This document shows positions 1 to 64,000 of a DNA stretch of 64,000 nt, piece after piece. Source of the DNA: Candidatus Saccharimonadales bacterium (GTDB lineage Bacteria > Patescibacteriota > Saccharimonadia > Saccharimonadales > DATKHC01); assembly GCA_038317055.1 (NCBI GenBank), contig JBBQBA010000001.1, positions 216,153-280,152 of the forward strand. The letters run 5' to 3'. A program made the position numbers and the translations under genes. Each line of letters starts with the position of its first letter. Position 1 is the stretch's first letter. Under the pieces are notes generated by a model. That model did not search any database and was not told the DNA's origin. It saw nothing but the letters and a program-made list of their open reading frames with translations.

Positions 1-1086
1 TGGTGGCAATGGATCGTCAGCTATTGCATTTTTATTAAGAGTTAGTCCAATTTTATCCAGTGCAGTCTCAGCGACTCCACCATCAATTTCAAACGAGCTA
101 TTAACATCGGCCAACATAAGATGATTATCAGTTCCACCAGTAATTAACTTGAAGTCTCTACTAAGTAGTTCAGTGCTTAGTACTTTGGCATTAAGAATAA
201 TCTGAGCAGCATAATTTTTAAAGTTTGGTTCTAGTGCCTCACCAAAAGCTACAGCCTTAGCAGCAATAGTATGCATGTGTGGACCACCCTGAATTCCAGG
301 AAATACCATTCGGTCAATTAAAGTAGGCAGGTTATCAATGGTTTTATCTACTTTACGAAGAGGATTACTGACAGTTCCCATGCTAAGTATCATTCCACCA
401 CGTGGCCCTCTGAGAGTTTTATGGGTAGTAGTTGTCATGACGTTAAAACCATAATCCAACGGATTTTTAGCTACCCCACCAGCAATTAATCCAGCTATAT
501 GCGCCATATCAGCCATTAACATAGCACCAACTTCCTTACCTATTTCTACAAATTTCTCATAATCTAGTTCTCTAGGATAAGCGCTAAATCCAGCTAGAAT
601 AATTTTAGGTTTATGTTTTATGGCAAGTTCCCTAAGATGCTCATAGTCTATTTCACCGGTTTCAATATTTTTCATGCCATATCGAATAAAATTATATTGA
701 TGAGCTAATATCGTAACTGGCGCACCATGTGTTAAGTGGCCACCATGGCTTAAATCCATTGCTAAAACTGTATCGCCAGGATCAAGCCATGCATGATATA
801 CCGCCTCATTAGCCTGGGCTCCAGAATGAGGTTGAACATTTGCATGGTCACTGTTAAATAATTTTTTCGCACGGTCAATTGCTAATTGTTCTACTTTGTC
901 TGTATTTTCTTGTCCACCATAATATCTTTTTCCAGGATAACCTTCTGAATATTTATTGGTAAACACGCTACCTAAGGCATTTAGTACATCACGACTTACA
1001 TAATTCTCTGATGGAATTAACTCAAGACCTTCACGTTGACGTTTTTCTTCTTTTTTGATTAGATCAGCAATGATTTTATCGTTCAT
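1..1086 (-). CDS. glyA: serine hydroxymethyltransferase; C-terminal end runs off the window start
   Basis: Own reverse translation from ATG at 1086-1084 gives [42 protein letters not shown]. The PLP-lysine motif [12 protein letters not shown] lies near 380-415. The frame stays open to position 1, so it is absent from the ORF track. Confidence 0.9.
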
Positions 1087-1238
1087 TTAACCCCTACAAG
1101 TTCTGATTTAATTAGCATAGTTATTGTAACAGTTAAGATAAGTATATGAGCAAAATTGGTAATGCCAAATAATAAAATTAGTATATACTTCGTATTAGCA
1201 TAAGCCTTAAAACAAACACCTAAAATATAATAAAATAC

Positions 1239-1266
1239 TTGCATATTATATCATATTAGGTATAAT
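1239..1266 (+). promoter_or_regulatory. sigma70-like promoter TTGCAT-16-TATAAT, 9 nt before ATG 1276 (leaderless or near-leaderless)
   Basis: TTGCAT at 1239-1244 and TATAAT at 1261-1266, read directly. There is no Shine-Dalgarno between the box and the start. Confidence 0.4.
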
Positions 1267-1275
1267 TATCTGAAT

Positions 1276-2796
1276 ATGGCAGAAACCAATGAGAAAATTG
1301 GCCAATTAATTTATCAGATAAGACAAGAACGCGGACTTACGCAGACCGAGTTTGCTAAACGACTAAAGACTAGCCAATCAGCGGTTAATAGAATAGAACA
1401 CGGAAAACAAAATTTAAGCTTAGATACACTTGGCAGAATCAGCGATGTACTGAACAAGCAATTAATAAGTTTAGAAGGACAAGGTATAAACCTACGTATC
1501 GAGGGAGGCTATGAACTGAGCGGAGAGATAACGCTCAAGACCAGCAAAAACTCAGCAGTAGCACTACTTTGTGCAAGCTTGTTAAATCACGGTGTAACTA
1601 AGTTTATATCTTTCCCGAGAATTGAAGAAGTATATAGAATTATTGAAGTCCTTGAAAGTATTGGCGTTCAAGTAAAATGGTTACCCGGAAACGATATTGA
1701 AATCCGTCGTCCGGCTAAACTAAATCTAGATAATATGAATAAAGAGGCTGCTAGAAAAACTCGTAGCGTTTTGATGTTTTTAGGTCCGCTGCTTCACGAA
1801 TATTCGGAATTCAAAATACCATATGCTGGTGGATGTAAACTCGGTCGGCGAACTGTTGAACCCCACTTATATGCCCTTGAGGAATTTGGATTAAATATAG
1901 TTGCGACAACCGGACACTACAACGTTACAGTTAAGAAAAAAAGTCCTGATGAGATGGTTTTATATGAATCTGGTAATACCGTAACTAATAATGTGTTGAT
2001 GGCGGCAGCCGGTTTTGAGAACACAACCTATGTTCAAGCGGCAAGTGGTGATTATATGGTTCAAGATCTATGTTATTACCTGCAAAAATTAGGGGTAAAA
2101 ATCGAAGGAATTGGATCACAGTTCTTAAAGATAACAGGCGTGAAAAATATTAAGAAAAAAGTAGTATACGCACCTACCGAAGATCCAATTGAAGCAATGT
2201 TTTTTACAGCTGCAGCAATAGCTACCAACTCATCAATTACTATTAAGCGTGTTCCATACAGATGGATTGCCTTAGAGTTGTTAAAACTAAAAAAGATGGG
2301 CTTAGAGTTTGAACAATCTCCAAGCTATAAAGCAAACAACAATGAAATAGACTTAACTGACATATTGATTAAAAAGCATAACGGCAAGCTACACGCGCTA
2401 GATGATAAAATACATCCTAATCTATATCCTGGATTGAACCCCGATAATATTCCCTACTTTGTTCCAATAGCAGCAGTTGCAAAAGGCAGAACCCTTATCC
2501 ATGATTGGATGTATGAAAATCGAGCAATATATTTCACGGAAATGTCTAAGATAGGTGTACAGATTGAACTTGCTGATCCTCATAGAGTTTTTATTACCGG
2601 TCCGACTAAGTTTTCTAAGGGTGATGTAGTATGCCCACCCGCCCTTCGACCAGCTAGTTTATTGTTAATTGGTATGCTTGCAGCTAACGGAATTAGCATT
2701 CTAAGAAATGTCTATACGATTAATCGAGGATATGAAGATTTAGCTGAACGATTAAATTCCCTGGGTGCAAGAATTAGCGTTCTTAAAGATATTTAG
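1276..2796 (+). CDS. murA: UDP-N-acetylglucosamine 1-carboxyvinyltransferase fused to an N-terminal XRE-type HTH domain
   Basis: The N-terminus IGQLIYQIRQERGLTQTEFAKRLKTSQSAVNRIEHGKQNLSLDTL is a Cro/C1 HTH. The rest carries MurA motifs: TSKNSAVALL, the catalytic Cys loop AGGCKLGRRTVEPH, and C-terminal INRGYEDLAERLNSLGA. Confidence 0.85.
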   Translation: MAETNEKIGQLIYQIRQERGLTQTEFAKRLKTSQSAVNRIEHGKQNLSLDTLGRISDVLNKQLISLEGQGINLRIEGGYELSGEITLKTSKNSAVALLCASLLNHGVTKFISFPRIEEVYRIIEVLESIGVQVKWLPGNDIEIRRPAKLNLDNMNKEAARKTRSVLMFLGPLLHEYSEFKIPYAGGCKLGRRTVEPHLYALEEFGLNIVATTGHYNVTVKKKSPDEMVLYESGNTVTNNVLMAAAGFENTTYVQAASGDYMVQDLCYYLQKLGVKIEGIGSQFLKITGVKNIKKKVVYAPTEDPIEAMFFTAAAIATNSSITIKRVPYRWIALELLKLKKMGLEFEQSPSYKANNNEIDLTDILIKKHNGKLHALDDKIHPNLYPGLNPDNIPYFVPIAAVAKGRTLIHDWMYENRAIYFTEMSKIGVQIELADPHRVFITGPTKFSKGDVVCPPALRPASLLLIGMLAANGISILRNVYTINRGYEDLAERLNSLGARISVLKDI

Positions 2797-2845
2797 TACT
2801 ACCACTTTCGTCCTTTTGGACTCATCAGCATAAATACACATTTAT

Positions 2846-3025
2846 GGAGTGGATGAAGCAGGCAGTATCGGGTTATGCGATTACGCACATCTTGGCGGGA
2901 TTAGATGTTTGTCGAATTAGACCTTCAGATCCCTGCCGGATCCCTGTCGGTTACTGCCCGAATCCAACGGGAAGGTCTAATTATCGCACACACACGACAC
3001 TGTTGTTCCTACTTCATCCACATCT
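2846..3025. ncRNA. candidate structured RNA; family and strand unassigned
   Basis: Nested perfect helices: a 10-bp helix 2849-2858/3012-3021, a 12-bp helix 2915-2926/2971-2982, and the hairpin GATCC-CTGCC-GGATC at 2928-2942. Hand-counted GC is about 47-53%, against 23-35% in lines sampled elsewhere. Confidence 0.3.
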
Positions 3026-3074
3026 TGTGAAGAAAATTATACTTTTCCTCATCGAATATGAAGAACTTGTGAAA

Positions 3075-3506
3075 CTAAATACGAGGGTATGGCTTTTTGC
3101 CACATATGTCCCCATTGACGAGTCGTTGAAATACTGAAGGTCCTGCATTGGAACCGTAAAGATTGTTATACTGATCCAGAAGGACAATTCCATCAGCCGT
3201 AAAAGTGACTTTCAGTTGGATGCCTTCCTCGACCAGAATACCTTTTTCACGAACTTTTGAAATGAATCCACATCCGCGATGAAGCTTTTCTGACAAGTAG
3301 TCCTTTGCGATTTTGACGCTCAAGAAGCTGCTCGCTCCAATTTCGTTGGAGTTGGGTACGTACAAGGTGCTTACTGCAAAGTTGACTAATCCCGACAGAA
3401 CTACGGGTGCAGGAATAGCAAGCTCTCTGAAATCGACGAAATCAGGATTTGTTACTTGGAGTTCCTCCACTTTCTTCTTACGGTCTGAAGCCAATTTAAC
3501 TGCCAT
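3075..3506 (-). CDS. hypothetical protein (orphan, ~143 aa)
   Basis: ORF track 3075..3512. I prefer the second ATG at 3506 because GAGGAAGCGAGGAA lies about 9 nt upstream. The composition is protein-like, but I recognise no motif. Confidence 0.55.
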   Translation of the reverse strand: MAVKLASDRKKKVEELQVTNPDFVDFRELAIPAPVVLSGLVNFAVSTLYVPNSNEIGASSFLSVKIAKDYLSEKLHRGCGFISKVREKGILVEEGIQLKVTFTADGIVLLDQYNNLYGSNAGPSVFQRLVNGDICGKKPYPRI

Positions 3507-3772
3507 ATGCATTTCCTCGCTTCCTCAACCAATCTCGCACTAAACCAGCTACGTGTGTCCCGATAACACATAAGGTGAGGCATAAAACCACAAAAATGAT
3601 GATCTTAAGTCTCACCTTATTAATACTGCCTGTTAAATTACCTCAAACAATATTAAACTCAACTCCTAAGAGGAATTCTAAATTGTAAGATTTATATATT
3701 TTACCATTTATAGCTTTTTTGTCAACTTATATAGTGCTTGAAGTTTTTTAGGGGGAGTAGAATAATGTAGAA

Positions 3773-4261
3773 ATGACTGAGAATATGAGACTGGTAAGCA
3801 TCGTTTTTCTTTTAAAAGAAGACAAGATATTGCTAGCAATGAAAAAACGAGGATTTGGCGAGGGGCTTTGGAATGGTGCAGGAGGAAAACAAGATTCTGG
3901 TGAGACTATTGTACAAACTGCAGTTCGAGAATGTCAGGAAGAAATATTTGTTACTCCGAAGGACATAGGGAAGGTAGCGGTTATTAATTTCTATTTTCCA
4001 CCAGAAAAAGCCGCACAAGGATTTAATCAACAGGCGCATGTTTATGTAAGTAAATCATGGACCGGAGAACCCAAAGAATCTGAAGAAATGCGACCAGAAT
4101 GGTTTGATGTGAGCTCTCTTCCTTACGATTCTATGTGGAGAGACGATACTTTCTGGTTACCTTTGGTTTTAGATGGCAAAAAGATAACTGCAGATTTTCA
4201 TTTTGATAATAATGATGAGGTTCTTAGTCATTCAATTAAAGAAGTAAAATCTTTTTCCTAA
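3773..4261 (+). CDS. Nudix hydrolase, MTH1/MutT-like (8-oxo-dGTP diphosphatase type)
   Basis: Nudix box GGKQDSGETIVQTAVRECQEEIFV. The preceding MKKRGFGEGLWNGAGGK resembles MTH1-type enzymes. Confidence 0.8.
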   Translation: MTENMRLVSIVFLLKEDKILLAMKKRGFGEGLWNGAGGKQDSGETIVQTAVRECQEEIFVTPKDIGKVAVINFYFPPEKAAQGFNQQAHVYVSKSWTGEPKESEEMRPEWFDVSSLPYDSMWRDDTFWLPLVLDGKKITADFHFDNNDEVLSHSIKEVKSFS

Positions 4262-4272
4262 TTCATTTAAAA

Positions 4273-4290
4273 AGACTTCCGTAGAAGTCT
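4273..4290. terminator. hairpin AGACTTC-CGTA-GAAGTCT with an A-run on one side and T-rich sequence on the other (bidirectional)
   Basis: Read directly. It lies between the Nudix stop and the tRNA-His 3' end. On the minus strand it is followed by TTTTT. Confidence 0.45.
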
Positions 4291-4303
4291 AATTTACTGC
4301 TTA

Positions 4304-4381
4304 TGGGGCGAGAGATGGGACTTGAACCCACGACCCCCGGAACCACAACCCGGTGCTCTAACCAGCTGAGCTACACTCGCC
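4304..4381 (-). tRNA. tRNA-His (GTG), CCA encoded
   Basis: Hand-folded cloverleaf. Anticodon loop TTGTGGT. Extra G-1 opposite C73, typical of tRNA-His. D arm TAGCTCAGCTGGTTAGAGC and T loop TTCAAGT. Confidence 0.93.
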
Positions 4382-4448
4382 ATAACTACAGCATTATACC
4401 TATTGATCCCTTGAAGAACAATCAACTACAACAATAAATATACTATTC

Positions 4449-5753
4449 TTAATATGTTCCGGTAGCAATGAAAGTAAGATTTGTTGTATAAACACCCGCA
4501 ACTGCAGTTGGAGCCACGTTACCAACGAAAGCTATTTCACCAGCAGCAACAGAACCGGCTGTAGCAGTAGCAATTTGAGAACCATAAGGGTTCGTTGTTG
4601 TATTTGCGGCATTAGCTGTGTCAAAACCAAAAGTTGCAGTTCCAACTCCACCTCCACCTCCAGTACCAGCTGTTTGAGAAGTAGTACTACAGTTACCACC
4701 ACCAGTATATGGTGCTACGGGAGTTATATTAGTAGTTGCACCGAAACTTGCCCAAGTACATAATCCAAATTGGCTATGTGATGAAGTGTTACCAATAACT
4801 GAAGTGTAAGCCGATCCAGCTGTTACACCCATACCGTCAACCGTATTATAGGCGATAGTGTTTGTGGTTGAAGGAATTGTTGGAGGTGGTCCCGTAAAAA
4901 CTATAGAAGCTCCAAGGGATGCGTTTGTCTGAATATCATATTTTGTTTGTATATCAACAAAAGGAGTAGATGAAAATAATACTCCGTTGGTATTACCTAG
5001 AGTTATAGTATTTCCTGTAGCACCTGAACAAGCCCCACCACCACCATCATAACTTGCAGTGTATACACAAAACGTAATCTGTTCCTGAACCTTAGCATTA
5101 ATAGTAATTTGTTGGACTACTGAAAGTGCAATACCTCCTGCATCGATAAGGCCAGCACCAGGTGTGCTACCTGATGTATAGGCGGTTCCATGAGCTTGAG
5201 TGTCAAATGTTAAAATTCGGGCATAAAATGAGCCAACTGTACTAGGGTTTACCACAGTATTTATGCTGAAAGTAATTGCTGTTGCAGATCCTGTTACTGT
5301 TTGAGCTGTAGCATTAGTTTCCCAAACCAGATTCTTAGCACCATTGAAAGTTGCACCCCAAGATCCAGTAGATGTTGAGAATCCCGTCGGAGTAGTAACA
5401 GTTGAACTCAGCATTGAAAAAGTTGGTGGTGCAGTACATGGATCTCCTATAATCGGATCGTTTGAACAAAAATCAACGTCTATAGCACCAAGGTTACCAG
5501 GTGCACCGGTCGTAAAAGGTTTAAAGGATACGAAGTACGTAGCAATACCAGTCGGACCAGCAACTGAACTAGACATGGTTATTGAACGGGATGAAACTAA
5601 ACCAACTGCTGATGCTGATATTGGAACCAAATTCGATCCTATTAATGTTGCCGTGAAAGCAATAACAGGAACCCAAGCTAACTTCTTAAATAGTCTTTTC
5701 TTTAAAAAACTGGAAACACCTGAATTTAAAACACTGATCTTCTGTTTAATCAT
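4449..5753 (-). CDS. secreted Gly/Thr/Ser/Ala-rich surface protein, function unknown
   Basis: 434-aa ORF. The N-terminal signal-like segment KKLAWVPVIAFTATLIGSNLVPISASAVG is followed by a low-charge, beta-rich composition. Confidence 0.7.
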   Translation of the reverse strand: MIKQKISVLNSGVSSFLKKRLFKKLAWVPVIAFTATLIGSNLVPISASAVGLVSSRSITMSSSVAGPTGIATYFVSFKPFTTGAPGNLGAIDVDFCSNDPIIGDPCTAPPTFSMLSSTVTTPTGFSTSTGSWGATFNGAKNLVWETNATAQTVTGSATAITFSINTVVNPSTVGSFYARILTFDTQAHGTAYTSGSTPGAGLIDAGGIALSVVQQITINAKVQEQITFCVYTASYDGGGGACSGATGNTITLGNTNGVLFSSTPFVDIQTKYDIQTNASLGASIVFTGPPPTIPSTTNTIAYNTVDGMGVTAGSAYTSVIGNTSSHSQFGLCTWASFGATTNITPVAPYTGGGNCSTTSQTAGTGGGGGVGTATFGFDTANAANTTTNPYGSQIATATAGSVAAGEIAFVGNVAPTAVAGVYTTNLTFIATGTY

Positions 5754-5898
5754 ATAGTTATATGTTTTAGGTTTTTAATATTTTACTCCTAGAATGTACT
5801 GTCGTGAATTATAAACATAAACTCTTAACTTATCAAATAGATTAATAGTGTTATCCACAGCTTAACCACTGCATATATTTGAAAGGTAAATCAAGGTA

Positions 5899-5975
5899 TG
5901 GTGCCCCGAGCAAGATTCGAACTTGCGACCTTGAGCTTAGAAGTCTCCTGCTCTATCCAGCTGAGCTATCGGGGC
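5899..5975 (-). tRNA. tRNA-Arg (TCT), CCA encoded
   Basis: Hand fold: acceptor GCCCCGA/TCGGGGC, anticodon loop CTTCTAA, T loop TTCGAAT. The anticodon stem has two terminal mismatches. Confidence 0.85.
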
Positions 5976-5978
5976 ATT

Positions 5979-6053
5979 TGGTGCGGGATACCGGAATCGA
6001 ACCGGTGTCTCAAGTTTGGAAAACTTACATATTAACCGTTATACGAATCCCGC
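5979..6053 (-). tRNA. tRNA-Gly (TCC), CCA encoded
   Basis: Hand fold: acceptor GCGGGAT/ATCCCGC, anticodon loop TTTCCAA, T arm ACCGG-TTCGATT-CCGGT. Confidence 0.9.
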
Positions 6054-6139
6054 ATGTCTTAGGGCTTAAAGTATTATAACAAACCTCTGTTATATCTGTT
6101 ATAATATAGTTAAGAAATCAAACAAAGCGAGGTAATTTT

Positions 6140-8011
6140 TTGAAGTCTATTTTTAATTTTTTTAAGTCATACAAGCTGCTCAGTTTTGTAATTGTTAGCT
6201 TCGTTGTAAGTCTAATTTTATGGCTATTATCCTATCATCTTATTAGTAATTGGATTCTTGGAATTAGTGTAATCATTGCTGTTATTCCCCTACTTGTAGA
6301 TATGTTCACAGACCTAAGGAGCGGTAAATATGGAATAGACATATTAGCTGCAACGGCTATGATCGCCTCTGTTGCATTGGGTCAATATTGGACCGGTATT
6401 ATTATTGCTTTAATGCTTACTGGCGGAGAAGGTCTAGAGGATTATGCAGAAAACAGAGCTAAGTCAGAACTTACAGCCTTACTTCAACGACGACCTACGA
6501 TTGCTCACTTAATAAAGGGTAAAAATACAACTGATGTTAATGTAAAACATATAAAAGTTGGTGATAGAATCAGTATTCTACCCGGTGAAGTAGTACCAGT
6601 TGATGGAATTATATTCGATGGTATATCCAGTTTTGATGAATCTAGTCTAACGGGTGAATCACTACCTGTAGATAAAAAGAATGGTGATCAAATACTAAGT
6701 GGTTCTATCAATATAGAAGGCTCAATTATAGTTAAAGTAATTCGAACCGAAGAGAACAGTCAGTATGCTCAAATAATAAAACTCGTTAAAGCTGCTTCAC
6801 TGAGTGAATCTCCTTTTGTAAGACTTGCTGATCGATATTCAATACCATTTACTGCTGTTGCCTTTCTAATTGCAGGAAGCGTTTGGTTTGTATCTGGACA
6901 CGCTATAAGATTTTTAGAAGTAATAGTTGTTGCGACGCCATGTCCATTACTACTTGCTGCTCCTATTGCTTTAATATCTGGAATGAGTCGAGCTTCAAAG
7001 CACGGAATTATAATAAAAAATGGTTCAGCTATAGAGCGATTAGCCGAAGTTAAAACTGTCGCCTTTGATAAAACCGGAACTCTAACTAATGGCAAACCGG
7101 TAGTTGAAAATCTTGAAGTTTTTAATAAATTTACTAAATCCGACGTACTAAAATATGCAGCAAGTTTAGAACAAAACTCAAATCACATCCTAGCTAGTGC
7201 GATAGTTGCATATTCTACCCAACAAAAAATCAAGTCACGTTCAGCGAAACAAGTAAAAGAACAAGCTGGACTTGGATTAAGTGGACGACTGCAAGGTAAA
7301 CATATCCTAATAGGACGCTGGGATTTAATGAGTGACAACAATATAAATTCACCAAAGAATTTTAAGCCTAATACTCAAAAATCTACTTCTACCTATATTG
7401 CTATTGATGGTGAGCTTGCTGGGGTTTTTAGCTTCATAGATGAGCTTAGACCAAACAGTAAATTAATGATTAGTCGGTTGAAAAATTTAGGTATCAAAAA
7501 CTTCCTTATGATAACTGGTGATCATATGACAGCTGCGAAAAATATAGCAAGTAAACTTGGTATCGATAACATTGTAGCCTCTGCCTTACCATCAGATAAA
7601 ATGCGAACTATCGAAGATATACCAAAAAACGAACGTCCACTTGCATTTGTGGGTGATGGTGTTAATGATGCACCAGTTCTGACACTAGCAGATGTAGGTA
7701 TAGCTCTCGGTGCCAAAGGATCAACAGCTGCAAGCGAAGCCGCGGATGTAGTAATAATGCTCGATGATATAAATAAAGTAGCCAGTGCACTAGAAATAGC
7801 TAAGAGAACCTTTTATATAGCCAAACAAAGTATTCTTATTGGAATATTTATAAGTATTGGTTTAATGGTAATCTTTGCAACTGGTCGGATCAAACCTATT
7901 TATGGAGCTATACTCCAAGAATTAGTCGATGTATTTGTTATCTTTAATGCTTTAAGAGCACATGGTGCTTGGCAAAAGATCAAAAATTCAAAAAACGAAG
8001 CTAGTTTATAA
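6140..8011 (+). CDS. heavy-metal translocating P-type (P1B) ATPase without an N-terminal metal-binding domain
   Basis: DKTGTLT phosphorylation site, GDGVNDAP hinge, TGES-like TGESLP, and the transmembrane motif TPCPLL. TTG start preceded by GAGG. Confidence 0.9.
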   Translation: MKSIFNFFKSYKLLSFVIVSFVVSLILWLLSYHLISNWILGISVIIAVIPLLVDMFTDLRSGKYGIDILAATAMIASVALGQYWTGIIIALMLTGGEGLEDYAENRAKSELTALLQRRPTIAHLIKGKNTTDVNVKHIKVGDRISILPGEVVPVDGIIFDGISSFDESSLTGESLPVDKKNGDQILSGSINIEGSIIVKVIRTEENSQYAQIIKLVKAASLSESPFVRLADRYSIPFTAVAFLIAGSVWFVSGHAIRFLEVIVVATPCPLLLAAPIALISGMSRASKHGIIIKNGSAIERLAEVKTVAFDKTGTLTNGKPVVENLEVFNKFTKSDVLKYAASLEQNSNHILASAIVAYSTQQKIKSRSAKQVKEQAGLGLSGRLQGKHILIGRWDLMSDNNINSPKNFKPNTQKSTSTYIAIDGELAGVFSFIDELRPNSKLMISRLKNLGIKNFLMITGDHMTAAKNIASKLGIDNIVASALPSDKMRTIEDIPKNERPLAFVGDGVNDAPVLTLADVGIALGAKGSTAASEAADVVIMLDDINKVASALEIAKRTFYIAKQSILIGIFISIGLMVIFATGRIKPIYGAILQELVDVFVIFNALRAHGAWQKIKNSKNEASL

Positions 8012-8013
8012 AA

Positions 8014-8652
8014 CTAAAACCATTTTAAACCGACTAATAGTACCAGCGGTATAGTCAGGTCATCTGCTCCATAAGCCGATACGTTTTCTACAAAAGCAAG
8101 AATTGGTGGCAGGATAATAACATTTAACCAGCTTAATCCAATAGTATCATTCGGATTTAGTAATTTTGCTGTTACTAAAATTCCTAAAGAAATAACTATG
8201 AAGGTGATAGTTCCAGCGACTGATTTAGTTTGACCAAATATTTTGTATTGATTCTTCTTGCCTAATCTTTTACCAACTAATGCGGCAATACCATCTGAGA
8301 GTCCAATATGTAAAAGTGCAATAGTGAATACTAATTTAGATGGTTCTAACAGTGCTAATATTAAGATACTTAACGGAAAGAACAGGTCTCCGTATGTCTT
8401 TCTCTTAACATGAAGAATACCTCGAAAAATATGTAAGTATCTTGAAACTATTATGCCAATTAAAAATGCTACAGCGACCAATTGGATTTGATGATAACTC
8501 ATATAATATGGCCAAAATGCCACGAAGACCGCTACAGATACATGTACAGTTTTACGAGTTAATTCATCGCTAAGTTTATGTTGCCGCCACATAAGTTCAC
8601 TAATAATTAGTATTATAAGTATTGCGGTTAAGCTAATTAGTATGTTTAGCAT
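8014..8652 (-). CDS. polytopic membrane protein, CTP-dependent polyprenol (dolichol/phytol) kinase-like family
   Basis: Multi-TM protein with LSDGIAALVGKRLGKK, typical of the dolichol/phytol kinase and CdsA-related superfamily. The subfamily is uncertain. Confidence 0.55.
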   Translation of the reverse strand: MLNILISLTAILIILIISELMWRQHKLSDELTRKTVHVSVAVFVAFWPYYMSYHQIQLVAVAFLIGIIVSRYLHIFRGILHVKRKTYGDLFFPLSILILALLEPSKLVFTIALLHIGLSDGIAALVGKRLGKKNQYKIFGQTKSVAGTITFIVISLGILVTAKLLNPNDTIGLSWLNVIILPPILAFVENVSAYGADDLTIPLVLLVGLKWF

Positions 8653-8765
8653 TTTTGATATTGTAACTCAACTAGCTACATATCTATAAACCATATATTG
8701 GTATATTAGTTAGTTACTGTTATGCTTATTTTGATATTAATTTTCACTAATATGAAAACCATCGA

Positions 8766-9461
8766 ATGAAAAAACGAAACCCTATAGTAGTGTTCCTACT
8801 TAGCATAGTAACCTTTGGTATCTATGACATATATTGGCTAGTCTCAACCAAAAAAGTATTAAATCAAAAAACTAAACAACACGTTCCTACTATTTGGTTA
8901 ATTGTTGGACCGATTATATTGTTAATTGTCGGGTACATTCTTTTTTTTGCTGGTGCTGGTTCGATTAAAAGTCAATCAGGCGTCTACAATCAGCAATACG
9001 GGCCAACCACTATTACTCCAAACCAAGTTGTCACTCACTCACCTATTTTCTTCGTAGGGTTGGGCATCATATTTATTGGATATATATTAACGATGATTTT
9101 AGGTCTGATTTGGATCTTTAAATATTCAAAAGCTGTCAATGAATATACTAATGGAAAAATGAGCACTGCTATTAGTTTCTTAATATTATGGTTAATTCAT
9201 TTAATCGGCGTAGCGATAATTCAAGATACTTTCAATGAAATTGAAGATGGAGGAGTTGCTCAAGCAACTGGACCTGTCACGAATAATCCTGTCCAAGCAG
9301 GTGCAGCCCAATCGATTTACCCTCAACCGACCGCAGCTGAACCATATACACCTCCTCAATCCGTAAATCCACAGCCTGGTCCTCAACCCGTAAATCCACC
9401 GGTTCAAAACCAACCTCCAGTCAGCCAAAGTGGTCCACAGGACAATAAGTTAATACAATAG
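8766..9461 (+). CDS. DUF4234-like membrane protein with a Pro/Gln-rich C-terminal tail
   Basis: N-terminal FGIYDIYWL motif, 4 predicted TM segments, and a tail PQPTAAEPYTPPQSVNPQPGPQPVNPPVQNQPP. Confidence 0.6.
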   Translation: MKKRNPIVVFLLSIVTFGIYDIYWLVSTKKVLNQKTKQHVPTIWLIVGPIILLIVGYILFFAGAGSIKSQSGVYNQQYGPTTITPNQVVTHSPIFFVGLGIIFIGYILTMILGLIWIFKYSKAVNEYTNGKMSTAISFLILWLIHLIGVAIIQDTFNEIEDGGVAQATGPVTNNPVQAGAAQSIYPQPTAAEPYTPPQSVNPQPGPQPVNPPVQNQPPVSQSGPQDNKLIQ

Positions 9462-9568
9462 TCATAAATTTACTTAAAAATATACCACTTATTTAGTGTG
9501 ATTTTAGTTAGTACTAAATAGAATGGGTTAACTGATTGTGTTAATATACAGTCAAATTAATTAAAAAC

Positions 9569-10906
9569 ATGATTTCTACAAAAAACAAAAATAAAGAAGT
9601 AGTACAGATATTCAAACAAAATTCTAAAAATATATTACTTATAACTATAGTATTAATTTTTTCTTTATTAGGAGTTCATTATTTAATTTCATCTCATGCA
9701 TCATCACCCAATGTGTCAATTAATGCAGATATCGGAGTATTAAGTGATGTAGCAACCGTAATTAGCGATAATAACGCTAGTAATGGGCATGCTGTGAAGT
9801 TTGGAACTACTCTAGCCCTACACGTATCTAATGGACAAATAGTTGATGGAAATAGTAAAACCATACGTTTGCTTGGTGCAGACATAACAAGCACAGAATC
9901 TTATTGTTTAACTCATAACGCTTTCTCATTTGGAGCTCTGGATCAATCTGAGGCTAATGGAATTAAATCATGGAAAATAAATGCTGTACGAATACCACTT
10001 AATGAAGATTGCTGGCTCGGCATTAACGGCGCACCTGCAGCTTATTCTGGTGTAAATTACCAAAATACTATAAAAAATTTCGTAGGATATCTTAATAAAG
10101 TCGGAATTTATGCCATTTTAGACCTTCATTGTGGTGCCCCAGGAACTTATCAAGCATGTCGAAATTCATTCCATATGCCAGATGAAGATCATGCTCCTTC
10201 TTTTTGGACTAGTGTCGCTTCAGCTTTTAAAACGAATCCTGCAGTAATATTTGACTTATATAATGAACCATACCTAGGAGGTCAAACCCCATCTAATGTA
10301 GACTGGACATGCTGGTTGAAAGGATGTGCCGATACCACTAGCGGTGTTGTTCCCTATAACACTGCAGGAATGCAACAATTAATAAATATCGTACGGTCTA
10401 CTGGTGCAACTCAACCAATATTAGTCGGCAGTATGATCTGGGCCGGTGACCCCTGTGGACTATATGATAGTCAAGGTGTCGGAGGTACTTGTCAGATTAC
10501 AAATCCAATATATAAACCGGTTGATCCTATTAATCAGTTAGCTATAGATTTTCATAACTACGGCGGAGTTTGTAATAATACTTATTGTTGGAACTACACG
10601 TTACACGCACTACAAGCTGCTAAAATTCCATGGATTACGACAGAATTTGGTGAGTTTGATTGTACTGGTAATTATATGAATACATATATGAACTGGGCAG
10701 ATCAAAATAATATGTCATATTTAGCATGGGCTTGGATGACGAATGATGGACCAAGTGGGGGTTATACGTCCTGTGTACCAGGGGGATCCGGTAATTCTAA
10801 TCCAGAAAATACCGAATTAATATCTAAATGGGACGGTACACCAAGTCTAATATCGCCACAAGGTGCTAATTACAGGGCTCATTTACTTAGTGTTAGCCCA
10901 TATTAA
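9569..10906 (+). CDS. glycoside hydrolase family 5 (cellulase-like), exported
   Basis: GH5 acid/base motif DLYNEPY and nucleophile region WITTEFGE. N-terminal TM followed by SSHASSP. Confidence 0.8.
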   Translation: MISTKNKNKEVVQIFKQNSKNILLITIVLIFSLLGVHYLISSHASSPNVSINADIGVLSDVATVISDNNASNGHAVKFGTTLALHVSNGQIVDGNSKTIRLLGADITSTESYCLTHNAFSFGALDQSEANGIKSWKINAVRIPLNEDCWLGINGAPAAYSGVNYQNTIKNFVGYLNKVGIYAILDLHCGAPGTYQACRNSFHMPDEDHAPSFWTSVASAFKTNPAVIFDLYNEPYLGGQTPSNVDWTCWLKGCADTTSGVVPYNTAGMQQLINIVRSTGATQPILVGSMIWAGDPCGLYDSQGVGGTCQITNPIYKPVDPINQLAIDFHNYGGVCNNTYCWNYTLHALQAAKIPWITTEFGEFDCTGNYMNTYMNWADQNNMSYLAWAWMTNDGPSGGYTSCVPGGSGNSNPENTELISKWDGTPSLISPQGANYRAHLLSVSPY

Positions 10907-10915
10907 CTTATAAAT

Positions 10916-11458
10916 CTAAGTGTAATGTCTCGGTATTATTGGAACTGCTTCTGCAATAACTATGTTTCTTGCTAAAGCAGTGGGTTTTCGACCCATATGA
11001 ATAGCTAAAGTTCCGATTCCCCTACTAGTCTCTTGTTTGAGTAATATAAATGGAATTGTACGAAGTTCAAGTCTTTTACCAAGTCCATCAAAGCATATCT
11101 GGGCTAATCGAAGACTGTGGTTACCGTCTATAGGTTTTAACCTTGGATCAGCGTTTTTATTTAGCTCAACCCTGGACGCATTCATAATAACTACGCTGGA
11201 ACGTTCATCATCCGATGGTATTTGATCATCAATTGCTTCTTCTAAAGCTTTAATTCCCTCTGTTTTGTTATCTAGGTGATAGTGTTGTAGATAACCCCGG
11301 GCAAAACCTTCTCTAGTTTCAGTTAATATTGCTACTGCCGCAGTTTCGGATAATCCATGTGTAGTTATAGTTTTTGGTTGTTCTGGATATACGGTAAGGG
11401 TGTCCCAAGAATTCATTGGAACGAGAATTTCATCGCTGTTTATGTGTTCTATTCCCAC
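10916..11458 (-). CDS. hypothetical protein
   Basis: 180-aa ORF with a GTG start, directly downstream of tRNA-Pro on the same strand. No recognisable motif. Confidence 0.5.
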
Positions 11459-11492
11459 TATTTACCCTTTTTACACATTTAGTTTTAGCTTT

Positions 11493-11569
11493 TGGTCGGG
11501 GATAGAGGACTCGAACCTCCGACCTCCGCGTCCCAAACGCGGCGCGCTAGCCAACTGCGCCAATCCCCG
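11493..11569 (-). tRNA. tRNA-Pro (TGG), CCA encoded
   Basis: Hand fold: acceptor CGGGGAT/ATCCCCG, anticodon loop TTTGGGA, T loop TTCGAGT. Confidence 0.93.
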
Positions 11570-11731
11570 ATAAATGCCAAATCCAAACTATCTTTGCTTT
11601 ATAACTTAAGCAATTACATGTAAGCTTGATATAAGGAGCATTTCTGGCCGATTATAACGGATAGAGCTCCAAAAAACTAGGCTTAACTATCTATTGTGGA
11701 TTTTTAGCCAATAATGTGTTATAATTATACC

Positions 11732-11890
11732 ATGAAATACGCATCAACCTTTTTTACTATACTCCTTATATGGGTTGCAGTTATATTGATGTCCTTAACC
11801 GTTCAAGATGCAGGACAAGTTTTTGAATTGTATGTCGCTGTAATGATTTCTACACTATTGTTATTTTTAATTGGCTTTGGCCGGGCATAA
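11732..11890 (+). CDS. 52-aa two-TM mini protein (not in the ORF track)
   Basis: Own translation: MKYASTFFTILLIWVAVILMSLTVQDAGQVFELYVAVMISTLLLFLIGFGRA. TGtTATAAT at 11717-11725 lies 6 nt before the ATG. It is paralogous to the ORF at 13432. Confidence 0.5.
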   Translation: MKYASTFFTILLIWVAVILMSLTVQDAGQVFELYVAVMISTLLLFLIGFGRA

Positions 11891-11891
11891 C

Positions 11892-13439
11892 GTGAAACCG
11901 CAAAGTATTAACTCCATAAAGCGACACAGAGCCGCTAAGATGGCAATGATAGCTACTAGAGCTATGTATTTGCAAAAACGTGGTCGTAACGCTGAGATGG
12001 CTTCATATATATGTGACGAATTAGTTTCACTTGGTGGTATATATATTAAGTTTTTACAGGGTGTAATGCTTCAAAGTGAATTTTTTAAACAATGGAAAAG
12101 CCCAAATCGTTATAATATATTCGAGAACTTAGATACTGAGATAATTGATTTACCTAAATTACTACAAAAAGAACTAAAACCAGCGCTTTTAGCGCAAATC
12201 GCCCAAGTTCAACCTCAACCCTTTGCTGCGGGTAGTTTTGGACAAGTATATTTTGGCGTTTTACGTGATGGCACACCAGTAATTATTAAGGCTCTTCGGC
12301 CATTGGTTCGTGAAACTCTACAGTTTGATTTAAAACTTATCAACGTTTTTGCAAAGCAATTCTTCATAAAACTATATGACGGTATGCAATTAGACGTAAA
12401 TGAGGCACTTAAAGAGTTTAAAAAGTCTTCATTAAACGAAACTGATTATGAATCTGAAGCAGAATTTGCAAATGAACTATACGAAGCTTACAAAAACAAC
12501 GAAACTTTTATAATCCCACAAACTTATTTAGAATTAAGTACTCCAAATATTATTGTACAAGAATATCTAGGCGGAATATCTGGTGCTCAACTTGTCAAAC
12601 TCCAAGAACAAGGTGTCGAACCTCATAGTTATGTAATGGAAAAATTAGGTTCCAACCTAGATCAACAATTAATTACACTTGGCCAAGAATATATTTATGG
12701 AATGTTTACACTACCAAGAGTACAAGGTGATCCACACCCCGGTAATGTAAAGTTTCTAGAAAATAACAAAATCGGATTAATAGATTTTGGTATATTCGCG
12801 CCAGCCCCTAAAGATAAACCAGCATTCTTCGCTTTAATTGGAGAGTATTCAAATCTATATAATGGAAAATTAGACATCGAAGAACTATTTGGAAAATTCC
12901 TACGAGTATTTGCAAATGATTTATATAGGGCTTTTAAAAGGTTACATGAAGCAAGTGGAGAAAATTCAGGTGAAGATTTAACAAAAACTATTGGTAAATT
13001 AGCTAAAAAAGCATTTTCAATGCATATGAAAAAATCTGAATCTACTCAGATGATGAATGATCCTAATATGCTAAAACTGGTGAATCAAATTGTTAATAAG
13101 CAGAACCGATTCGGTCTAAAATTAACTATAAATTCATCTGAAATTATTCGTGCAGCTCAAACCTACATTACCTTAGTAGAAAGTTTGGGAAGACAAGATG
13201 AAGTTCTACCAATTGTATTTGATGTAGCTACTACAAAACTTGCTAAAGAACATTCTGAGTTGCTAATAGAATCGCCTAGTAATATGACAATTCAAAGAGC
13301 TATCGATATTGTAACTAAATGGTTAGAAAGAGTAGCAAATCGTGATCCTGTTTTATTCCGTAAATTATTGGGCCAAATTAAAGGCGGCGGAAACATAAGT
13401 AGCATTGATAGAAAAGATAAGGAGACCCTAAATGTTTAA
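11892..13439 (+). CDS. ABC1/UbiB-family atypical protein kinase
   Basis: Motifs FIKFLQ, QPFAAGSFGQVYFGVLRDGTPVIIKALRP and GDPHPGNV. The start is uncertain: TTG 11871, GTG 11892 (1 nt after the upstream stop) or ATG 11940. Confidence 0.85.
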   Translation: MKPQSINSIKRHRAAKMAMIATRAMYLQKRGRNAEMASYICDELVSLGGIYIKFLQGVMLQSEFFKQWKSPNRYNIFENLDTEIIDLPKLLQKELKPALLAQIAQVQPQPFAAGSFGQVYFGVLRDGTPVIIKALRPLVRETLQFDLKLINVFAKQFFIKLYDGMQLDVNEALKEFKKSSLNETDYESEAEFANELYEAYKNNETFIIPQTYLELSTPNIIVQEYLGGISGAQLVKLQEQGVEPHSYVMEKLGSNLDQQLITLGQEYIYGMFTLPRVQGDPHPGNVKFLENNKIGLIDFGIFAPAPKDKPAFFALIGEYSNLYNGKLDIEELFGKFLRVFANDLYRAFKRLHEASGENSGEDLTKTIGKLAKKAFSMHMKKSESTQMMNDPNMLKLVNQIVNKQNRFGLKLTINSSEIIRAAQTYITLVESLGRQDEVLPIVFDVATTKLAKEHSELLIESPSNMTIQRAIDIVTKWLERVANRDPVLFRKLLGQIKGGGNISSIDRKDKETLNV

Positions 13440-13620
13440 AGATTTTATTCTGTTTATAAAGTACCCATACACTGCTGGAGTTATTATAACTATATGGCTA
13501 GGTAGTGCTGCATTAATGGCAATTAACCGTGGTTTACCGGCTATTAAGGTAGTTGTTGTCGATATGATAGCAACTGTAATAATTGCTTTGCTTGGTTTCA
13601 ACGGTAAGTCAGAACATTAA
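13432..13620 (+). CDS. 62-aa two-TM mini protein
   Basis: ORF track entry. Its ATG overlaps the kinase stop by 8 nt. It shares KY..T..I..IW and MI.T....L.GF with the 52-aa ORF at 11732. Confidence 0.55.
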   Translation: MFKDFILFIKYPYTAGVIITIWLGSAALMAINRGLPAIKVVVVDMIATVIIALLGFNGKSEH

Positions 13621-13621
13621 G

Positions 13622-14422
13622 TTAGTTCAGGGTTTCTTGAATTAACTTGGTAGATATACTAAGACCTGTTTTATTATCAACTTCTATTAACAGTCCATTC
13701 AATTGAAATGGTCCTTCAGTTTCTATCTCATTTTTCAAAACCTTACTATCCCGCCATCTTTTGATAATTGTTTCTGTTTTAACACCTAGCGAGGAATAAA
13801 TGGTACCACACATACCCACATCGGTAATGTGTGCTGTACCGTTTTTTAATACAGTCGCATCTGCAGTGGAAACATGCCAGTGGTCTCCGATAACTGCAGT
13901 TACACGTCCATCCAAATAATAACCAAAAACCAATTTTTCACTACTATAATCACCGTGAAAATTGACTACAGTAGCTACCTTTGAAAACTTTGATTCATCT
14001 TCAAGTATTTTGTCGATTACTTTGAGAGGATTATCGACTGGTTTGTTTGAGTCTTTTCCGACAATTTGGCCGAGCATACTTATTACAAGTACTTTGCCGG
14101 CTTTAGTTTTAACATATTTATATCCCAGACCTTCTGTTCCCTCAGGATAATTAGCGGGACGAATAATAGGTTCATCGGGATTATCTAGATATGGAATAAT
14201 ATCTGGTTCATGCAAACTCCAATTACCTCCAGTACAGAAATCCACTCCCGCTTTTTGTATACGTTTAAAATCTTTAGGTAAAATTCCCTTGCCATTGCTT
14301 AAATTTTCAGCTTGAGCAATAACTAGATCTATTTCAAGCGATTTTTTAAGTTTAGGAAGAAGCTCTTCGACAACAAATATGCCGGGCTCAGCCATAATGT
14401 CACCTAGATATAAAATATTCAT
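13622..14422 (-). CDS. ymdB: YmdB-family metallophosphoesterase (2',3'-cyclic-nucleotide phosphodiesterase)
   Basis: ILYLGDI, AENLSNGKG, RPANYPEGT, GDHWHVSTAD and ITDVGMCG are colinear with Bacillus YmdB. It lies downstream of rny, as in Firmicutes. Confidence 0.85.
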   Translation of the reverse strand: MNILYLGDIMAEPGIFVVEELLPKLKKSLEIDLVIAQAENLSNGKGILPKDFKRIQKAGVDFCTGGNWSLHEPDIIPYLDNPDEPIIRPANYPEGTEGLGYKYVKTKAGKVLVISMLGQIVGKDSNKPVDNPLKVIDKILEDESKFSKVATVVNFHGDYSSEKLVFGYYLDGRVTAVIGDHWHVSTADATVLKNGTAHITDVGMCGTIYSSLGVKTETIIKRWRDSKVLKNEIETEGPFQLNGLLIEVDNKTGLSISTKLIQETLN

Positions 14423-14443
14423 TTAATTAATCAATTTAGAACT

Positions 14444-15958
14444 TTATTTAGCGAATTCTATTGCTCTAGTTTCTCTTATTACGTTAACTTTTATTGTACC
14501 GGGGTACTGCATTGTTGATTCTATTTTAGTTGCAATATCACGTGCTAATTTAATTGCTGTAAGATCATCGATTTGTTGTGGTTTAACAAATATTCTGACT
14601 TCCCTACCTGCACTAATTGCGTATGCTTTATCAATTCCTTCAAATCCGGTAGCTACATTTTCAAGATCACGCATTCGCTCAATGAAGTTCTCAGCACTTA
14701 TATTCCTTGCTCCTGGTCGAGATGCACTGACAGCATCAACTACTCTTACAATTAGAGCTTCAGTAGTTGTTGCTTCAACGTCATCATGATGAGCTTCTGC
14801 TGCATGAGCTACTTCTTCTGGTGCTCCATATTTCCTTAACATCTCACCGCTAATATGATGATGCTTGCCTTCCATCTTGTGTGTAAGCGCTTTACCTAAA
14901 TCATGAACTAGTGCTGCATATTTGGCTGTTTTAACATTTGCCCCAAGCTCTTCAGCGATTAGTCCTGCCATATGAGCCATTTCAGTTGAGTGCTTAAGTA
15001 CATTCTGTCCGTAGCTTGTCCTATATTTAAGTTCACCAAGAAGTTGTAATACTTCTTTTGGAATACCAATAATACCAACTTCTCTCGCTGCATCTTCTCC
15101 TGCTCTCATAACATCTTTTTGGACATTATTTTGGGCTTTTACTACAAGTTCTTCAATTCGAGAAGGTTGAATTCGACCATCTTTAATAAGCATTTCTAAA
15201 GTTTGTCTAGCCACTTCACGTCTAACTGGGTCAAATGAGCTAAGTACAATTACACCAGGTGAATCATCGACTAATATATCAACGCCAGTTGCTCGTTGTA
15301 GTGCTTGAATGTTACGGCCTTCCTTACCAATAATGCGGCCCTTCATCTCTTCTTCTTCCATCTTCACCGTACTGACAGTTCGCTCTGCAGTAACTTCACT
15401 AGCCATCCGTTCCATAGATGAAACAAGGATAAATGCAGCAAGATCTTCTGCATCTTCTCTCGCATTATTTTGTAACTTACCAACTAAACCAACTAGATCA
15501 TTTTTAATATCCCTTTCGGTCATAGCCATGAGTTTATCTGAAGCATCTGATTTAGTAAGCTTAGCTATTTTCTCTAATTTTTCTTGCTGCTTAGTTCGTA
15601 TTTTACGAATTTCGTCTTTTAGTTCTTCAACTTCATCTTCGGCTTTTCTAAGATTTTCGGTACGTTTATCTAGAGTGTCCAACTTCTTTTCTATTTGTTC
15701 ATCTCGATTGATTAATCTATTTTCTATTTCTTTATTTTCTTTACGTCTAATTGCTTCTTCTTTGCGAGCTTGTTCAATAATTGAAGCTGCTTCTTCTCGA
15801 GCCTCTATTAATTTTTTTGTTGCTTCTTTTTTTGCTTTTTCGAGTTCTTTTTTGGCTTCTGCTTCAGCGCTGCCCATCTTCTTTCGTGTAACTGCTGTAC
15901 TAGCACCAAAACCAACACCAATACCAACAATTGCCAATATAATAGTAATCGGATCCAT
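14444..15958 (-). CDS. rny: ribonuclease Y
   Basis: N-terminal TM, charged coiled coil, KH domain (GRIIGKEGRNI) and HD domain (LVHDLGK). Confidence 0.95.
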   Translation of the reverse strand: MDPITIILAIVGIGVGFGASTAVTRKKMGSAEAEAKKELEKAKKEATKKLIEAREEAASIIEQARKEEAIRRKENKEIENRLINRDEQIEKKLDTLDKRTENLRKAEDEVEELKDEIRKIRTKQQEKLEKIAKLTKSDASDKLMAMTERDIKNDLVGLVGKLQNNAREDAEDLAAFILVSSMERMASEVTAERTVSTVKMEEEEMKGRIIGKEGRNIQALQRATGVDILVDDSPGVIVLSSFDPVRREVARQTLEMLIKDGRIQPSRIEELVVKAQNNVQKDVMRAGEDAAREVGIIGIPKEVLQLLGELKYRTSYGQNVLKHSTEMAHMAGLIAEELGANVKTAKYAALVHDLGKALTHKMEGKHHHISGEMLRKYGAPEEVAHAAEAHHDDVEATTTEALIVRVVDAVSASRPGARNISAENFIERMRDLENVATGFEGIDKAYAISAGREVRIFVKPQQIDDLTAIKLARDIATKIESTMQYPGTIKVNVIRETRAIEFAK

Positions 15959-16105
15959 ACGTTCTTCCTTCCTATTTCTATTAACTAGTGCTTCTTAGGC
16001 ATTCACTATCACTTCTTTAGCCAAAAATATTACTAGTTTAATTCAAGTTTAATTATCTTTAAGTGGACCCTGTCTCCCAAAAAACAGCATAAAATCCTAC
16101 CCATA

Positions 16106-16134
16106 ATAATAGACTTTGCGCAGTATTCAGTCAA
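16106..16134 (-). promoter_or_regulatory. sigma70-like promoter TTGACT-17-TATTAT upstream of rny
   Basis: Read on the minus strand: TTGACT at 16134-16129 and TATTAT at 16111-16106. This implies a ~140-nt 5' UTR. Confidence 0.45.
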
Positions 16135-16149
16135 CTTATGGGACCTAAA

Positions 16150-16545
16150 CTACTTCTTAGGTACGGTAACATGAGCCTCAGCTCCGTATTCCGGTGTAAT
16201 AGTTTTTTCATTTTGACTATCAAGCAGTTTTTTAATTCCATCTTTTATCCAATCATCACTTTGACTACCAATTATTGGTACGTCTAATGAATACGCAAGA
16301 GTATTTGCGAAAGCTATTCCTATTCTTAATCCCGTAAAACTTCCTGGTCCTTTATACACAACTAAACCATTGAGTTCATGCCAAGTTTTATCAGCACTTT
16401 TTAATAACTTTGCTACTTGAGTATGAATGGTTTCAGATAATTCAAAATGAGCCTGCCACTTATGGTAGATAATCGAGTTCTGATCTTCATATAGACCAAT
16501 TTCAGACTCTGGTTTGTCAGTTCTAACTGCTAGGATTAACATCAT
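16150..16545 (-). CDS. tsaB: tRNA t6A37 synthesis protein TsaB, short form (131 aa)
   Basis: YKGPGSFTGLRIGIAFANTLAYSLDVP. It overlaps the tsaE end by 23 nt. Confidence 0.8.
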   Translation of the reverse strand: MMLILAVRTDKPESEIGLYEDQNSIIYHKWQAHFELSETIHTQVAKLLKSADKTWHELNGLVVYKGPGSFTGLRIGIAFANTLAYSLDVPIIGSQSDDWIKDGIKKLLDSQNEKTITPEYGAEAHVTVPKK

Positions 16546-16990
16546 TACCTATTAAGTATGACAAACTTTCAGGGTATGTGAATAGTAAATTTCTACTATT
16601 ATCTACAATATATTCAAATTCTACCGTTAGTCTCTGTTTAGGAAGTGCGTCAGAAACTAAATTTGGCCATTCGACTACTACGACATTAGTCTTATCATTT
16701 AAGACATCTCTTAATTCGTGTTTGATAAGTTCATCGTCATTTAATCTATAGAAATCAAAGTGGTGAATCTTTAATTTTTCACCTTGATATACCCGACTAA
16801 TCGTAAAGGTAGGACTTGCTACATTGTCTTCACTTTTTATTCCAGCAGCTAGGCCATGAGTGAAGGTAGTTTTTCCGCCGCCAAGTTCGCTAATTAACTC
16901 AATTACTTCACCACCCCTGAACTTGCTGCTAATACTACGGGCTATAGCTTCTGTTTTGTCTGGAGAATCGGAAGTAATTTTAAAATTCAT
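16523..16990 (-). CDS. tsaE: tRNA t6A37 synthesis ATPase TsaE
   Basis: P-loop ELGGGKTTFTHGLA, SPTFT and HFDFYRL motifs. Confidence 0.85.
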   Translation of the reverse strand: MNFKITSDSPDKTEAIARSISSKFRGGEVIELISELGGGKTTFTHGLAAGIKSEDNVASPTFTISRVYQGEKLKIHHFDFYRLNDDELIKHELRDVLNDKTNVVVVEWPNLVSDALPKQRLTVEFEYIVDNSRNLLFTYPESLSYLIGNDVNPSS

Positions 16991-17069
16991 ATAACTGTAT
17001 GATTATAACCATTTTTTTTCTTTATATATATCATGTAGCTAAATTGGAGCTTAAGCTATACTAAAGGAT

Positions 17070-17606
17070 ATGCTTTTGTTGAGCCAAACTATATTGAATA
17101 AACCCGTTTTGTCGTTAAGAACCGGTGGACAGATTGCCCATATATTTAATTACATAATTAACCCAAATAACTTCAAGGTTGAAGGTTTTTATTGCCACGA
17201 TCATGAATCTAAGAAAGATCTGATTCTTTTATATCAGGATGTAAGAAATATTATTGGACAGGGAATAATTGTTAACGACCAGGATGTTTTAAGTACTGCC
17301 GATATTCTAGTAAGATTACAGGAAGTTTTAAAGATAAATTTTGTTCTTATTGGTAAACCAGTTGTAACGGTTGGAAAAGAAAAAGTTGGTAAGGTTAAAG
17401 ATTTCGCAATCGATAGCGAAACGTTTTATGTCCAAAAGATATATGTTGGAAGATCGCTTATTAAAAGTTTAGGAAGTGGGCAATTAAGCATAGATAGAAC
17501 TCAAATAATAGAAGTTACTGACACGAAAATAATAATTCAGGAATTAATAAATCCAGTTAAAGCTGGAGTACCTTCGGTTGCCACTTCATTAAGTTCATCT
17601 CTCTAA
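17070..17606 (+). CDS. PRC-barrel domain protein (two repeats)
   Basis: Two segments of the type KPV.S...G..IG.V.D..I, typical of PRC barrels. Assignment is by pattern only. Confidence 0.5.
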   Translation: MLLLSQTILNKPVLSLRTGGQIAHIFNYIINPNNFKVEGFYCHDHESKKDLILLYQDVRNIIGQGIIVNDQDVLSTADILVRLQEVLKINFVLIGKPVVTVGKEKVGKVKDFAIDSETFYVQKIYVGRSLIKSLGSGQLSIDRTQIIEVTDTKIIIQELINPVKAGVPSVATSLSSSL

Positions 17607-18191
17607 AGCAGTCTTAATTTTGTCATAATTAAAGCCGCGACGTGCAAGGAACTGCATTAATTTTAAATCATCTTGATATTTAGATTGAATACGCTTTTTC
17701 TCAATTAATTCTTTAATAAGCTTTACCTCATCAATAGACTCATCTTCGAGTACTTTATTAATTATTTCTCTACTAATCTTTTTTTGTTGAAGTTCGCTTT
17801 TAATTTGTCTGATACTAGACTTCTTGTTTTTTGTTCTTGATTCAACCCACTGTTTTGCGAACAATTCATCATTTAATAAAGCTTTACTTGTTAAGTAAGA
17901 TATTGTTTTATCAATTATTTCTATTTCATACTTTTTCCTGATCAAATAATCTTTAATCTCACCAGTACTTCTGGCTCGATAACCTAATAGGCGATAACAA
18001 GAATTTCTGGCATTGCTAAATTCTACTTCATTACCTAACTTTTCAAGATCAGAATTCTCTAAATCTTGTCCAACACTTAGTTTGAGCTTAATAAGGTCTG
18101 CCTCAGACAAGGAGAAGGAATATTTGTTATCTATAAATATAGAATATCTATCTGTTCTTTTAATTTGTTGTTTAATTTTTGTAAGCTTCAT
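17595..18191 (-). CDS. recX: recombination regulator RecX
   Basis: Helical-repeat protein (CYRLLGYRARSTGEIKDYL, FLARRGFNYDKIKTAL) immediately downstream of recA. It ends in TGA. Confidence 0.8.
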   Translation of the reverse strand: MKLTKIKQQIKRTDRYSIFIDNKYSFSLSEADLIKLKLSVGQDLENSDLEKLGNEVEFSNARNSCYRLLGYRARSTGEIKDYLIRKKYEIEIIDKTISYLTSKALLNDELFAKQWVESRTKNKKSSIRQIKSELQQKKISREIINKVLEDESIDEVKLIKELIEKKRIQSKYQDDLKLMQFLARRGFNYDKIKTALER

Positions 18192-18209
18192 TAGATTAAG
18201 CTTAGTTTC

Positions 18210-19259
18210 TTATACAGCTACTGATGCAACGCGAACTTTATCAGCAATTTCTTTTAATACTTTTGGGTTCTCTTGAAGATAAAGCTTTGTTGCTTCCCGA
18301 CCTTGACCAATTTTTTCTGAATTATATGCATACCAAGCACCAGACTTCTCAACAATTTCATACTGAGTAGCTAAGTCTAATACGTCACCGCTATATGAAA
18401 TTCCTTCGTTATACATAATGTCGAATTCTGCTTCACGAAAGGGTGGGGCAATTTTATTTTTAACTACTTTGACTCGAGTTCGATTTCCGATGACAGCCTC
18501 ACCCTGCTTAATTTGAGAGATTCGTCTTATATCCATACGGATACTAGAGTAAAATTTCAGTGCATTACCACCAGTTGTAGTTTCAGGATTACCAAACATA
18601 ATTCCAATCTTCATTCTAATTTGATTAACGAAGATTATGGTGGTTTTAGATCGACTTATTACTCCCGTTAATTTTCTTAAAGCTTGACTCATAAGTCTAG
18701 CCTGTAACCCAGGAAGAGAATCACCCATGTCACCTTCAATCTCAGCTCTAGGTACGAGAGCAGCTACTGAATCAATAACAATAATATCTACGGCATTACT
18801 TCTAACTAGTGTTTCAGCAATCTCCAATGCTTGTTCGCCGTTATCTGGTTGAGAAATTAAGAGGTTTTCTGTATCAACGCCAATTCGTTTCGCATAAGCT
18901 GGATCTAGTGCGTGCTCAGCATCAATAAAAGCAGCAGTTCCACCTGAACGTTGAACTGAAGCAATAGCATGTAAAGTTAGTGTCGTCTTTCCTGAACTTT
19001 CAGGACCATATATTTCTACTACTCTACCTTTAGGAAAACCACCACCAAGTGCAATATCTAGTCCAAGTGTCCCACTTGAAACAGTTTCAACGTTTGACCT
19101 ATGTGATTCACCCAATTTCATAATGGCACCTTTGCCGTATTGCTTTTCAATTGAGTCTATTGCTAGACCTAGAGCTTTGGTTTTGCCCCCTTGTTGTTCA
19201 GTGTTAGCATCACTGGGAACTTCTTTTAGTTCCTTCTTATTCTTCTTTGAAATAGCCAT
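18210..19259 (-). CDS. recA: recombinase RecA
   Basis: [13 protein letters not shown] Walker [39 protein letters not shown]. Confidence 0.97.
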
Positions 19260-19314
19260 AAAAATTAATGTCCTTATCTGCCCCCGAGTTAATATACTTA
19301 TTGAAGTAAGCTGT

Positions 19315-19342
19315 TTCTATCTATCATTATAACAAGATAGAA
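19315..19342. promoter_or_regulatory. perfect 8-bp inverted repeat TTCTATCT-N12-AGATAGAA in the recA/pilB divergent region
   Basis: Read directly. The spacer contains TATAAC. Its role as operator or promoter is unproven. Confidence 0.25.
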
Positions 19343-19407
19343 CTCCATATCTTAGTTGATAATTAGTTATGATACAAGCCTTAACTTTTATATAATGTGT
19401 TTTATAT

Positions 19408-20703
19408 ATGGTGGGCAAAAAAATTGATACTTTGAAAAAAATAACCGCCGGGCAATTACTTGATTTATTAATTGAAAAAGCCGTAGAAGCCAGGGCAAGC
19501 TTCATACACATCGAACCGCGTAGTGCAGAAGTAATAGTAAGATATAGGGTAAATGGATCATTGATAGAAATAGATAAGTTCTCTAAAAGTAAACTTGAAA
19601 GTCTGTCAGAAAAAATAAAGAATTTAGCTGGATTAGAAAATAAATTAAAAAACATCCCTCAGGATGGCAGATTCAAGATGTCCATAAAAGATGAAGCTTT
19701 TAGTATGAGAGTATCAATACTACCAACACTTGATGGTGAGCGGATCTCAATAAATATATTGAGCATCTCATCAAAGCTACCATCATTAGTTGAACTTGGC
19801 TATTGGGGAACCGGGCTAAAAGCTATTCAAAATGCCTTAACCCAAAGCCACGGAGTTATCTTGATAGGAGGACCAGCTAATTCAGGTAAGTCTTTAAGTT
19901 TAGTTAGCATGTTAAACAACATTACAGACACTGACATTAAGATAGCTACCATTGAAGACCCGGTTGAATATGTATTGCCCAAAGTGAACCAAACTCAAGT
20001 TAATCACAAAACTAATTTAGATTTTGCTACTGGTCTTAAATCAATTGAGAATCAAGATACAGACGTAGTTATGGTGAGTGAATTAAGGGATAGTGAAACA
20101 GCAAACTTAGTATTTAACTATGGTTCTAATAAAAATTTAATCTTAAGTAGTATCTATACTAAGAACATTAACGAAGCAATTGAGAAGTTAGCAAATATTG
20201 GTATTAGTAGGCCACTAATTGCACATTCACTAAAGTTAATTAGCTCGCAACGCATAGTTAGAAGGTTATGTGAGACTTGTCGAGAACTAATAGTACCAAA
20301 TAAATATACTCTAAATTTAATCAATGATATTTTTGGTTTATCGAGTCCTAAAACTATGAAGTACATTCATAAACTAGAAGCAAACTATAAACAAGAATCT
20401 CAAAAAAACCAAAAAGGATTGAATACCACTGATACTAAGATTAAAAAAGTCTATATATCTCATAATGAAGGATGTGATGATTGTATGCACACTGGCTACA
20501 AAGGATCGGTCGGACTTTATGAAGTAGTTAACGTTTCTGAATCTATCCAAAAATTAATTCTTTCACTTGCATCACCTAAAGTGCTATTTGATAGAGCAAA
20601 ATTAGAGGGAACAACAAGTGTTTTAGTAGATGGTTTAGTAAAGTCATTGACTGGTACTACCTCAATAAATGAAATTTTTGGGATTCATCAAGAATACATG
20701 TAG
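19408..20703 (+). CDS. type II/IV secretion ATPase (PilB/GspE-like), short and divergent
   Basis: FIHIEP, QDGRF, Walker A variant GGPANSGKS, TIEDPVE, Walker B/Asp box DVVMVSELRD, and the tetracysteine CETC...CDDC. Confidence 0.85.
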   Translation: MVGKKIDTLKKITAGQLLDLLIEKAVEARASFIHIEPRSAEVIVRYRVNGSLIEIDKFSKSKLESLSEKIKNLAGLENKLKNIPQDGRFKMSIKDEAFSMRVSILPTLDGERISINILSISSKLPSLVELGYWGTGLKAIQNALTQSHGVILIGGPANSGKSLSLVSMLNNITDTDIKIATIEDPVEYVLPKVNQTQVNHKTNLDFATGLKSIENQDTDVVMVSELRDSETANLVFNYGSNKNLILSSIYTKNINEAIEKLANIGISRPLIAHSLKLISSQRIVRRLCETCRELIVPNKYTLNLINDIFGLSSPKTMKYIHKLEANYKQESQKNQKGLNTTDTKIKKVYISHNEGCDDCMHTGYKGSVGLYEVVNVSESIQKLILSLASPKVLFDRAKLEGTTSVLVDGLVKSLTGTTSINEIFGIHQEYM

Positions 20704-20768
20704 TAAGATTTGCTATTCTAGGAGTTGTTGATTAACAATAGTGTTATGATTATAGAAGTTAAGTTAAT

Positions 20769-21248
20769 ATGAAATATATGAAAAAACGACGTTTAAATAG
20801 TTCTGATTCAGGATTTACAATTGTAGAGATTTTAGTAATTATTCTTATAATTGGGATACTTTCAACAGTATTAGTATTAACTTACAGTGGAGTTAAAGTT
20901 AGGCAACAAAATACAGCTCGTATTACTGGGATAAAACTAATTCAGTCTAATTTAGAAACTTTTTATGCGCAATCAGGTTTTTATCCTACTCTTTCAGAGA
21001 TGAACAGTGCTAGTTGGACAAAGACTAATCTTAAAACTCTTGAAGCTTCAGACCTACAGGACCCAAATGCCAAATCCAATTCAACAAATTTTGCTGATGG
21101 TCCAACAATTAATCAATATAGTTATCAACCAACTGCTATCGACGGTACATCACAATGTGATAACAAAACAATTCCTTGTGCTCAATATACATTGACCGCC
21201 ACACTCGGTGGAAACTCCGGTACATTCGCAGAGAAAAGCCTTAACTAA
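20769..21248 (+). CDS. type IV pilin
   Basis: Class III signal [19 protein letters not shown], with cleavage after Gly and Glu at +5. Confidence 0.8.
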
Positions 21249-22279
21249 AGTAAACTACGCTGATTTGTATCAGATTTAGTCTTTTTCAGGTGTTTATATG
21301 CTTTGTCTGTTGCTTCTCTACCTCTAGATGTTCTAACAAGTAAACCTATCTGCATTAAGTAAGGTTCATAAAAGTCTTCAATAGTTGATCGCTCTTCTGC
21401 GATTAATGCAGCGATAGCTTCTACTCCAACCGGACCACCATCGTACTTTTCAATAATTGCATTGAGCAACATTCTGTCTGCCGGTTCTAGCCCAAGACTA
21501 TCTACATCAAGTAGTTCAAGTGCGCTGATATTCAGTTTTTCATCAATAATTCCGTCACCATTAACATCAGCATAGTCTCTTACTCTTTTTAATAACCTAT
21601 TTGCAATACGCGGAGTAAGACGTGAGCGTTGGGCTAATTCTTTAGCAGCTGGATCACTTATTACTACTCCAATAATCTTGGCGGCTCGTTTAATAACTTG
21701 CTCAATCTCCTCAGGTGTATAAAATTCAAGTCTATGAATCATACCAAAACGATCACGAAGGGGAGCCGCTAACGTACCGGTCCTTGTTGTTGCACCGATA
21801 ATCGTAAACTTAGGTAAATCTAGTCTTAAAGATTTTGCACTTGGTCCTTTTCCTAGAATAATATCTAGTTTGAAATCTTCCATAGCACTGTACAGAACCT
21901 CTTCTATGGATCGATGTAATCTATGGATTTCATCAATAAATAGAATGTCTCCGTCTTGAAGGTTTGTGAGTAGGCTTGCGAGATCAGCTGAACGCTCGAT
22001 CGCAGGACCTGAGGTTACTCTAATGCTTGCTCCCATTTCATTAGCTATTACTGTTGCCATAGTAGTTTTACCAAGTCCCGGTGGACCATATAAAAGAACG
22101 TGGTCAATTGGTTCGCCACGTTTTTTGGCAGCATCTATGGATAGTTTTAAATTTTTCTTAAGCCTTGGCTGACCTATGTAGTTTTCAAAGTCGCGTGGTC
22201 TTAGTGTATTCTCTAGTTCCTGTTCTTGCTCGTCATCATTTTCATCTATAAGATTATTTAGTATTCGTTCAACTGCCAT
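21245..22279 (-). CDS. ruvB: Holliday junction helicase RuvB
   Basis: [17 protein letters not shown], and the typical N-terminal [12 protein letters not shown]. Confidence 0.95.
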
Positions 22280-22292
22280 AATATACTTCCAA

Positions 22293-22874
22293 TTAATGCT
22301 TTAGAGCTAGGGTTACCCTTTCCTTAGTAGATAAATCTTTTTCTATTGGTTTTAGTGCCATGATAGCATCCGCTACTGAATATCCTAGCGCTACAAGCGC
22401 TTGAACAGCTTCATCCTGCATTGCGGCATCATCGCCAATTAACAGGGAAGATTCATCAACTGAACTTATTATGCCAACTTTATCTTTAAGCTCAATTAAT
22501 ATTCGCTCAGCTACTTTTTTACCAACACCATTAGCAGTCTGAATTAATTTCACATTACCGCTTGCAATTGCTTGGCTTACGCCGTTAACTGAACCAATGC
22601 TTAGGATACTTAGAGCTACTTTAGGCCCAACCCCATTTACATTAATTAATTTTATGAAAAGTTCTTTAGCTGCAAGTTCACTAAATCCATATAAATCAAA
22701 AGTATTTTCGCGGATATGTTCGTAGACATAAATTTTAGCAGGATCACCAATATTAAATTTACTATAGGTTTCACCTGGAACTAGTAATCCGTAGCCAACT
22801 CCTCGAACATCTAAAACAATTGAGTCTATAAGTTTCTCCTGTATTTGGCCGGTAAGGGTAGCTATCATAGTCAT
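22293..22874 (-). CDS. ruvA: Holliday junction DNA-binding protein RuvA
   Basis: MIATLTGQI...[11 protein letters not shown] and the HhH motifs [13 protein letters not shown] / [15 protein letters not shown]. Confidence 0.9.
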
Positions 22875-22875
22875 A

Positions 22876-23357
22876 TTATCGCATAGTCATGGAGTGACAG
22901 ATCGCTGCAGCAAGAGCATCAGCACAATCATCCGGTTTAGGTTGCTCTTTTAGACCCAAAATAATTCTTACCATTTCTTGAATTTGTTGCTTTGTTGCTC
23001 GGCCATAACTTGTAAGTGCTTGTTTGATCTGAAGGGGAGTGTACTCAAATAATTCCATACCACCTTTTTTACCTAGTAATAGGACTACCCCCCTTGCCTG
23101 GCTGACGCTCATTGCGGTTGTTACATTTTTGGCAAAGAATAGCTTTTCAACTGACATTATAGCTGGCTTAAATTCTTGAATAATCTCTTTGAGTTCATCA
23201 TATATCGTTAATAACCTGTCGCTGTCTGGCGAATTAGCGGGAGTTTTAATAACCCCAGCGTCAACTAGACTAAGTTTGCCTTTAGGACCGACATCAATTA
23301 TTCCAAAACCTAGGATTCCCGTCCCCGGGTCAATTCCCAATATACGTTTAGAACTCA
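22876..23357 (-). CDS. ruvC: crossover junction endodeoxyribonuclease RuvC
   Basis: ILGIDPGTGILGFG. The track starts at 23391, which overlaps yebC by 32 nt. A TTG at 23357, just after the yebC stop, is a plausible alternative start. Confidence 0.88.
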
Positions 23358-23359
23358 AT

Positions 23360-24091
23360 TTATTCTCCAAGGAATTCCTCGGGAATATCAAAATTTACAT
23401 GAGTGGCAGTGACATCTTCATTGTCATCAAGAGCATCCATTAGTCTTATAATTTTTCCAGCAGTTTTTTCATCAGTAACTTTAGTAATCAGTTTAGGGAT
23501 AAAAGTTAATTCAGCTTCAACTATTTCAATTTTAGCTGCCTGAAGATTATTTCTGACTTCAGCTAGTTTTTTGGGATCAGTATAAATTATACTTTCATCG
23601 CCGTCTTCTTGAACGTCTTCAGCGCCTGCATCAATTGCTGTTAATAAAAGCTCATCACCTTTGCCGACTACTCTAATCATTCCCTTTTGCTCAAACTGAA
23701 AAGCTACAGCCCCCTTTTCGGCGATATTACCTCCATGTTTTGAAAATGCTAGTTTCACCTCAGGGTAAGTTCTATTCAAGTTGTCAGTTGCACATTCAAC
23801 TAGAATTGCTACACCACTAGGACCATAACCTTCGTACAATACTTCTTGAATCTGGTCTCCACCTAGCTTTCCACTACCGCGGTCAATTGATCTTTGGATA
23901 TTTGCTGTAGGCATATTTGCGGACCTTGCTTTATCAACAGCTAGCCTCAACGTAAAATTAGTGTCTGGATCTGCACCACCCCTGGCAGCAATAGCAATCG
24001 CATTACCAAGTTTAGTGAATAATGCACCACGCTTAGAGTCCGTTACTGCCTTTTGGCGTTTTATAGTCGCCCACTTTGAATGTCCAGACAT
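23360..24091 (-). CDS. yebC: YebC/PmpR family transcriptional regulator
   Basis: MSGHSKWATIKRQKAVTDSKRG...YEGYGPSGVA. Confidence 0.92.
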   Translation of the reverse strand: MSGHSKWATIKRQKAVTDSKRGALFTKLGNAIAIAARGGADPDTNFTLRLAVDKARSANMPTANIQRSIDRGSGKLGGDQIQEVLYEGYGPSGVAILVECATDNLNRTYPEVKLAFSKHGGNIAEKGAVAFQFEQKGMIRVVGKGDELLLTAIDAGAEDVQEDGDESIIYTDPKKLAEVRNNLQAAKIEIVEAELTFIPKLITKVTDEKTAGKIIRLMDALDDNEDVTATHVNFDIPEEFLGE

Positions 24092-24229
24092 AGGAGAAAA
24101 CCTTTTCTAAATTTACTTTCCTATTATGTCATTTTTTATTAGTTACATCCATAGACCTGGCGTACTTTTTAATCTTAATAAGGAGCGAGCAATCTTCTGA
24201 TAAACTATAGATTAAGCATAAGACAGACA

Positions 24230-25195
24230 ATGAAAAGCATATATAAATTTAAACTGTTGAGATTTGAACTACTCGGACTAGTTATTTTTAGTTTATTTAT
24301 TTTTGGATATATTCATAACTCAAGCGTATATGCGGTAGCACCTGCGACTGATCTACCAATTTTTCAACCAAACAATTGTGGTGGAGGAGATTTAACTGAC
24401 TTCTCAGTACTTCTTACTACTCAAATTAAAGGAGATTTATATGTTCGCCTACCACCAAAAACAGAACCTACTACAATACACCTATATTCAATGCCACTCT
24501 TGGGTGGATCTTGTACATCACTAGGATCAATTACTGCTCAAACCAATCAATGGAAAAAAATTGCTAGTAATGTAGTCTTAGAAAAAGACACGTCCTTAGT
24601 TATTGAAGGAGATAATGTTGGAGCAGAACCCTATGCTGCAGTTGCAAGTATATTAATTATTCCGGACTCCAGTATTTGCGTTCCAGATCAAGATTGCGAA
24701 TCGTCGTATAAGGGTTATAGCGGTATCCTACAGCCGGCATTAATATCTGGTAATACTGATCAAATCGCTTTATATCAGGCAAATCCAATCAGTGATATAA
24801 AATATAAGACTATAAATTATTATTCAGATGGAAGCTTTTTATACTCATCGAAAAAACTTTTACCATTAAATAAAAACTATTTAGCTGGTGGCGTACATTC
24901 AACTTCAATTCAGGTTATTTTCAAAAATGGTGAAACTTTTTCCATAAATAAAAGTATCAATAATGGTGTTGATTGGTCTGGAAGTTTACTAGTTAAAAGC
25001 GTTGCATATAAACATCTAGGGCAAGCAGCAATATTTGTATTTATAGGTATATTTATACTTATTATTTCGCTTATATTATGGATATCTAGAAAAATATATA
25101 AAAAACGAATGTATAAAATAGAGCATGGTCTAGATAAATACGACCCAAATAAGCCGTCCGATAATGATATAACTAACCCGCCAGTAATTGGTTAG
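24230..25195 (+). CDS. type I membrane protein, function unknown
   Basis: N-terminal signal ending VYA/VAP, and a C-terminal TM AAIFVFIGIFILIISLILWI followed by a basic tail. Confidence 0.6.
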   Translation: MKSIYKFKLLRFELLGLVIFSLFIFGYIHNSSVYAVAPATDLPIFQPNNCGGGDLTDFSVLLTTQIKGDLYVRLPPKTEPTTIHLYSMPLLGGSCTSLGSITAQTNQWKKIASNVVLEKDTSLVIEGDNVGAEPYAAVASILIIPDSSICVPDQDCESSYKGYSGILQPALISGNTDQIALYQANPISDIKYKTINYYSDGSFLYSSKKLLPLNKNYLAGGVHSTSIQVIFKNGETFSINKSINNGVDWSGSLLVKSVAYKHLGQAAIFVFIGIFILIISLILWISRKIYKKRMYKIEHGLDKYDPNKPSDNDITNPPVIG

Positions 25196-25875
25196 TATAA
25201 TTTTATTTTATTAAGTGGATAAATTCTTAATATTACATGTCCAACAATGTAGCTAGAAGGTATCGCTCCTAAGCTAGATCGAGAATCTATTGAACCTCCC
25301 GGTGTTCTGTTGTCACCTAAAACAAAAATTTGACCATCGGGAATTGTTTCATTAAAATCACCAACTGTTTGTTGAAGATTTTTCCCGTAAGGGGCAGCGT
25401 CTGGATTAAATCCATTAGGGTGAGACGAATTAATAACTGATACACTACCATTACCAATATTTACTTGTTCTCCAGAGAAACCAACCACCCGCTTTACTAG
25501 TTGCACTCCTGAATTATTTGTATCATCGACAATAACTAGATTACTTCGTTTAGGAATATATTGAGAGTTTGTTATTTTTGCCCAGGTTTGTGGCAATTTC
25601 CATACTACTAAAACGTTACCTGTCTGCAAAGTTGGTTGCATCGAATAGCCATTAACAATCGTGATACTAACTACATAATTTAGAACTAACAGTACAACCA
25701 CCAAAGTAATTACTATGACTGAACCTAATTTTAATCGGTTCTTGATTGTCTCGTTTCTTATTTGAGATTTTGGTAATTCAGCCTTTGTAGGAGATTTAAT
25801 TATTTTTGACGATGAGTTGTTTAATACCATTAACTTATTTTCAATGATTACTACTTTTATAAAACTACTTAACAA
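25192..25875 (-). CDS. lepB: signal peptidase I
   Basis: Catalytic Ser box NGYSMQPTL, Lys box LVKRVVG, and GDNRTPGGSIDSR. The start may be the internal MVLNN. Confidence 0.85.
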   Translation of the reverse strand: MLSSFIKVVIIENKLMVLNNSSSKIIKSPTKAELPKSQIRNETIKNRLKLGSVIVITLVVVLLVLNYVVSITIVNGYSMQPTLQTGNVLVVWKLPQTWAKITNSQYIPKRSNLVIVDDTNNSGVQLVKRVVGFSGEQVNIGNGSVSVINSSHPNGFNPDAAPYGKNLQQTVGDFNETIPDGQIFVLGDNRTPGGSIDSRSSLGAIPSSYIVGHVILRIYPLNKIKLY

Positions 25876-25918
25876 TCGTTTAATTATTAATCAAGCTTTT
25901 ATTTTGCGATAATTAACT

Positions 25919-26428
25919 TTATAAATATGTGACGCTTGGAGGAGGACAAGTTTGAATACTAGCTGGATCTACTCTGGACGGACCAAAGAAAGCTCCATTA
26001 CCGTTCTTTGCAAGAGCTTCTACAAGATCATGTTTGGGTTTAGATGCATATATAGTAAGCGAACCAACTACACCATTAAAGAATGCAGCTCCCGAATAAT
26101 GAAATTCCCTGGTAGGTCCTCTAAAAGTATTTAATTGATAACTTGTCCATCTAAGTCCACCAGTTATTGATGCAGGTTGTATAAAGTAAACTTTAACTGT
26201 ATAAGTACCGTTAAATGCTGATGAGTAATTTTGACATGCGTTTATATTAAAACCGAATGCACTAAACAAACTACTGTATCCGCTAGCATGAGAAACTGTA
26301 GCTTTCTTATGATGTTGATAGACAAAGTACCCCGCTCCGGCTATTACAGCTACTACTACAACTATGACGATTAGTTCTAGGTGAGCAAATCCTTTTGAGT
26401 TATTTTTTATTTTATTTAGTATTTTCAT
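25919..26428 (-). CDS. exported protein with a pilin-like/SHA leader (paralog A)
   Basis: MKILNKIKNNSKGFAHLELIVIVVVVAVIAGAGYFVYQHHKKATVSHASG. It is a tandem paralog of 26453..26926. Confidence 0.65.
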   Translation of the reverse strand: MKILNKIKNNSKGFAHLELIVIVVVVAVIAGAGYFVYQHHKKATVSHASGYSSLFSAFGFNINACQNYSSAFNGTYTVKVYFIQPASITGGLRWTSYQLNTFRGPTREFHYSGAAFFNGVVGSLTIYASKPKHDLVEALAKNGNGAFFGPSRVDPASIQTCPPPSVTYL

Positions 26429-26452
26429 TTTGACCTTTCCTAATAGTTATAC

Positions 26453-26926
26453 TTAACAATGTAACAAATACCCTGGGTACCAGTGGACATAGCTCGCTTC
26501 TTTAGTGCTGCCTGCCGAAAATGTTTGATTTAGTGGTTTATTCACATAGGTGGTTAATATTGCGACTGTATTATTGAAATAAGCATCACCATTTTGTACG
26601 GTACTTCCAATTAGATGACCGTTTACATCATTTAAATACATTTCGTATGAAGCAGTGTTAGACGGAGTATCAGCAGATTTTATAAATCGAACTTCTACTT
26701 TCCAGCCACCGCCAAAGCCTGAAACTGGTGTGGCACATGCACTTACACTAATATTTCCATGTTTCCCCAGAGAGGACCAACCAGCGGCATGTGAGACATT
26801 GGTTTTAGTATGATTTTGATATACAAAATATCCAGCACCAGCTATTGCCGCTATTACTACTACCGCAATAAACAATTCTATATGGGCGAAACCTAAAGAA
26901 TTGTTTATTTTTTTTAGTGTTTTCAT
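26453..26926 (-). CDS. exported protein with a pilin-like/SHA leader (paralog B)
   Basis: MKTLKKINNSLGFAHIELFIAVVVIAAIAGAGYFVYQNHTKTNVSHAAG. Confidence 0.65.
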   Translation of the reverse strand: MKTLKKINNSLGFAHIELFIAVVVIAAIAGAGYFVYQNHTKTNVSHAAGWSSLGKHGNISVSACATPVSGFGGGWKVEVRFIKSADTPSNTASYEMYLNDVNGHLIGSTVQNGDAYFNNTVAILTTYVNKPLNQTFSAGSTKEASYVHWYPGYLLHC

Positions 26927-27047
26927 TTTTTTTGTTTTTGTACCTTTAATTAAGGGTTCATTTATAGTTGCATGTTAACTGAATCTACTTATAAGCACAA
27001 GTAGTTATACACAAAAAGATCATTGAAAGATATTTTTAGTGTCTTAT

Positions 27048-27200
27048 TTATTGCTCTGAGTGACGTCGACCAACTAATAGATCATAAATAGCTACTATTA
27101 ATCCAATGACAAGTAGAGCATATATTAATGAACCACCAATGTGAGTTAATAGTCCTAACAACCAAAGTACTACCAAAATTATTCCAATATATAGCAACAT
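27048..27200 (-). CDS. 50-aa small membrane protein (lmo0937-like; not in the ORF track)
   Basis: Own translation: MLLYIGIILVVLWLLGLLTHIGGSLIYALLVIGLIVAIYDLLVGRRHSEQ. It resembles the widespread ~50-aa VLWLLG...GRR family. Confidence 0.55.
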   Translation of the reverse strand: MLLYIGIILVVLWLLGLLTHIGGSLIYALLVIGLIVAIYDLLVGRRHSEQ

Positions 27201-27329
27201 AACAACCTCCATTTTATTAATATGAAGTAATTGTAGAATTGTCTATATTTAGATTCTGTAAAAATAATTACAGAATTAGATGTCTAAACCGCTTACCATA
27301 AGATTGTTAATATTAATCGGAGGAATGAT

Positions 27330-27512
27330 ATGACAAAGTACATGCACTACGAAGAAAATGGTAACCTAAAGAATAGGATTATCAGTGGGCCAGTACGCTT
27401 GAGTGAAATGGATTTCGAGAGTTTATATGACGACATCAGCAGTAACTGGAAAGAAAAAGCCCAACGTCTTCAAGCTCGAAGAATGAGAAAGATCAAACAA
27501 CAGCTAGTATAA
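27330..27512 (+). CDS. hypothetical 60-aa protein
   Basis: ORF preceded by GGAGG 7 nt upstream. Basic helical C-terminus. No motif recognised. Confidence 0.4.
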   Translation: MTKYMHYEENGNLKNRIISGPVRLSEMDFESLYDDISSNWKEKAQRLQARRMRKIKQQLV

Positions 27513-27516
27513 TTTA

Positions 27517-28338
27517 TTAGTCTAAGATCCTACTCAATATTTTATAGAAAATTCTGTCACTTGTAATACGCCTAAGAAATAACAATGGAACTGCGCCTCC
27601 TCCGACTGCATAACGTAGTTTGGGGTTAGGCTTAGCTAAGACTTTTACAATTTTCTCAGCTACAACTTCCGGCGGCGATGATACCGATGTTCGACTACTA
27701 CTTTTCATTGATTCAGCTCTTTTTTTAGCGGATATAGCGTACGCACCATTACCAGATGTCTTTAGTAAATTATCTGCGGCAATTGACCACCACTCAGTCT
27801 TGATTGCACCTGGTTCAATCGCAATTACTTTTATATTGAATTGAGCTAGTTCAAGCGCCAATGAATCTGTTAGACCCTCAACTGCAAATTTTGATGCATG
27901 GTACCAAGACCCGAACGGCTCTCCTAATTTACCGCCAATTGAAGAAATATTAATAATTGCACCGTGTCGTGATTCTCGCATTTTAGGAATAACTAATTGA
28001 GATAATCGGGCAAGCCCAAATACGTTTACTTCAAATTGTCTTTTTGCTTCACTAATAGGAACGTCTTCGAGAGCCCCAAAAGAGCCATAGCCAGCATTAT
28101 TGATCAAAACATCTACCATTTTTTCTTCTTTTTCGATTGTATTAATGACATGCTTCATTGAATTATCGTCTGTTACGTCCAGACTAATTGTTCTAATTCC
28201 CTGCTCAATTAGGTGTTCCATTTTATCGGTCCTACGAGCAGCGGCATAAACTTGATAACCTTCTTTTTGTAAGGCGACAGCTATAGACTCTCCCATGCCA
28301 CTAGATGCACCTGTAACTAGTGCTGTATGTTTTCTCAA
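27517..28338 (-). CDS. short-chain dehydrogenase/reductase
   Basis: TGASSGMG cofactor motif, NNAG, and the catalytic YHASK. The TTG start overlaps the stop of the upstream gene. Confidence 0.9.
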   Translation of the reverse strand: MRKHTALVTGASSGMGESIAVALQKEGYQVYAAARRTDKMEHLIEQGIRTISLDVTDDNSMKHVINTIEKEEKMVDVLINNAGYGSFGALEDVPISEAKRQFEVNVFGLARLSQLVIPKMRESRHGAIINISSIGGKLGEPFGSWYHASKFAVEGLTDSLALELAQFNIKVIAIEPGAIKTEWWSIAADNLLKTSGNGAYAISAKKRAESMKSSSRTSVSSPPEVVAEKIVKVLAKPNPKLRYAVGGGAVPLLFLRRITSDRIFYKILSRILD

Positions 28339-28871
28339 ATTGTCTCACTTACTTCATTATCAACTAACCTAAATTCCTCTAAGTTAAATAGATAATCAAT
28401 CGGGAATGGAAATCGTGAAGTATCTCCTCTATTGACGACAACAAAACAATCTATAATTTCTGCACCTCTTAATTCGACTAATCTAGAAACCCTAAGTAGA
28501 CTCTTGCCGGATGAAAAAACGTCCTCAACAGCAGTTATTTTGTCTTCAGAGCCTGGCACATATCCATCAATTATAGTATTTCTTCCATGATCGTTTATTT
28601 CTTTTCGAACTGATGTCAGCGGTAAACCACTTAGCGATGATAGCTCGGTACCTAGTGGATTAGATCCTCCAGTATCAGCCGCTATAGCAGTAGTTCTGTC
28701 ATCTAACCTACCGAGAATAACCTCAGCGATATGTCTTCTAATTTTAGGGTAACCAAGTACTTTTTTTACATCCGCATAAATACCAGACTCCTCACCTGCT
28801 GATAGTTTAAATACACCCGGTACAATAATGTCCGCTTCTTGTATTTCTTCTCTCAAAAGCTCAATACTCAT
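28335..28871 (-). CDS. type I phosphoribosyltransferase (orotate PRT-like)
   Basis: FKLSAGEESGIYADVK (OPRT-like N-terminus) and the PRPP loop ITAVEDVFSSGKS. It ends in TGA, overlapping the SDR start. Confidence 0.75.
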   Translation of the reverse strand: MSIELLREEIQEADIIVPGVFKLSAGEESGIYADVKKVLGYPKIRRHIAEVILGRLDDRTTAIAADTGGSNPLGTELSSLSGLPLTSVRKEINDHGRNTIIDGYVPGSEDKITAVEDVFSSGKSLLRVSRLVELRGAEIIDCFVVVNRGDTSRFPFPIDYLFNLEEFRLVDNEVSETI

Positions 28872-29048
28872 ATCCGTACCATTATGCGGTAAATAGCTTG
28901 AAATAAAAATAGGCTGATTGTTAGTTTAAATATTAATTCGTACTGATTAACTTATACACAAGCAACTGCACGATAACTTGACGAAATGCTTATTTTTATA
29001 TATACATAGACTCATAACTCTTCAAAACAAAAGACCATAGGTAATATA

Positions 29049-30134
29049 ATGCGTATAAACAAACTAAAAAACAACATAAATGGTTTCGGACATCATATAA
29101 TTCTGCCAATAATCGTAATTGCAGTTCTTGCTTTTGCAGGAGTTAGGGTATGGATGTATAGTCATGCAGCTAACAATTCTGTATGTCAGGCAGACCCAAG
29201 TGCAGTAATTGCAGCTCTACCTTCAGGTGCAATCTGGAATGGTCATCACAAGTGTTATCTCGTAAGCCAACAAGGAATTGCAGTTCAAAAACCACTAACA
29301 CTCGAAAATGCTACTTTTTTTGACCAGACAGTGCTTGTAAAAAATGCGCCAAATTCTGATTCTGTTAGACCTATAATTCATGTAGCCAATGTAAGTAATG
29401 TAAACTTGCGAAACCTAACACTTAAAGGTACGAACACAGTTGGAGGTTATCACGGGCTACCCTGGGTTGGTGAAGAAGGCATAAAACTAAATTCATCTCA
29501 TAATGTGAACATAACCCACGTTACTACTGTAAATACTTTTGGCGACGGGTTACTCATCGATCAAGCAGGTGGACGTGCAGGCAATTCAACAAATATCTAC
29601 GTTAATCATTTAGTAGTTAAAAATGCAGGACGACAAGGTGTTACGGTTGGTTATGCTTCAAATTCTACTTTGAGCAATGTAAATATTATTTCCAGTGCCG
29701 ACACAGGGTGGGATTTTGAAAGTGATACCGGCGGTGGTTCAGGTAATGTAACGATTAATAATGCTCAAGGTAAGGGTGTACATTTAATTGAAGCTCTGAA
29801 TGGTCCTATCACCTTTAATAATAGTAATTTTATCGGACATATAGTACTTGAATATTCTGCAGCAACCTCTGGACAACCCGTAACATTTAACGGTGGTACT
29901 GTTGATTTGCCTTCTTCTGACCCAGGAGTTACATACGCAGGAATTCTAGTTAAGGGACCGGGCAATTTGACTTTCAATAATGTTAAGTTTACTCAAGCAC
30001 TAAAACCAAACGGTAAGCCAGCGACTGATCCAGGATGGTCAGCAGTTGGTGGCGCACATTTAATGTTTATTAATTCTCCTGTTGTAGGCCCAACTGGATC
30101 AAATGATAGTTCTTCTAGAGTTACTATAAAATAA
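29049..30134 (+). CDS. exported right-handed parallel beta-helix protein
   Basis: Leader MRINKLKNNINGFGHHIILPIIVIAVLAFAGVRVWMYSHA. Repeated turns of the type NVxIxNxxxxN/G (NVNLRNLTLKG, NVNITHVTTVN, NIYVNHLVVKN, NVNIISSAD). Confidence 0.7.
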   Translation: MRINKLKNNINGFGHHIILPIIVIAVLAFAGVRVWMYSHAANNSVCQADPSAVIAALPSGAIWNGHHKCYLVSQQGIAVQKPLTLENATFFDQTVLVKNAPNSDSVRPIIHVANVSNVNLRNLTLKGTNTVGGYHGLPWVGEEGIKLNSSHNVNITHVTTVNTFGDGLLIDQAGGRAGNSTNIYVNHLVVKNAGRQGVTVGYASNSTLSNVNIISSADTGWDFESDTGGGSGNVTINNAQGKGVHLIEALNGPITFNNSNFIGHIVLEYSAATSGQPVTFNGGTVDLPSSDPGVTYAGILVKGPGNLTFNNVKFTQALKPNGKPATDPGWSAVGGAHLMFINSPVVGPTGSNDSSSRVTIK

Positions 30135-30158
30135 TTTATTAAATTACGAATTTTAACT

Positions 30159-30186
30159 ATATCTAAGTTTGACATATATCTAAGTT
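30159..30186. promoter_or_regulatory. direct repeat ATATCTAAGTT x2 flanking TTGACA, upstream of the PadR gene (candidate operator/promoter)
   Basis: Copies at 30159-30169 and 30176-30186. TTGACA at 30169-30174. Confidence 0.3.
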
Positions 30187-30192
30187 AGATAT

Positions 30193-30546
30193 ATGCTGAG
30201 ACTTATGAAAAAACAATATAATCAACTTCCCCAAGTAGCATTCAGTATTTTATTAGCACTTAGTCTTAAAGAAAGACATGGTTATGAAATTATTAAACAG
30301 GTTGGAACTGATAGTAATGGAAAAATTCACTTAAGCCCTGGGGCACTTTATACCAGTATTAAGCAATTACTTGAACAGAAATTAGTTCAAGAAGTTAAAC
30401 TGCAAGAAGATACGCTTCGCCGTTATTATAGACTCTCTGATAAGGGTAAGGCAGTACTAACGGAAGAATTAGACTATTATCAAAATACTATTACACTAGC
30501 TCGTGAACGTCAGATTTTGGAGATACAATATGGGGTTTATTGCTAA
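30193..30546 (+). CDS. PadR family transcriptional regulator
   Basis: ILLALSLKERHGYEIIKQV...LSPGALYTSIKQLLEQKLV...YYRLSDKGK. The start may be ATG 30205. Confidence 0.85.
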   Translation: MLRLMKKQYNQLPQVAFSILLALSLKERHGYEIIKQVGTDSNGKIHLSPGALYTSIKQLLEQKLVQEVKLQEDTLRRYYRLSDKGKAVLTEELDYYQNTITLARERQILEIQYGVYC

Positions 30547-31153
30547 ATCGCACCGTCAACTTGTCTATGGATCGCTGCTTAGACTTTACCCTCAATCATT
30601 TCAGAAGAAATATAGTAAAACTATGCAGCAGACTTTTAATGACATGCTTGATGACGAAAAGACAGGATTTGGAAGATCAATAATTTGGTCCAGGGCATTA
30701 ATTGATTTGCCTCTCACGGCAAGCAAAGAACATATATCAAACGGAAAGGATTTTAATATGAACCGTAACATTAAATTAATAATCGCTGCAACAATAATTG
30801 CGTTTGTAGTAGTTGGGCTGGGCTCATTTTGGGAAGGTAATTTACGCGCTAAATCTAATATTGGAATAGAAAGAGTAACTACAGTTCAGCTCGCAGATGC
30901 AATGCAACAAGACGATTTTTATAATACATATGGGGATACAGTCGTTTTATTTACTGGTAATGTCGCAAGTACTAAGACTAAAGGTAATGTATCTCTAGTA
31001 ACATTTGATACAGGCCATTCCTATAATGTAGTGTGTCAGTTCTCTAAAACTAATTCACTATCAATTGGGCAAAGTGTATCTGTAGCAGCACCTGCTGGTA
31101 GTGCTGAGCGTGAATCCAATGGAGTACTTCTACATAATTGTATACAAAACTAA
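30530..31153 (+). CDS. membrane-anchored protein downstream of PadR
   Basis: The ORF overlaps the PadR end. One TM (LIIAATIIAFVVVGLGSF). The ATG at 30530 is preferred over the GTG at 30503. Confidence 0.55.
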   Translation: MGFIAKSHRQLVYGSLLRLYPQSFQKKYSKTMQQTFNDMLDDEKTGFGRSIIWSRALIDLPLTASKEHISNGKDFNMNRNIKLIIAATIIAFVVVGLGSFWEGNLRAKSNIGIERVTTVQLADAMQQDDFYNTYGDTVVLFTGNVASTKTKGNVSLVTFDTGHSYNVVCQFSKTNSLSIGQSVSVAAPAGSAERESNGVLLHNCIQN

Positions 31154-31215
31154 AGATTGATTTAAAAACCTAAAAATGGCTTATGATTGGAAGGCTATCG
31201 TCTTGTCTATCTATA

Positions 31216-31599
31216 CTATTTAGGCCGAACATCTTTGTTGATTTCTTGTAATGCCCAACTATTACCATCAGGATCTGCGAAGTAAGCATACTTCACTCCC
31301 CCCATATTGTTAACCTCACTTATCTCTAAGCCTTTTTTATTAAGTTCGTTTCGGACTAACTCTATATCTTCAACAACTAAGTGTGTATTTTTCACAGAGC
31401 CTGGGGCAGCTAATTCTCCCATACCTTTGCCAAATACGATAGAGCATCCAGATCCTGGTGGAGTTAGTTGAGCTATTCGCATACCATTACCGGGTTTTAT
31501 GTCATGGTCTAAATTAAAACCAACTTTGTTCTTGTAAAAAACTATGCTCTTATCAACGTCCGTAACGGGCAAAATCACTACTTCTAACTTCATGTCCAT
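31216..31599 (-). CDS. glyoxalase/VOC family protein
   Basis: MKLEVVILPVTDVDKSIVFYKNKVGF...YAYFADPDGNSWALQE. The track ORF extends to 31656, but the family length suggests a start near 31599. Confidence 0.8.
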   Translation of the reverse strand: MDMKLEVVILPVTDVDKSIVFYKNKVGFNLDHDIKPGNGMRIAQLTPPGSGCSIVFGKGMGELAAPGSVKNTHLVVEDIELVRNELNKKGLEISEVNNMGGVKYAYFADPDGNSWALQEINKDVRPK

Positions 31600-31676
31600 A
31601 AAATGAATTATATCAAAAACGATCGTGATGGCTATAGTCGTGGCCATAGTAACCACTAGAGTACTTTAGCGAAAAT

Positions 31677-32171
31677 TTATAGCTCCTTTTGGTTGCTTGG
31701 TCGACGCTTTTGCCATTGAACCTTGACATGGCCAGCGATCAGATACGCCACATAAGTTGCGGCTATAGATATTATGACTGACGCCACAATATCTATCGGG
31801 TGATGTACTAATGCCAAAATCCTCCCTAGTCCAACGAGTATCGCCCCAACGAATAACACGACACCAAGTCGTCGGTTATAGATAAAGACAATGCAAGCCG
31901 TCAGGCTGGCTAAAAGCATGTGTGATGAAGGGAAACCATTGTCTGCGCCATGAGGTACGAGCGGTGCTTTACCTAGTTCCACAAATGGACGGGGATTATT
32001 ATAGAGTAAACCACCAATTTGGGCTAAAACAAGCGCTAAAAGACCGGCTAGGATAGCTATTAGAAAGTAGCGAGGCCACTCACGTCGGGGAACTTTTAAG
32101 AATGAGACTACGGCCACAATAAGTATAATAAAGATTAAGTACTTTGCGAGAAATATGACGAGGTTGTCCAC
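31677..32171 (-). CDS. PAP2-family phosphatase (undecaprenyl-diphosphatase-like)
   Basis: PAP2 motifs NNPRPF, PSSHM and LVHHPIDI in a polytopic protein. Confidence 0.8.
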   Translation of the reverse strand: MDNLVIFLAKYLIFIILIVAVVSFLKVPRREWPRYFLIAILAGLLALVLAQIGGLLYNNPRPFVELGKAPLVPHGADNGFPSSHMLLASLTACIVFIYNRRLGVVLFVGAILVGLGRILALVHHPIDIVASVIISIAATYVAYLIAGHVKVQWQKRRPSNQKEL

Positions 32172-32194
32172 TAGTCTATTCTATACTAAAACAA

Positions 32195-32216
32195 AAAGAC
32201 TTCTGAAGAAGTCTTT
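32195..32216. terminator. perfect 9-bp hairpin AAAGACTTC-TGAA-GAAGTCTTT (bidirectional)
   Basis: Read directly. It shares arm sequence with the hairpin at 4273-4290. Confidence 0.5.
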
Positions 32217-32228
32217 GACTAAGTCTAT

Positions 32229-32266
32229 TTTGGAGGGCCTTAGTGGAAAGTATTGTAACTATAATT
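32229..32266 (-). repeat. decayed copy C of the tRNA-Lys 3' end
   Basis: TTGGAGGGCCTTAGTGGAAAGTATTGTAACTATAATT matches 32609-32646 at about 36/41 positions. TGGAGGGCC equals the tRNA-Lys 3' terminus. Confidence 0.6.
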
Positions 32267-32534
32267 CAGGTCCAACGTAGCGAAATCGTGGAACTGTCTG
32301 TCCGTTGAATTCAACATTTTCTATAAACATATCAAGAGGGCGCACTTGAAGCCGCAAACCTGTATGCTCTGGGATTACATAAAGCGGTATATAGACAGCT
32401 AAAATTTCTTCGGTTTCTGTATGTCTTGCAAATCCTAGTACTTGATAATATCGTCTATCTTCAAGTGTACTTTTATAATGCTCATAAACACCCGTATTTG
32501 GGTACTGTCGTTCAGATTGTTTATCATTTTCCAT
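32259..32534 (-). CDS. DUF1653-like small protein
   Basis: YEHYKS...YYQVLGFARHTETEEILAVYIPLY pattern. Confidence 0.7.
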   Translation of the reverse strand: MENDKQSERQYPNTGVYEHYKSTLEDRRYYQVLGFARHTETEEILAVYIPLYVIPEHTGLRLQVRPLDMFIENVEFNGQTVPRFRYVGPEL

Positions 32535-32565
32535 TATGGAGATTATAGCAATAAAACCGAAATGC

Positions 32566-32646
32566 GGCTCTTGGTTCTATTATTCCTACTGGGCCATCTG
32601 TTGACCGAAGTTGGAGGGCCTTAGTGAAAACTATTGCAACTAAATT
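32566..32646 (-). repeat. copy B: duplicate of the tRNA-Lys 3' end plus ~45 nt of its downstream flank
   Basis: GGCTCTTGGTTCTATTATTCCTACTGGGCCATCTGTTGACCGAAGTTGGAGGGCC aligns to 33132-33189 with only a few mismatches. Confidence 0.7.
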
Positions 32647-33100
32647 ACTGAGTGCCCAGCCTTTTGTCGAGCAATTTATTGAAGAATGAACTTCTATATT
32701 TAATTAAATAAAAAATGAAGTATGCAGAAGCAATGAAATTGACGTACCCAATAAAGAAAACAATAAACAAAAGTCCGTTATCTGGGCGTAACACATGAAG
32801 CAATATGCCATGACCAGTCGTTGCTTGAACTATTTGTGTCTGCAAGTAAAACAAGAACTCAATTATTAAAAATGTGAGCATAAGATAATACCCAGTTTTT
32901 TTACCATTTTTTAGCAAGATATATGCCGAAATAAACCATACAAAAACTAAGGACAAGAGTGTAAGACCTATCAGGCTAGGTGCTATATGACGACTAATAT
33001 AATATTGATGAAAATAATAAGGTATTTGGGCGATAAAGTTACTTATAACTGTCCAAAATAGTATCTTGAAGAATAATTCGCTGTTAACTTTTAGCTCCAT
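32645..33100 (-). CDS. polytopic membrane protein, function unknown
   Basis: 151-aa ORF with 4 predicted TM segments, lying between repeat copies A and B. Confidence 0.6.
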   Translation of the reverse strand: MELKVNSELFFKILFWTVISNFIAQIPYYFHQYYISRHIAPSLIGLTLLSLVFVWFISAYILLKNGKKTGYYLMLTFLIIEFLFYLQTQIVQATTGHGILLHVLRPDNGLLFIVFFIGYVNFIASAYFIFYLIKYRSSFFNKLLDKRLGTQ

Positions 33101-33114
33101 GCTTTAAATATAGC

Positions 33115-33136
33115 AAAAAAGAGCCATTGCCGGCTC
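33115..33136 (-). terminator. Rho-independent terminator after tRNA-Lys
   Basis: On the minus strand: GAGCC-GGCAAT-GGCTC followed by TTTTTT. Confidence 0.55.
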
Positions 33137-33179
33137 TTTGGTTCTACTTTTCCTACTAGGGTCATCTGTTGACCGAAAT

Positions 33180-33256
33180 TGGAGGGCCCAGTGAGACTTG
33201 AACTCACGACACCCTGCTTAAAAGGCAGGTGCTCTAACCAGCTGAGCTATGGGCCC
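33180..33256 (-). tRNA. tRNA-Lys (TTT), CCA encoded
   Basis: Hand fold: acceptor GGGCCCA/TGGGCCC, anticodon loop CTTTTAA, T arm GTGAG-TTCAAGT-CTCAC. Confidence 0.93.
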
Positions 33257-33321
33257 GAAAAATAACTAATAAAAGAAGTTACGCTCATAAGATTATCTCT
33301 GTTTTGTATAAATTGTCAATT

Positions 33322-33831
33322 TTAAATTTTACCCTTATGGTGTTTTTTGGGTGTATGTTTAGCATAAGTACTCATGATTAAGAAAAACAGTGATACAGCA
33401 ATACATAACGCAACTACTGCGATTTGATATTTCACAAGCAGTGTCCAAAACTTATTATGTGTAAGACTTGCCTGAAGTGATGCCGTTAATAAAGGGGTAA
33501 CAAATAGTATCCCAAGTATGCCTGTAGCAAGTGCGGGAAAAATTTGTATTGGCCATTTTGATGGACCATTATTGTGCTTTGCAAGTGCCGCTACCAAAAT
33601 AGGAGGAGCAAAAAGTAATCCAATTAAAATCGAGGGCTTAGCAACAACATAATTGTGCGGCATTAGATGGTTATTTATATGACCATTAACGTAAGCAAAG
33701 TTTCTACTAGCAAATAGCACTAATGTATTTCCGGCACATAATGCAAAAAATACTAAAATTGCATTAGACCTGATAGTTAAAAGTAAGGCCGCAACTGCAG
33801 CGACAATTATCAATAGTATAATATCTGCCAT
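33322..33831 (-). CDS. polytopic membrane protein, function unknown
   Basis: 169-aa ORF with 5 hydrophobic segments and a basic C-terminus. Confidence 0.6.
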   Translation of the reverse strand: MADIILLIIVAAVAALLLTIRSNAILVFFALCAGNTLVLFASRNFAYVNGHINNHLMPHNYVVAKPSILIGLLFAPPILVAALAKHNNGPSKWPIQIFPALATGILGILFVTPLLTASLQASLTHNKFWTLLVKYQIAVVALCIAVSLFFLIMSTYAKHTPKKHHKGKI

Positions 33832-33893
33832 GCGCTAATAATAGCATAAGCTATTTAATTTTTACCCTTGTTAGCACCTAGTTCTAGCTCTAG

Positions 33894-34799
33894 TTATGCA
33901 CCAACTCGGTCACGTCGTCTTTTGCCTTTAGCATTCTGTTCAATGTAATCTATGATTTGCGTTGCAACATCATGACCAGTTACAGTTTCAATACCTTGAA
34001 GCCCGGGACTTGAGTTAACTTCGAGTACTAGTGGTCCTCGATCTGATCTAAGCATATCAACACCACAGATCGGAAGATTCATTGCTTTAGCTGCTTTAAT
34101 TGCTGTTTTTCGTTCCAGGTCAGTAAGTTTGATTGCCTTGCCTTCACCACCTTGGTGTATATTTGAACGAAAATCATCATCTAGGCTTTGTCTTTTCATG
34201 CTGGCAATCACTTTTCCGCCAACCACAATAGCTCGAATATCAGTACCAGCACTCTCAGCGATATATTCCTGAGCCAAGAATGACACCCCTTCTACGTAGA
34301 AAGCCTGCATAACAGCCTTGGCTGCTTTTCTAGTCTCTGCAAGTACCACACCATTGCCGTGTGTGCCTCTAGCAACCTTTATAATTAAAGGTATACCACC
34401 AGCTTGATCAATAACTTCTTCTACTTGATTAGTTTCTCTTGAAATAACCGTTTTAGGAATTCCTACACCAGCTCTAGCTAGAATTTGCATGGAACGCAGT
34501 TTGTCGCGTGATCTATTTATAGCAATCGAATTAGCTGTTGTGAAAACACCTCTCATTTCGAATTGTCGACAAACAGAAGTACCATATTTAGTAATACTGG
34601 CAGCAATTCTCGGAATAATAACGTCTATATCATTAACTTCTTCACCTTCATAACTAACAACTGGTTGGTTGCTTTGGATAGTCATGTAACATTTGGCATA
34701 GTTAATAACAACAACTTCATGTCCACGAGTTTCAGCGACTTCTTTTAGTCGTCTAGTAGAATAGTTACCTGGCCCCTTAGATAAAATCGCTATTTTCAT
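33894..34799 (-). CDS. rimK: ATP-grasp ribosomal protein S6 glutamate ligase RimK
   Basis: Colinear with E. coli RimK: MKIAILS, VIPRI, RQFEMRG, RDKLRSMQILARAGVGIP. Confidence 0.9.
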   Translation of the reverse strand: MKIAILSKGPGNYSTRRLKEVAETRGHEVVVINYAKCYMTIQSNQPVVSYEGEEVNDIDVIIPRIAASITKYGTSVCRQFEMRGVFTTANSIAINRSRDKLRSMQILARAGVGIPKTVISRETNQVEEVIDQAGGIPLIIKVARGTHGNGVVLAETRKAAKAVMQAFYVEGVSFLAQEYIAESAGTDIRAIVVGGKVIASMKRQSLDDDFRSNIHQGGEGKAIKLTDLERKTAIKAAKAMNLPICGVDMLRSDRGPLVLEVNSSPGLQGIETVTGHDVATQIIDYIEQNAKGKRRRDRVGA

Positions 34800-35233
34800 A
34801 TTTGATTCCTTACTTTTCCTCTAACAGTCTTATCAAATTCTTTGTTTACGTCTAATAAGAATTTATTTTCTTTCATAAATTTTCTGCCTATAATTACTGG
34901 CCATTTCATCTGACTTCTATCAGCTAAACTTAAAGATATTTCGTAAGTTTCGCCCTGAATAGTCACAGAAGTCTTAATAAAATATCTTCGTTCAGAATTT
35001 CCATTTGAGCTTTTAACATAATCTCGCCAAAAATCTTTAGTAGTAATTTTAATATCAGGATAATCAAAAGGTGAGAAATGAATTACAGGTCCATCTTCAG
35101 TCTCTTCTCTAGTAATTTTTGTACAATGCAAAGCACCAGTGAACGCACCACTGTCTATTTTTGCTTTAACTTTCTGAATATTGAACTGAGGAAAATCTAT
35201 TTTCTCCAGAACACCTAAGATTTTCACTTCCAT
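34796..35233 (-). CDS. RimK-associated retropepsin-like protease (ATP-dependent zinc protease family)
   Basis: KAKIDSGAFTGALH aspartic-type motif. ATGA overlap with the rimK start. The ATG at 35233 is preferred over the track start at 35251. Confidence 0.75.
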   Translation of the reverse strand: MEVKILGVLEKIDFPQFNIQKVKAKIDSGAFTGALHCTKITREETEDGPVIHFSPFDYPDIKITTKDFWRDYVKSSNGNSERRYFIKTSVTIQGETYEISLSLADRSQMKWPVIIGRKFMKENKFLLDVNKEFDKTVRGKVRNQI

Positions 35234-35272
35234 AGCTAATTTATAACACAATTATATGTTTTTGTCCATGAT

Positions 35273-35389
35273 TTAATGGTGTGCATGAGATACTCTTATG
35301 TAAGCAAAAATTACTGCAGCGGCTATTATTAGTATCATTACAATAATTAGGGGTATGAAGCCGCTTTCGTTATTTTTTATATTTCGCAT
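35273..35389 (-). CDS. 38-codon leader-only ORF (not in the ORF track)
   Basis: Own translation: MRNIKNNESGFIPLIIVMILIIAAAVIFAYIRVSHAHH. It has the same N-terminal architecture as the leaders at 25919, 26453 and 29049. Confidence 0.35.
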   Translation of the reverse strand: MRNIKNNESGFIPLIIVMILIIAAAVIFAYIRVSHAHH

Positions 35390-35457
35390 AATCACTACCA
35401 TTATATGCATAATCACAATCTATCAAAATAGTGTAGAGTTAAATTGGAGGATAGATC

Positions 35458-36234
35458 ATGTTACATCAATATTTAATTGTAGCTTCTATAACACTAATTG
35501 CTTTTACGCTGCTCTATTTTATCGCCCTAATTATTAAAAATAACAGCATCGTAGATTCCTTCTGGGGAATTGGATTTATTATTACTACTATATCTTCGGT
35601 CGGAGTATCGTATTATTCAGGATTTCCTCAACTATTGATAACAACATTAGTACTACTTTGGGGATCTAGGCTTAGTATAAGAATCTATCTTCGTAATAGG
35701 AATAGGCCTGAGGATTGGCGTTATGCAAAGTGGCGGCAAGATTGGGGTAAAAACGTAATAATCCGTAGTTATACTGATGTTTTTTTACTTCAAGGAATAC
35801 TATGTTTAGTAATCTGCATTCCCGTAATATTTGTGAATATTAATGCAATTGCAGTTAGATATTCAGCAATATTAGTACTAGGGTTAATAGTTTGGCTAGT
35901 AGGTTTTATGTTTGAATCAGTTGGAGATAACCAATTAGATGAATTTATTAAATCGAAACCTTCAAAAGGAAGTGTTCTTGACACTGGTTTATGGAAATAT
36001 ACAAGACACCCTAATTATTTTGGTGAAGCAACTCAATGGTGGGGTATAGGTATAATTGCGCTGTCTTTTATTCCATTAAACTGGGTAGTATTAATCGGAC
36101 CTTTTACTATTACTTTCTTACTAGTAAAAGTATCTGGTGTACCACTACTAGAGAGAAAAATGAGTAAGAATCCTAAATATAAAGATTATATGAAGAAAAC
36201 TAATAAGTTTATTCCTGGTCCTCAGAAGCTATAA
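35458..36234 (+). CDS. DUF1295 / steroid 5-alpha-reductase-like membrane protein
   Basis: Polytopic protein with LWKYTRHPNYFGEATQWWG. Confidence 0.8.
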   Translation: MLHQYLIVASITLIAFTLLYFIALIIKNNSIVDSFWGIGFIITTISSVGVSYYSGFPQLLITTLVLLWGSRLSIRIYLRNRNRPEDWRYAKWRQDWGKNVIIRSYTDVFLLQGILCLVICIPVIFVNINAIAVRYSAILVLGLIVWLVGFMFESVGDNQLDEFIKSKPSKGSVLDTGLWKYTRHPNYFGEATQWWGIGIIALSFIPLNWVVLIGPFTITFLLVKVSGVPLLERKMSKNPKYKDYMKKTNKFIPGPQKL

Positions 36235-36562
36235 AGTCTGTTTTAAATTCACCAACATAATTTATTGGAAATCCTACTTCCCTGGATGGCGCCATAATAA
36301 AATCAGCTTCTTCTTCAATTAATTGATCTCTAGATATTTTTAATAATCTGGTAGCTTCGTCATATTCTGCTTGATCAATCGTTCCATCAGCTAATGCAAA
36401 ATCAAGGTAGTCACTTCTTCCCTTCAAATCATCAAACATTACGTCATATCTAAAACCATCATCAATATCTGGTTCATTAGGATCCTCTTCCCATACAGAA
36501 TAATAACTCCTAATAGGTTCACTTTCTTGGGTGCTTCTTGTTTCGTGATGTTGAGTAGCCAT
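36209..36562 (-). CDS. acidic hypothetical protein (117 aa)
   Basis: ORF 9 nt downstream of the GGDEF gene on the same strand. It is Asp/Glu-rich with no motif recognised. Confidence 0.55.
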   Translation of the reverse strand: MATQHHETRSTQESEPIRSYYSVWEEDPNEPDIDDGFRYDVMFDDLKGRSDYLDFALADGTIDQAEYDEATRLLKISRDQLIEEEADFIMAPSREVGFPINYVGEFKTDFIASEDQE

Positions 36563-36571
36563 ATTCTTATT

Positions 36572-37261
36572 TTAAACTTCTGTTCTTCGATCCTCAAACT
36601 TTAGTCCAGTTTCTTTAAGCGCTTTGTAGACAGACTCGTGATCAATTTTCTCAGCATCATCGGCTCGTTTAATTAGTGAGTTTGCGTCATCTCCCTTTTC
36701 AAACATAGCAAGTCCTATACTAAGCCCAACTTTTCGCTCATCAGGTATTCCTATTTCATGTGCGTTTTTAGTAAAAGTTTCCTTTATCCGGTTTATGTTT
36801 CTAGCATTAAAATCAGCTTCAGATTCACCATCTTCTGGTTCATATCCAACTAGTAGTACCATAAACTCATCACCACCAATTCTATACAATCTGTCGCCTT
36901 CTCTAACTGAATCTTCAAATGCAAATGAAACTGATTTTAATAACCTATCACCCATAAGGTGGCCATCGTTGTCGTTAGCTCGTTTAAGGCCCATAACATC
37001 AACAGCCAAAGCAGCAATAGGAACGTCATTTTCTTCTGCAAATTTTAGTATATAGGGCAATTCTTCGTCTAAAGCTCTTTCATTCATTAATCCAGTTTTA
37101 GGATCTTTATATGCAAGGTCATGAGCATCTCTAACAGCTTCAGCAGCTCCTACTAGTAGTTTATCGTATCTAGAACGCTCATTTAATGCATATTCACGAC
37201 CTTCTATAGGTGGGAATTCCGTGAATTTAACTGGGTGGGGTATTGGTTTTAATGCTTCCAT
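36572..37261 (-). CDS. stand-alone GGDEF diguanylate cyclase
   Basis: DPKTGLMNERAL, DVMGLKRANDNDGHLMGDRLL and RIGGDEFMVLL. Only about 60 aa precede the domain. Confidence 0.85.
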   Translation of the reverse strand: MEALKPIPHPVKFTEFPPIEGREYALNERSRYDKLLVGAAEAVRDAHDLAYKDPKTGLMNERALDEELPYILKFAEENDVPIAALAVDVMGLKRANDNDGHLMGDRLLKSVSFAFEDSVREGDRLYRIGGDEFMVLLVGYEPEDGESEADFNARNINRIKETFTKNAHEIGIPDERKVGLSIGLAMFEKGDDANSLIKRADDAEKIDHESVYKALKETGLKFEDRRTEV

Positions 37262-37286
37262 ATATTTGTGTTATTAGTACCAATAT

Positions 37287-37315
37287 ATACTAGCATAAGC
37301 TTGTAGTTTTGTCAA
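37287..37315 (-). promoter_or_regulatory. sigma70-like promoter TTGACA-17-TAGTAT upstream of the GGDEF gene
   Basis: On the minus strand: TTGACA at 37315-37310 and TAGTAT at 37292-37287. It lies in the 74-nt gap after dnaJ. Confidence 0.5.
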
Positions 37316-37335
37316 TTAGATTGTAGGTGTAGTTA

Positions 37336-38412
37336 CTAGGTGTTGTCTCTGATTTCTTCGAATAACTTCTGTTGTTGTCTAGAAAGCTTCCTTGGAGTAT
37401 CGACGATTATCTCAACTATATGAGAACCTCGACTATTTCCTTTGAGATGTGGAACACCATGGTTGGATAGTTTAAAATCGCTACCCGTTTGAGTACCAGC
37501 TGGAATTTTCATTCGAATTGGACCATCAACTGTTTCAATATTTATTTCAGTACCAAGAGTAGCATCGATCATATCGACATGTTGTTTACTCAATATAAGG
37601 TCACCTTCTCTTGTGAAGTCCTTATGTGGTTTTACTCTGACGTTTACATAAAGATCACCGTTTGGTCCATTAGCAATGGCTTGTCCTCTCTCTCGTAGTC
37701 TGATAACAGAACCATCCTCAATACCCTGGGGTATCTTAAGTGAAATTTTTACCGTCTTAACTCTAGTGCCACTACCACGACATACTGAACATACTTTTTC
37801 TGGTATTTTACCTGCTCCGTGACATTTCGGACAAATAATAGGTTGTTGGATATTTCCAAAAACAGTCCTCTGAACTGTTACTACTTGCCCAGAACCTTTA
37901 CATTGGTCACAAGTTTTTAGCTCGTATCCCGGTTCAACTGTACTACCATCACAGTGATCACATTTAGCTTGAAGGTTTAGTTTAAGCTCAATTTCAGTCC
38001 CAAATATCGATTGCTCAAAACTAATGTCTACATTTGTCTCAACATCTTGTCCCTGACTTGGTCGTTGCTGACGTTGTCCGCCCCCACCACCAAAGAAACT
38101 ATTAAATATATCGCCAAGTCCTAGATCACCAAAATCAAAATTCATACTCTGACCTTGAGCACCACCAAAACCACCATAGCCACCACCGCCTGGATCATTT
38201 CCTACTCCAGCATGTCCAAATTGATCATAGCGTTTACGTTTCTCGGAATCTTTTAGAATTTCATAAGCTTCGTTTAACTCCTTGAACTTCTCTTCATCTC
38301 CACCACGGTCTGGATGATGTTCAACGGCTTGTTTACGAAAGGCTTTCTTTATTTCATCATCGCTAGCACTTTTACTAACACCTAGTATTTCGTAATAGTC
38401 ACGTTTTGCCAT
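37336..38412 (-). CDS. dnaJ: chaperone DnaJ
   Basis: J domain with HPD (DYYEILGV...HHPDRGG), a G/F region, and four CxxCxG zinc motifs. Confidence 0.96.
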   Translation of the reverse strand: MAKRDYYEILGVSKSASDDEIKKAFRKQAVEHHPDRGGDEEKFKELNEAYEILKDSEKRKRYDQFGHAGVGNDPGGGGYGGFGGAQGQSMNFDFGDLGLGDIFNSFFGGGGGQRQQRPSQGQDVETNVDISFEQSIFGTEIELKLNLQAKCDHCDGSTVEPGYELKTCDQCKGSGQVVTVQRTVFGNIQQPIICPKCHGAGKIPEKVCSVCRGSGTRVKTVKISLKIPQGIEDGSVIRLRERGQAIANGPNGDLYVNVRVKPHKDFTREGDLILSKQHVDMIDATLGTEINIETVDGPIRMKIPAGTQTGSDFKLSNHGVPHLKGNSRGSHIVEIIVDTPRKLSRQQQKLFEEIRDNT

Positions 38413-38442
38413 TAAATATATCCTGTATTAAATTTGGAGGGT

Positions 38443-40365
38443 TTATTTTTTCTCGTCTTCTTTTTCGTCTACTACTTCACCTTCTATAGGTTCATCGTCT
38501 TTCTTGTCAGTACTAGTATCCTCGTCAGAAGAATCAGATGCTTTTTCTTCATCGTTCGACTCATATAATTTAGCACCAATAGGCATTATCTTATCACTTA
38601 GTTCTTTACCGGCTTTTTCGATTGATTCTTTATCTGCTTTATCGTCTCCAGCTATTTTTTTAGCTTCATCTACAGCTTCGGTTAAAGTCTTCATATCCTC
38701 TTCTGAGATTTTCTTTTCATTTTCTCGTCGAAGTTTATCTGCCTGATAAATTGCATTATCGAGTAAGTTTTTAGCTTCAACTAGTTCTTTCTTCTGCTTG
38801 TCTTCATCTGCGTGAGCTTCTGCTTCTTTAGCCATTTTCTCAACGTCATCTTTACTCAAATTACCGCTACCTGAAATAGTGATACTTTGTTCTTTGCTAG
38901 TTCCTTTGTCTTTGGCACTAACATTTAGGATTCCGTTTGCGTCAATATTAAAGGTTACTTCAATTTGTGGAACACCTCTAGGTGCAGGAGCAATGCCATC
39001 TAGAATAAATCTACCTAAACTCTTATTTCCATCAGATATTTCACGCTCACCCTGTAGAACATGAATTTCTACTTGTGGCTGATTATCTGCAGCTGTTGAA
39101 AATACTTCACTCTTAGAAGATGGAATCGTAGTGTTTCGCTCAATCAGTTTAGTCATTACGCCGCCCATAGTCTCGATACCAAGGCTTAATGGGGTTACGT
39201 CTAGGAGAAGGACATCTTTAACATCTCCCTGTAGTACACCACCCTGTATGGCCGCACCAACTGCTACTACTTCATCTGGATTTACACCCTTCATTGGTTC
39301 TTGTCCAAATATTTCTTTAACTTTGTCTTGAACTGCTGGCATTCTTGTCATACCACCAACTAAAACTACTGCATTTATATCACTTGCTTTTAATCCAGCG
39401 TCTTTAAGTGCTTTTTCACAAGGAGCTTTGGTCTTTTCGATTAGGCTGACTACCAATTGTTCAAGTTTTGATCGAGAAAGCTTATATTCAAAGTGCTTAG
39501 GACCACTAGCATCAGCTGTTAGAAATGGAAGATTAATATCTACTTCGTTAGTTGTTGAAAGCTCAATCTTAGCCTTTTCTGCCTCATCACGTAATCTTTG
39601 AATTGCAGCCTTGTCAGAAGTAAGATCAATACCTTGTTCTGACTTAAATTGTTCAAGTAAGTGATTAACAATTACTCGGTCAAAGTCAGCTCCACCTAAG
39701 TGAGTATCACCATTTGTACTCTTTACTTCGAATACTCCATCACCGAGCTCAAGTATTGATACATCGAAAGTACCGCCACCAAGGTCATAAACTGCTATCT
39801 TCTCGTCTTTATTTCCACCCTTGTCTAATCCGTAAGCTAAAGCTGCAGCTGTAGGCTCATTGATAATTCGCTTAACTTCAAGTCCAGCAATTTTACCAGC
39901 GTCTTTAGTAGCTTGTCTTTGAGAATCATCAAAATATGCAGGTACTGTAATAACTGCTTCTGTGACAGATTCACCCAAGAATGATTCTGCATCAGCTTTA
40001 AGTTTAGCTAAGATCATTCCGCTAATTTCCTCTGAGCTATAATCCTTATCACCCATCTTAACTTTTACGCCGCCGCCACTTTTAACAATGTCGTATGGCA
40101 TCAGTTTTAGATCTCGTTTAACTTCTTCATCTTCGAAGCGTCTTCCGATTAACCTTTTTACTTCGTAAATTGTGTTAGTTGGATTTGTAACTGCCTGACG
40201 ACGAGCAACTTGGCCAACTAGTCTTTCTTTATTCTTGTTTAGTGCAACAACACTAGGTGTAGTTCTAGCACCTTCTGAATTAGCAATAATTTCCGGTTTA
40301 CCAGCTTGCATTACTGCCATTGCTGAGTTAGTTGTACCGAGGTCAATTCCTATAATTTTTCCCAT
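38443..40365 (-). CDS. dnaK: chaperone DnaK
   Basis: [29 protein letters not shown]. Strong SD AAAGGAGAA upstream. Confidence 0.98.
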
Positions 40366-40389
40366 AATATTCTCCTTTACTTAAATAAT

Positions 40390-40899
40390 CTATGACGACT
40401 TAAAGTCGTCCATTTTAACTTTTACCATTGCGTGTCGAATTACGTTATTTCCTAATTTGTATCCAGGTTGTAATTCTTCACTAACAATTTCATGCGAGCC
40501 CTTACCTTCTTCCATACTTACAGCTTCATGAAAACTAGGATCAAAAAGTACGCCAACAGTTGCAATTCGTTCCACACCTAGAGACTCCAGGGTTTTTTCG
40601 AACTGCTTAACGATACCTTCTATGCCTTTAATATAATCATTCTTTTGAAGCACTTTTGGAACGTGTTTAAGAGATCGCTCAAAATTATCAATAACTGGGA
40701 GTAAATCTCTAATTACATCAGATTTTACATAGTCATTTAAACTATTTATTTGCTCATCGTGACGACGTCGTAAATTTACACTATCAGCACGCTCATGTTG
40801 AAGAGCAAGTGTAAGATCATCGATTTGTTGAAGTAGTTCATCATTTTCACTTTCAACAATCTGATCATCAGGTTCAATTGGTTTAGCTGCTTTACTCAT
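40390..40899 (-). CDS. grpE: nucleotide exchange factor GrpE
   Basis: LRRRHDEQ..., DNFERSL and FDPSFHEAV, positioned between hrcA and dnaK. Confidence 0.9.
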   Translation of the reverse strand: MSKAAKPIEPDDQIVESENDELLQQIDDLTLALQHERADSVNLRRRHDEQINSLNDYVKSDVIRDLLPVIDNFERSLKHVPKVLQKNDYIKGIEGIVKQFEKTLESLGVERIATVGVLFDPSFHEAVSMEEGKGSHEIVSEELQPGYKLGNNVIRHAMVKVKMDDFKSS

Positions 40900-41596
40900 A
40901 TAATACCTCCTCTAATGTTCTTCCGGTGCGCTCTACTAAAGCTATAACATCCTTATAACTTTGCCGAGTTGGACCTAGAACTCCTACATAACTTTTATCT
41001 GAATATGGGCTACGAAAACGGCTAATAATTAGGCTACAACCCGCACTTCGTCCAATCGGATTCTCAGCCCCAATATAGACACTAAGTGGCTCATTAGGTG
41101 CAGCTTCCATGAGCCATGGTTCTAAATTGTCCAGCAGCCTCGCAACTTGCTGGACTTGATCACTATGTATAAATTCTGGTTGTCCAAATAAATTCGACAA
41201 CCCGCTCATATACATCTGTCCACCAATAGTTGCTAGTCCTAGATTATGAGTAAGTTCAACTAAGGTATCTACGGCATTACGGATTGTTTGTTCTGGTAAA
41301 CCGCCACCACCTACTCGAGCGGATATAGCTCGTTCAGCTCGCCGATCTTTAGGTCCTTCGACGTGCTCTGCTGCATTGTTAACGTAAAATCTATAACCTT
41401 TATCAGTCGGTATTCGCCCAGCACTTGTATGAGGCTGGGAAATATAACCAAGTTTCTCAAGTTCAACCATGTCAGCCCTGATAGTTGCTGAACTAACACC
41501 AAATAACTTTGCTAGAAGATTTGATCCTACAGGACTAGCAACTTCGGCGTATTGCTCAACAATAGCTGAGAGAACTTGAGCTTGTCTTTTGCTCAT
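40892..41596 (-). CDS. hrcA: heat-inducible repressor HrcA (short form)
   Basis: RQAQVLSAIVEQY...VGSNLLA winged helix. It is the first gene after CIRCE. The ATG at 41596 is preferred over the track start at 41617. Confidence 0.88.
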   Translation of the reverse strand: MSKRQAQVLSAIVEQYAEVASPVGSNLLAKLFGVSSATIRADMVELEKLGYISQPHTSAGRIPTDKGYRFYVNNAAEHVEGPKDRRAERAISARVGGGGLPEQTIRNAVDTLVELTHNLGLATIGGQMYMSGLSNLFGQPEFIHSDQVQQVARLLDNLEPWLMEAAPNEPLSVYIGAENPIGRSAGCSLIISRFRSPYSDKSYVGVLGPTRQSYKDVIALVERTGRTLEEVLYE

Positions 41597-41634
41597 ATAA
41601 GCACTCATATTCATCAAGTGCTAGTGTATCGTAT

Positions 41635-41661
41635 TTAGCACTCACTAGTCAAGAGTGCTAA
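41635..41661 (-). promoter_or_regulatory. CIRCE operator TTAGCACTC-N9-GAGTGCTAA (perfect consensus)
   Basis: Read directly, upstream of hrcA. It overlaps the stop of the upstream guanylate-kinase-like gene. Confidence 0.88.
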
Positions 41662-42385
41662 GTAGGTTTTTTGTTTCTTTTTTCAATTTTATTGCAAGAT
41701 TTCGTCCTTCTCTCTGTTGTTCAGTATCTGCAATACCATTTTTTACGATATCTTGGATTATTTTGACTGCATGAGCAAGCTTGTCATTTATTAGAAAAAT
41801 GAAACTATCTGATTCAATTGCATAATCAAATTCATTTAGCGAACTGTTTAATCGACGCTTAAATTCGTCTTTACTCATCTCACCACGGTTTTTAAGTCTA
41901 CGCATCCACTCATCTAAATTTGGAGGAAGGACAAACACACTAATTACATCAGGGTTTAGTTCAATAATAGTTCTAGCCCCCTGAACTTCGATGTCTTTTA
42001 CGGCTACTTTATTGTGTTGATATGACTTTTCGATTTCTGTGATACTAATACCTGAAACTTGCTGATTATGTATAATCGCTGCTTCAAGATATCTTCCACT
42101 TTTTAAGCCATCAAGTACATATTCTTCTGATTTAAACCAATACTCACGACCATCTTCCTCAGATACACCATCATTAATTCTTGGATGTCTAGTTGTATCA
42201 GAGACTACATAATGAAAATCCCCAGTCCTTACTAGTTCCTTGGCAATAGCATTTCGTCCAACTGATGTAGGTGCTACTAGTAGTACAAATTGTGTTTGAC
42301 TTAATTCATCTTTGGAATTTTGAGATACTTTATATGATTTTAATATTTCTCGGAATTCGTCCAAACGTTTTAGCTCATTTTTCAT
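41645..42385 (-). CDS. guanylate kinase-fold protein with a degenerate P-loop
   Basis: SDTTRHPR...DGREYWF...LEAAIIHN is colinear with Gmk, but APTSVGRN replaces GPSGxGKS. Confidence 0.65.
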   Translation of the reverse strand: MKNELKRLDEFREILKSYKVSQNSKDELSQTQFVLLVAPTSVGRNAIAKELVRTGDFHYVVSDTTRHPRINDGVSEEDGREYWFKSEEYVLDGLKSGRYLEAAIIHNQQVSGISITEIEKSYQHNKVAVKDIEVQGARTIIELNPDVISVFVLPPNLDEWMRRLKNRGEMSKDEFKRRLNSSLNEFDYAIESDSFIFLINDKLAHAVKIIQDIVKNGIADTEQQREGRNLAIKLKKETKNLLSTLD

Positions 42386-42440
42386 CTTATTGTTATATCA
42401 GAAAGAGGATCTATTATCTATGAAAAGTAGTCTGAATTAA

Positions 42441-44222
42441 TTAATCTCGTTTCAACATTACAGTAAATGCTTCTGCAGGAATATCTACCTTACCGAACCG
42501 TTTCATTCGCTCTTTACCTCGAGCTTGTTTGGCCCAAAGTTTCTTTTTTCTAGAAACATCACCACCGTACATATTGGCTGTGACATCTTTTTTCATTGCT
42601 CCGACATCTTCACGAGCAATAAATTTACCACCTATCGCAGCTTGAAGACTCACCTTAAATAACTGTTTGGGTATAATGTCTTTTAGCTTTTTAACTGTAA
42701 CTCTGCCTATATTTTCAGCCTCAGATCTATGAACAATAATACTAAGTGCTTCAACAATATCCCCAGCTACGTAAAAATCTAATCTGACTAAATCTTCTAG
42801 TTGATATTCACCTAAGTCATAATTAAACGAACCGTAACCACTCGTTATACTTTTCAATTGATCGTAGAAGTCTGTAAGTAAATTCGCCAGTGGTGCTTCA
42901 AAATCCATAACAGCCAGATCTTCATCCACAAACGAAAGATTTTTTTGAATACCACGTTTAGTCACAACTAGCTGAAGTACGCTGCCCACATAAGCTTTTG
43001 GACAGACAATCTCACCCTTGACCCAAGGTTCTTTAATCTCTTTAACTTTTGACATGTCAGGTAGATCAGAAGCAGATTGGATAGTAATTGTAGTTCCATT
43101 CATTAGGTTCACAATATAATCCGTTGAAGGATTAGTAATTATTAATCCAAGACCATATTCACGCTCAAGTCTTTCTTTAACAATATCCATATGAAGTAAT
43201 CCTAAGAAACCAACTCTTACTCCGAATCCTAGAACTGATGAATTCTCCGGAGTAAATTGTAGGGCTGCATCGCTAAGACTAAGTTTTTCAATTGCGTCTT
43301 TTAGGAGTTGATATTGTTCTGAACTTTCCGGAAATAATCCTGCATAAACAAATGGTTTAACTTCTTTATAGCCCGGAAGTGGCGATACGGCTGGATTTTT
43401 AAACAGAGTTACCGTATCCCCAACTTTAGCTTCACGAGTACTTTTTAGGTTAGTTACAATATAGCCAATTTCACCATTCTCTAGATTGTTTCTAGGAGAT
43501 AAATCCGGTGTTAAAAAGCCAACTTCTAAAGCTTGACCCTCGGCATCAGTTGCCATCATTTTTATTGATTCATTTTTAGCTAGAGTACCATCAATAATTC
43601 TTACAAAAAGCACTACTCCCCTATAATCATCATAATAACTATCAAAGATTAATGCTCTTAAATTAGCTTTTGAATCTCCTTGCGGTGTTGGAACCAAATC
43701 GATAATTTTATCCAAGACATTTTCGACACCATCACCAGTTTTTGCCGATATCTTTAATATATCGTCTGGTTTGCAACCAAGTAAATTAACTATTTCTGCA
43801 GTTACCTTCTCAACATTAGCGGCTGGTAGGTCAATTTTATTGATTATTGGGATAATAGTGAGGTCAGCTGCCATTGCAAGATATACATTGGCAAGTGTTT
43901 GAGCTTGAATACCCTGACTCGCATCAACTACAAGCAAAGCTCCCTCACAAGCCTCTAGACTTCGTGACACCTCATAACTAAAGTCAACATGACCAGGAGT
44001 GTCAATTAGATTAAGCTCGTGCTCACGGAAGTTCATCTTTACTGGAGCAAGTTTAATAGTAATACCCTTTTCACGTTCTAAATCCATCTTATCTAGAATT
44101 TGGGCTTTCATATTACGTTTATCGATTGTGCCTGTAATTTCAAGCATGCGGTCGGCAAGAGTACTCTTACCGTGATCAATATGAGCAATAATACAGAAAT
44201 TTCTAATGTTAGCTTGTTTCAT
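42441..44222 (-). CDS. lepA: translation elongation factor 4 (LepA)
   Basis: IRNFCIIAHIDHGKSTLADR, DTPGHVDF, NKID, and the LepA C-terminal domain. Confidence 0.96.
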   Translation of the reverse strand: MKQANIRNFCIIAHIDHGKSTLADRMLEITGTIDKRNMKAQILDKMDLEREKGITIKLAPVKMNFREHELNLIDTPGHVDFSYEVSRSLEACEGALLVVDASQGIQAQTLANVYLAMAADLTIIPIINKIDLPAANVEKVTAEIVNLLGCKPDDILKISAKTGDGVENVLDKIIDLVPTPQGDSKANLRALIFDSYYDDYRGVVLFVRIIDGTLAKNESIKMMATDAEGQALEVGFLTPDLSPRNNLENGEIGYIVTNLKSTREAKVGDTVTLFKNPAVSPLPGYKEVKPFVYAGLFPESSEQYQLLKDAIEKLSLSDAALQFTPENSSVLGFGVRVGFLGLLHMDIVKERLEREYGLGLIITNPSTDYIVNLMNGTTITIQSASDLPDMSKVKEIKEPWVKGEIVCPKAYVGSVLQLVVTKRGIQKNLSFVDEDLAVMDFEAPLANLLTDFYDQLKSITSGYGSFNYDLGEYQLEDLVRLDFYVAGDIVEALSIIVHRSEAENIGRVTVKKLKDIIPKQLFKVSLQAAIGGKFIAREDVGAMKKDVTANMYGGDVSRKKKLWAKQARGKERMKRFGKVDIPAEAFTVMLKRD

Positions 44223-44265
44223 TACAAAAACAGATTATAGACTAGTGCGCCAAATCCTCTTAATC

Positions 44266-45852
44266 CTAGATTTTAATTGGTTTTAAGATTAGACGCTTTA
44301 ATCTAGATAGAACTGGCTTTGGTTCATCCAGGCCAAACAGAGTTGAAATAGTTATATGTATCGTAAATGTAACTACAGCTATTAACGTAAACTTGGTACC
44401 AAGAACTATAAATCCATGATCTTTTAACTCAAGCGGCAAAAGTGAAACCATTATAAAGGCGGTTATCACACTAAATCCGGTTACTGACACCGTTTTTAGT
44501 ACACTTCCCCAAAAAACCTTATCCAATAATTTATGATCACGATAAACCATAATAACCACCAAAATGGTGACTTCCACGGCTGCAACTATTGACTGAGCAA
44601 GCGCTAAACCAGCTACACCGTATGACCACGGCCGGCTAAGTTTGTATGCAAGAACAATATCTAAGGCAATTGTGAATATGGAAATTAAAAGTGGTGTCAG
44701 AGTATCTTTTTGAGCATAAAACCATCTGGATATAATCGTATATAGGGTATTAAAGAATATTGCTACGGTAAGGAAACCAAATATTATTGATATTTGAGAT
44801 GAATCATTAGCAAAGATCAATCTAGCTAGATAACCTCTACAGAAAAACGAAATAACACTTACGGGTGCAACTATCCAAATCATAACCCTAAGTACCATCA
44901 AAAAATCTTTCCGGAATAGATCTGGTCTATGTTGAGACAATCGGTTAGATAATCTTGGGAACACTGCCGTTGATATTGCCGATCCAATTAAAAGAGTCGG
45001 TGCAGTCATTAGAATATAGGCGTTGTTGTAATAGCTAATATTACCTGGACCGATCCCACGTGCATAGTGAGTTTCTACAATACTCTCAATCTGATCTATA
45101 CCTTGATCAATCGCTCTAGCCGGAAAGTTTCTAAGTACAGTGTTTAGGTCTTTACGTCCCCAAAATATTTTTGGACTCCACTTGAAGTTCATTCCAAATA
45201 ATCCTGAGCCGACGATTATAAGTTGAATAAGTGCACCTGCAAGAGCACCAATGCCAAGACCAGTAAGACCAATATTTCCTTTGAAAACGAAAATACTAAC
45301 GATAATCGAGAGGTTATAAAATATTGGAGCAATTGCATAGAAAAAGAATCTTCCCATACTTTGCTGCAGACTTGTAAGTATTCCCGAAATCGTAAATAGA
45401 AGCGGGTTAAATGCCAGGAGTCGCATTATTACTACAGCATTATTCAATTGATGTGGTGTTAAACCAGGAGCAACTAAATTATGAATTAATGGTCGAGCAA
45501 AAATAAAAATGACTACACCAACTACAGCCATTACGATTGCAAAAAGATTTAGTAAACTGCTGGTTAACTCCAGTGCTCCCTTTTTATCTCCTTTAGCAAA
45601 ATGATCGGCAAGTACTGGAATAAACGCTACACCTAAAGCTCCTGCAGCAATTGTGTAAAAGAAAAAATCGGGAATATTAAATGCTGCGAAGTAGCTATCT
45701 GTGCTATTAGGTCCTAGAGCATGGAAGTTTGCGTTTACTAACTTAGTTCTAAGAAAACCAAGAATTTGGCCAAACATTGAGGCAAACACTAGCAGTAAAG
45801 CTGCATTGCCTAAGCCCATGCGATTATTGGCTCTTTGGAGCAGTTTATTCAT
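44266..45852 (-). CDS. murJ: lipid II flippase MurJ (MviN family)
   Basis: 528-aa, ~14-TM protein with FGQILGFLR, FFAAFNIPDFFF and YAQKDT. Confidence 0.85.
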   Translation of the reverse strand: MNKLLQRANNRMGLGNAALLLVFASMFGQILGFLRTKLVNANFHALGPNSTDSYFAAFNIPDFFFYTIAAGALGVAFIPVLADHFAKGDKKGALELTSSLLNLFAIVMAVVGVVIFIFARPLIHNLVAPGLTPHQLNNAVVIMRLLAFNPLLFTISGILTSLQQSMGRFFFYAIAPIFYNLSIIVSIFVFKGNIGLTGLGIGALAGALIQLIIVGSGLFGMNFKWSPKIFWGRKDLNTVLRNFPARAIDQGIDQIESIVETHYARGIGPGNISYYNNAYILMTAPTLLIGSAISTAVFPRLSNRLSQHRPDLFRKDFLMVLRVMIWIVAPVSVISFFCRGYLARLIFANDSSQISIIFGFLTVAIFFNTLYTIISRWFYAQKDTLTPLLISIFTIALDIVLAYKLSRPWSYGVAGLALAQSIVAAVEVTILVVIMVYRDHKLLDKVFWGSVLKTVSVTGFSVITAFIMVSLLPLELKDHGFIVLGTKFTLIAVVTFTIHITISTLFGLDEPKPVLSRLKRLILKPIKI

Positions 45853-45910
45853 CTAAGTTATTATAGGTTTAAATAGCCTGTTCACACAGCCTAAAATTAT
45901 TTATTTTTTG

Positions 45911-47776
45911 CTAGTAGAGCTCAGCAGCTTTTGGCATAACTGAATCTTTTAAGATTACAAGTACCTCTTCTGCTTCGATTGTTTCTTTCTCTAATAGCTT
46001 CTCTTTTAGTTTTTCTAGCTTGGCACGGTTATGTTTTAATACTGCGGTTGCTCGATTTGTTGCTTGGGTAATTAGACTTTCAACTTCATCATCAATTAAT
46101 TTTGCGGTCTCGTCAGAATAGTCACGATCATGAACTAACTTATCCATCATCATACCTTCATCAGTGTGAAACACCTGATCTCTTAACTTATTGCCCATTC
46201 CTTGATTTATAATCATATCTCTTGCAAGCTCAGCAGCTTTTTGTAGATCATTGCCAGCGCCAGTAGTTACTCTGTCTCTTCCGTAGACAACTTCTTCAGC
46301 AATTCTTCCGCCGACCATTCTGGCAAGAATGTCTTTGTATTCAATAATACTGTGATAACTTTTATCATCTGGTGGTATAAACCATGTTACTCCGCCAGTA
46401 CCTCCACGAGGTATGATTGTAACTTTATGGACCATGTCACTATCAGGAAGAACATGACCAACTATTGCATGACCTGCTTCGTGGTAGGCAGTTAGTTCTT
46501 TTTCTTTGTCACTCATGATCTTACTCTTACGTTCAGGACCAATTGCAACTTTTTCGAAGGCGTTAGTTACATCATCTTGAGATATTTCAGTATGATTTTG
46601 CCTGGCAGCAATAATGGCTGCTTCGTTAGCTATGTTAGCTAGATCAGCACCTGAAGATCCTGCTGATTTGGCAGCAAGTGAATTTATATCAACATTTTTA
46701 TGAACTGGCTTTTTAGCAAAATGTACTTTTAGAATTGCTTCTCGATCTTTTCGATCTGGCAAATCAATGTTTACACGACGATCAAATCGTCCGGGTCTTA
46801 GTAGCGCAGGATCAAGAACATCTGATCGGTTAGTCGCAGCCAGTACTATTACATTAGTACCTTGTTCAAAACCATCCATCTCAACCAAGATTTGATTAAG
46901 GGTTTGTTCACGCTCATCATGTCCACCGCCCATTCCGCTACCTCGACGGCGTCCAACTGCGTCAATTTCATCAATAAAGATAATACATGGTGAATTTTTC
47001 TTAGCTTTAGCAAATAAGTCCCTAACTCTACTTGCACCAACACCAACAAACATTTCTACAAATTCTGAACCTGAAATACTGAAAAATGGAACGTTAGCTT
47101 CACCAGCAACTGCTCGAGCAAGTAAGGTTTTACCGGTTCCTGGAGGTCCAATTAATAGAACTCCCTTCGGAATTCTAGCTCCAACTGCTTCAAACTTTTT
47201 AGGATAGCGAAGGAACTCTACAATCTCTTGCAGATCTTGTTTTGCTTCTAAACTACCTGCAACACTACCGAAATTAACTTTATCTTTTTCATTACCATAT
47301 AACCTTGCTCGGCTTTTGCCGAAACTCATTGCTTGATTTCCCTGACCCTGGGCACTACGAAGCATGAAAAATAGAAGACCACTAATTATTATTATTGGCA
47401 GGATAGTAATACCAATGTTTGTCAGAGTAGATGTAGTACTAGACTGAGGCTTGTATGAAAGTGAAACTTTATTTAACTGTAGACCATTGGTTTTAAGATC
47501 AGTGTTTATCGCCATATATGACTGTTGAGAAGGTTTAGAATCGCCCTTCTTTGTAATCTGTAGATTAGTGCCATTTACAAGTATTTTCGAGTAATCACCG
47601 TTGTTAGAGTCCTGAATTACTTGAGAAAACGGAACTGTCTGGAGATTAGTTGGTCGATTGTATGCAGCAACAACAATAAGAACCAGCAATACCATCAATG
47701 ATATAAAGCCAATATTTTTAAAACCACGCTGTTTTGGTGATTTACTTGGTGACGTCTTAAAAGGATTCCTGTCCAT
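45911..47776 (-). CDS. ftsH: ATP-dependent zinc metalloprotease FtsH
   Basis: [20 protein letters not shown], the SRH region, and the HEAGHA zinc site. Confidence 0.97.
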
Positions 47777-47812
47777 ATGCCTGGGAATTATAACTATTTT
47801 TTGTCTGTAATG

Positions 47813-48709
47813 CTAGCATTCACGGTTGATGAGTGCCAAGCTATCTTTATTTATCTCTAGATAGTAAGCATGACTAATATCGACTCTTTGCTTAGGTTTT
47901 AGTGTTTTAGCACCTATTGTTAATATCTCTAACAGCTTAGAATCAAAATCTCTAATATCATTTTGGCGTAGCCAGGAAGCCATAATTTCTTTAGCAACTG
48001 AGTGCGGCAATATTATAAAAGCATTGCGTTTCAATTTAGTACCGCGCGAATATGTATTAAGATAATCTGCTGCTTCACCATCAATAGAAGCATTAATAAC
48101 TGTACTTTTTTTAATAATGTCTATAAGATTCTGTCGCTGTTCAGCGTTTAATCTAGCTAATATCTTATGTCTTATATAGTTCCTGCGATAATTAATATCT
48201 TGATTAGTACTATCTTCGCGCCACTTAATACCAGAGTTTTTAGCATAGTCATATAAATCTGACTTGTTTATATGGGTAATTGGTCTAGATATAGTCTTTG
48301 TAGATTTAAGCGAACTCATACCTTTTCTGTTGGTTCCCCGAAGTAGATTAATTACGGCAGTTTCCAAGACGTCATCTTGATGATGTGCGGTTATTATTGC
48401 TTTGGCGTTTGTTGCAGCTTTTACAGTCTTCAAGAAATTATATCTAGCTTTTCTTGCTTCAGCTTCGCTAGCTCCCGCACCTAAATTTACTCTGTCATAT
48501 ACAAAAGGAATTCCGTATTTCTTAGCAGCCTTTTGTACTAGTAATCTATCTTCATTAGAATCGGGTCTAATTCCATGATCAAAATGAGCAATTATTAAAT
48601 TTACATTTGGTTTTTTTGACAATGAATCTAATAGCACCATCGAATCAACACCGCCCGAAACCGCAATGACGTAAGTCCCACTCGAAATATCTACATTAAG
48701 TTCGTTCAT
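47813..48709 (-). CDS. tilS: tRNA(Ile)-lysidine synthetase
   Basis: PP-loop AVSGGVDSMVLL and HFDHGIR, upstream of ftsH as in many bacteria. Confidence 0.9.
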   Translation of the reverse strand: MNELNVDISSGTYVIAVSGGVDSMVLLDSLSKKPNVNLIIAHFDHGIRPDSNEDRLLVQKAAKKYGIPFVYDRVNLGAGASEAEARKARYNFLKTVKAATNAKAIITAHHQDDVLETAVINLLRGTNRKGMSSLKSTKTISRPITHINKSDLYDYAKNSGIKWREDSTNQDINYRRNYIRHKILARLNAEQRQNLIDIIKKSTVINASIDGEAADYLNTYSRGTKLKRNAFIILPHSVAKEIMASWLRQNDIRDFDSKLLEILTIGAKTLKPKQRVDISHAYYLEINKDSLALINREC

Positions 48710-48746
48710 AAAAATATAATCCTGCCTCTAGTATACTTATATAAGT

Positions 48747-49259
48747 ATGAAGCGTCTTTATTTTATGCGGCATGGTTTATCCATCTATAATCAGAACGGC
48801 AAGTTCAGTGGGCGAATAGATTCACCTCTTACTGACGAAGGCAGAGATGATGTTAGAAAAAATGCAGAATCTTTAAAGGATTTGAATATAGATATTATTG
48901 TTGCGTCTCCGCTTAGTCGAGCTATTGAATCTGCACAAATAATTGCAGAAGTAATCGGATATCCCAAAAATAAGATATTAATTAATGATCTGTTCTCTGA
49001 GCGTGATTTTGGCGTACTTGAGGGTACCCCCTACACTCCACTTGCTGTTCATGATGAAGTTGAAGATATCGAAAGTGTTGAAGATTTAATTCACCGAGCC
49101 CAGAAAGGATTTGATTACCTTAATACCTTAAAGGGTGATGACATACTTCTTGTTAGTCATGGTTCGTTAGGTCGAGCTCTACGATATGTAATTTCTCAAG
49201 AACACCCCTTTGAGCATCCGGCTAGATTTAAAAATGCCGAAATAGTCACTTTAATATAA
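48747..49259 (+). CDS. histidine phosphatase (phosphoglycerate mutase) family protein
   Basis: RHGLS catalytic motif, SPLSRA, and a late SHG. Confidence 0.8.
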   Translation: MKRLYFMRHGLSIYNQNGKFSGRIDSPLTDEGRDDVRKNAESLKDLNIDIIVASPLSRAIESAQIIAEVIGYPKNKILINDLFSERDFGVLEGTPYTPLAVHDEVEDIESVEDLIHRAQKGFDYLNTLKGDDILLVSHGSLGRALRYVISQEHPFEHPARFKNAEIVTLI

Positions 49260-49322
49260 GAGAGATTTATTTAATAAACTAGTAAACTCTTGAGTGAGAT
49301 GGTATAAACTATTATCTAGTAT

Positions 49323-49399
49323 GGCGGCGTAGCTCAGCTGGTTAGAGCGCAGGACTCATAAGCCTGAGGTCATAGGTTCAAGTCCTATCGCCGCTACCA
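49323..49399 (+). tRNA. tRNA with CAT anticodon, elongator type (probably Met), CCA encoded
   Basis: Hand fold: acceptor GGCGGCG/CGCCGCT (G1-U72), anticodon loop CTCATAA, D loop AGCTGGTTA. Met versus Ile2 is not resolved. Confidence 0.88.
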
Positions 49400-49434
49400 T
49401 TGATTTAATCGGTCTTTTGTGTTAAAATATTTGA

Positions 49435-50811
49435 ATGTCAATGGAAAATGGAATAGCCGTTGAGCAACGAATAAGTCACGTTGAGGCTATAGTCGAGCAA
49501 TTCCCTGAAGTTGCAGGACTACAGGTTTACGAGTATTTCAGAAATAATGCTCAAGCCCAAAAAGATGAATTCATAGATAGAGATAAAGAACAATTAGATC
49601 TAGAGTATCCAGATTTAACTTACGATGCAGTTGCAAGTCTAAAAGATCCTATGTTGGAATCTTTAACTACACTGATGCAAAAAGGGAGCACCGATAAAAG
49701 TAAGGCGCTCTATTCTACTATTGAATATAGATATTCTGAGCTATTTATGATGGATTTATCTAAAGTAATGAATTCAAAAGAGACTAGAGAAGAAGATAGG
49801 GATGAAGCACGAATTTGGTTTAAATCCTCTAATGAAGGACTATATGGCAAGCCTGAAGCTAATATTTTTAGCGCATTGGCAAGAAAGAAAATCCTTTCTC
49901 TATTAAAAGCAAAAGAAGATGATGACCAATTAGTACAATCCATGAGAAGTGATTTAGATACTCTAATAGGGGAAGTAGAAGATACTGATTATGAAACTTT
50001 CACACCATCTGAGGAATTAGTATCACGTATTGGTACTTTAGTGCACGAAAGATTTAATCCGCTTGTTGACCATATCAATCCAGAAAAAGAATATACTGCT
50101 GTTGAAATCGCTGAAGTTTTACAAACTGCCGTAGATAAAATTGGTGCTGCAGAAATGGGTTGGCAAGTAAAAATAGTACCAAATTCAAGCGCAATGGCTG
50201 TTTCTGCTCATCAGAAACAGGTTGAAGTTGGCGAAAATCGTCCAAATATTAACGGATTAGAGTTGAGAGGTAAAATTATTCACGAAGTCGGTGTACATAC
50301 AGGGCGTTCAATAAACGCGGAGAGAGCTGGATGGTTATCGGCTGCATATGGATTAGACGGGTACCTAGATTTTGAAGAATCATTTGCGACCGCATTAGAA
50401 GATGCCTATAAAGATAAATTTAGTAACCATGGAGAAAACTATTATTTGGTTGCTGGTTTAGCATATGGATTAGATAATCACGAGCCAAGAAACTTTAGAG
50501 AAGTTTATGAAATTATGTGGAGAACCAACGTCCTTAGCAATAAAAAAGGCCTGAATGATGAAACCGTTAAAAAGGCACAGTCATCTGCATTTACAACTTG
50601 CCTAAGAATGTTTAGGGGAACAGATACGAGTCAACAGGGTATTGTATACCTAAAGGACTTGGCATATTTTAAGGGTCAAGAACTAGCTTGGGGATTTCTA
50701 AAGAATATCGAAGATCAAGAAGACTTTGACATAGCATTTACGGGCAAGCTTGATCCTACCCAACCCGATCATCTTGATATAGCCAAGAAAATACTCAAAA
50801 CTAAAAAATAA
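49435..50811 (+). CDS. DUF1704-type metallocarboxypeptidase-like protein
   Basis: IHEVGVHTGRS (HExxxH) followed by GLDGYLDFEESFATALE, which matches the HE..H/QEGLA-type arrangement of this family. Confidence 0.65.
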   Translation: MSMENGIAVEQRISHVEAIVEQFPEVAGLQVYEYFRNNAQAQKDEFIDRDKEQLDLEYPDLTYDAVASLKDPMLESLTTLMQKGSTDKSKALYSTIEYRYSELFMMDLSKVMNSKETREEDRDEARIWFKSSNEGLYGKPEANIFSALARKKILSLLKAKEDDDQLVQSMRSDLDTLIGEVEDTDYETFTPSEELVSRIGTLVHERFNPLVDHINPEKEYTAVEIAEVLQTAVDKIGAAEMGWQVKIVPNSSAMAVSAHQKQVEVGENRPNINGLELRGKIIHEVGVHTGRSINAERAGWLSAAYGLDGYLDFEESFATALEDAYKDKFSNHGENYYLVAGLAYGLDNHEPRNFREVYEIMWRTNVLSNKKGLNDETVKKAQSSAFTTCLRMFRGTDTSQQGIVYLKDLAYFKGQELAWGFLKNIEDQEDFDIAFTGKLDPTQPDHLDIAKKILKTKK

Positions 50812-51043
50812 TAAATTTAGATTCAGGTTCAATACCTAGCGCTTACTTTGTATAGCAAGGTCGACCTTAAAATTATTCGCTTAGGCCCACATGTTCATTA
50901 GATCTTGTTTGAGTTGGTTCCATTTCAATCTCAGCTGGTCTACCAATAGCATTTTCACTTCTGTTATTTAGTAGGCTTTTTATTGCTTATTATCTATCTT
51001 ACGATTATGCTTAAACTAATTACTTAAATACAGGACTCTCACG

Positions 51044-51793
51044 ATGTTAAAACAAAAAATTAATGACAGTGGCTTTAGTGCAGTCGAATTCATTATGATT
51101 TTAGTCATCATAGTTTTAATCGGAACGGTTGGATATCTGGTGTACAAGAACCATAACAAGACGACCACACCGACTACAACTACGTCTACAGCAAGTACCA
51201 CGCCCGCAAAGACAACTACACCCACAACTGTAGACCCTTATGCAGGCTGGAAAACAGCAACGCTACAGTACGAAAAAATTACTTATAAATATCCGCCAAA
51301 CTGGACAGTTACAGACAAGTCTGCAGCAGAACCTAAAAGTCAAAATGGTTGTACATATCCAGGACACGATTTAGTGACACTAAACAGCCCAACAGGAACA
51401 GAAGTTGCTTTTAATGCTGGCCAGGACTGTTTCGGTTATGGTGGTGATACTTCTTTTGGCTCAGTTCCTGTTAACGCACTTGGGCAAAGTCTGTTTCTAG
51501 CTTTTGTGAGTCCAAATGGGCCGTACACTCCAACAAGTCCAACTTCGGCCTGCTTAGCCCAAACAGCTAACCCAAATACGGAGTTTGATTTTAAGAGTAA
51601 AAACATCTTCTTAAATGGAACTGGAAGTGGTTCAGACCCCATAAATTCATTCTGTTATATTCCTTTCAATCTCAACAATCAAACTATCGATAGCAATGGT
51701 AAATCTTCTGCACCGACTTTTACAGTAGCTCAAATTGAAAACTCAGCAGACTACTCTACAGCTAAGTTGATATTCGAATCAATGCACTATTAA
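51044..51793 (+). CDS. pilin-like exported protein with a Thr-rich linker
   Basis: DSGFSAVEFIMILVIIVLIGTVGYLVY (Gly-Phe with Glu at +5), then KTTTPTTTTSTASTTPAKTTTPTT. Confidence 0.6.
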   Translation: MLKQKINDSGFSAVEFIMILVIIVLIGTVGYLVYKNHNKTTTPTTTTSTASTTPAKTTTPTTVDPYAGWKTATLQYEKITYKYPPNWTVTDKSAAEPKSQNGCTYPGHDLVTLNSPTGTEVAFNAGQDCFGYGGDTSFGSVPVNALGQSLFLAFVSPNGPYTPTSPTSACLAQTANPNTEFDFKSKNIFLNGTGSGSDPINSFCYIPFNLNNQTIDSNGKSSAPTFTVAQIENSADYSTAKLIFESMHY

Positions 51794-52080
51794 ACTTTTC
51801 TGTCTTTGCAAACAAGTCGTATCGCGGGCTTGGTTTTAACTGGTATCTTTTATGCAAGTGGTCCAATACTAACCGCTTACAACCCAACAGAGCTAAGTAA
51901 CTGCACTTCTTTAACTACTCGCCACATACTTATCAGTTCAGCTTTTATGTCGTACCATTTCGTCCATGACGGTGCTACCATAATTGACTATTCGATCAAA
52001 TTAGTAAGACTTTCATAAAGTGTTTTTGCTTTTGGGCTTTTAAGGCCCTATTATTAAGCTAGTTCTTAAAATCAAATACT

Positions 52081-53583
52081 ATGGTTAATGAATCTTCTCA
52101 ACAAAACGAACAAACAAATAATGGCGGTGCTGAACCTATTAACCAAACACCAGGTCCTGCACCTGCTTCGTCGAGTATAGGTGGTGGTATGAAGACAATT
52201 CAACCACTTGACCCTAATCTTAAGGTTGATACTACTCCCCTACAACCACCTGCTCAATCTTCTACTGCTAAACCACCACTAAGTCCAATAAATACTAGCG
52301 TAATGCCTGAAGTCTCTGGTACAGAACCACCCAAGCCTAATGCTAACTCTAGCTCAATATACCCCGATGCAACACTTGGCATGAATGCAACTACCGATCA
52401 ATCATCTAGTCATAACGACAATAATAAAGATATAGGCGAATCGTACAAGTTTAGGAATGGTTATTCAATCGGTGGATCAATTTTTTGGTTTCAGCTTCTA
52501 GTCGGAATTGTACTAAATATAATCTTCTTTGGAGTAATCACAGCAGCTATTAAATCTAATAGTGGATCTGTTGTACGAGTTGTGAGCATAATTTACTATT
52601 TAGTCGAGCTAATAATATTGATTTATATACCATATAAAACTTTGCTATCAAATCAGATAAAAAATACATTCTGGTTGACGCTTTTCGGTGCCGCTACGCA
52701 GTTAGTAATAATTGGCAGTTTTTTTGAATTAGTTGATTACTTAATAATTCGTTCAATTATTAACCACGGTGTATCATCTTCAATTACATATCTAGGCGGT
52801 AGTGGGAATAAAGCTACAGCGATTATAGTTTATATTTGTTTCTTTATCGCATTATATTTTCTTACAAAGTTGGTTTGGGGGATAGCTTTTTCAGTATTTG
52901 GGAAAATCAAAAATAAAGTAATGTTCAAGATAATCGGAGTTGTCATTATTGCTTTATTTGTAGGTGGTATTGCATATCATTACCTAAGTGTAAAGAGTAC
53001 TGAGAATAAAATTAAAATAGAATCGGGTCAAACTACTTATCAAAATAATAATAATAATTCTCCTAAAGGTTCGTTATCTGATCCTTCAGTTAATAGTTAT
53101 TCAAAGGTGGTAATAAAAGCACAAGATTTCAAGGTATCTTTAAATTTTGACCCTAATTATAGTGCAACTATTTATTATGCTCCCCCGATTGTAAATAAAA
53201 ATAAAACTTTTGGAGAATATGAAGAAGTTGCTATTAAAGGTAATGAATTAAATAATGTAGTTCCAATGACAATTATCATAGATAAAGTAAGTAAAAATAA
53301 TAGGTTAAATCTGATTGCAAGTAATGGTCGGACGGACCCAATTAGTTGTGTTGGAAATGGTACAAATTTCAAAAATCTTGATCCTGATCTATTATATATT
53401 GTGACTATTATGGGTCAAAAGACGGCAGTATGTACTAATCTTGAACAACAGAGTACAGCTAGAGAAGCATATATTTATAGCGATGGTTCTTGGTATTATC
53501 TTCAATTTACTAACACTACCGGGGTAACAGGTAACTATGCTAATTCAGTACAAAATATTATCAATTCTATAATGATTAGCTAG
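52081..53583 (+). CDS. membrane protein with a disordered Pro/Ser-rich N-terminus, function unknown
   Basis: 500-aa ORF with about 6 TM segments centrally and a soluble C-terminal domain. Confidence 0.6.
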   Translation: MVNESSQQNEQTNNGGAEPINQTPGPAPASSSIGGGMKTIQPLDPNLKVDTTPLQPPAQSSTAKPPLSPINTSVMPEVSGTEPPKPNANSSSIYPDATLGMNATTDQSSSHNDNNKDIGESYKFRNGYSIGGSIFWFQLLVGIVLNIIFFGVITAAIKSNSGSVVRVVSIIYYLVELIILIYIPYKTLLSNQIKNTFWLTLFGAATQLVIIGSFFELVDYLIIRSIINHGVSSSITYLGGSGNKATAIIVYICFFIALYFLTKLVWGIAFSVFGKIKNKVMFKIIGVVIIALFVGGIAYHYLSVKSTENKIKIESGQTTYQNNNNNSPKGSLSDPSVNSYSKVVIKAQDFKVSLNFDPNYSATIYYAPPIVNKNKTFGEYEEVAIKGNELNNVVPMTIIIDKVSKNNRLNLIASNGRTDPISCVGNGTNFKNLDPDLLYIVTIMGQKTAVCTNLEQQSTAREAYIYSDGSWYYLQFTNTTGVTGNYANSVQNIINSIMIS

Positions 53584-53750
53584 GTTTTTTAAAATACTCG
53601 CAAGGACATAATTGAAGTTTTCTTTATGCCCCATTTAACTATCTTCAAAATTTATCTGATCTCAAATGATTTGATTCCTTTTAGTTCGTATCAGTGTTAC
53701 ATATTGATATATTTGTAAAATAATAGTCTATAATTTATTCTTATCCTAGA

Positions 53751-54101
53751 ATGGAAGATAACAAACTTAATAATATACTGACACCAACAATTCCAGTTCA
53801 AACGATTCAGCCTCAACCAGTCCCAACTCCATTAAAAACAAACCAATCGAATGATATACCTAGTTGGCTTGCACCAGTAAATAGAACAAAAATGGCAATT
53901 GCTGCTGGATATTTAGGCATGTTCGCCATTTTAATATTCCCCGCTCCAATTTCAATGCTTGTTGGAATACTGGCTTTAGTAGGTTTAAAAAAGCATCAGG
54001 AAAAAATAGGCAAAGGGCGTGCTTGGTTTGGCACAATTATGGGTATATTGGGTACTGGTGTAATTATTTGGGCAATTATTGCCAATATTACCCATAAATA
54101 A
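53751..54101 (+). CDS. DUF4190-like small membrane protein
   Basis: Two TM segments: AIAAGYLGMFAILIFP...GILALVGLKK and GRAWFGTIMGILG. Confidence 0.6.
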   Translation: MEDNKLNNILTPTIPVQTIQPQPVPTPLKTNQSNDIPSWLAPVNRTKMAIAAGYLGMFAILIFPAPISMLVGILALVGLKKHQEKIGKGRAWFGTIMGILGTGVIIWAIIANITHK

Positions 54102-54334
54102 TTTTATAGCTTAGTTCAAGATAAAAATTATTATCTGATGTTACATATTATATTAGAATTTCAGTACTAGGTATAATTTGTGGACTTTTGAATTTATATC
54201 TTTTTAGGTTGCTTAGGTTTCTTAGTTTCTTTTTTACCCTTGTCTTTAGACATCCTTTTTTATTCCCTTCTATATTTTATTTAACTCAGTTACGTTTAAC
54301 TTCTCAACTCTAACATAGAAAGTAATACTACTCC

Positions 54335-55258
54335 CTAAATACTTAAAGTCTTAAGACTATTAGCATATAACTCTAACGTAGTTTTTGCATTGGGCTCTAT
54401 GTCAAGATGCTTAAGTGCCTCTTCTGGTAACGCCCAAATATAGTCTTGAGCTTCGTCATTTAGAACTACTTTTTTGTTCTTTACTTTGACTACATTATCT
54501 ACAAATATGTGTGATACTCCTACTTTGTAATAACCCGAATTTTTGATTTGATCGAATGTACATATATGATTTCCAACTTCACCATTAAGATTAGTCTCTT
54601 CTTTTACTTCACGCAGTAGTGCTTTGTGTAATCGCTCATTACGATTAACCTTTCCACCAATTATTGAGTAACGATTTGCCCATTTATGAGTTTTTACTAA
54701 TAATATTTCTTTTTGCTTACTACTGTTTTTGGGTTGATGTTCAATAATAGCACCTGTTGCTACTACTGATCCCGGAACCATTAGATCTTCCCATAATGCA
54801 TGTATATATTTTTCGTTACGTTTAATGCCCTGCAAAGGCAAAGAATTATAGGTCAGAATAAAATTAATTAATGAATCAATAGAAATAATTGAATTTCTAT
54901 GAATATATACTGGATGATCGGTTATTTTATTACTAAAAAAACATCTGGTATTTGTTAGTTGAGCAATCGCAAGTTCATATGATGCACTATTGCCGATATA
55001 TCCACCTGGATTTACGAAATAACTAAAACCATTTTCTCCTAGGCTTTTAAGTTTGTGTAAATAAATAAGTTCTACAAGTCGAGGATCCATACTTTGTTCA
55101 CCATCGTATAATCCAAAACCATCAATTTCATCAACTAGATCTCCTTGGGTAGGAGCAAGTACATCTATTCCAGCTGATTGAAAAATTTTAATGGCCTTTT
55201 GAATTTCGTCAAAATGTTTTGAGTAACTACCATGAATTACGCATCTAAAGTTCGTCAT
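54335..55258 (-). CDS. fusion protein: nucleoside 2-deoxyribosyltransferase-like N-domain + Nudix hydrolase C-domain
   Basis: The N-half has VIHGSYSKH and NPGGYIGNSASYELAIA (Rossmann-like NDT pattern). The C-half has the Nudix box GGKVNRNERLHKALLREVKEETNL. Confidence 0.65.
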   Translation of the reverse strand: MTNFRCVIHGSYSKHFDEIQKAIKIFQSAGIDVLAPTQGDLVDEIDGFGLYDGEQSMDPRLVELIYLHKLKSLGENGFSYFVNPGGYIGNSASYELAIAQLTNTRCFFSNKITDHPVYIHRNSIISIDSLINFILTYNSLPLQGIKRNEKYIHALWEDLMVPGSVVATGAIIEHQPKNSSKQKEILLVKTHKWANRYSIIGGKVNRNERLHKALLREVKEETNLNGEVGNHICTFDQIKNSGYYKVGVSHIFVDNVVKVKNKKVVLNDEAQDYIWALPEEALKHLDIEPNAKTTLELYANSLKTLSI

Positions 55259-55364
55259 AAGTTAATTATGTCACTAAGTATTTAACTAGCAAACATTAAT
55301 CATAAATTTTGTAATAAAAACTACTTGAAAACGGTTGTGTTTATCCTTATTTTCAGTAATACTT

Positions 55365-56177
55365 ATGAACATGGATAATCTATCTAAATCACCTACCAAC
55401 CCAAACAGTAATTCAGTTGATGGCTTTGCTAGACCAAGTGCACCCAGCACTCCAGCAATGAGCAGCCCAACCACAACACCAAATCCAGCAGCAAATAACA
55501 ATAGTCCAGTTACACAAGCTCCGCCAACTGCACCTACATCCAAGTCAACTGTTTCTGGAAGTATGAACAAGAAGTCTAAAATGTGGACTACTATATTAGT
55601 CATATTAATAGTCGTCATATTTGCTGGAGGAATTTACGGTGTATATATGTACCAACAAAAGAAAATTAATACAGCAAATGCAAGCATTGCTACATTAACT
55701 GTTGCTAATACTTCTTTAAAATCCCAACTCGCAAAAGCTAAAACGACTACTACCACTAGCGTAAGTATTAATGGACAATCTACTGCTACAGGATCTTCAA
55801 CAACACTAACTGTATTTAAAGTTCCTGAACTTGGAATTTCATTGGCACTTCCAGCTAATCTAGCTGATATAACTTATGTAGCAACAAGCACAAAAACTAC
55901 TGTCAATTTATCTTCTCAGAACTTAGCTGCAGCAGATCCTGCATGTACAGCTTCAGCTACAGTTGCGCCACTTGGTTCACTTACAAAAGTAACAGGTCAA
56001 TTTCCAACAACACCAAGCACTACCACCTCGTTGGTTAAGCAATATCCAACATACTACATTGCTTACATTAAAGCTGCTGCAGATTGTTCTAAAGTAGCTC
56101 AAGTTAATACGCTTGCAAGCTCTCTAGTTACTAGTCTAAAAGCATCATTCCCTAGTGTTCAAGTGATAACAACTTAA
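55365..56177 (+). CDS. membrane-anchored surface protein with Pro/Thr-rich segments
   Basis: ATG 55365 is preferred over the TTG at 55335. One TM (WTTILVILIVVIFAGGIYGVYMY) and Thr runs. Confidence 0.6.
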   Translation: MNMDNLSKSPTNPNSNSVDGFARPSAPSTPAMSSPTTTPNPAANNNSPVTQAPPTAPTSKSTVSGSMNKKSKMWTTILVILIVVIFAGGIYGVYMYQQKKINTANASIATLTVANTSLKSQLAKAKTTTTTSVSINGQSTATGSSTTLTVFKVPELGISLALPANLADITYVATSTKTTVNLSSQNLAAADPACTASATVAPLGSLTKVTGQFPTTPSTTTSLVKQYPTYYIAYIKAAADCSKVAQVNTLASSLVTSLKASFPSVQVITT

Positions 56178-56431
56178 TTTGACTAAGTTGCCACGGCTCA
56201 AAAACTACAGAAAATTATAGATCTCTTATGTAGTCGTCGATTTCAGTGATAATATCTGAATCGGTTGGTATTAGCTCGTAAGCTAGTTCAGGTTGCAATA
56301 ATTTTTTTAACATTTTTTGACCTTTTTTATTTTAAAGTTGATATATATTATTATACATATATTTGCTTTATTGTCAAGTTTGGTAATTACTTGACAGAGT
56401 AAACAGCCTTTTGCTATCCTATGTAAATTAC

Positions 56432-56506
56432 CGCGGGGTGGAGCAGTGGCAGCTCGCGTGGCTCATAACCACGAGGTCGCAGGTTCGAGTCCTGCCCCCG
56501 CTACCA
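56432..56506 (+). tRNA. initiator tRNA-fMet (CAT), CCA encoded
   Basis: CGCGGGGTGGAGCAG... is nearly colinear with E. coli tRNA-fMet. It has the C1xU72 mismatch and anticodon loop CTCATAA. Confidence 0.9.
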
Positions 56507-56516
56507 TAAGCATTAT

Positions 56517-56539
56517 GACCTCTGCAAAAGAAGTCTTTT
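56517..56539 (+). terminator. hairpin GACCTCT-GCAAA-AGAAGTC + TTTT after tRNA-fMet
   Basis: Read directly. There is one mismatch in the 7-bp stem. Confidence 0.4.
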
Positions 56540-56579
56540 AATTAATAGATACGACGGATTATGCTAGAATATTCATGAA

Positions 56580-57197
56580 ATGAATGATGCTCTTGTTGAA
56601 TGGGCTAGCCAAAAGAAAAAACGTTATAATGCAGGAGTTTTTGTAGCCGTAGGCTTAATAATATTTTCATTATTATCTAGATTAATCTTTCGCTCAGGTA
56701 CAAATAGACTTCAGTTTGCCACACTCTTTCTAGGTGGCATAAGTATTTTGTATCTATTACTCACCTGCTTAGGTTGGATAAGTACATTGAGCAAGCGCAA
56801 GCAAGAGCGTTTAAGACGCCAAGGCGGTGCACCACCTTCCTACCGTACTCACATTACGGTTACCGCTGCTGCGGCTTTAGGGCTTAAAGTGCCTGACATA
56901 TATCAAAAATCAAAGACTAATGTGTTGTATGGAGGACCTCGGGGACAATTAACCATGACCTCCGACAAACTATCTTGGCATCCTAATGAGCAATCTCAGA
57001 AATCGGGAGTAAGTTGGACGATTGATGTTCAATATAGCAATGTACTTTCTTGGAAATACATTAAGCTACATACTGCCACACCAGTTGCTTGTATAGCTTT
57101 TATTACTTCAAATGATAAGCTAATAGACTTTACTATCTTTGACCCACAAGACTTACACACTCAATTAACCAGTCACTTGCATACACCAGAGTCATAA
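56580..57197 (+). CDS. membrane protein with a C-terminal PH/GRAM-like domain
   Basis: Two N-terminal TM segments. The C-terminus GQLTMTSDKLSWHP...IDFTIFDP resembles bacterial PH-like folds (pattern only). Confidence 0.5.
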   Translation: MNDALVEWASQKKKRYNAGVFVAVGLIIFSLLSRLIFRSGTNRLQFATLFLGGISILYLLLTCLGWISTLSKRKQERLRRQGGAPPSYRTHITVTAAAALGLKVPDIYQKSKTNVLYGGPRGQLTMTSDKLSWHPNEQSQKSGVSWTIDVQYSNVLSWKYIKLHTATPVACIAFITSNDKLIDFTIFDPQDLHTQLTSHLHTPES

Positions 57198-57321
57198 AAG
57201 AAACCACGAAGCTTGGTTCCACTCCTACTTGATAGAGTAGGGTACTCCTATTGTCCCTCTAGATAGTGTCTTCCACCTACTCAATTCCTCTAAGAGTTCA
57301 TTCCAAGACGAGGACACCTGG

Positions 57322-57337
57322 GCTACCATAAGCATTA
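57322..57337 (+). repeat. 16-bp direct repeat of the tRNA-fMet 3' end and flank (GCTACCATAAGCATTA)
   Basis: Identical to 56500-56515. Confidence 0.6.
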
Positions 57338-57371
57338 CAAACTCAGGGAGATCTGGGTTTATTTTATTCTT

Positions 57372-57818
57372 TTAACCGTTTCTACGAAAGAAAAAATTCA
57401 TCCAAGCCTCAAAATTACTTTGGTACTTGGGTTTTTGTGGAGGTGGACTAGAAATTAAATTATTATCGTTTGGTATATTTACATTTTGAATAAGCGCCAC
57501 GCTTTTCGGAACAAGGATTAGCTTCTCACCTGGAGCTGCTTTGCCAAGAAGTTGACGAGACTGTAATTCTAGATATTCATTAGTATTGTAATACTGGTTT
57601 TGGAGCTGTAGATTCTTATTTTGAAGGTTAGCAAGATCATTTTGTTGTTGTAGTTGAGTAATCTGTTTCTGGAGACTGTAATTAGATTCTACAGCACCAA
57701 CTCCGCTCCAGGTTACAAGGACTGCAATAATTCCGAAGACTACAAGACCAGCAACTCTGATATCCTGTGAGCTTTTATTGATTATGTCAGTAACTAATGT
57801 TTGAATTTTTGTAAACAC
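57372..57818 (-). CDS. septum formation initiator (FtsB/DivIC-like)
   Basis: N-terminal TM then a Gln/Leu coiled coil LQKQITQLQQQNDLANLQNKNLQLQNQ. GTG start. Confidence 0.65.
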   Translation of the reverse strand: MFTKIQTLVTDIINKSSQDIRVAGLVVFGIIAVLVTWSGVGAVESNYSLQKQITQLQQQNDLANLQNKNLQLQNQYYNTNEYLELQSRQLLGKAAPGEKLILVPKSVALIQNVNIPNDNNLISSPPPQKPKYQSNFEAWMNFFFRRNG

Positions 57819-58013
57819 GGTTTCTTTATTTTACCAAATTAAGCTCTATTTTTATTTATAGATTGTGTATTGCGTTATTAGCTTGAAAATATTAATACAT
57901 TAAAGAGACTGGGTATAGCTAACTGACTCGAGTATTAATTTAATATTATCATCAAATATTTAATCCCTGAATTTCGACTTTCTCTTTTCACTTTTTTAAT
58001 ATAAGTTTGGGTT

Positions 58014-58724
58014 ATGCCTAAAATTAACGTTAACGATGTAAATATAAATTATGAAGTATATGGAGATGGCGATCCACTCATTTTTATTCCGGGCATTGTG
58101 AGTAATATATACGAATATAAAAAAATATTAACGCCACTGTCGAAACATTTTAAATTAATTGCTGTTGATAACAGGGGCACTGGTAAAAGTGATAAGCCGA
58201 AATTACCGAAATACACAATTGAAATGATGGCTGATGATGTAATTGGGGTAATGGATAATCTTAAACTAGAAAAAGTACATGTTATAGGTATTTCCATGGG
58301 GGGTAACGTCGCAATCTCACTATATTGTCGGAACCCAAAACGTATAAATAGTTTAATATTAATTTCAACATACGCTAAACGTCCCGAAACATCGAAAGTT
58401 GAGCAAAGTCTTAAGCAAGTCTTAAAGGTCCCTATATTTAGAGGAGTTGGCAAACATCACCAACCCTTGCATATTGCTAAATTACAACTTGCCGCGATCT
58501 CGAATTTTGACTACACCGATAGACTAAAAAATATAAAAGCTCCAACTCTTATTATTCATGGTAATAGGGATAAACTAGTTCCCTATAAATACGCAGAGAA
58601 TTTACATGGTGGGATAAAAGATTCAAGACTTATAAAAATAACTGGTGGACATTTATTCTTCTTTATAAAAACAACGCAATTTGTAAATGCGATCTCTGAA
58701 TTTGTACACGGATTAAAGCAATAA
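58014..58724 (+). CDS. alpha/beta hydrolase
   Basis: Nucleophile elbow GISMGG, an HG-type oxyanion region, and a late D/H. Confidence 0.85.
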   Translation: MPKINVNDVNINYEVYGDGDPLIFIPGIVSNIYEYKKILTPLSKHFKLIAVDNRGTGKSDKPKLPKYTIEMMADDVIGVMDNLKLEKVHVIGISMGGNVAISLYCRNPKRINSLILISTYAKRPETSKVEQSLKQVLKVPIFRGVGKHHQPLHIAKLQLAAISNFDYTDRLKNIKAPTLIIHGNRDKLVPYKYAENLHGGIKDSRLIKITGGHLFFFIKTTQFVNAISEFVHGLKQ

Positions 58725-58824
58725 TTTATTATGTTTGTGCTAAATATCAATTCATAAATAGCTCTTAATTCCAAATATACGGATTTAGCTTAAACGTATG
58801 TACAGGAATTCTAATTAGCAAAAA

Positions 58825-58840
58825 AGAGGCATAAACCTCT
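58825..58840. terminator. hairpin AGAGG-CATAAA-CCTCT flanked by an A-run and a T-run (bidirectional)
   Basis: Read directly, between the hydrolase stop and the tRNA 3' end. Confidence 0.4.
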
Positions 58841-58863
58841 TTTAAATTAAATCATAAGCTTTT

Positions 58864-58939
58864 TGGTGGGGCTGGTTGGGTTCGAACCAACGACCAATCG
58901 GTTATGAGCCGACTGCTCTAACCACTGAGCTACAGCCCC
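58864..58939 (-). tRNA. tRNA with CAT anticodon, elongator type (possibly tRNA-Ile2/lysidine), CCA encoded
   Basis: Hand fold: acceptor GGGGCTG/CAGCCCC. The anticodon arm GTCGG-CTCATAA-CCGAT and the D arm and variable loop resemble E. coli ileX as I recall it. Confidence 0.88.
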
Positions 58940-58963
58940 ATTTCTAAAATGGAGTATAACAGA

Positions 58964-59908
58964 TTACTTCAGTATTGTGAGTAGTTCTTCAATAGAATCA
59001 GAATTCATTAATTCTTCTCGAAGCTCTTTAGCTCCATCAAAGTTATTTATATAAACCTTAGCAAATTTTCTAAGTGAATTAACTTTTCGCTCATTATTTT
59101 TCCAGGTTTCACCAAAAAGTTGAATATGCTTTGCAAATAGCTCTCTCTTTTCCGTTGGTGTTTTATCACTCCAAGGAGAGTTTGGGCTAAAAACAAACGG
59201 ATCTGTGAAAATGCCTCTGCCAATCATAATTCCATCTAGTTTGAACCTTAAAGCTAGCTCTCTACCCTTTTTAACATTATCAACGTCACCGTTACCAACA
59301 ATCTTAGTATTAGGGTAGATTTTGTCTCTAAGTACTCTTATATGACCAATTGACTCCCAATCGGCAGGTACTAAGCTCATATCTTTCTTAGTCCGACCAT
59401 GAATAGTCAAACTATCTAGCTCAAATCCTAATAAAAATTCATGCCAACTATAGTCTATTTCGTTATAGCCAAGTCTTGTCTTAACGCTAATAGGTATCTG
59501 ACCTTTAGCTCCAGCTTTAGTAGCTTCGATTATTTCTTTGGCTAATGGTCTGTTATTAATGAGAGCCGAGCAGGTACCGTTGCTAACTATAGTTTTGATT
59601 GGACAACCCATATTTAAATCAACTCCAGCATAACCCATCTCAAATAACTCGCTTGCAGTTTTGTGGAAATTCTCTGGATTCTTACCCCATAACTGAGCAA
59701 TAATTGGCTTGTCCGTCTCTGATAACCTTAGCTTATGCATAAGTCTCGGTCGCCCGGGACTTTGCAGACCGTCTACATTAACAAACTCTGTAAAGAATAG
59801 GTCAGGTTTTGCACATTCTGCCACTATTTTTCGAAATACTACATCGCTAACGTCATCTAGAGGCGCTAGAGCAAAGAATGGACTTGGTAGTTCAGTGTAA
59901 ATATTCAT
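58964..59908 (-). CDS. dus: tRNA-dihydrouridine synthase
   Basis: APLDDVSDVVFR, VDLNMGCP, and the HGRT region. ATG 59908 is preferred over the track start at 59956. Confidence 0.9.
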   Translation of the reverse strand: MNIYTELPSPFFALAPLDDVSDVVFRKIVAECAKPDLFFTEFVNVDGLQSPGRPRLMHKLRLSETDKPIIAQLWGKNPENFHKTASELFEMGYAGVDLNMGCPIKTIVSNGTCSALINNRPLAKEIIEATKAGAKGQIPISVKTRLGYNEIDYSWHEFLLGFELDSLTIHGRTKKDMSLVPADWESIGHIRVLRDKIYPNTKIVGNGDVDNVKKGRELALRFKLDGIMIGRGIFTDPFVFSPNSPWSDKTPTEKRELFAKHIQLFGETWKNNERKVNSLRKFAKVYINNFDGAKELREELMNSDSIEELLTILK

Positions 59909-59930
59909 AATCGTATAAACAAAAAAGTAA

Positions 59931-59950
59931 CGCCTGAAAATCTTCAGGCG
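59931..59950 (-). terminator. Rho-independent terminator (8-bp stem CGCCTGAA/TTCAGGCG)
   Basis: On the minus strand the stem is followed by TTACTTTTTTG. It sits after the 65-aa ORF. Confidence 0.55.
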
Positions 59951-59975
59951 CCACAATCAAAGTTTTATCTAAAAA

Positions 59976-60173
59976 CTATTTTCGCTTCAGTGTAAGGAAA
60001 CCATTTCGTGGGTTTTCGTTTACTGTGTAGCCATCTGGCAATTCATTAATTGTTTCAGGTCGCTCGTCCTTACTGAAGTAATAAATGGTCTGCTTTTTGC
60101 CACCACGCAAAGTAACGATCTTTGAATTTAGAAAATATGTTACTCCTTTAGAATTTGTGTGCTTATATGCCAT
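59976..60173 (-). CDS. small conserved-looking hypothetical protein (65 aa)
   Basis: MAYKHTNSKGVTYFLNSKIVTLRGGKKQTIYYFSKDERPE...; it has its own terminator. Confidence 0.55.
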   Translation of the reverse strand: MAYKHTNSKGVTYFLNSKIVTLRGGKKQTIYYFSKDERPETINELPDGYTVNENPRNGFLTLKRK

Positions 60174-60402
60174 GATTACATCTCTCCCTCTCTTGTAAAT
60201 TTGTAATTGTATTCATACGATACTCTTGGGGCTTTCAGATTGTCAACTGTATTTATCCCTATAATTCTGGTAACAGATTAGCATGTCTTACAAACTGTAG
60301 TTTATTTAGCAATGGATTATTGTTTGAGCAAAGCTTATGCGTTACACTATTATTGTAAAGAAGACAAAATAATAACGAATAATCGGTGGAATTTTAATTT
60401 AT

Positions 60403-61086
60403 ATGGAAGTATCTAATAATGGTGGTAGACCTCAACCTGCTGGTCAATTTGTAGGCAGACCACAATCAAGTGAACCAAGTTCACCAACTCATCACGTAAA
60501 AAAACCTAAAAGCAAAAAAGAAAGTTTATTCAGTTTAAGAACTTTGTTTGGAGTTCTATTAATAGGGATAGCAGTACTTGTTATTTCACTTATTTTATTT
60601 GTAGTAAGTAATACCTTTACGAGCGAAGGAAGTTATGTAAATAAGAATGCGTATCAGGCAGTCTTTGTAAACGTAACTGGCAGTAGCGGTGGTCAGGCAT
60701 ATTTTGGTCATATACAACAGATTAACTCACAGTACGTAAAGCTATCTGGAGTGTTCTACCTCCAACCAGGCTCAGGTAATAATCAGTTCACCTTAAACAA
60801 CCTTAGCTGTGCCCTATATAACCCTGAAGACGTTATGATTATTAAAACAGCTCAAGTTGCATTCTGGGAAAACTTAAAGAGTAATAGCCAAGTAACAACA
60901 GACATTAATAAATGGTATACAGACAAGTTAACATGTAGCTCATCAAGCTCAAGCGCAGCGACAAATCCAACCACAACAACTGGTGCTACAACAGCTACTG
61001 GAGCAACTACCCCAACAACGACTACAACACCAACCACTGCTACAACACCAACCACAACCACGACACCCACAACTACTAAGCACTAG
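60403..61086 (+). CDS. membrane-anchored surface protein with a poly-Thr C-terminal tail
   Basis: One TM (LFGVLLIGIAVLVISLILFVV) and the tail TTTGATTATGATTPTTTTTPTTATTPTTTTTPTTT. Confidence 0.6.
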   Translation: MEVSNNGGRPQPAGQFVGRPQSSEPSSPTHHVKKPKSKKESLFSLRTLFGVLLIGIAVLVISLILFVVSNTFTSEGSYVNKNAYQAVFVNVTGSSGGQAYFGHIQQINSQYVKLSGVFYLQPGSGNNQFTLNNLSCALYNPEDVMIIKTAQVAFWENLKSNSQVTTDINKWYTDKLTCSSSSSSAATNPTTTTGATTATGATTPTTTTTPTTATTPTTTTTPTTTKH

Positions 61087-61151
61087 TAAAATATTAGTTA
61101 AGATAATAAAGCAGCACCATTGATATAAGATAGTGTAACTCTTCTAACAAA

Positions 61152-61766
61152 CTATGAATGCTGTTTGAGGCGAAGTTTTAGCCACTTTTCTAGAGTAAAC
61201 CTTGCTACAAACAATACTAGGAATATGAAGCTTATAACAATGCTCCAGCCGGCTAAGTCAGGTGACCATTTAGGAGATACAAAATCAAACTCGTATAAAC
61301 CAACTGGGATTTGTTGTGCCTTACTGCCATGATTACTAACATAATTTTCAATACATGGAACTCTACCGCGCCCCGAGAAACCATCAGGTATAAGCTGTTG
61401 GCAATAATTCTCAGCATTTGTGTAGATTTGTGTATTTGAAGCATTAACACTCGCAGACTGTGCTGTTTGTAGACGTTGATAGGTATATTTTAGTTGTATA
61501 GGCGGATATATTGCATTTGGGCCACTAGCTAAACTTGAATTCATGTGAGAATACATATACTTTCGTAAATTATTAAGTGCAAGCGAAACATTTCCATCTT
61601 GTTTATCAACTTGTAGTAAGTTATTACGAAGTTTAATAGCAGTAAGATTATTGTTTCTGAGGGAAATTACAGCAACTGAAGCACTAATTATAAATGCCAC
61701 TAAGAAGTACCAATAACTAATCGGCTTAAGCTTAACTAATATTTGATGAATTTTTCGCTTGTGCAT
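61152..61766 (-). CDS. membrane protein, function unknown
   Basis: 204-aa ORF with TM segments at both ends. Confidence 0.55.
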   Translation of the reverse strand: MHKRKIHQILVKLKPISYWYFLVAFIISASVAVISLRNNNLTAIKLRNNLLQVDKQDGNVSLALNNLRKYMYSHMNSSLASGPNAIYPPIQLKYTYQRLQTAQSASVNASNTQIYTNAENYCQQLIPDGFSGRGRVPCIENYVSNHGSKAQQIPVGLYEFDFVSPKWSPDLAGWSIVISFIFLVLFVARFTLEKWLKLRLKQHS

Positions 61767-61847
61767 ATATTTACTAATTATTATATGTTGATTAGATAAA
61801 TCTACTTAATCAAAAATTGCTTAAGTTTAACATGATAGACTGTACTC

Positions 61848-63143
61848 ATGCATTTATTTTTCTCTGGTATAGGCGGTGCTGGTATTGGGCCACTAGCACT
61901 AATTGCACACCAAGCTGGATATGAAGTGTCTGGTTCAGATAAACAACCATCACAATATATTGAATATCTAAGAGAGCAAGGTGTAAAAAATATATATATT
62001 GGCCAAACACTAGATAATATTAGTCGTTTACACCGACGCCAATCTATAGATTGGTATATTTACAGTTCTGCTGTTTCAATCGAAAATTCTGATTCACCGG
62101 AATTAAAGTTTTGTGAAGATAATGCAATTAAGACAAGTAAACGTGATGAACTGCTCAATCTCATTATTAAAGAAAGGAAACTAAAACTCGTTGCAATTGC
62201 TGGTACACATGGCAAATCTACTACTACTGCTATGATAATTTGGATATTCAAAGAACTTGGTCTGCCCATTAGTTACTCTGTTGGTGCTAAAACGAATTTC
62301 GGAGAAATGGGTGAATACGATAAGAACTCAGAGTTTTTTGTTTACGAAGCTGATGAATTTGATCGGAATTTTTTAAGTTTTGATCCATATATATCCGTAA
62401 TAACAGGCGTTACGTGGGATCATCATGAAATATTCCCTACTCGTGAAGATTATATTCTAGCTTTTAAAGAATTTGTAGAACAATCAAAACACACAATTAT
62501 ATGGAGTGAGGACGAAGCTTATCTTGAACTTGAAGATTCATCAAAAATAATTGTTGAAAATTCTCAAAATTTACATGTACCAAAAATTACTTTAGATGGT
62601 CATTTCAACAGACTTGATGCATACCTTGCTGTAAGGGCACTTCATGAAATAACTAATGAACCTATCGATAATCTGATCCCAATCATAAATAAGTTCCCCG
62701 GTTTAAAGCGGCGAATGGAAGAAATAGTACCTAACTTATACAGCGACTATGCTCATACACCCGAGAAAATTAAAGGGGCTATGAGTGTAGCAATTGAAGT
62801 AGCAAATAAGACACACAAGTCGGTAGTGGTGATCTATGAGCCTTTAACCGACAGAAGACAACACTACATTAAGAATGACTATAAAGACTGTTTTGCTGGC
62901 GCAAAGATTATTTATTGGTTACCTAGCTATTTGGCTAGAGAAGATCCAAATATGGCGGTGCTTAGTCCTGAAGAATTGATTTCTAATCTTGACGACCCAT
63001 CTATCGCTAAACCAAGTAAAAGAGACGAAAATCTGAAGAAAATTATTGAAAACCATATCTCAAAAGGAGACCTAGTTCTAGGATTAAATGGCGGCGGCGG
63101 AGACAGTTTAGATGAATGGCTAAGAAACGAGTTCAAAACTTAA
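61848..63143 (+). CDS. murC: Mur ligase family, UDP-N-acetylmuramate--L-alanine ligase type (MurC, or Mpl)
   Basis: N-terminus FSGIGGAGIGPLALIAHQAGYEVSGSD and the P-loop AIAGTHGKSTTTAM. Confidence 0.8.
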   Translation: MHLFFSGIGGAGIGPLALIAHQAGYEVSGSDKQPSQYIEYLREQGVKNIYIGQTLDNISRLHRRQSIDWYIYSSAVSIENSDSPELKFCEDNAIKTSKRDELLNLIIKERKLKLVAIAGTHGKSTTTAMIIWIFKELGLPISYSVGAKTNFGEMGEYDKNSEFFVYEADEFDRNFLSFDPYISVITGVTWDHHEIFPTREDYILAFKEFVEQSKHTIIWSEDEAYLELEDSSKIIVENSQNLHVPKITLDGHFNRLDAYLAVRALHEITNEPIDNLIPIINKFPGLKRRMEEIVPNLYSDYAHTPEKIKGAMSVAIEVANKTHKSVVVIYEPLTDRRQHYIKNDYKDCFAGAKIIYWLPSYLAREDPNMAVLSPEELISNLDDPSIAKPSKRDENLKKIIENHISKGDLVLGLNGGGGDSLDEWLRNEFKT

Positions 63144-63155
63144 TAAATAATCTTA

Positions 63156-64000
63156 CTATTTAGTTTCTTCGATTGTTTCAACAACCTCTGGTAATTCAAT
63201 CTCTTCTATTGGATTTGAATTAATTCTGTTGGCAACCAATTCTCTATTATCATATTGATCAAATTCATTTGTGACCGTCTCACCAACTAATGACTTTAGT
63301 ACTTCCCTTGCGGTAATTACACCAACATATTCTTGATCACTATTTATAACCAAAAACATTTCTTGAGCAGTTTTTATAATAGCCTGGAGTACTTCATTTA
63401 AATATTGTTCTTCATGAACATAATGAATCGATTGGTCCATAACATCTTCAACACGAACTGTGGCACGTGACTGAACTAGAGAAGTTATTCCAAGTATTCC
63501 TACAATATTTGTCATTTTATTTTCATAAACCGGAAAATAACTATGCTTGGTTTTATGAAGCTCACTAAGAACAATTGGACCAAGCGTTTCATGAACTGAA
63601 ATAGCATGAACCTTTCGTTTTGGAGTCATAATATCCATAACTCTTTCACTACCAAAATCCAGAACATGCTTTAATAGATCAATTTCAAATTCATCAATTC
63701 GATTATCTGTCTGTTTTTGTTGGAGAGCTAACATTCTTACAATGTCAGATTTCTCATATAGTCCAGTATGTGATGGTTTAGAGAGTCTTTTAGATAGATA
63801 TTTAAGTTGAGGGTGTATGTACTGTAATATCCAAGCTAAGGGCTTTGCTAATACTTGTGCTAAATATTGACTAACAATGTTTACTGAACTTCTAGGCAGC
63901 CAAATATAAGCTAACCAAATTAATGCTATGTTAGCCACAAGTGCGATCCATAATGGAGACTTACGCGCGACAAACGCAAAAAAGAATGCGCTAGCAATTG
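63156..64000 (-). CDS. DUF21-CBS pair membrane protein (CorC/TlyC-like); N-terminus beyond the window end
   Basis: The CBS pair region is VMDIMTPKRKV...VGIL and VEDVM...VGVITAREVL. The frame stays open to position 64000. Confidence 0.85.
   Translation of the reverse strand, partial: IASAFFFAFVARKSPLWIALVANIALIWLAYIWLPRSSVNIVSQYLAQVLAKPLAWILQYIHPQLKYLSKRLSKPSHTGLYEKSDIVRMLALQQKQTDNRIDEFEIDLLKHVLDFGSERVMDIMTPKRKVHAISVHETLGPIVLSELHKTKHSYFPVYENKMTNIVGILGITSLVQSRATVRVEDVMDQSIHYVHEEQYLNEVLQAIIKTAQEMFLVINSDQEYVGVITAREVLKSLVGETVTNEFDQYDNRELVANRINSNPIEEIELPEVVETIEETK

Follow-up and report, generated by a model that had tools for sequence, protein, structure and literature searches.

A minus-strand single-gene unit with a predicted 3′ hammerhead ribozyme beside murA in a Saccharimonadales genome

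Hammerheads and self-contained gene units

Phage morons are self-contained units of deviant composition that sit between unrelated genes and end in terminators. RiboJ is a synthetic ribozyme insulator placed at the 5′ end, where it makes expression context-independent. Hammerhead ribozymes are found by the thousands in bacterial DNA and their role there is still undetermined (review PMC6765202). In prophages they delimit single genes or short gene blocks of changing identity, the anti-defence gene ardA included (Perreault et al. 2011, PMC3088659).

Here we describe a G+C-rich insert next to murA in a 64,000-nt stretch of DNA (the window) from a genome of the Saccharimonadales (TM7, candidate phyla radiation). 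The insert is one self-contained minus-strand transcription unit with a single gene. Its parts follow each other in the order promoter, structured leader, ORF, 3′-UTR domain and what is, by core sequence and covariation, a type III hammerhead; the order is the same in two related contigs, L201 and L203.

Like morons and RiboJ, the unit combines a self-contained promoter-gene-end layout, deviant composition and a ribozyme; the putative natural clamp between its 5′ and 3′ ends has no counterpart in either. As with the prophage hammerheads (PMC3088659), the identity of the gene is not constant from unit to unit, anti-defence cargo occurs (Tad4-like here) and a role in mRNA processing is suggested. 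Unlike the prophage hammerheads, the present ones occur singly and solely at the 3′ end of a unit, every unit carries a promoter of its own, and a covarying pair of complementary 5′ and 3′ segments together with a 5′ hairpin belongs to the frame.

The ribozyme resembles type III hammerheads (Rfam RF00008, clan CL00010) in its complete core, three-helix junction, A15.1-U16.1 pair and NUH site, and Rfam aligns its relatives as type III with the same parse as ours. In contrast to RF00008 members generally, it belongs to a very uniform subfamily (stem I CAUGAAU-GUGU-RUUCAUG, stem II GUCC-AAAA-GGAC), which is chromosomal in Saccharibacteria-like contigs rather than belonging to viroids, satellites or eukaryotic repeats. 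No paper in the searchable literature text ties hammerheads to Saccharibacteria or Patescibacteria.

Integron gene cassettes are promoterless ORFs with attC, set in an array by intI, whereas by inspection the units described here have promoters of their own. A viroid-like, retrozyme or Obelisk rod was considered and rejected, since there is only one ribozyme, the remaining transcript is weakly structured (z = −2.7) and the element is DNA-encoded beside murA in three contigs.

Anatomy and conservation of the unit

A first-pass annotation, made from the sequence alone, had placed the insert between murA and tRNA-His. The murA flank is correct; on the other side the neighbour is a NUDIX gene (3773-4261), with tRNA-His (4304-4380) beyond it. 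The local rise in G+C that it reported is real (48.9% at 2841-3020 and 43.8% at 3141-3380), but the mean of the window is 36.3% and not 23-35%. With 43.6% G+C, positions 2797-3620 exceed every other 824-nt stretch of the window, and the unit is compositionally foreign. The strand of the RNA next to the ORF had been left open; structure, leader and ribozyme all lie on the minus strand:

3725-3698, minus: sigma-70-type promoter, TTGACA, 16 nt, TG-n-TAAAAT (11 of 12 consensus positions plus the extended −10 TG)
3690-3633, minus: 5′-terminal leader segment, where other cassettes have the 5′ hairpin P1
3632-3623, minus: segment A, CAGGCAGUAU, exact complement of A′
3620-3570, minus: leader hairpin, 5′ arm AAGGUGAG (3618-3611), 3′ arm CUCACCUU (3579-3572)
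3569-3551, minus: second leader hairpin, GUGUU-loop-(G)ACAC, its five stem pairs invariant in 4 sequences
3526-3513, minus: tandem Shine-Dalgarno GAGGAAGCGAGGAA (GAGGAA repeat), from sequence
3512/3506-3075, minus: cargo ORF, 145 aa from ATG 3512 or 143 aa from ATG 3506 (P0001)
3021-2849, minus: multi-helix 3′-UTR domain, 173 nt (fold z-score, covariation), the RNA candidate of the first-pass annotation
3021-3008 / 2862-2849, minus: basal helix, 14 bp, 93% complementarity in the window
2982-2971 / 2926-2915, minus: 12-bp helix of the central arm, perfect match
2907-2888, minus: hairpin CAUCU..AGAUG
2887-2876, minus: hairpin UGCG-UAAU-CGCA
2868-2859, minus: segment A′, AUACUGCCUG, immediately 5′ to the 10-bp arm of the closing helix
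2854-2800, minus: predicted complete type III hammerhead (sub-threshold Rfam match, minimum free energy (MFE) fold, covariation)
2852-2848 / 2806-2802, minus: hammerhead stem III, CCACU / AGUGG
after C2847, minus: predicted cleavage site, NUH site CUC
2846-2829, minus: hammerhead stem I, CAUAAAU-GUGU-AUUUAUG
2828-2822, minus: hammerhead core CUGAUGA
2821-2810, minus: hammerhead stem II, GUCC-AAAA-GGAC
2809-2807, minus: hammerhead core GAA

Transcription probably starts near 3690. TTGACA and TGGTAnnAT are kept in the L201 and L203 promoters, and ATCTTACA is conserved just past the −10 box (L201 alignment, L203 sequence). Between the ORF and the ribozyme, a scan of the minus-strand unit found no promoter-like or terminator-like site, and neither strand of 2797-3075 holds an intrinsic terminator (G+C-rich hairpin with U-tract).

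In other units the P1 hairpin stops 2-8 nt ahead of segment A; its fold is uncertain in the window. The 8-bp inverted repeat noticed upstream of the ORF (AAGGTGAG at 3572-3579, CTCACCTT at 3611-3618) proved to be the core of 21-nt arms that are 81% complementary. The resulting leader hairpin is kept in the window, L203 and L013, another murA locus, and its upper stem covaries. Its 3′ arm is an anti-Shine-Dalgarno sequence that could alternatively pair with GGUUGAGG at the ribosome-binding site; the leader of L202, which is truncated, is predicted to fold with this CCUCACC/GGUUGAGG pairing, and the upstream hairpin prevails in full leaders. The modelled folds point to a possible leader switch between the two pairings. 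In L201 the leader is nearly identical to that of the window, though murA shows no more than about 50% identity at third codon positions, and GGTTGAGGAAGCGAGG of the Shine-Dalgarno region is conserved there as well.

This arrangement is reminiscent of the RAGATH-10 RNA motif (Rfam RF03147), whose source is reportedly Weinberg et al. 2017. A true RAGATH-10 (69 bits) lies in the leader of a related unit (L101) between A and the start codon, and its closing stem holds the ribosome-binding site; the window leader follows the same logic, its CCUCACCU having two possible partners, AAGGUGAG upstream and GGUUGAGG downstream. This leader contains two inner hairpins, unlike RAGATH-10, which has three. 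RAGATH-10 was present in 1 of the 37 loci scanned, without a match in the window leader (E up to 10) or in the L201, L202 and L203 leaders (E up to 5), and no discussion of RAGATH-10 was found in the searchable literature text.

The ORF had been delimited correctly, with its stop at 3075, the tandem Shine-Dalgarno and the ATG at 3506; a further ATG lies at 3512. It encodes a small, fast-evolving protein without a match in Pfam, PHROG or NCBIfam, and a word-based protein search returned only the protein itself. It is nevertheless no orphan in the strict sense: the ORF has a coding pattern and three distant homologues (53, 43 and 36% identity), the only ones found in an exhaustive HMMER search of 1.84 billion representatives. 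The codon-position differences (0.42 / 0.27 / 0.69) indicate coding selection. Profile searches and structure prediction had been proposed as checks on the 143-aa protein: a profile search found no further homologue and matched PDB sequences only by chance (E = 0.5), and AlphaFold2 gave no usable model (pLDDT 30.5 without an alignment, 39.0 with four sequences).

The same cassette is present on three related contigs (L201, L202 and L203); on two of them it visibly adjoins murA, and L201 also has the NUDIX gene alongside. Structured RNA and ORF occur together in all three, in line with the RNA-plus-protein module proposed earlier; L202 breaks off some 90 nt inside the domain, which is thus complete in only two of them. 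Horizontal acquisition had been proposed too. The foreign composition of the cassette agrees with this, as does its absence from 78 out of 80 further Saccharimonadales murA loci, but recent acquisition is not borne out, because the cassette lies beside murA in two other contigs and the murA third codon positions of the related contigs are only about 50% (48-50%) identical to those of the window. For the same reason a recent cargo swap between near-identical strains was rejected: MurA of L203 is 99% identical, but the third codon positions are 50% identical. At the same murA position L013 carries a homologous leader and hammerhead with an unrelated ORF. A blastn search with 2780-3700 found no match in phage and plasmid collections.

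On the minus strand the 191-nt stretch holding the 3′ domain folds at −80.3 kcal/mol (z = −7.8), compared with −64.1 kcal/mol (z = −3.6) on the plus strand, more structure than expected by chance. The closing helix described as 10 bp (2849-2858 with 3012-3021) pairs and extends to 14 nt. Comparison with relatives had been suggested as a check: across the window, L201 and L203 all 14 pairs are kept. Of the variable positions, three show double changes and three others pass through G-U, a pair that forms on the minus strand only. The 12-bp helix (2915-2926 with 2971-2982) matches perfectly, as reported, and the long central arm to which it belongs varies between contigs; the two small hairpins (2876-2887 and 2888-2907) are kept in L201 and L203. 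The AGAUGUGCGUAAUCGCAUAA hairpin is identical in L201 despite the 48-50% identity at murA third codon positions, and the domain also contains conserved unpaired sequence. Of the suggested pseudoknot the CTGCC/GGCAG bases are present, but by eye L201 and L203 have no matching complementary loop. Neither the domain nor the leader matches an Rfam family (whole window at gathering score and at E-value thresholds, 2700-3750 at E up to 10), and when domain, leader and ORF were compared with 200 retrieved loci by blastn and tblastn, nothing beyond chance emerged. The domain is the 3′ UTR of the ORF mRNA and not the free-standing, unclassified housekeeping RNA that had been offered as an alternative. 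Judged by these alignments, the 3′ domain, the A/A′ pair and the leader are conserved and the ORF is under coding selection.

The first-pass annotation recognised no known RNA family. Indeed none reaches gathering score: tmRNA, SRP RNA, 6S RNA, RNase P RNA and riboswitches have no Rfam match (window at gathering score, 2700-3750 at E up to 10), and ARAGORN found no tmRNA. The complete type III hammerhead at 2800-2854, which shares bases with the closing helix (3′ arm), was nevertheless missed. The core C3 U4 G5 A6 N7 G8 A9 ... G12 A13 A14 is entirely present, and the MFE structure of the isolated 64 nt is exactly the type III fold (stems I and II looped, stem III open). Rfam aligns the window sequence as type I (E = 0.0015, 25.2 bits, best in the clan, cut-off 34); we rejected that reading, as stem III would then be capped by a loop of 1 nt and the type III fold is both the MFE structure and covarying. 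The relatives in L101 and L201 score 40.7 and 45.7 bits (cut-off 48.5), and none of about 40 instances from 37 loci attains any hammerhead gathering score. This shortfall is a failure of thresholds, the structure being intact.

With our own model (R1) the window hammerhead scores 81.9 bits. Three sequences have 94% of cells paired and 7 of 17 pairs covarying; among the matches listed, 101 homologues have 96.3% and 12 of 17, which 0 of 500 shuffles matched. A15.1-U16.1 (U-A in all) and G10.1-C11.1 are invariant in 101/101. At the top of stem I, 48 of the 101 have U-A and 46 have U-G, the latter a pair on the minus strand only. Position H17 is C in the window and C, A or U in the instances read. 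The core is intact in every R1 match, having been fixed in the pattern by which the instances were collected. Within the subgroup that shares this cargo, stem III is rebuilt by compensating changes, from CCACU/AGUGG in the window to CUACAAU/AUUGUAG in L201 and ACUUCU/AGAAGU in L203. The strong conservation of the GUGU and AAAA loops and of the stem I top hints at a tertiary contact between stems and loops I and II. The window has a single ribozyme.

Segment A′ is able to pair with the distant segment A or, less perfectly, inside the basal helix. The A/A′ 10-mer occurs at these two sites only in the 64 kb (0.13 expected), and it covaries, being CAGATAGCA/TGCTATCTG in L201 and CAGACAGAGT/ACACTGTCTG in L203. 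Across the family the complementary segments are exact over 10-17 nt. Among the matches listed, perfect reverse complements 10 nt or longer are present in 34 of 83 units, compared with 1, 4 and 0 in three controls, and about half of the members have no perfect match. In nearly all units listed, at most about 7 nt separate the end of A′ from the ribozyme, and A lies 30-80 nt downstream of the −10 box in 32 of 38, so A is transcribed.

A proposed ribozyme-made mRNA end and its alternatives

We put the probability at roughly 60% that the locus is a ribozyme-terminated, end-clamped mRNA cassette, monocistronic and on the minus strand. A strong promoter would drive the mRNA, and the hammerhead would cut the nascent transcript after C2847, thereby defining the mRNA 3′ end in place of an intrinsic terminator; cleavage in vivo is a prediction. 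The mature 3′ end would be ...CUUCAUCCAC-UC with a 2′,3′-cyclic phosphate, and would then be locked. Its last ten paired bases would close the 3′-UTR domain and the ten bases before them (A′) could pair with segment A of the 5′ leader, so that both mRNA ends would sit in duplexes. We infer that A and A′ pair as RNA. The RNA left downstream of the cut would be antisense to murA, carry a 5′-OH and be unprotected. The net outcome would be a stable, insulated message expressed independently of its genomic surroundings, and stabilisation and insulation are the probable purpose of the cassette. The leader hairpin and its anti-Shine-Dalgarno arrangement would supply translational control.

Weighing against this reading, forming stem III costs 8 kcal/mol in the predicted fold (−276.4 vs −284.4), and the loops of stems I and II are short (GUGU, AAAA). 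CCAC of the window is claimed by both the full 3′ domain and stem III, and cleavage there could therefore be slow or regulated. Bacterial mRNAs are normally destabilised by loss of the 3′ terminator hairpin, so cleavage could equally reduce expression.

An unlikely alternative starts from this point and takes the ribozyme as a negative or conditional control. The 3′-UTR domain would hold the stem III strand until a signal (a protein, perhaps the cargo, or A/A′ pairing) frees it, and cleavage would then lead to mRNA decay, as with glmS or engineered 3′-UTR ribozymes. The contest for CCAC and the lower stability of the ribozyme-competent fold suit such a lock, as do the A/A′ pairing that arises unimposed in the best fold when stem III is forced and the strictly conserved AGAUGUGCGUAAUCGCAUAA hairpin, which resembles a sequence-specific site. 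Reviews describe reduced expression when ribozymes are placed in 3′ UTRs (PMC6765202). In L201 and L203, however, only about 2 nt are common to the closing helix and stem III, so the competition for CCAC is not conserved; the majority of family members lack a multi-helix 3′ domain of this kind, and no ligand or protein partner is known. The exactness of A/A′ also invites a DNA-level explanation, which we consider improbable: terminal inverted repeats of a mobile or invertible cassette, whose ORF a recombinase moves or flips between a fixed promoter and ribozyme. Perfect repeats of 10-17 bp with sharp bounds do surround a single ORF, the repeat sequence TGACAAGCAGA is common to many units, the cargo is extremely diverse and G+C-shifted, and at the murA site the window and L013 differ in cargo behind a homologous leader and hammerhead. 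Yet the unit has no recombinase or transposase, 15 groups of the same cassette from different metagenomes include no inversion, and the repeats lie inside the transcribed region. Moreover, their sequence varies widely between units with complementarity retained, which fits base pairing better than protein recognition. Counts of G-U against A-C were rejected as a test of RNA pairing, as wobble pairs fit either RNA pairing or DNA-level inverted repeats.

The position of the structured stretch between the convergent murA (plus) and ORF (minus), with both strands folding better than shuffles, could suggest a bidirectional terminator or 3′-end hairpin common to the two genes. We regard this as very improbable given the lack of a U-tract on either side, the empty terminator scan, the conserved unpaired sequence within a 173-nt multi-branched domain, G-U pairs that work on the minus strand only and the far greater stability of that strand (z = −7.8 vs −3.6). 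There is scarcely any chance that the stretch is an independent small RNA gene, whether a housekeeping RNA or a 3′-UTR-derived sRNA with a function of its own. Its strong, conserved structure without an Rfam family would fit, but outside the window it was detected on just three contigs, each time downstream of this one rare protein gene. It lacks a separate promoter and has no counterpart in 200 other loci, and a housekeeping RNA would be widespread.

A cassette family with a common frame

Our family survey consisted of one genome scan and one metagenome scan, the metagenome counts being lower bounds. The metagenome scan retrieved at least 120 hammerheads of this subfamily; the same pattern had no match in 2.9 million viral contigs. 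By their sequences, the units form a large family with a common frame and differing cargo. The frame comprises a promoter, a 5′ hairpin, a leader segment complementary to the bases preceding the ribozyme, and one ORF, with no terminator: terminator-like sites occur before the ribozyme in 5 of 38 units and after it in 3 of 38 (among the matches listed). The ORFs are highly diverse and mostly without annotation, the 96 cargo ORFs among the matches listed falling into 85 clusters. Among the cargo families is one with a match to the anti-Thoeris protein Tad4.

A tentative generalisation, which we think somewhat less likely to hold than not, is that Saccharibacteria, and perhaps other candidate-phyla bacteria, express a large and fast-turning-over pool of orphan genes from a standard RNA frame. 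This frame would consist of a 5′ hairpin, a leader segment pairing with the extreme 3′ end and a type III hammerhead making that end, and some of the genes might be anti-defence or host-interaction factors. If true, ribozyme-made, end-clamped mRNAs in place of terminators would be the first defined general job for bacterial hammerheads.

In any case the family is a uniform and abundant test case, with a ribozyme at the 3′ end of a terminator-less single-gene unit, right after a leader-complementary segment. This uniform placement leads to falsifiable predictions on 3′-end formation, half-life and insulation from neighbours. It also exposes a blind spot in annotation, as 0 of the roughly 40 instances checked lie above Rfam thresholds, and it flags rapidly evolving, mostly unannotated genes in an ultra-small epibiotic lineage, at least one gene family of which resembles a phage anti-defence protein.

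Siting next to tRNA genes was considered and rejected, since the 13 of 105 units (among the matches listed) within 2 kb of a tRNA correspond to background density. Loci mostly have one ribozyme, and three of about 100 have two (among the matches listed). The G+C content of the unit exceeds that of its flanks in 29 of 35 units among the matches listed (p = 7e-8).

A GC-rich minus-strand cassette beside murA

The 824-nt interval 2797-3620 has the highest G+C of any equal-sized stretch in the window, with 48.9% at 2841-3020 and 43.8% at 3141-3380 compared to a window mean of 36.3%. The compositional contrast of the first-pass annotation therefore stands, but the 23-35% it gave elsewhere is too low for coding DNA. 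Its placement of the insert between murA and tRNA-His holds on the murA side only: on the other side a NUDIX gene comes first and tRNA-His lies beyond. A search with MurA returns 80 loci in metagenome-assembled genomes of Saccharimonadales (72-78% identity). The usual arrangement there places a tRNA-Gly/Arg/His cluster after murA, separated from it by variable inserts. The region 2840-3030 folds far better on the minus strand (-80.3 kcal/mol, z = -7.8) than on the plus strand (-64.1 kcal/mol, z = -3.6). Accordingly, we place the RNA on the minus strand, as the ORF.

Features of the insert and its neighbours (A and A', complementary segments; stems, cores and cleavage site from the type III parse of the hammerhead)
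1276-2796, plus strand: HTH-MurA fusion gene, neighbour of the insert
3773-4261, plus strand: NUDIX gene, neighbour of the insert
3725-3698, minus strand: sigma-70-type promoter, 11/12 consensus matches plus TG
3632-3623, minus strand: A, CAGGCAGUAU, complement of A'
2868-2859, minus strand: A', AUACUGCCUG, complement of A, abutting the 3' arm of the 10-bp closing helix
2852-2848 and 2806-2802, minus strand: stem III, CCACU with AGUGG
C2847, minus strand: predicted cleavage site
Minus strand: stem I, CAUAAAU-GUGU-AUUUAUG
Minus strand: cores CUGAUGA (between stems I and II) and GAA (after stem II)
Minus strand: stem II, GUCC-AAAA-GGAC

All parts of a frame common to many loci are present in the window cassette. 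The A/A' 10-mer has just these two copies in 64 kb (0.13 expected). The leader repeat described in the first-pass annotation is found as the core of 21-nt arms, and the leader hairpins are present. A tandem Shine-Dalgarno precedes the ORF, and the 3' end consists, in order, of a 3' domain, A' and a hammerhead. At 3506-3526 (minus strand), two GAGGAA boxes each lie 8 nt before one of two in-frame ATGs (3512 and 3506); two translation start sites are possible, and the database protein begins at 3506.

Among the neighbours, MurA (1276-2796, plus strand) has an N-terminal XRE-type helix-turn-helix domain at residues 9-63, and this fusion is full-length in all of the 80 Saccharimonadales loci. It is unusual for a cell-wall enzyme to carry a DNA-binding domain. 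Between tRNA-His and tRNA-Arg, 4449-5753 (minus strand) encodes a 434-aa protein rich in Gly, Thr and Ser. Its match to the C-terminal domain of the Pam pilus pilin of candidate phyla is weak and below cut-off (E = 0.0012).

A type III hammerhead subfamily

At gathering thresholds, an Rfam scan of the window finds tRNAs only. A permissive scan adds a sub-threshold hammerhead at 2835-2791 (minus strand; 25.2 bits, E = 0.0015). The type I reading of the Rfam alignment needs an impossible 1-nt loop. The type III parse coincides exactly with the minimum-free-energy fold predicted for these 64 nt in isolation, and the 5' strand of its stem III shares bases with the 3' arm of the closing helix. Everything fits a type III hammerhead ribozyme, overlooked in the first-pass annotation. 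Elsewhere in the window, 49031-49080 (plus strand) matches our hammerhead model R1 weakly (14.8 bits, E about 1); the core there is broken (UGAUGA--AG), and the match is probably due to chance. Sub-threshold Rfam 'Plastid-ycf2 5UTR' matches at 33182-33256, 5901-5975, 58866-58939 (plus strand) and 49323-49397 (minus strand) are exactly antisense to tRNA genes and are artefacts of that model.

A degenerate pattern has at least 120 matching stretches in JGI metagenomes and none in 2.9 million viral contigs. With the exception of three, plus one or two weak variants, the matches listed are clean members. Stems I and II are near-constant while stem III varies freely. In a 101-sequence alignment, 96.3% of cells are paired, 12/17 pairs covary and double changes occur in 342 cells; 0/500 shuffles reach any of these values. 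The pairs A15.1-U16.1 and G10.1-C11.1 do not vary. At one position of stem I, 48 of the 101 sequences have U-A and 46 have U-G, which pairs on this strand only. Relatives score 40.7-45.7 bits against the Rfam type III threshold of 48.5, and about 40 instances from 37 loci all stay below every Rfam hammerhead threshold. For some proteins in the flanks, identity to Saccharimonadales proteins is 50-74%; therefore at least part of the subfamily comes from this group.

The same hammerhead occurs in 2/80 Saccharimonadales murA loci, and three hammerhead sequences already show compensatory changes in 7/17 pairs. In one locus (L013) its position and orientation are as in the window and the leader is homologous, but the ORF is unrelated (BLASTP E = 38) and a large 3' domain is lacking. 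Directly 3' of murA in L038, 7680-7749 (minus strand) is a weak hammerhead-like match (14 bits) with CUGAUGAG intact and GCAAAA replacing CGAAA, which may be a decayed copy at the window's site. Downstream of murA in L052, three cassette-like units that encode small membrane proteins make up an island of 57% G+C at 7540-9300 (plus strand). Each unit has CGACAAGTAAAC in the leader, GTTTACTTGTC at the 3' end and a GAGAGGGAGTGG..CCACTCCCTCTC hairpin; an intact terminal hammerhead is confined to the middle unit, and the third has a degenerate CAGATGAG.

The common frame and the cargo-specific 3' domain

A' is the stretch of 10-17 nt immediately 5' of the ribozyme; in 34/83 instances it is matched, 150-1500 nt further upstream, by its exact reverse complement, A, compared to 1/83, 4/83 and 0/65 in three controls. 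These sequences vary greatly from unit to unit, and the helices have sharp boundaries. A is preceded by a sigma-70-type promoter and by a 5' hairpin, P1, which ends 2-8 nt before A. Since a -10 box is found 30-80 nt before A in 32/38 units, A is transcribed. A single ORF with a Shine-Dalgarno sequence, the cargo, usually lies between the two segments; 3' UTRs have a median length of 97 nt and terminators are rare. G+C is higher in the unit than in its flanks in 29/35 (mean excess 7.2 points, p = 7e-8). A true match to RAGATH-10, to our knowledge a curated motif without known function, lies in the leader of one member (L101). Units show no enrichment near tRNAs and mostly occur singly; of about 100 loci, three have two ribozymes: L117 (383-437 and 1045-1099, minus strand), L121 (4172-4226 and 7662-7716, plus strand) and L167 (779-833, plus; 5225-5279, minus). 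L117 holds two complete cassettes in tandem between two same-strand tRNA-Gly genes. In L194 (1-3179), a cassette adjoining two tRNAs occupies the 16S-23S rRNA spacer on the opposite strand (hammerhead 1478-1532, minus strand), and the 23S start has two long insertions relative to the Rfam model.

An exhaustive HMMER search yielded three homologues of the window's cargo protein (53, 43 and 36% identity), with no further ones among 5.8 billion clusters. Their contigs (L201, L202, L203) all carry the same cassette: L201 keeps the window order of tRNA-His, NUDIX, cassette and murA, in L203 murA directly follows the ribozyme, and L202 is a fragment. The cargo ORF is intact (codon-position differences 0.42 / 0.27 / 0.69). 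As murA third codon positions are just 48-50% identical to the window, the conserved non-coding sequence is under selection. A and A' covary (CAGGCAGTAT, CAGATAGCA and CAGACAGAGT, each with its own complement), and stem III is rebuilt with compensating changes. The closing helix of the first-pass annotation is real and extends to 14 nt: all 14/14 pairs are kept, three positions being altered on both sides and three more varying through G-U, a pair that on the opposite strand would read A-C. The 12-bp helix of that annotation is perfectly complementary in the window; across the relatives, the small hairpins CAUCU..AGAUG and UGCG-UAAU-CGCA are kept and the central arm is variable. These comparisons make the RNA candidate a 3'-UTR domain that is conserved and peculiar to this one cargo family. 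The earlier observation is partly confirmed, and its reading as an RNA-plus-protein module or housekeeping RNA partly supported.

Possible function and cargo diversity

Sequence comparison establishes the anatomy of the cassette and its conservation. In the mechanism we propose, the hammerhead would cut after C2847, leaving a mature 3' end with a cyclic phosphate 2 nt past the closing helix. A' could then pair with the leader, and the downstream fragment, antisense to murA, would be left unprotected. The net effect would be a stable, insulated message without a terminator. The main rival is a regulatory or destabilising role of the ribozyme: in the window, the full 3' domain and stem III compete for CCAC, and the ribozyme-competent fold is predicted to be 8 kcal/mol less stable. 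In L201 and L203, however, the overlap is only about 2 nt. A and A' may also act at the DNA level, in mobility or inversion, but 15 resampled cassettes contained no inversion.

In 2011, prophage hammerheads were reported to flank single, variable genes, the anti-restriction gene ardA among them (PMC3088659), and a review regards the role of bacterial hammerheads as still open (PMC6765202). In the open-access literature we found no description of a uniform type III subfamily in Saccharibacteria, a 5'-3' complementary pair beside the ribozyme, the 5' hairpin or a cargo-specific 3' domain. The feature is a bacterial hammerhead in mRNA, a known kind, within a cassette frame previously undescribed in that literature. 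The cassette makes the function of bacterial hammerheads testable.

The cargo is extremely diverse: 96 ORFs fall into 85 clusters, and Pfam domains are missing from about 80/94. Matches to the anti-Thoeris protein Tad4 in one family hint that some cassettes may carry anti-defence genes. The matches to PF25186 (Tad4, type I Thoeris inhibitor) are at 267-629 in L102 (69 bits), and at 1201-2016 in L117 and 999-1697 in L182, both just under cut-off.
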